DNA of 16,218 bases from an uncultured archaeon (GTDB lineage: Archaea; Asgardarchaeota; Thorarchaeia; Thorarchaeales; Thorarchaeaceae), in NCBI GenBank assembly GCA_964631415.1, contig CAZVZC010000042.1:1-16218 (forward strand), written 5' to 3'. The stretch's first letter is position 1; the number at the start of each line of letters is the position of its first letter. Shown here piece after piece: positions 1-16,218 of this stretch. Position numbers and translations under genes: made by a program. The notes beneath the pieces are model-generated. The model was not told the DNA's origin and ran no database searches. It was given only the letters and a program-made list of their open reading frames with translations.

Positions 1-59
1 GAGTTATGCTGCTCAGACTGAGTATATATAGCGAAGCCACTTTCAGGGGTCACTGTACA

Positions 60-78
60 GAGTCACATGATGTGACTC
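60..78. promoter_or_regulatory. Perfect 9-bp inverted repeat GAGTCACAT-g-ATGTGACTC, candidate operator, near a TATATATA box at 23-30
   Basis: Arms 60-68 and 70-78 are exact reverse complements with a 1-nt centre, in non-coding DNA downstream of the ligase stop. Function is inferred. Confidence 0.4.
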
Positions 79-148
79 CGAAAGCCTCCATAGTGGCCTA
101 GGGACCGACCAAGATGCGTTTCAGCCGTTTTCGCTTGATGAACACATG

Positions 149-1246
149 CTACTTGGGCCCGATTGCTAGCTTCACCGCAGTTTCGAAGTCTTCAGGCGTC
201 ACCCCGGGCGAGTCGATTCTCTTGTCGGTGTAGACTCTACGTAGCCGCTCTGTGATCTCGGCTCCTGTCGTCTTGGCACCGACAAGTGCTTTCTCAATTG
301 CGACGATTGAGTCCGAAGGGACCAGGAAGAAGTCACCGCTGATGACTATGTCTTTGATTCGGTCATCGAACTCCTCGAGAGTCACGCGTATGAGGCCGCC
401 CGGCGCCTTGTGATTGGCCGTGCCGACAGATGCCGTAGCAGAGATTCTAACGATCTTGGCATCCACAAGTCGCCCACCGCCGCGCAAGTGTAGCCACTCA
501 TCAGAAAGGTACTTGGAGCGCAGACTGGTCATCCGTTTCTTCTCCCACGCCGAGAGACTCCCCTTCTTGAGTTCGATGTCTAGGGTCTTCTCGAACGTCC
601 GCAGCAAGTCCTGTCTGATCTCATCTCGGTCCGGCATGTGTCCAGTTTCCAGGATGGCGGTGGTCATTCGCTCTCTCAGACTCTTGGCAACCTTGTCTCT
701 AAACTTCTCGTCAGGTACCTTGAGGACCTTCACCATCATATCGAAGTTGAAATCGAGAATGAGGTTGCCTGTGAGTATTCTGGCATCACCGACATCCCCC
801 GCTCCGTTACCTGAGATCTTCTTTCCACCCACTTGAATGTCGTTGACAGGCTTGAACTCTGCATTGATACCAAGATTCCTGTAAACCTGCACAGGTGCCT
901 GGAGGAACTTGCGATAGTAAGCATCAATGCCCCTCGGGGTCGTGGGACTGTCTGACCTTCCGATGAGCTGATAGAACATCTGCCCGTTGTCCAGATAGAC
1001 ACCTCCACCGCCAATGACCCTGCGTGTCACAGGAATCCCATTCCTTCGGCAGAAATCGATGTCGATGTCTTTCTCAATCTCTTGGAAGTATCCAAGGCAC
1101 ACAATAGGCCTTGCCGGCCAGCAGATGACGAGTGTGTTGTCTGCCTTCTTCTCTGTGATGGCTTGGGCTATCATGTCATAGATGATCTGGGTGTCAAGCG
1201 GGTCCATGGGACCTAAATCCAACAACCGCCAGCTCTCTAGAGTCAT
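149..1246 (-). CDS. lplA: Lipoate-protein ligase A family, catalytic domain plus C-terminal accessory domain (sLpl(AB)-like)
   Basis: 365 aa. BPL/LplA/LipB motifs VCLGYFQ, RRVIGGGGVYLD, KPVNDI and KKISGNG (catalytic Lys). C-terminal LplB-like domain HKAPGGLIRV...IVISGDFF. Confidence 0.9.
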   Translation of the reverse strand: MTLESWRLLDLGPMDPLDTQIIYDMIAQAITEKKADNTLVICWPARPIVCLGYFQEIEKDIDIDFCRRNGIPVTRRVIGGGGVYLDNGQMFYQLIGRSDSPTTPRGIDAYYRKFLQAPVQVYRNLGINAEFKPVNDIQVGGKKISGNGAGDVGDARILTGNLILDFNFDMMVKVLKVPDEKFRDKVAKSLRERMTTAILETGHMPDRDEIRQDLLRTFEKTLDIELKKGSLSAWEKKRMTSLRSKYLSDEWLHLRGGGRLVDAKIVRISATASVGTANHKAPGGLIRVTLEEFDDRIKDIVISGDFFLVPSDSIVAIEKALVGAKTTGAEITERLRRVYTDKRIDSPGVTPEDFETAVKLAIGPK

Positions 1247-1260
1247 AAGCCTGGCTCAAG

Positions 1261-1322
1261 CAGTGCTATTAATAACATCTCTGATTGGCAGTTCTTGAGC
1301 TTCGATGCCAAGGCATAAATCT
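1261..1322. promoter_or_regulatory. Divergent archaeal promoter region between lplA and the ABC operon
   Basis: Palindromic TATTAATA at 1267-1274 lies 21-28 bp upstream of the lplA ATG, consistent with a leaderless transcript. CATAAAT at 1314-1320 precedes the ATPase. An inverted repeat GCTCAAG (1254-1260)/CTTGAGC (1294-1300) flanks the first box. Confidence 0.45.
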
Positions 1323-1336
1323 AGAGTTTCTGTCGG

Positions 1337-2125
1337 ATGGTCGCGATTGAGATGATTGAGGTTCTGGGTCTGACTAAGGTCTTCAGCGAGTTCACGGCCG
1401 TTAAAGAGCTGTCCTTCCGTGTGAACCCGGGTGAAATCTTCGGGCTCTTGGGACCGAACGGTTCAGGTAAGTCAACAACGATGAAGATGCTCCTAGGTCT
1501 ACTGAGGCCGACCTCTGGTACGGCCCTGATCATGGGGCACGACATCACTAAGGAAGTAGTCGACGCGAAGCGGGTCATGGGCTATGTTCCCGAGGAACCT
1601 GTTCTGCCTGAGAGACTGACAGGCTGGGAGTACATCAACTATGTGAGTGACATCTGGCGAATTCCCCGCGACAGTCAACGTGAGCATGAGATTGAGGAGC
1701 TCTTGACTCTGCTCGATATCCGTGATGCGAGTGATGACCTGATAGAAACATACTCCAAAGGTATGGCACGCAAAACTAGTCTGGTTGCGGCGCTGATACA
1801 CAAACCCAAAGTCCTCATACTAGATGAGGTTCAGGCAGGCATCGACCCCAGAGGCGCGGCAACAATAAAGGAGATGCTCAATGGGCTGCGTTCGCGTGGG
1901 GCAACAATCCTGATGAGTACGCACGTCCTCGAGATCGCAGAACAGATGTGCAATCGTATTGGGATCATCAAGGCTGGAGGGATGATCGCGGAGGGTACGA
2001 TGGATGAGCTCAGAAACCAAGCAAAGGGCCAAAGTAGTCTGGAGGAGATATTCCTGAGTCTCACAGGTGGGCCCGACATGAAGCTGATTGCTGAGTACTT
2101 GAGCGGATCCGGTGAGTCATCTTGA
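1337..2125 (+). CDS. ABC transporter ATP-binding protein (ABC-2/DrrA-CcmA-type exporter)
   Basis: Walker A GPNGSGKST, signature YSKGM, Walker B VLILDE, H-loop MSTH, C-terminal SLEEIFLSLT. The start may instead be the ATG at 1352. Confidence 0.95.
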   Translation: MVAIEMIEVLGLTKVFSEFTAVKELSFRVNPGEIFGLLGPNGSGKSTTMKMLLGLLRPTSGTALIMGHDITKEVVDAKRVMGYVPEEPVLPERLTGWEYINYVSDIWRIPRDSQREHEIEELLTLLDIRDASDDLIETYSKGMARKTSLVAALIHKPKVLILDEVQAGIDPRGAATIKEMLNGLRSRGATILMSTHVLEIAEQMCNRIGIIKAGGMIAEGTMDELRNQAKGQSSLEEIFLSLTGGPDMKLIAEYLSGSGESS

Positions 2126-3834
2126 AACAGTCCGACCTGCTTCTACTTCTGAGGCTGGATTTAAGGGAGTCTTTCAGGGTCAAACGTGTGAAGGGAAGCA
2201 GGACTGAGAGGAAGGGTTCGCATCGGAATGCCCTGTATGTGATCGGCGTCTTGGTCTTCGGTCTGGTGGTATATTACATTGTTTCCATATTCAGTGGTTT
2301 TGTCTGGCCCTTCGTTGTCGATGCCGTGCAGACTAATCCCGGATTGGGCGCTACCATCTTCAATGCTATTCTGTTGTTCGCATTCCTAAGCTCCATCATG
2401 GTGTCTGCCACGACGGTGGGCAACAGCGCGAAAATGGAATATCTGCTTGTCTTTCCAGTTACGATGCGAAGTATCTTCCTGGAGAAGACTGTGATTGTCG
2501 TCTTCTACAATTCTATGTTCTGGTTGGTTCTAGGTGTACCCATATTCTTGGGACTCTCAGCGGCGTCATCAGAAGCCCTCGCTTTGCTTTCAGCGGTGGC
2601 GTTCGTCTGGGCTGTGCTCGTCCTTGTGTCTATCGGGGTCGGGCTGGGAGGTCTGCTTGGCCTTATCTTCTCGCGACTCTTCGCGGGCCGACGCACGCTC
2701 AAGCAGGTCGGCTACTTCGTACTGAGCGCCGGAGCTATCATAGTCAGCTCATTATGGTACTATCAAATATACTCCGGCGACTCCGGTTCCCAGCTGTTCG
2801 AATGGATCTTTGCATTGGCAGGGTCCCTTGGCTTCTCATCTGACCTGACTCCGGGGTATGCCGCAAGCTCGATATCCCTGGGATTGCTCGTGGGGGTTTC
2901 GCCAAGCATACAGGACTACGTTTTGGGACTGGCGTACGTCTTCTTGGCCGCCGTGATGCTCTACGCTAACTCGTATGTGAGCGAAATTGCCCATTACAGT
3001 GGGTGGCTCATGGTTGGTTCTAAGAGGAGCTCAAAGAAGGATGTACCCATTCGGCGCGCACGATGGGCTCCGCAGTCCATACCCGTGTTGGGGTCTAATT
3101 CTACGATCAGCGTGTCAATATGGTACAATATCACGTCGATCAGGAGGGAGGGTCGTGTGTTGTCCCAGTATCTCATCGGCCCAGCTAGGATTGCCATATG
3201 GATAGTGATACTGGCTGTCCCTACGGGTGGCAGCTATGCCATGCTGACGCCCTTCCTGTTCGTGGCTGCTCTCATTCCCTTTGCCACTTCATACGGCGTG
3301 TACTTCGCAGGCTACGAGATTGTCTACGAGGGCAAGAACCTGATGAACCTGCAGCTGGCGGCGGCCAACATGGAAGACTACATCAAGGGCAAGATATACA
3401 GTGCCGTGCCATTCGCGGTTGCTGCGAGCCTTCTGATTTCGCTCATCATAGTGGTTATCTCACCTTCAGTCTGGATTTACGTGCCTGCCCTTGTCTTGAG
3501 CATATTGTTCATCAACATTGCATCTGGCGGCATCGCTGCGAACGCCGCCGCTATCGGTGGTGACTTCAAGGCCGAGCGAATGATACTCAGGCAAAGAGGG
3601 TCCTCTGTCCAGATGCCCATTCGTGGTTGGTCGATTCTCCGTGCCCAGCTCATTCCCAACCTTCTGGGTTATACTGGAGTGTTCGCAATACTCCTCGCCG
3701 GGATGTTGATTCATCCTCTCTACTCTTACCTGATACTGCCTGTCTTCTGCCTAGCATGTCTCCAAATCATGAGGGCCTTTGCACACGGTGCTGGAGTGAA
3801 GCTAGCCCAAATCGAGTCTTCCAAGTACCTGTAA
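2122..3834 (+). CDS. ABC exporter permease (large multi-pass membrane protein)
   Basis: 570 aa with about a dozen hydrophobic segments in two halves. TTG start overlaps the ATPase stop (TTGA, 2122-2125), with a GGTGA RBS at 2111-2115, indicating translational coupling. Confidence 0.85.
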   Translation: MKQSDLLLLLRLDLRESFRVKRVKGSRTERKGSHRNALYVIGVLVFGLVVYYIVSIFSGFVWPFVVDAVQTNPGLGATIFNAILLFAFLSSIMVSATTVGNSAKMEYLLVFPVTMRSIFLEKTVIVVFYNSMFWLVLGVPIFLGLSAASSEALALLSAVAFVWAVLVLVSIGVGLGGLLGLIFSRLFAGRRTLKQVGYFVLSAGAIIVSSLWYYQIYSGDSGSQLFEWIFALAGSLGFSSDLTPGYAASSISLGLLVGVSPSIQDYVLGLAYVFLAAVMLYANSYVSEIAHYSGWLMVGSKRSSKKDVPIRRARWAPQSIPVLGSNSTISVSIWYNITSIRREGRVLSQYLIGPARIAIWIVILAVPTGGSYAMLTPFLFVAALIPFATSYGVYFAGYEIVYEGKNLMNLQLAAANMEDYIKGKIYSAVPFAVAASLLISLIIVVISPSVWIYVPALVLSILFINIASGGIAANAAAIGGDFKAERMILRQRGSSVQMPIRGWSILRAQLIPNLLGYTGVFAILLAGMLIHPLYSYLILPVFCLACLQIMRAFAHGAGVKLAQIESSKYL

Positions 3835-3836
3835 GA

Positions 3837-4595
3837 TCAAGTTTCACTCTGAGGCAGCGTCATGACAGTCTTGCCGGGAGGCACAGTGATGTCGGTATCG
3901 AAGTAAAGTCCAATCATTATGCTCTCGATGTCTATCCCGCCAAGATCATCATGAGGTCCACTGCTGATCTCGATCTCGGGAGTCCCAGACCGTCCTTTCT
4001 TGACATCGTAAGTCAAGTAGGCAGCAGAAACCGCCGCAACGTCAAACCCCTCTCCATCTGCGCTTGGAATCATCTTCACATTCAGGTTCGGGCCGCTGTC
4101 TATCCACTCACCCTCTTCTGTGAATGTGCATGTTGCCTTGAGGAGTGGTTTTCCTCCTCTACTCGTGGTCGCGACAAGCCGATCGCCGGTCCATTTCATT
4201 GAGATCTTCGCCAACTTGCGGGGATAGCCCCAAACCTCGCGCCCTGCTGCAAGAGCGACATCGGTATCCACGTAGTCATGAGCGAAGTAGACGCCGACCT
4301 CCTCCTGCCCAGTCAAATGATTGTCGAACACGCACTGAACGAGGAGAGCGGACTCCATGAATGTCCCGGTTTCTTTGCACGGTTGTTCTGCAAACATGAG
4401 TCCTGCAAGCTTCATGTCTGATGGCCGGAAAAAGCTGGGAAGGAGTTTCTGAAGGCTCTCGTCAGATGTGTTGAAGAGGGCCAAGAGCATCTTCGAGCCC
4501 ACATAATGATATGTGGGCTTCGGATAAAGTGGGCTTAGAAGAGGAGTGCTGAATCTTGATGTCATGGTCTTCACGACGACTCTGTGTGTGGTCAC
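3837..4595 (-). CDS. Acetoacetate decarboxylase (ADC)-superfamily protein with the catalytic Lys replaced by Arg
   Basis: STPLLSPLYP, F-x-ES, YVDTDVALAAGREVWGYPRKLA and NVKMIPSADG align with clostridial Adc. GTG start; alternative ATG at 4565. Confidence 0.85.
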   Translation of the reverse strand: MTTHRVVVKTMTSRFSTPLLSPLYPKPTYHYVGSKMLLALFNTSDESLQKLLPSFFRPSDMKLAGLMFAEQPCKETGTFMESALLVQCVFDNHLTGQEEVGVYFAHDYVDTDVALAAGREVWGYPRKLAKISMKWTGDRLVATTSRGGKPLLKATCTFTEEGEWIDSGPNLNVKMIPSADGEGFDVAAVSAAYLTYDVKKGRSGTPEIEISSGPHDDLGGIDIESIMIGLYFDTDITVPPGKTVMTLPQSET

Positions 4596-4715
4596 GCAGT
4601 TATTGAATCTGCCGAGAGATTCGCAGCACCTTCATAGGCGCACTATTCATTTATCGGGGCGCCTCGAGTACACATGCTGGTCCCAGCACGACTTCGTTCA
4701 ATGGTGGTCAGACTT

Positions 4716-5705
4716 ATGGTGGAACTTGGGTTCGCATGGCATCACTCAAAACAGCCGAAGCATGCAAGGGCTGACTTCGAGGACATGTTGGCGAGAAACT
4801 GCAACTCCGTTCTTATTGCAGCATCGGAGGACGACATCGAGTATTGGTATCCCAATCTCGTTGAGATCATAGAAGAAGCGAAGAATGTGGGACTCCGCGT
4901 CTGGCTCAACTTCTGGGCCTTCGGCGGAGTCTTTGGTGGAGAGCCACCATCGATGTTCCTCCATCAGAATCACTCCAACAGGCAGATCACTGCCGAGTCG
5001 AAGATGTCAGTCCCTGCTGCGTGCATCAACCGGAAGGAGTTTCGCGACTACTTCCTTACTAGAGTCCGCGAGGTGGTTTCACAAACAAAGACAGATGGCG
5101 TCTTCATCGACGAGCCTCACTTTTACCCCGTATTCGATATGTCTGAGTTCACCTGCACATGCGATGTGTGTCAGACCAAGTATCAAGAGCAGATGGGGGC
5201 ACCTATGCCGACTGAGTATAATCAGAGTGTTCGTGCGTTCAGAGAGCAGACCATGCATGATTTCCTGGTAGACATATGCAAGACAGTGAAACAGGCAAGG
5301 AAGAGTGCAGAGACCTGTGTGTGCGTCATTCCACAAACGATGGAGTCCTTGGGAACGCCTAACTGGGACCAAATCGCTTCGATTCGCGAAGTGGATATGT
5401 TCAGCACCGACCCATACTTCTCTGTGTTCGGTGAAGAGCGACCTTGGGCGCTGGAAGTGGCCAAGAGGACCATAGCTACGGCAAAGAAGTACCGGAAGCG
5501 GAGTCAGCTCTGGCTACAGATGTTCAGGCTGCCAAGCGGCCAAGAGAAGGCCGTTGCGTCGCTGGTCCCAGAGTATGTCAAGCTTGGTGTGGACTCCATC
5601 TTTGGATGGTGCTTTCTGGCTAACAAGGGTACGACGATAGCTAGTGACGAGCCTGAGCTGCTTTGGGACCTAGTGACTCAGGAGTACAAGAAGCTGAGGA
5701 AATGA
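4716..5705 (+). CDS. Uncharacterised glycoside-hydrolase-like TIM-barrel protein, cytoplasmic
   Basis: Alternating beta/alpha pattern; FWAFGGVFGGE, ACIN, DGVFIDEPHF, CTCDVC (GH42-like Cys cluster), STDPY. No signal peptide. The ORF is open from 4674, with alternative ATGs at 4701 and 4716. Confidence 0.65.
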   Translation: MVELGFAWHHSKQPKHARADFEDMLARNCNSVLIAASEDDIEYWYPNLVEIIEEAKNVGLRVWLNFWAFGGVFGGEPPSMFLHQNHSNRQITAESKMSVPAACINRKEFRDYFLTRVREVVSQTKTDGVFIDEPHFYPVFDMSEFTCTCDVCQTKYQEQMGAPMPTEYNQSVRAFREQTMHDFLVDICKTVKQARKSAETCVCVIPQTMESLGTPNWDQIASIREVDMFSTDPYFSVFGEERPWALEVAKRTIATAKKYRKRSQLWLQMFRLPSGQEKAVASLVPEYVKLGVDSIFGWCFLANKGTTIASDEPELLWDLVTQEYKKLRK

Positions 5706-5774
5706 GTGCTTGGTGGGAGAGCGGGCTTGTCACGACGCTATGTGATGTCGGCCCGCTCAGCCGCCGCCCGAAGC

Positions 5775-6650
5775 TCAGAGCTTCGCTTTCTTGAAGATCA
5801 GCGGCCACACAAAGGCACCAATGATAGCGACAATAGCATATCTAGCTGCTCGGAGCCAGACGTCATCTGTGGGAAGAACACCTGCGAGCCCAATCATGAC
5901 GGCGAACACCAACAGGAGTCCTACGACAACACGAACCACGAGTCGCCACTTCTGCCCACCGGGCGGTTCCACTGTGAAGTTGACATATCTCCTCTCGAGG
6001 AGTAGCCCAATCGCGACACCCATTACCAGTCCTCCTAATGATCCGAAGTTGTCGATAGGAGGCTGTGGCAGAAGATACGTACTGATTGCTGTTGCCACGA
6101 GGCCGAACAGAAACAGGAGGAGATAGAGGTGTTCAGTCTTGTATCTGGCGAAGAACTGGGTGAGGCGCTTTTCAGTTAATAGTAGCAGCACCAAGAGAGC
6201 AAAGCCTAGTCCCCACCCTAGGAATACGTCCTCAAGGTAATGAACTCCGATGTATACACGCGAGATTCCAATCAGGAGTGTAAGGACGATTGAAACCACG
6301 TACATCCACCACTTCTTGGCCTTTGCAGAGATGAAGCCGAAGAGCATGACCGAGTTCTGAGCATGTCCGCTTGGTGTGCTGTAGTTGGTGGCATCAGCAC
6401 CCTCGAGCCAGTAGAAGGAGTCCGGTCTCGGGTGTGCTATAGCCAGCTTGATCCAGTAGTTCGTCAATACGGAAACAAGCAGGACAAAGACAACACTGAT
6501 GGCCTCCCTCTTCTTGTAAGCCCAGAAACCCGTCAGAATCAGAGCGACGTAGAACATGTCAGAGCCCAGTTCTGTGATGGCCGTGAAGAATCCCTGTGCC
6601 CACGGCATTAGACTCCTCAGGAACAATGTCCAACTAGGATCGAATACCAT
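5775..6650 (-). CDS. PAP2-family membrane lipid/isoprenyl phosphate phosphatase
   Basis: All three PAP2 motifs are intact: KLAIAHPRP (KX6RP), PSGH and SRVYIGVHYLED (SRX5HX3D). Extra C-terminal TM helices. GAGGAG RBS upstream. Confidence 0.92.
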   Translation of the reverse strand: MVFDPSWTLFLRSLMPWAQGFFTAITELGSDMFYVALILTGFWAYKKREAISVVFVLLVSVLTNYWIKLAIAHPRPDSFYWLEGADATNYSTPSGHAQNSVMLFGFISAKAKKWWMYVVSIVLTLLIGISRVYIGVHYLEDVFLGWGLGFALLVLLLLTEKRLTQFFARYKTEHLYLLLFLFGLVATAISTYLLPQPPIDNFGSLGGLVMGVAIGLLLERRYVNFTVEPPGGQKWRLVVRVVVGLLLVFAVMIGLAGVLPTDDVWLRAARYAIVAIIGAFVWPLIFKKAKL

Positions 6651-6778
6651 AAGTCTCTCCTCGGTTCATCACTTTGGTGCTAGCCTATACAAAAACCTGC
6701 TTACTCGGGGACAGGTTTAAGGCCGGGTCTTTGAGCAACGTCATAATGTCATACCCCTTGACGTGAGGAAGAGAAGAG

Positions 6779-8299
6779 ATGGTGCTGGAGAAACTCGAGC
6801 CCAATGTCGTCTGGCAGATCTTTGAGGCTCTACTAACGCGAACGCCGCGGGAATCAAAGAAGGAAGCAAAGATCAGAACAGCCATCACGAGGTGGGTCAC
6901 AGATCAGTCAAAGGCAACATCCGCACAATTGACTGTGAATGAAGATGCCACTGGCAACATCCTCATCCGAGTTCCAGCGACACGCGGCATGGAAGCCTGT
7001 CCGCCTATCCTACTACAGGGCCACATGGACATGGTATGTGAAACGAGTCGCTCGGGAGGATTTGACTTCCAGAACAACGCCATCCCAGTCCGAATCGACA
7101 AGGATGGTGAATGGGTGAGTGCCGACGGCACAACTCTGGGAGCGGACAACGGAATCGGTGTCGCGCTTGCTTTGGCGCTTATCGCAGACCGGAGCAAAGA
7201 CTTGGCTCATGGTCCGCTTGAACTGCTCTTCACTGTCGACGAGGAAACAGGGCTGACTGGCGCATTTGCCTTAGACACCAAGAGTATGGGCATTCAGAGC
7301 AAAATGATGATCAATCTAGACTCAGAGCGAATGGGCTACATCACGATTGGGTCAGCCGGTGGCGGTGACATGTTGTTCACGAAAGACCTCTCGCTGACCG
7401 ATCGCCCAAGGAAGGACCAGCAGTTTCTGACAATCACTGTGTCTGGCCTTCAGGGTGGACATTCAGGCATGGATATCAATCTCCCGCGAGCGAATGCCAA
7501 CAAAGTCATGGCCCGCCTTCTATCTCTCGTCAGCAGGGAAGTTGGGCTTAGTCTCTGTTTCTGGAACGGTGGCTCCAAGCACAATGCCATCGCAAGAGAT
7601 GCTGAGGCCAAGTTTGGCGTTCCGGCTAACAAGGCGGCTCAGGTGGAGCAACTCCTAGCTGGAGAGAGAACTGCATTGCTTGCCTACTACAGGAGCACTG
7701 TGGCCGGCGCAACTCCTCTGGAGCCAAACATGAAGATCGAATGGACCAAGTCTGACCCCGGGGCAACATTTTCGCCTGACGAGTCCTCGCGCATTGTGTC
7801 GACAGGTAACGCCATCCCATATGGTCCTCTGCGTTTCTCGCCAGATGTACCCGGGCTTGTAGAAACATCAAGCAATTTCGCCATCGTCAGGACCGAGGGC
7901 TTCAGAATCCTGTTTCACCTCTCTACTCGAAGCAGTGTTGATGCGGAGTTGGAGGCCCTGCGTGACTCACTGACTGACATCGCCATGCTAGCCGGCTGGA
8001 CTGTCACCAAGCAGCCTGCTTATCCTGGATGGAAACCCCTCCCCTCTAGTCCCTTCCTCCAGTATGTGAAGCAGCACTACGAATCGGTAGCGAAGCAGAA
8101 GGTCGAAGTTGTGGCTATCCATGCCGGTCTCGAATGCGGCATCATTGGTGCCCGCATACCCGGTATTCAGATGGTGTCGATAGGTCCCACTGTCACTGGA
8201 GCTCATAGTCCAGATGAGAAGCTGCGAATCGCCGATGTCGCCGTCTTCTATAGACTGCTCAAGACCTTGCTGAAGTTACTTCCCAGTCTGAAGTTATGA
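6779..8299 (+). CDS. pepD: Aminoacyl-histidine (beta-Ala-His) dipeptidase, peptidase M20C
   Basis: LQGHMDMVCE, GTTLGADNGIG, LFTVDEETGLTGA, INLDSE, GGHSG, IHAGLECG and GAHSPDE; the metal ligands are intact. Confidence 0.93.
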   Translation: MVLEKLEPNVVWQIFEALLTRTPRESKKEAKIRTAITRWVTDQSKATSAQLTVNEDATGNILIRVPATRGMEACPPILLQGHMDMVCETSRSGGFDFQNNAIPVRIDKDGEWVSADGTTLGADNGIGVALALALIADRSKDLAHGPLELLFTVDEETGLTGAFALDTKSMGIQSKMMINLDSERMGYITIGSAGGGDMLFTKDLSLTDRPRKDQQFLTITVSGLQGGHSGMDINLPRANANKVMARLLSLVSREVGLSLCFWNGGSKHNAIARDAEAKFGVPANKAAQVEQLLAGERTALLAYYRSTVAGATPLEPNMKIEWTKSDPGATFSPDESSRIVSTGNAIPYGPLRFSPDVPGLVETSSNFAIVRTEGFRILFHLSTRSSVDAELEALRDSLTDIAMLAGWTVTKQPAYPGWKPLPSSPFLQYVKQHYESVAKQKVEVVAIHAGLECGIIGARIPGIQMVSIGPTVTGAHSPDEKLRIADVAVFYRLLKTLLKLLPSLKL

Positions 8300-8304
8300 T
8301 GGCT

Positions 8305-10128
8305 TCACGAGAGATTGGCCAGTCCTAGCTCTTGCAGTCTTCCCTTCGACGGCATGCCCGTGCGTCGGTCCCAGCCGCGATACTGATACCACTTCTTGAG
8401 CTGGGCTTCAACGTCTGGCACGTGACCCTCAGTCGGTCCCTGTAGGGGTTGGAGCACGATGTCCGGCAGCTTCTCATTCTTGGGATCGTAACCGAGCTTG
8501 AGATTCATGAGACGCATCAGAGTGAATATCCTTTCGCCAGCTCGCTTGACATCCTCGACTGTGTAGGTCCAACCTGTGACGAGTGTCAGCAGTTCTGCCA
8601 GTTCATTTGAAGATACGGGATAGAAGTTGCACATGAGTGCAGAGTTGGTGACACATCTGAAGTCCTGCTGTTTGGCAACTAGATCAGCTTCGTTTGCGAA
8701 CCTGTCTCTGCTGTCTATTTCAAACCCTTCGTCACCTAGGCCCATCTGCACGTTGTACATGTCTGCAGTCATGTGACAAGCTCCTCTGGGGGAGGTCATG
8801 TATGTAGTAGCCATGCCTGAGAAGCCTCGGACGTCATGTTGAGGGAGCTCAAGACCATTGACCTGTGCTGCCAAGTTGGCCACACCGAATTTTCTGCCGA
8901 AAGCTAGGCTTCCTTCTGCCATGAGGTTCCCCACACCTTCCCTCTTGGCTATCTTGTGGAGCAGGGCCATAGCGGAGTCTATCTCTCCCCATTCGGGCTT
9001 TATGCCGTCCAAGTCCTTAGCTGTGATCTTGCCCTGCTTGAACAGGTAGTACGCAAATGCAATTGTGTTGCCGCCAGAGATAGTATCTATCCCTAGAAGG
9101 TCAAGCTGTTTGTTCGCATATGCGAGTGCCTCTACGTTGTTGTTGAGCAGGAGAGAACCCATCGTCCCTGTTACTTCGAGTTCCGGCCCCGCGAAGCGCC
9201 CCGTTGCGTACTTGCCTTCCTTGATCTCAATCACTCGGCCGCATCCGATTGGACAACGGAAACAGGCTGTCTTCCCGACAAGAATCTTCTCCTTCACTGT
9301 TGTGCCGCTGATGTTGTAGGTGTCAAAGTCTGACACTGAGTAGTAGCCCATTGGGAACGAACCATACATGGCTGAGGCCATGTCTACGAAGCCTGCCGTT
9401 CCAAGTTCAGAGTACATGATGAAGGTCGGTGCGTTCTTCTTGTCAACGTTCAGCTCCTTACAGCGTTCCCCAAGCTTCTCTTCCTCAGCCACGGGTATCT
9501 TCCTGTCAGAGCCGTTGACAACGATTGCCTTCAGCTTCTTGGACCCCATCAAGGCACCCAATCCGGTTCTCCCGGCCGCCCTGAAGTGGTCTACTATTAC
9601 GCTTGCGAATTTGACCAAGTTCTCGCCTGCAATCCCTATCCTGGCAACACCTGCATTCTTGAATCCGGTTTCTGTCTTCAGGGTCTCCCAGGTCTTCTCG
9701 GTATCGCTGCCCCAGAGATGAGCAGCGTCTTTGATCTCGGCCCTGGAATCATTCACAAGTAGGTACACAGGCTTCTTCGACTGACCGGTGATGACAATAC
9801 CGTCATAGCCGGCGAACTTGATGTCTGCTCCCAAGTGCCCTCCAAAGGTGCTGTGAGCCCACAGACCGGTGAGTGGTGATTTTGCACAGGCTGACGCCTT
9901 GCTCCCGGTTGGTACCATTGTACCGCAGAATGGGCCGGTCATGAGTATCAGTGGGTTACTTGGTCCGAGCGGGTCTGTCTTCGCATCGACCATGTTGTAG
10001 AGCATCCTGCATGCAAGACCCGCACCTCCGATGAAGCTTCGAGCCATCTCAGAATCGAGCGGCGCTGTGGATACAGACCCTGAGGTCAGGTTCACCTGTA
10101 GAATCTTGCCTCTGTAACCTTTCATCAT
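8305..10128 (-). CDS. aor: Tungsten-dependent aldehyde:ferredoxin oxidoreductase (AOR/WOR family)
   Basis: GYRGKILQVNL, KSPLTG, GRTGLGALMGSKKLKAI, [4Fe-4S] ligands CFRCPIGC plus RGACH, pterin motif DLLGIDTIS, GPELE. Strong RBS AGGAGGGTGA at 10129-10138. Confidence 0.93.
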   Translation of the reverse strand: MMKGYRGKILQVNLTSGSVSTAPLDSEMARSFIGGAGLACRMLYNMVDAKTDPLGPSNPLILMTGPFCGTMVPTGSKASACAKSPLTGLWAHSTFGGHLGADIKFAGYDGIVITGQSKKPVYLLVNDSRAEIKDAAHLWGSDTEKTWETLKTETGFKNAGVARIGIAGENLVKFASVIVDHFRAAGRTGLGALMGSKKLKAIVVNGSDRKIPVAEEEKLGERCKELNVDKKNAPTFIMYSELGTAGFVDMASAMYGSFPMGYYSVSDFDTYNISGTTVKEKILVGKTACFRCPIGCGRVIEIKEGKYATGRFAGPELEVTGTMGSLLLNNNVEALAYANKQLDLLGIDTISGGNTIAFAYYLFKQGKITAKDLDGIKPEWGEIDSAMALLHKIAKREGVGNLMAEGSLAFGRKFGVANLAAQVNGLELPQHDVRGFSGMATTYMTSPRGACHMTADMYNVQMGLGDEGFEIDSRDRFANEADLVAKQQDFRCVTNSALMCNFYPVSSNELAELLTLVTGWTYTVEDVKRAGERIFTLMRLMNLKLGYDPKNEKLPDIVLQPLQGPTEGHVPDVEAQLKKWYQYRGWDRRTGMPSKGRLQELGLANLS

Positions 10129-10138
10129 TCACCCTCCT

Positions 10139-11314
10139 TCAGAAATCGATAGGCTTTCCCAGATACATGTACTCGTACATCTTGCGGATGCGATCACTGT
10201 CTGTATCACGCGGGTTCATGGTTATGCTGGAGTCCATCATAGCGTATTGCACAAGCTTGTCGAGTCCCTTCTCGAAGCTCTCCTTAGAAACCCCCGCCTG
10301 TTTCAGGCTGAGTGGGAATCCAACGGTCTTCTGCAACTGCCTGATCTTTTTGGCGAATGCTCTCGCGGCCAGTTCAGCATCAGTTCTCTTCACCCCCAGC
10401 AGGGAACCGAGCTCGGCATACTGCATTGCAGCAGTGGGATTGCCCTTGCAGTTGTATTCAATTGTGATAGGTAGGGACAGGCCGACCGCAAGACCATGTT
10501 GTACTCTGAGCACTGAACCTAAGCTGTGACCGAGTGAGTGACCCAGTGCAACTTGCGAGTTGCTGAATGACATCCCTGCAAGGTCAGCTGCGACCAGCAT
10601 CTTCTCCCTTGCCTGAAGGTCGTCAAGGTTCTGCACAGACTTTGGCAACCACTCAAAGACCATCTTGACCGCTTGAAGCGTGCAGGCATCCGAGAAGTCG
10701 TTCTTCCAAACAGAAACATATGCCTCCACAGCATGAGTGAGCGCGTCCATGCCCGTGTAAGCTGTGAGATCTTTCGGAAGTCCCTTGACAAATGCAGGCT
10801 CAAGTATCGCCAAGTCCGGACACATCTCCGGGTTGTTTGTGGCGAATTTCCTACCTGTTTCGTCTTCTCTAATCACTATTGCTTTTGTGGCCTCGGAACC
10901 TGTCCCTGCCGTGGTGGGAATGCACACCAGCTTTGCCTTGTGCCGCAGGTCGAGTGGTTGGAGTGGTGTGACTGCCTCAAGAAGAATATCTGGATGTTCA
11001 TAGAGGACCCAGGCTGCTTTTGCGGTGTCCATAACGCTCCCTCCACCCACAGCTATGATTGTGTCAGCGCCGTATCTCCTCATTGCCTCCGCCGCCTCCT
11101 TTACCGTCGAGACTCTCGGGTCCGGTTCCGCGTTGTCCCATACTGCGACTGACCACTGACGAGCACTGAGGATTTTGTCTATCTTCTCTGGATAGCCAAA
11201 CTTGGCAACGATCTTGTCAGTCACTATGAAAGCATGGGAGCCGACAAGCTGTTCGAGTTCACTCAGTGCATCTTCGCCAAAAACAACCCTAGGAACTGCA
11301 AACCACCAAACCAT
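10139..11314 (-). CDS. Iron-containing (type III) alcohol dehydrogenase, butanol-dehydrogenase/AdhE-ADH-like, probably NAD(H)-dependent
   Basis: GGGSVMDTAK, PTTAGTGSE and the Fe ligands GMDALTHAVE, HSLGH and HGLA. Asp in VTD suggests NAD preference. The ATG at 11314 (MVWWFAVP) is preferred over the GTG at 11347. Confidence 0.93.
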   Translation of the reverse strand: MVWWFAVPRVVFGEDALSELEQLVGSHAFIVTDKIVAKFGYPEKIDKILSARQWSVAVWDNAEPDPRVSTVKEAAEAMRRYGADTIIAVGGGSVMDTAKAAWVLYEHPDILLEAVTPLQPLDLRHKAKLVCIPTTAGTGSEATKAIVIREDETGRKFATNNPEMCPDLAILEPAFVKGLPKDLTAYTGMDALTHAVEAYVSVWKNDFSDACTLQAVKMVFEWLPKSVQNLDDLQAREKMLVAADLAGMSFSNSQVALGHSLGHSLGSVLRVQHGLAVGLSLPITIEYNCKGNPTAAMQYAELGSLLGVKRTDAELAARAFAKKIRQLQKTVGFPLSLKQAGVSKESFEKGLDKLVQYAMMDSSITMNPRDTDSDRIRKMYEYMYLGKPIDF

Positions 11315-11455
11315 TGGACACCGACCACCTTTTCCAACAGAGAACACGGATTGTCTCTTTTGACAGTCTTTGTGTCTGGCATTCGGCGAACCTGCTTATA
11401 TCTAGTACACCACTTCGGTCAATGGCACACAGTGGTTGAGGGTTACCGCGACCTG

Positions 11456-12550
11456 TCACTTCTTGCCTTTGACAACGCCGGGCGCCGCTTCAAGCACCTT
11501 TACTGCCTCAGCCACAATCTCGGTGACGAGGCTCTTTACACTCGGAAGGTCTTTGACCCTGCCGACCACTTCGCCTCCGAACATGAGCGCAGTTTCAGGT
11601 TTCCCATCTATAAGGTCATCAAAGCCGGCTCGTTCTAGATGGAGTATGTCCTCATTGGAGTCAAGAGGTTCTCCGAGGTAGAAACCCGGCAAGTCGCGGA
11701 GCGTCTGCTGGACTATCTGTTCTGCCCTCTTGTTTCGAAGGAATCTCATAGGACCGAAGAGGCCTCTGCCTACAAGTGTGTGACGTTCCTCTCGATCGAT
11801 GATTGCCTGCTTCCAAGTCGGCTCGAAGTCACTCTCCTTCGTCGCGATGAACCTTGTTCCCATCTGAATCCCTTTTGCACCCAGACAGAGGGCTGCTGCG
11901 AGAGTTTTGCCATCACAGAAGCCGCCTGCTGCGACAACAGGAGTCTTGACCGCACGCGCGACAGCCGGCACAAGGACCATCGAGTGGACGGGCTCCCACG
12001 AAACATGTGCTCCTCCTTCATGACCTGACGCTATAATGACATCTGCTCCGGCTGCCTCCGCCTTGCGTGCATGGTATACAGACGGGACTACGTGAAACCA
12101 GAGGAGACCGTGTTCCTTGATTCTCGCCCATGGTTTGGGGTTTCCTGCAGAAGTGATGATCACCCTGAGCCGCTTCTCGATGTCAGAGTCGTTCTCTCGA
12201 GCCTCGATGGTCTGCTTCACAAACATCTCTGAAGCCACAGTGAACTCCGAGGCGACCGGTACATTGACTCCGAACACTCCTCCAGATCCACGAGTTCCCT
12301 TTGCCACTGCCTCAATCGACTTCTGAAGGATTACCTCAGGTGGGTCTGTTCCAAACAGCCTGACCGCATCTATCGGAGCAGCGTCCGGTATCATTGTGGC
12401 CGCCATCCCAATGCTGCTTATGACTCCCAGAGCACCGGCGTTGGACACTGCAGTTGCCAGTGCTTCAGTCTTATACGGGCCCATGCCTCCTTGCAGTATT
12501 GGGTGCTGGATGCCGAGGATGTCGCACAGCTCCGTGTGGATGCATTTCAT
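11456..12550 (-). CDS. FabK/nitronate monooxygenase-family FMN oxidoreductase (probable enoyl reductase-like)
   Basis: HPILQGGMG, LATAVSNAGALG, SAGNP, ASGHEGGAH (catalytic His), PVVAAGGFCDG, GIQMGTRF. Confidence 0.88.
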   Translation of the reverse strand: MKCIHTELCDILGIQHPILQGGMGPYKTEALATAVSNAGALGVISSIGMAATMIPDAAPIDAVRLFGTDPPEVILQKSIEAVAKGTRGSGGVFGVNVPVASEFTVASEMFVKQTIEARENDSDIEKRLRVIITSAGNPKPWARIKEHGLLWFHVVPSVYHARKAEAAGADVIIASGHEGGAHVSWEPVHSMVLVPAVARAVKTPVVAAGGFCDGKTLAAALCLGAKGIQMGTRFIATKESDFEPTWKQAIIDREERHTLVGRGLFGPMRFLRNKRAEQIVQQTLRDLPGFYLGEPLDSNEDILHLERAGFDDLIDGKPETALMFGGEVVGRVKDLPSVKSLVTEIVAEAVKVLEAAPGVVKGKK

Positions 12551-12562
12551 GACCTAGCCGAT

Positions 12563-12586
12563 TCAGACGCCCAGATTTAAGTCTGA
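12563..12586 (-). promoter_or_regulatory. TATA box of the FabK-like gene embedded in an inverted repeat TCAGAC-N12-GTCTGA
   Basis: Minus-strand CTTAAAT at 12575-12581 lies ~28 bp upstream of the ATG at 12550. Inverted-repeat arms at 12563-12568 and 12581-12586. Confidence 0.45.
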
Positions 12587-12735
12587 CACATGAACGATAA
12601 GAGTCAAGAAACAGACCGCTGTCAATCCTGTCAGAGCTTCTGCCTTTGTGATTCTCATCCTGCATTCTCTCCTCTATCTGCCTCGTTGTGTACTAAGTGG
12701 TTGTCATCTAGGCATTTCCGGAATCCATGCTCGGT

Positions 12736-12993
12736 TCATGTCCTGTCCTGAGTCGATCGATCTCGAAGTTTCCTGCACGCCAGCCAGACGACAATCGTGA
12801 TGAGGTCTAGGATGGGGAGGTAGGGAAACGCTAGAAGCCGCATCCAGAGGGGGTCCAAGTTGGTGACTAGCGTCCACGCTATCAAAGACATGAGTAGCTC
12901 GACTGAAACAATGATTTTGAGATAGTAGCAAATACGTTCGGTTTTCGTTGATACATCCCCCTCAGCAGTTCTGTTTCCGAGAAGGCAAATCAA
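12736..12993 (-). CDS. Small two-helix membrane protein, hypothetical (85 aa)
   Basis: Two hydrophobic helices (ICYYLKIIVSVELLMSLIAWTLV and LLAFPYLPILDLITIVVWLAC) followed by a basic tail RKLRDR. TTG start 8 nt after a GGTGA RBS. The ORF is open from the ATG at 13044. Confidence 0.5.
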   Translation of the reverse strand: MICLLGNRTAEGDVSTKTERICYYLKIIVSVELLMSLIAWTLVTNLDPLWMRLLAFPYLPILDLITIVVWLACRKLRDRSTQDRT

Positions 12994-13272
12994 CCTTTTG
13001 TTCACCGAAATGATTGGCAGTCTTGAACTCAAACTATGGTTCATCTCATATCTGCAGTGCGCTTCGAGCTACCAACGCATCTTGCTGCGGCCCATGAGCT
13101 GCAATCTCACGTATGCAGTGAACTCACCACTGGCGTTCCACAGGTGAACTTCGTGAGCACTGAAACTGGTGACGGTGACGCCTTCTCATTTGCGTCAAGC
13201 TCGTTCCGGGGTCCTGTTAAAGGCTTTGGAACTACACTGTGCAAGCCTGAGCCACACGAATAGGTGACGGCC

Positions 13273-13695
13273 CTACTTCTCGTCTGGGAACTTCGTTGGA
13301 ATCTTGGTCGCTGTGGCAACAAGCTCAGCTGCGGCCTTTGTATACCTCATGACCTTGCCCATGTCACCCTTCAGTGCGAACTTGCGTTGCATCAATCCCT
13401 TAATGGGGTCTATCTGCCCTGCGAGAAGCAGCCTCCAGTTTGCCAGCGTTCCCGAATAGACAAAAGCGGCCTGCTCATCCGGTTTCGCCATTCTTACCTT
13501 CCTGCAGTCACCGTGCCACAGGTCGATGTAGCCACGCAAGGGCTGCTTGATGGTCTTGCCATCCGCGTCAATCTGGAAAACAAAGTCACCTTCCCAGTCT
13601 TTTGCTGCATCCTTGTATGCCGCATTCTTATTCAGTATCTCTTGGAACTTGAGAAGCCATGCTTCTGAAAAGAAGTCTATCTTCTTTTGGCTCAT
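13273..13695 (-). CDS. Stand-alone SCP2 (sterol carrier protein 2) lipid-binding protein
   Basis: FFSEAW...YKDAAKDWEGDFVF...YIDLWHGDC...W..LLAGQIDPIKGLMQRKFALKGDMGKVMRY matches the SCP2 C-terminal signature (G-x-I-D-P...L-K-G-D). Confidence 0.88.
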   Translation of the reverse strand: MSQKKIDFFSEAWLLKFQEILNKNAAYKDAAKDWEGDFVFQIDADGKTIKQPLRGYIDLWHGDCRKVRMAKPDEQAAFVYSGTLANWRLLLAGQIDPIKGLMQRKFALKGDMGKVMRYTKAAAELVATATKIPTKFPDEK

Positions 13696-13866
13696 GAGGG
13701 CACCATCCGTTCTTTATTCCTGCCCGACACGTTAGAAGCCGTCACACAAAAGCGTTCTGGATGACGGTCCAGTTCTCAAAATGAGGGCCCTCCGCCTTCA
13801 CTTGAGTGAAACCGGACTGCAATACGAGCGACCAATCCTTATGGCCATGGTTTCAGACTGATACCC

Positions 13867-14412
13867 ATGGCCCCCGAGCCCCCAGCTAGCCCCCTCTTGA
13901 CCAGTTTTCTCGAGTTGGCCTCAGTATCTGAAGAAATAGGCAGAGGAACGAGTGGTGTCGACTTCCTAGTCCTTGAGAACAATGATGAGATGTACGGCTA
14001 CGAACAGACCGAGCTTGAGAAGAGGTTTTGTGTGAGTGTTGACAATGCGATCGAATCCGTCGAAGAGAGCGAATCCGCGGCCGTCCGGGAGAGCTCACAG
14101 ATCATATGCATAGCACTTGTGGCCTTGGTGAGAGCACAGCCCGCCGCTGACGCATATCGTGCTCGAATGTTCCGTTACGCTACGGATTGGGGGTCCGAAA
14201 TATCATGGGTGTCAGCCTGCTCGAACAGGTTACTGCACATGGTCCGAAAGCTGCTTGGCCAGATGACTCAAGAAACGAGGACCGCGATTGCGCGCGTTAT
14301 CCCTAATGAGGTGAGAAACGCTTCTATCCACTCCTACTTCTTTGTGGAGTCTGACAGACACGCAGAGGAGTCGTTGAGGGTCAGTGAGATTCTTGGCATC
14401 GCTCAAAGCTGA
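13867..14412 (+). CDS. Hypothetical protein, predicted alpha-helical (181 aa)
   Basis: Only long ORF in the gap, divergent from SCP2, with protein-like composition and an acidic N-terminal half. No recognisable motif. Confidence 0.7.
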   Translation: MAPEPPASPLLTSFLELASVSEEIGRGTSGVDFLVLENNDEMYGYEQTELEKRFCVSVDNAIESVEESESAAVRESSQIICIALVALVRAQPAADAYRARMFRYATDWGSEISWVSACSNRLLHMVRKLLGQMTQETRTAIARVIPNEVRNASIHSYFFVESDRHAEESLRVSEILGIAQS

Positions 14413-14518
14413 CCAAAACGCATTGAGCCTTACGATAAGGGCTCGTCATGTGACTCTTGTGAACGCTAGAGCCCTTTTCTCGCATGACTATGCAGAGAGG
14501 TCTTTGATTACGTTTCCT

Positions 14519-15889
14519 TCATCTAGAGGCAAGCACGATTCTCTCGCAGTCCTCGATGTAGTCCTGGAACCGCCTCATCTTCTGTTCGATCGTTTCAGGC
14601 GCGTGCTCCTGTGAAGAGTCCATTCGTGCACGAATCTTGTCTATCTGTTGGTCGACACTCATCCTCCGCGCAACGAAGCCTTTCTCCTCACATAGTCTTC
14701 TGGCAGCCAAGAGGTCATCGAAACCTTTTGCGAACTCCTGATTCTCAACATTGAAGAGACCCTGCAGGATGAGGAGCTCTAGGAGCGCACCATAGAGCTT
14801 GTGTTGTTCCGCCAGCTCCAGCGCTTGGTCCAAGTCCTGCTTCATCGCCTTCAGATACGTGTCCTCAAGAGTCAGTCTGTAGTGAAGCAGTTCGAGTTCC
14901 ACCAGTTGAATAAGTGAGAAGAGCACATACTCGAAGGTACTCCCTCTCTTAGCGAGTTCGAGGCAGTTGTTGAAGTGTGTTCTAGCAAAAGAGAGGTTCA
15001 ATTGTCGTTGAGCCAGGACCCCGCTGTAGAACTCACATATCATGTCCGCATTGTCGGAGTTCAGCGCTTCTGCAGCGGACCATATCTCATCCAAGTGGAG
15101 ATGTGCTTGGTCGAAGCGGCCCGTGGCAGACATCAGTCCAACCATGAGTCCTCTCATCTCGACGTATGCAAGATCACGCGTGTCCAGTTCATCTAGGATG
15201 TCCACTGCGCGTTGGGTCCTAGTTTCAGCTCTCTTGAAGTCCTTTCGAGCCAAGGCGACTGCACCCAGATTGCCCCAGCAGATGGCTTGGCCATACTTGT
15301 CGCCTCTTTTTCTGTCGCCCTGCAGTGACCTACGATAGAGATCCTCTGCCTGACCGTAGTCCCCCCGGAGTCTGTGTATCTCGCCTATGTTGTTTAGACA
15401 GGCTCCAATGCCGAAGCTATCATTGAGCTCTGTGTGGATTTTCAGCGATCGTTCGTAGAGCTCTAAGGCACTAGGAAGGTCTCCGCGGTCTGCTCTGACC
15501 ACGCCAAGATTGTTCAGGCACCTTGCGACGCCCAAGAAATCCCCTGCCTCTTGAAAGACAGTCAAAGCCCTCTGATATTGCTCCTCGGCCTGTGCCATCA
15601 GGCCCATGTCATGGAGTGTGTTGCCTAGAAGCCGTATTGCTTTTGCAGTCGCGATCTTGAATCCATATTCAATGCCGAGCCTTTCCGCTTTCTCTAATGC
15701 CTTCCTTGATTGCTCGTACAAGCCCTTCTCTCGGTATGCTTCCCCCATATATGACAAAGCCTGAATGTGAATCTCTGAGCTATCGGGCTCGGACGACACG
15801 ATTTCGTTCAGCTTGGTCAGCGCTGAGTCGTAGGCTCCGGAATCGACTTCCTCCATTGCGACATCCAAGAGATGGCGTGAGTCAGACAT
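14519..15889 (-). CDS. Tetratricopeptide repeat protein (~10 repeats of ~40 aa, MalT/LGN-like)
   Basis: Repeats such as ARCLNNLGVVRADRGDLPSALELYERSL, GACLNNIGEIHRLRGDYGQAEDLYRRSL and AICWGNLGAV. The ATG at 15889, with AGGTG upstream, is preferred over the GTG at 15901. Confidence 0.9.
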   Translation of the reverse strand: MSDSRHLLDVAMEEVDSGAYDSALTKLNEIVSSEPDSSEIHIQALSYMGEAYREKGLYEQSRKALEKAERLGIEYGFKIATAKAIRLLGNTLHDMGLMAQAEEQYQRALTVFQEAGDFLGVARCLNNLGVVRADRGDLPSALELYERSLKIHTELNDSFGIGACLNNIGEIHRLRGDYGQAEDLYRRSLQGDRKRGDKYGQAICWGNLGAVALARKDFKRAETRTQRAVDILDELDTRDLAYVEMRGLMVGLMSATGRFDQAHLHLDEIWSAAEALNSDNADMICEFYSGVLAQRQLNLSFARTHFNNCLELAKRGSTFEYVLFSLIQLVELELLHYRLTLEDTYLKAMKQDLDQALELAEQHKLYGALLELLILQGLFNVENQEFAKGFDDLLAARRLCEEKGFVARRMSVDQQIDKIRARMDSSQEHAPETIEQKMRRFQDYIEDCERIVLASR

Positions 15890-16218
15890 ACCGATGTGCA
15901 CCTATTCACGCTTTTGACACTTGAACATTGTTAGTCGTGCTTGTCCTGTGAGCGTCCTCGCTGATAGTCCTGTGATTCTTGATGTGTCGTTTCAGTCGGA
16001 CGGGGTTCGATACAGGCCCTTCCGTGGACTATGAAGCGGCACTGGGCGCGTACTCCTTGAGTCTAGGTCTTCCGTGTCCGCCTCAGAGGTCAGTCCAGCC
16101 ATGAGCTGTTCAGGCTCCTACTTGGGAATGTCCAAGACTGTCCTGCCTCTGGACAGAGGTCAGACATCCTTTTATTGCAGATGCGAAGGGGCAAGCCAGC
16201 TTCTTCTGTGGGGCATGA

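Follow-up and report, generated by a model that had tools for sequence, protein, structure and literature searches.

An alcohol dehydrogenase-aldehyde:ferredoxin oxidoreductase pair with an SCP2-fold companion in an Asgard archaeon

Introduction

Anaerobes use a two-enzyme route, composed of aldehyde:ferredoxin oxidoreductase (AOR) and alcohol dehydrogenase (ADH), for acid-to-alcohol reduction or ethanol oxidation, and SCP2 folds are ligand carriers for hydrophobic molecules. What, then, might genes for all three be doing side by side in an archaeal genome? The locus that raises this question (8305-13695) lies in a window, i.e., the whole stretch of DNA analysed, of 16,218 nt from an Asgard archaeon whose relatives are Candidatus Thorarchaeota MAGs. 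An earlier note on this DNA described five consecutive minus-strand genes, encoding SCP2, a small membrane protein, a FabK-like reductase, an iron-type ADH (Fe-ADH), and AOR, and interpreted them as one carrier-assisted lipid redox module. We found four supported genes, all on the minus strand (Table 1), and what had been presumed to be a lipid operon of five genes comes down to a core of two with more loosely associated neighbours. The synteny of SCP2, Fe-ADH, and AOR was borne out, whereas the membrane protein was not, and the FabK-like role was weakened.

Table 1. Positions of genes and other features of the locus within the window
Feature	Position	Strand	Basis
Aldehyde:ferredoxin oxidoreductase, AOR family, single-subunit Pyrococcus type, 607 aa	8305..10128	-	Pfam and 1aor
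ADH-AOR spacer, 10 nt, AGGAGG ribosome-binding site, translational coupling	10129..10138	-	read from sequence
Iron-type alcohol dehydrogenase, 391 aa from ATG at 11314	10139..11314	-	Pfam and AdhE relative
Shine-Dalgarno-like AGGTGG 5' of ADH ATG	11325..11330	-	conserved in four same-genus genomes
TATA-like box ACTAGATATAAG, ~80 nt 5' of ADH ATG	11395..11406	-	same-genus alignment
FMN-dependent NAD(P)H oxidoreductase, NMO/FabK/PA1024 family, 364 aa	11456..12550	-	PF03060
TTAAAT-type box, ~25-30 nt 5' of flavoprotein ATG	12575..12582	-	block GTCAGACTTAAATC, three same-genus genomes
Extra intergenic DNA, ~560 nt, holding orphan ORF 12736-13044	12680..13250	.	alignment with G003 and G001
SCP2-fold protein, Thermus TT1886 type, 140 aa	13273..13695	-	PF02036, 44 bits

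The coupled ADH and AOR

The AOR gene product matched PF02730 (254.8 bits) and PF01314 (365.1 bits), and its best solved relative was the Pyrococcus furiosus AOR (1aor, 418.6 bits), from which, by alignment, it keeps all four cluster cysteines (CxxCxxxC and a fourth Cys) and the equivalents of Glu313 and His448. Its metal is presumably tungsten. The genome encodes at least eight AOR paralogs including this one, and the Fe-ADH of the locus is the single Fe-ADH match in the same genome. The Fe-ADH scored 161.4 bits against PF00465 and 168.3 bits against PF25137; among solved structures the ADH domain of AdhE is closest (3zdr, 272 bits), and the GGGS motif, Asp190, and His259/263/273 do not vary among 23 orthologs. 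Its start codon is most probably the ATG at 11314 and not the GTG at 11347: the alignment with orthologs begins at this Met, and a conserved GAGGTGG precedes it by about 10 nt.

As the earlier note had observed, only 10 nt separate the ADH stop from the AOR ATG, with a strong ribosome-binding site (AGGAGG) inside. Orthologous pairs have gaps of about 10-22 nt, and the pair is kept in 23/23 family orthologs as well as in six of seven loci from other families of the phylum. As in the Pyrococcus-type route, the AOR has a single subunit, retains every cofactor-ligand residue, and is joined to an ADH of the NAD(P) type; the pair would likewise convert alcohol, aldehyde, and acid without CoA. It differs by its habitual SCP2-fold companion, and in Thorarchaeota also by a FabK/NMO-like flavoprotein.

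SCP2 as a partner of dehydrogenases across archaea

The SCP2-fold protein matched PDB entries 1wfr and 2cx7 with E-values of about 1e-20, and its AlphaFold model (pLDDT 94.6; TM-score 0.84-0.90 to 2cx7) was nearest in fold to the Thermus SCP2 and then to lipid-binding SCP2s. The closest solved structure, at 34% identity, is the putative SCP2 of Thermus thermophilus HB8 (TT1886; 1WFR, 2CX7), which we take to be TTHA0401 and which shares the WEG and DLWHGxCR motifs. Bathyarchaeia and Thermoplasmata orthologs are 50-56% identical to the protein of the locus, with WEG and DLxHGxC invariant.

Synteny of SCP2, Fe-ADH, and AOR is shared by different Thorarchaeota genera, by other families of Asgard archaea, and by archaea outside Asgard. 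A co-oriented Fe-ADH gene follows within 300 nt in 21 of the 26 SCP2 orthologs outside Thorarchaeota, and AOR comes next in 11 of those 21; the lineages include Bathyarchaeia, Thermoplasmata, Methanomassiliicoccales, Geocrenenecus, a Nitrososphaerales-labelled MAG, and Baldrarchaeota. The three loci without Fe-ADH instead carry a zinc-type ADH (Zn-ADH) directly after SCP2, on the opposite strand, and an aldehyde dehydrogenase. A Hodarchaeota MAG encodes a natural SCP2::Fe-ADH fusion of 554 aa, preceded by a free SCP2 and with AOR 2 kb away, and an SCP2::LuxC-like fusion (acyl-CoA reductase family) also exists. In the genome under study, a second, distant SCP2 gene lies in a tight TPP enzyme-Zn-ADH-SCP2 operon. 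The conserved core is thus a TT1886-type SCP2 followed by an alcohol dehydrogenase, a widespread archaeal module. SCP2 accompanies each of two unrelated ADH folds, which suggests that its role depends on the substrate and that it is not a dedicated subunit of one enzyme.

The SCP2::Fe-ADH fusion resembles eukaryotic dehydrogenases with an SCP2 domain. In human MFE-2, an oxidoreductase of lipid metabolism is likewise joined to an SCP2 ligand-binding module (1ikt), whose fold matches our model at about 20% sequence identity; however, the eukaryotic dehydrogenase folds and pathways (peroxisomal beta-oxidation of acyl-CoAs) differ. The earlier note knew of no characterised system with this combination, and our literature search agreed, finding no paper that describes linkage of SCP2 to ADH and AOR.

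Possible substrates and mechanism

As the most likely reading we favour, with moderate confidence, a route linked to ferredoxin and NAD that interconverts a poorly soluble alcohol, its aldehyde, and the acid; SCP2 would be the ligand-binding partner. ADH would interconvert alcohol and aldehyde with NAD(P), and AOR would interconvert aldehyde and carboxylic acid with ferredoxin, so that the two enzymes together could provide a CoA-free and ATP-free route. The hydrophobic pocket of SCP2 may take up a poorly soluble or reactive alcohol or aldehyde and pass it to the dehydrogenase. The direction that we favour is oxidative and catabolic, from alcohol to acid and then to acyl-CoA and beta-oxidation; a long-chain lipid substrate may be envisaged.

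Neighbouring genes elsewhere point both ways: some suggest fatty-acid beta-oxidation, others the action of a TPP-dependent enzyme on aldehydes. In four Bathyarchaeia loci, a beta-oxidation set (acyl-CoA dehydrogenase, enoyl-CoA hydratase, 3-hydroxyacyl-CoA dehydrogenase, DUF35, and thiolase) lies divergently upstream. Within the genus, one AOR paralog carries a fused acyl-CoA ligase domain and has an SCP2 paralog as its neighbour, and the genome under study itself has genes for acyl-CoA dehydrogenases, for a FadB-like fusion, and for acyl-CoA ligases. In T. thermophilus, TTHA0401-TTHA0400, encoding a hypothetical protein and a zinc-binding dehydrogenase, form an operon that is repressed by the fatty-acid regulator FadR and de-repressed in a fadR deletion (PMC5597230). 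The Thermus operon, with its Zn-ADH, parallels the Zn-ADH-SCP2 operon of this genome, but it belongs to an aerobic bacterium and lacks an AOR. These four lines (beta-oxidation neighbours, acyl-CoA ligase fusion, own acyl-CoA genes, and Thermus FadR operon) were counted for a lipid or catabolic reading.

Counted against a lipid substrate were the AdhE-like ADH, the P. furiosus-like AOR, the TPP enzyme, the small Thermus pocket, and the polar residues of SCP2, all of which suit an ordinary fermentative pair. The substrate would then be acetaldehyde, or branched or aromatic aldehydes derived from 2-oxoacids in peptide fermentation, as in Pyrococcus, and SCP2 would buffer reactive aldehyde or stabilise the dehydrogenase, with no link to lipids. 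AdhE enzymes act on short-chain substrates such as ethanol, and the P. furiosus AOR acts mainly on amino-acid-derived aldehydes. An ALS/HACL-like TPP enzyme adjoins SCP2-ADH in eight Bathyarchaeia-type loci and lies near an ADH-AOR pair in one Asgard locus (61-62% identity between Asgard and Bathyarchaeia); as mentioned above, a TPP enzyme also heads the second SCP2 operon of the genome. Such an enzyme could simply supply 2-oxoacid-derived aldehydes, which counts against the lipid reading. An M20 peptidase gene is convergent to AOR throughout the Thorarchaeota family. The pocket of the Thermus homolog is reported to be about half the size of that of human SCP2 (PMC11533139), which argues against sterol-sized or very long ligands, and the polar residues invariant in the SCP2 family (E35, D58, H61, C64, R117, and E124) are unusual for a non-specific lipid carrier. 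Nevertheless, we consider a purely fermentative pair rather unlikely: ethanol or another small soluble substrate would not call for a carrier, SCP2 folds are known to carry hydrophobic ligands, and the SCP2 family is also linked to beta-oxidation genes, to acyl-CoA ligase and LuxC-type fusions, and, through its presumed Thermus counterpart, to the FadR regulon.

The flavoprotein and the extent of the operon

The flavoprotein belongs to PF03060 (182.1 bits), a family with an FMN TIM-barrel fold that includes FabK (7l00, 2z6i; TIGR03151) and PA1024 (2gjl), presumably an NADH:quinone oxidoreductase. Its nearest solved relative is FabK 7l00 (~148 bits), and the GG(x)H histidine, the catalytic His of FabK, is aligned. 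However, it scored 187.4 bits against the TIGR03151 FabK model, whose cut-off is 453.1, and in the alignment with FabK about 45 residues are inserted in all, some 20 of them in the largest insertion, which follows residue 45. Consistent with the expectation of the earlier note that ACP-based fatty acid synthesis is lacking, a search of this genome, which is 85% complete, gave no ACP (PF00550). The sub-cut-off score, the insertions, and this absence together mean that the flavoprotein is not FabK in the strict sense.

Within the Thorarchaeota family, a single-copy flavoprotein ortholog with 70-86% identity, more conserved than ADH or AOR, was found in 22/24 genomes. Most Thorarchaeota-type loci keep the order SCP2-flavoprotein-ADH-AOR, and in 33 of 54 no more than 300 nt lie between SCP2 and the flavoprotein gene; in eight loci, an unrelated radical-SAM/methyltransferase block separates the two. 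The gene is missing from the cluster in Thorarchaeota genomes G007, G009, G012, and G022; it sits elsewhere in G007 and G009, is also found on other contigs in G024 and G035, and has a second copy in G011. Its neighbours off the cluster are unrelated (PEP-synthase-like, helicase, RidA, and TrmB). Restricted to Thorarchaeota-type genomes, it is absent from all 26 SCP2-ADH loci outside them. By this distribution, the flavoprotein gene is a Thorarchaeota lineage-specific neighbour with its own promoter-like element. It possibly has a role in the alcohol/aldehyde/acid route, through reduction of the C=C bond of a 2-enal or 2-enoyl compound or through re-oxidation of NAD(P)H.

The gaps between genes, 10 nt for ADH-AOR, 141 nt for flavoprotein-ADH, and 722 nt for SCP2-flavoprotein, are so uneven that to speak of five consecutive genes overstates their cohesion. 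The TATA-like box is invariant in four same-genus genomes while its flanks diverge, and is a candidate internal promoter for ADH-AOR. The TTAAAT-type box is a candidate promoter for a near-leaderless flavoprotein transcript. In relatives, a terminator-like hairpin with a T-run lies 3' of SCP2, which in the genus of this archaeon appears to be transcribed separately. These signs of three transcription units speak against one tight operon.

The SCP2-flavoprotein gap measures 722 nt here vs. about 160 nt in same-genus genomes. The extra DNA is single copy in the genome and had no Rfam match. The ORF within it, previously taken for a small membrane protein, had no Pfam or NCBIfam match, and tblastn against about 130 related loci yielded no homolog. 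Its codon score was weak, at 0.14 vs. 0.29-0.55 for the genes of the window. We therefore rejected it as a part of the system; it is an orphan ORF in DNA that same-genus genomes lack, not a supported gene.

A single five-gene lipid redox operon with FabK-like enoyl reduction, membrane protein included, is accordingly improbable. The common gene order and short SCP2-flavoprotein distances in Thorarchaeota, the high conservation of the flavoprotein, and its aligned catalytic His favour it, and with no ACP found in the genome a non-ACP enoyl substrate is conceivable. Against these stand the orphan membrane ORF, the absence of the flavoprotein gene from every SCP2-ADH locus outside Thorarchaeota, its off-cluster copies beside unrelated genes, its own promoter-like box and the hairpin after SCP2, the intervening radical-SAM/methyltransferase block, and a score far below the FabK cut-off.

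The whole 16-kb neighbourhood (LplA, ABC transporter, ADC-fold protein, PAP2, and M20) is syntenic within the Thorarchaeota family, so family-level synteny alone is weak evidence. That synteny, the long intergenic gaps, and the separate promoter-like boxes would suit a locus in which only ADH and AOR are functionally linked and their proximity to SCP2 and the flavoprotein is merely inherited, but this is very improbable given that SCP2 and ADH are adjacent in several archaeal lineages, where SCP2 identity is 50-56%, and given the SCP2::Fe-ADH fusion and the independent pairing of SCP2 with Zn-ADH.

The Four Gene Products

Four of the five consecutive minus-strand genes that the earlier note had joined in one lipid redox module encode recognizable proteins (see the table), in a window with a G+C content of about 52% and in an assembly of 2.16 Mb in 81 contigs that is 85% complete; the fifth, a small membrane protein at 12736-13044, proved to be an orphan open reading frame (ORF) with no family match in Pfam or NCBIfam.

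Coordinates of the four supported genes of the window and of a second SCP2 operon in the same genome
Feature	Location	Strand	Families or arrangement
AOR	8305-10128	-	PF02730 + PF01314
Iron alcohol dehydrogenase (Fe-ADH)	10139-11314	-	PF00465 / PF25137
PF03060 flavoprotein	11456-12550	-	PF03060
SCP2-fold protein	13273-13695	-	PF02036
TPP enzyme-Zn-ADH-SCP2 operon	own genome contig 24, L137:4323-7513	+	tight, 4-nt overlap

The AOR assignment stood: over the full length of the protein, both domains exceed their gathering thresholds (PF02730, 254.8 bits against 29.8; PF01314, 365.1 bits against 27), and the nearest relative is the Pyrococcus furiosus AOR (418.6 bits). Its CFRCPIGC motif corresponds to CYACPIGC of 1aor, and the alignment with 1aor also pairs the fourth Cys, the Cys-His, and the Glu; in 1aor the four Cys are ligands of the [4Fe-4S] cluster, and the Glu313/His448 pair (P. 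furiosus numbering) lies near the metal. Family membership suggests a pterin cofactor with tungsten rather than molybdenum, as the label W-AOR had implied, and a putative aldehyde-oxidising activity. Because no gene for an Fe-S or FAD subunit adjoins it, the AOR is of the single-subunit type.

The Fe-ADH, the only one found in its genome, matches PF00465 and PF25137 with 161.4 and 168.3 bits, and its nearest relatives are the ADH domains of AdhE. Across 23 orthologs, G90-G91-G92-S93, D190, H259, H263, and H273 do not vary; as is established for the family, GGGS is taken to be the dinucleotide motif and the Asp and His residues to be metal ligands. The start was placed at the ATG at 11314, where the alignment of the orthologs begins, just after a GAGGTGG motif. 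As had been claimed, only 10 nt containing AGGAGG separate the ADH stop from the AOR start. AOR and ADH together make up a known two-step route, and the families of the two enzymes and their coupling point to a CoA-free alcohol-aldehyde-acid couple.

The SCP2-fold protein scores 44 bits against PF02036 (cut-off, 21.3) and matches 1wfr with a profile E-value of 3.6e-28. Its structural model (pLDDT, 94.6) superposes on 2cx7, the Thermus SCP2 protein (presumably TTHA0401), with TM-scores of 0.84-0.90, and the next-best superpositions are eukaryotic lipid-binding SCP2s, UbiJ, and alkylsulfatase C-domains. The SCP2 family is best known from eukaryotic lipid trafficking, and the fold suggests that this member may also bind a hydrophobic ligand. 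SCP2 is unusually conserved, at 50-56% identity between Asgard archaea and Bathyarchaeia compared with 37-45% for ADH; WEG, DLxHGxC, R117, and E124 are invariant, both motifs being common to the Thermus protein. Prediction of an ADH-SCP2 complex from alignments gave 0.00 against a mark of 0.32, which we count neither for nor against association.

Conservation of SCP2 and Alcohol Dehydrogenase across Archaea

One clear AOR ortholog (56-95% identity), amid many paralogs, was found in 23 same-family genomes, and the order SCP2-flavoprotein-ADH-AOR is the rule around it. Such family-level synteny alone says little, because the whole neighbourhood is syntenic there, LplA, an ABC transporter, an acetoacetate-decarboxylase (ADC)-fold protein, PAP2, and M20 included. 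In other families of the phylum, whose AORs are 41-46% identical, ADH-AOR occurs in 6 of 7 loci, and SCP2 accompanies it in 3 of these 6.

An SCP2 profile search, with one genome per prokaryotic species, gave 491 relatives, of which the best 80 were fetched and counted: 54 are Thorarchaeota-type loci and 26 come from other lineages (Bathyarchaeia, Thermoplasmata, Methanomassiliicoccales, Geocrenenecus, a Nitrososphaerales-labelled MAG, Baldrarchaeota, and Thermoprotei). Within these best 80 of 491, a co-oriented Fe-ADH gene starts no more than 300 nt past the SCP2 stop in 21 of the 26 distant loci, AOR comes next in 11 of the 21, and the flavoprotein gene is present in 0 of the 26. The three distant loci without Fe-ADH carry an opposite-strand Zn-ADH right after SCP2, together with an aldehyde dehydrogenase (ALDH). 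We conclude from the distant-locus counts that SCP2 and an alcohol dehydrogenase are the conserved core, which an aldehyde-oxidising enzyme (AOR or ALDH) frequently joins; the synteny proposed earlier thus extends across archaeal lineages for SCP2-ADH, often with AOR, but not for the flavoprotein.

Among the Thorarchaeota-type loci of the same best 80 of 491, the flavoprotein gene lies within 300 nt of SCP2 in 33 of 54 and is set apart from it by an insert of about 3.3 kb in 8, and ADH-AOR directly follows SCP2 in 4. The insert at L062:6448-9726, between SCP2 and the flavoprotein gene, comprises four genes (for a radical SAM/SPASM protein, two small proteins of unknown kind, and a methyltransferase-TPR protein) and has the appearance of a peptide-modification cassette inserted into the cluster. 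The ORF layout of the insert in locus L081 matches it, and a gap of more than 300 nt is likewise present in L047, L053, L059, L069, L071, and L078. Tandem SCP2 duplicates upstream of flavoprotein-ADH-AOR were seen in several Thorarchaeota genera (loci L014/L043, L018/L084, L029/L080, L041, and L074); the copies are 47-58% and 61-68% identical to the window's SCP2, and the upstream copy of L029 contains a stop codon.

The Flavoprotein as a Lineage-Specific Neighbour

The flavoprotein had been described as FabK-like. It is a full-length PF03060 protein (182.1 bits; cut-off, 28) of the FabK/PA1024 branch, and the His of its GG(x)H motif aligns with that of FabK; however, its 187.4 bits fall below the TIGR03151 FabK equivalog cut-off of 453.1, and no ACP (PF00550), as needed for a FabK substrate, was matched in its 85%-complete genome. 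The same ACP search matched 11 of 14 control genomes, and its result here agrees with the expectation that ACP-based fatty acid synthesis is generally lacking in this class of organisms. A role as an O2-dependent nitronate monooxygenase (NMO) feeding ADH/AOR was rejected, because the need for O2 fits poorly with an O2-sensitive AOR; the nearest relatives, moreover, are the FabK/PA1024 group and not the class I NMOs.

Orthologs of the flavoprotein, single-copy and 70-86% identical, were found in 22 of 24 family genomes, and a homolog search returned only Thorarchaeota-type orthologs with generic names. Its gene stands elsewhere with unrelated neighbours in genomes G009, G007, G024, and G035, and a second copy is present in G011. 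No constant partner of the relocated gene was found: the neighbours are PEP-synthase-like in one genus and otherwise helicase, RidA, TrmB, and TnpB. The flavoprotein is a dispensable, lineage-specific neighbour.

In the genus concerned (g7; L119:3220-7154 and L123:2235-6153, both minus strand), the flavoprotein gene outside the ADH-AOR cluster directly precedes the PEP-synthase-like gene, with a 4-nt overlap in L119. The PEP-synthase-like product has about 900 aa (PPDK_N plus a PEP-utilizers mobile domain), and a DUF7065/DUF7064 protein follows.

Transcription Units and the Membrane ORF

The intergenic gaps are uneven, at 10 nt for ADH-AOR, 141 nt for flavoprotein-ADH, and 722 nt for SCP2-flavoprotein. 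Comparison within the genus revealed a G+C-rich hairpin with a T-run after the SCP2 stop, a conserved GTCAGACTTAAATC block 25-30 nt 5' of the flavoprotein ATG, and a conserved ACTAGATATAAG block about 80 nt 5' of the ADH ATG; both blocks resemble archaeal TATA boxes and may act as such. On these sequence features, three units (SCP2, flavoprotein, and ADH-AOR) are likely, rather than one five-gene operon, against which the lack of conservation of the membrane ORF and the relocation of the flavoprotein gene also argue.

The membrane ORF has two hydrophobic stretches, its codon score is 0.14 compared with 0.29-0.55 for the window's genes, and it gave no tblastn match among about 130 related loci. 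It lies within about 560 nt of extra DNA between SCP2 and the flavoprotein gene (12680-13250) that is absent from same-genus genomes G003 and G001 and stands in place of their terminator-like hairpin. This DNA has no second copy in its own genome and no Rfam family, and it resembles neither the radical-SAM/methyltransferase insert found in other Thorarchaeota nor any of the loci fetched. We treat the ORF as an unsupported orphan inside an unexplained insertion.

Fusions and a Second SCP2 Operon

Profile searching among longer proteins detected a Hodarchaeota protein of 554 aa, on one contig only, that joins an N-terminal SCP2 to a C-terminal Fe-ADH; a free SCP2 gene precedes it, and AOR is 2 kb away. 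The same search found a fusion of SCP2 with a fragment of a LuxC-type acyl-CoA reductase. A search with the single SCP2 sequence yielded no fused forms.

The operon on contig 24 encodes an ALS/HACL-like TPP enzyme (574 aa), a Zn-dependent MDR ADH (337 aa), and a second SCP2 (151 aa) that is only 23% identical to the window's SCP2, and it is kept in five other Thorarchaeota genomes. An ortholog of the TPP enzyme was found in only 7 of 41 relatives; the enzyme shares 61-62% identity with a TPP enzyme whose gene converges on SCP2-Fe-ADH in eight Bathyarchaeia-type loci, and with another encoded close to an ADH-AOR pair at the Asgard locus L033. Its nearest solved relatives, with similar scores, are BbmA, 2-hydroxyacyl-CoA lyases/synthases, and acetolactate synthases, and it passes no NCBIfam cut-off. 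The pairing of SCP2 with two unrelated ADH folds suggests that it serves the substrate rather than being a structural subunit of one enzyme.

In same-genus genome G001, a 1221-aa protein (L129:2081-5746, minus strand) consists of a complete AOR and an AMP-binding acyl-CoA-ligase domain, a single chain that would take an aldehyde through the acid to the acyl-CoA; it is adjoined by a divergent SCP2 paralog (L129:6198-6635). Judged by open-frame length, this fusion is also present in G002, G005, G017, and G020, and it was not found in the window's own 85%-complete assembly. A different fusion, in genome G025 of the same order (L130:2177-4699, plus strand; 840 aa), combines a complete AOR-family enzyme with a domain of the OMP-decarboxylase/HUMPS family. 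It may link the release of formaldehyde, in a step like that of hexulose-phosphate synthase, to formaldehyde oxidation by the AOR; upstream of it is an ETF alpha-like gene.

Possible Functions of the Module

The most likely reading, in which we place moderate confidence, is that SCP2 binds the dehydrogenase's substrate, which would be hydrophobic or reactive. The context favours the breakdown of a compound that is lipid-like or otherwise poorly soluble, because beta-oxidation genes adjoin the module in four Bathyarchaeia loci, the AOR::acyl-CoA-ligase fusion lies by an SCP2 gene, the own genome has beta-oxidation and acyl-CoA ligase genes, and the Thermus operon TTHA0401-TTHA0400 is within the FadR regulon (PMC5597230). 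Turnover of short-chain or amino-acid-derived aldehydes is a less probable, though substantial, alternative. The nearest relatives of the two enzymes, the ADH domain of AdhE and the P. furiosus AOR, act on short-chain and amino-acid-derived substrates, and the TPP enzyme recurs beside SCP2-ADH modules. Also speaking against long-chain substrates are the invariant polar residues of the SCP2 family and the pocket of the Thermus homolog, which is reported to be small (PMC11533139).

The full five-gene model is unlikely in view of its separable parts. We consider equally doubtful the more specific idea that, in Thorarchaeota, these genes serve the anaerobic conversion of lipid alcohols that are isoprenoid or otherwise allylic or branched (such as phytol, geranylgeraniol, or alcohols from archaeal lipids). 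SCP2 would carry the alcohol, ADH and AOR would convert it to a 2-enoic acid, and the FabK-like flavoprotein would saturate its conjugated C2=C3 bond. Activation and one-carbon shortening would fall to the AOR::acyl-CoA-ligase fusion of related genomes and to this genome's TPP (HACL-like)-Zn-ADH-SCP2 operon. If true, archaea would have a counterpart to the peroxisomal pathway by which animals process phytol and phytanic acid with the help of SCP2. With SCP2 and ADH paired far beyond the family, the absence of any functional link is the least probable reading.

We found no paper linking SCP2 to AOR or ADH in archaea, in keeping with the earlier statement that no characterised system with this combination is known. 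The literature searched does not describe a dedicated SCP2-fold protein that accompanies ADHs of two unrelated folds in Asgard archaea, Bathyarchaeia, and Thermoplasmata. Delivery of poorly soluble alcohols or aldehydes by SCP2, if it occurs, would account for the use of wax-, lipid-, or isoprenoid-derived alcohols by abundant sediment archaea with neither oxygen nor CoA activation. SCP2 would then also have a definite function in prokaryotes, within the lineage nearest to eukaryotes. The present analysis demotes the membrane ORF, indicates separate transcription units, shows the flavoprotein to be lineage-specific, and adds the second operon and the occurrence of the same TPP subfamily beside modules of distant lineages. 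The module is small, with three soluble proteins, and hence open to direct testing.

Other Features of the Neighbourhood

Divergent from SCP2, the window has a 181-aa ORF (13867-14412, plus strand) with no Pfam match; two other Thorarchaeota loci (L012 and L048) carry a 34-40% identical ORF in the same divergent position. The ADC-fold protein kept in the family neighbourhood is encoded at 3837-4595 on the minus strand (PF06314, 128 bits).
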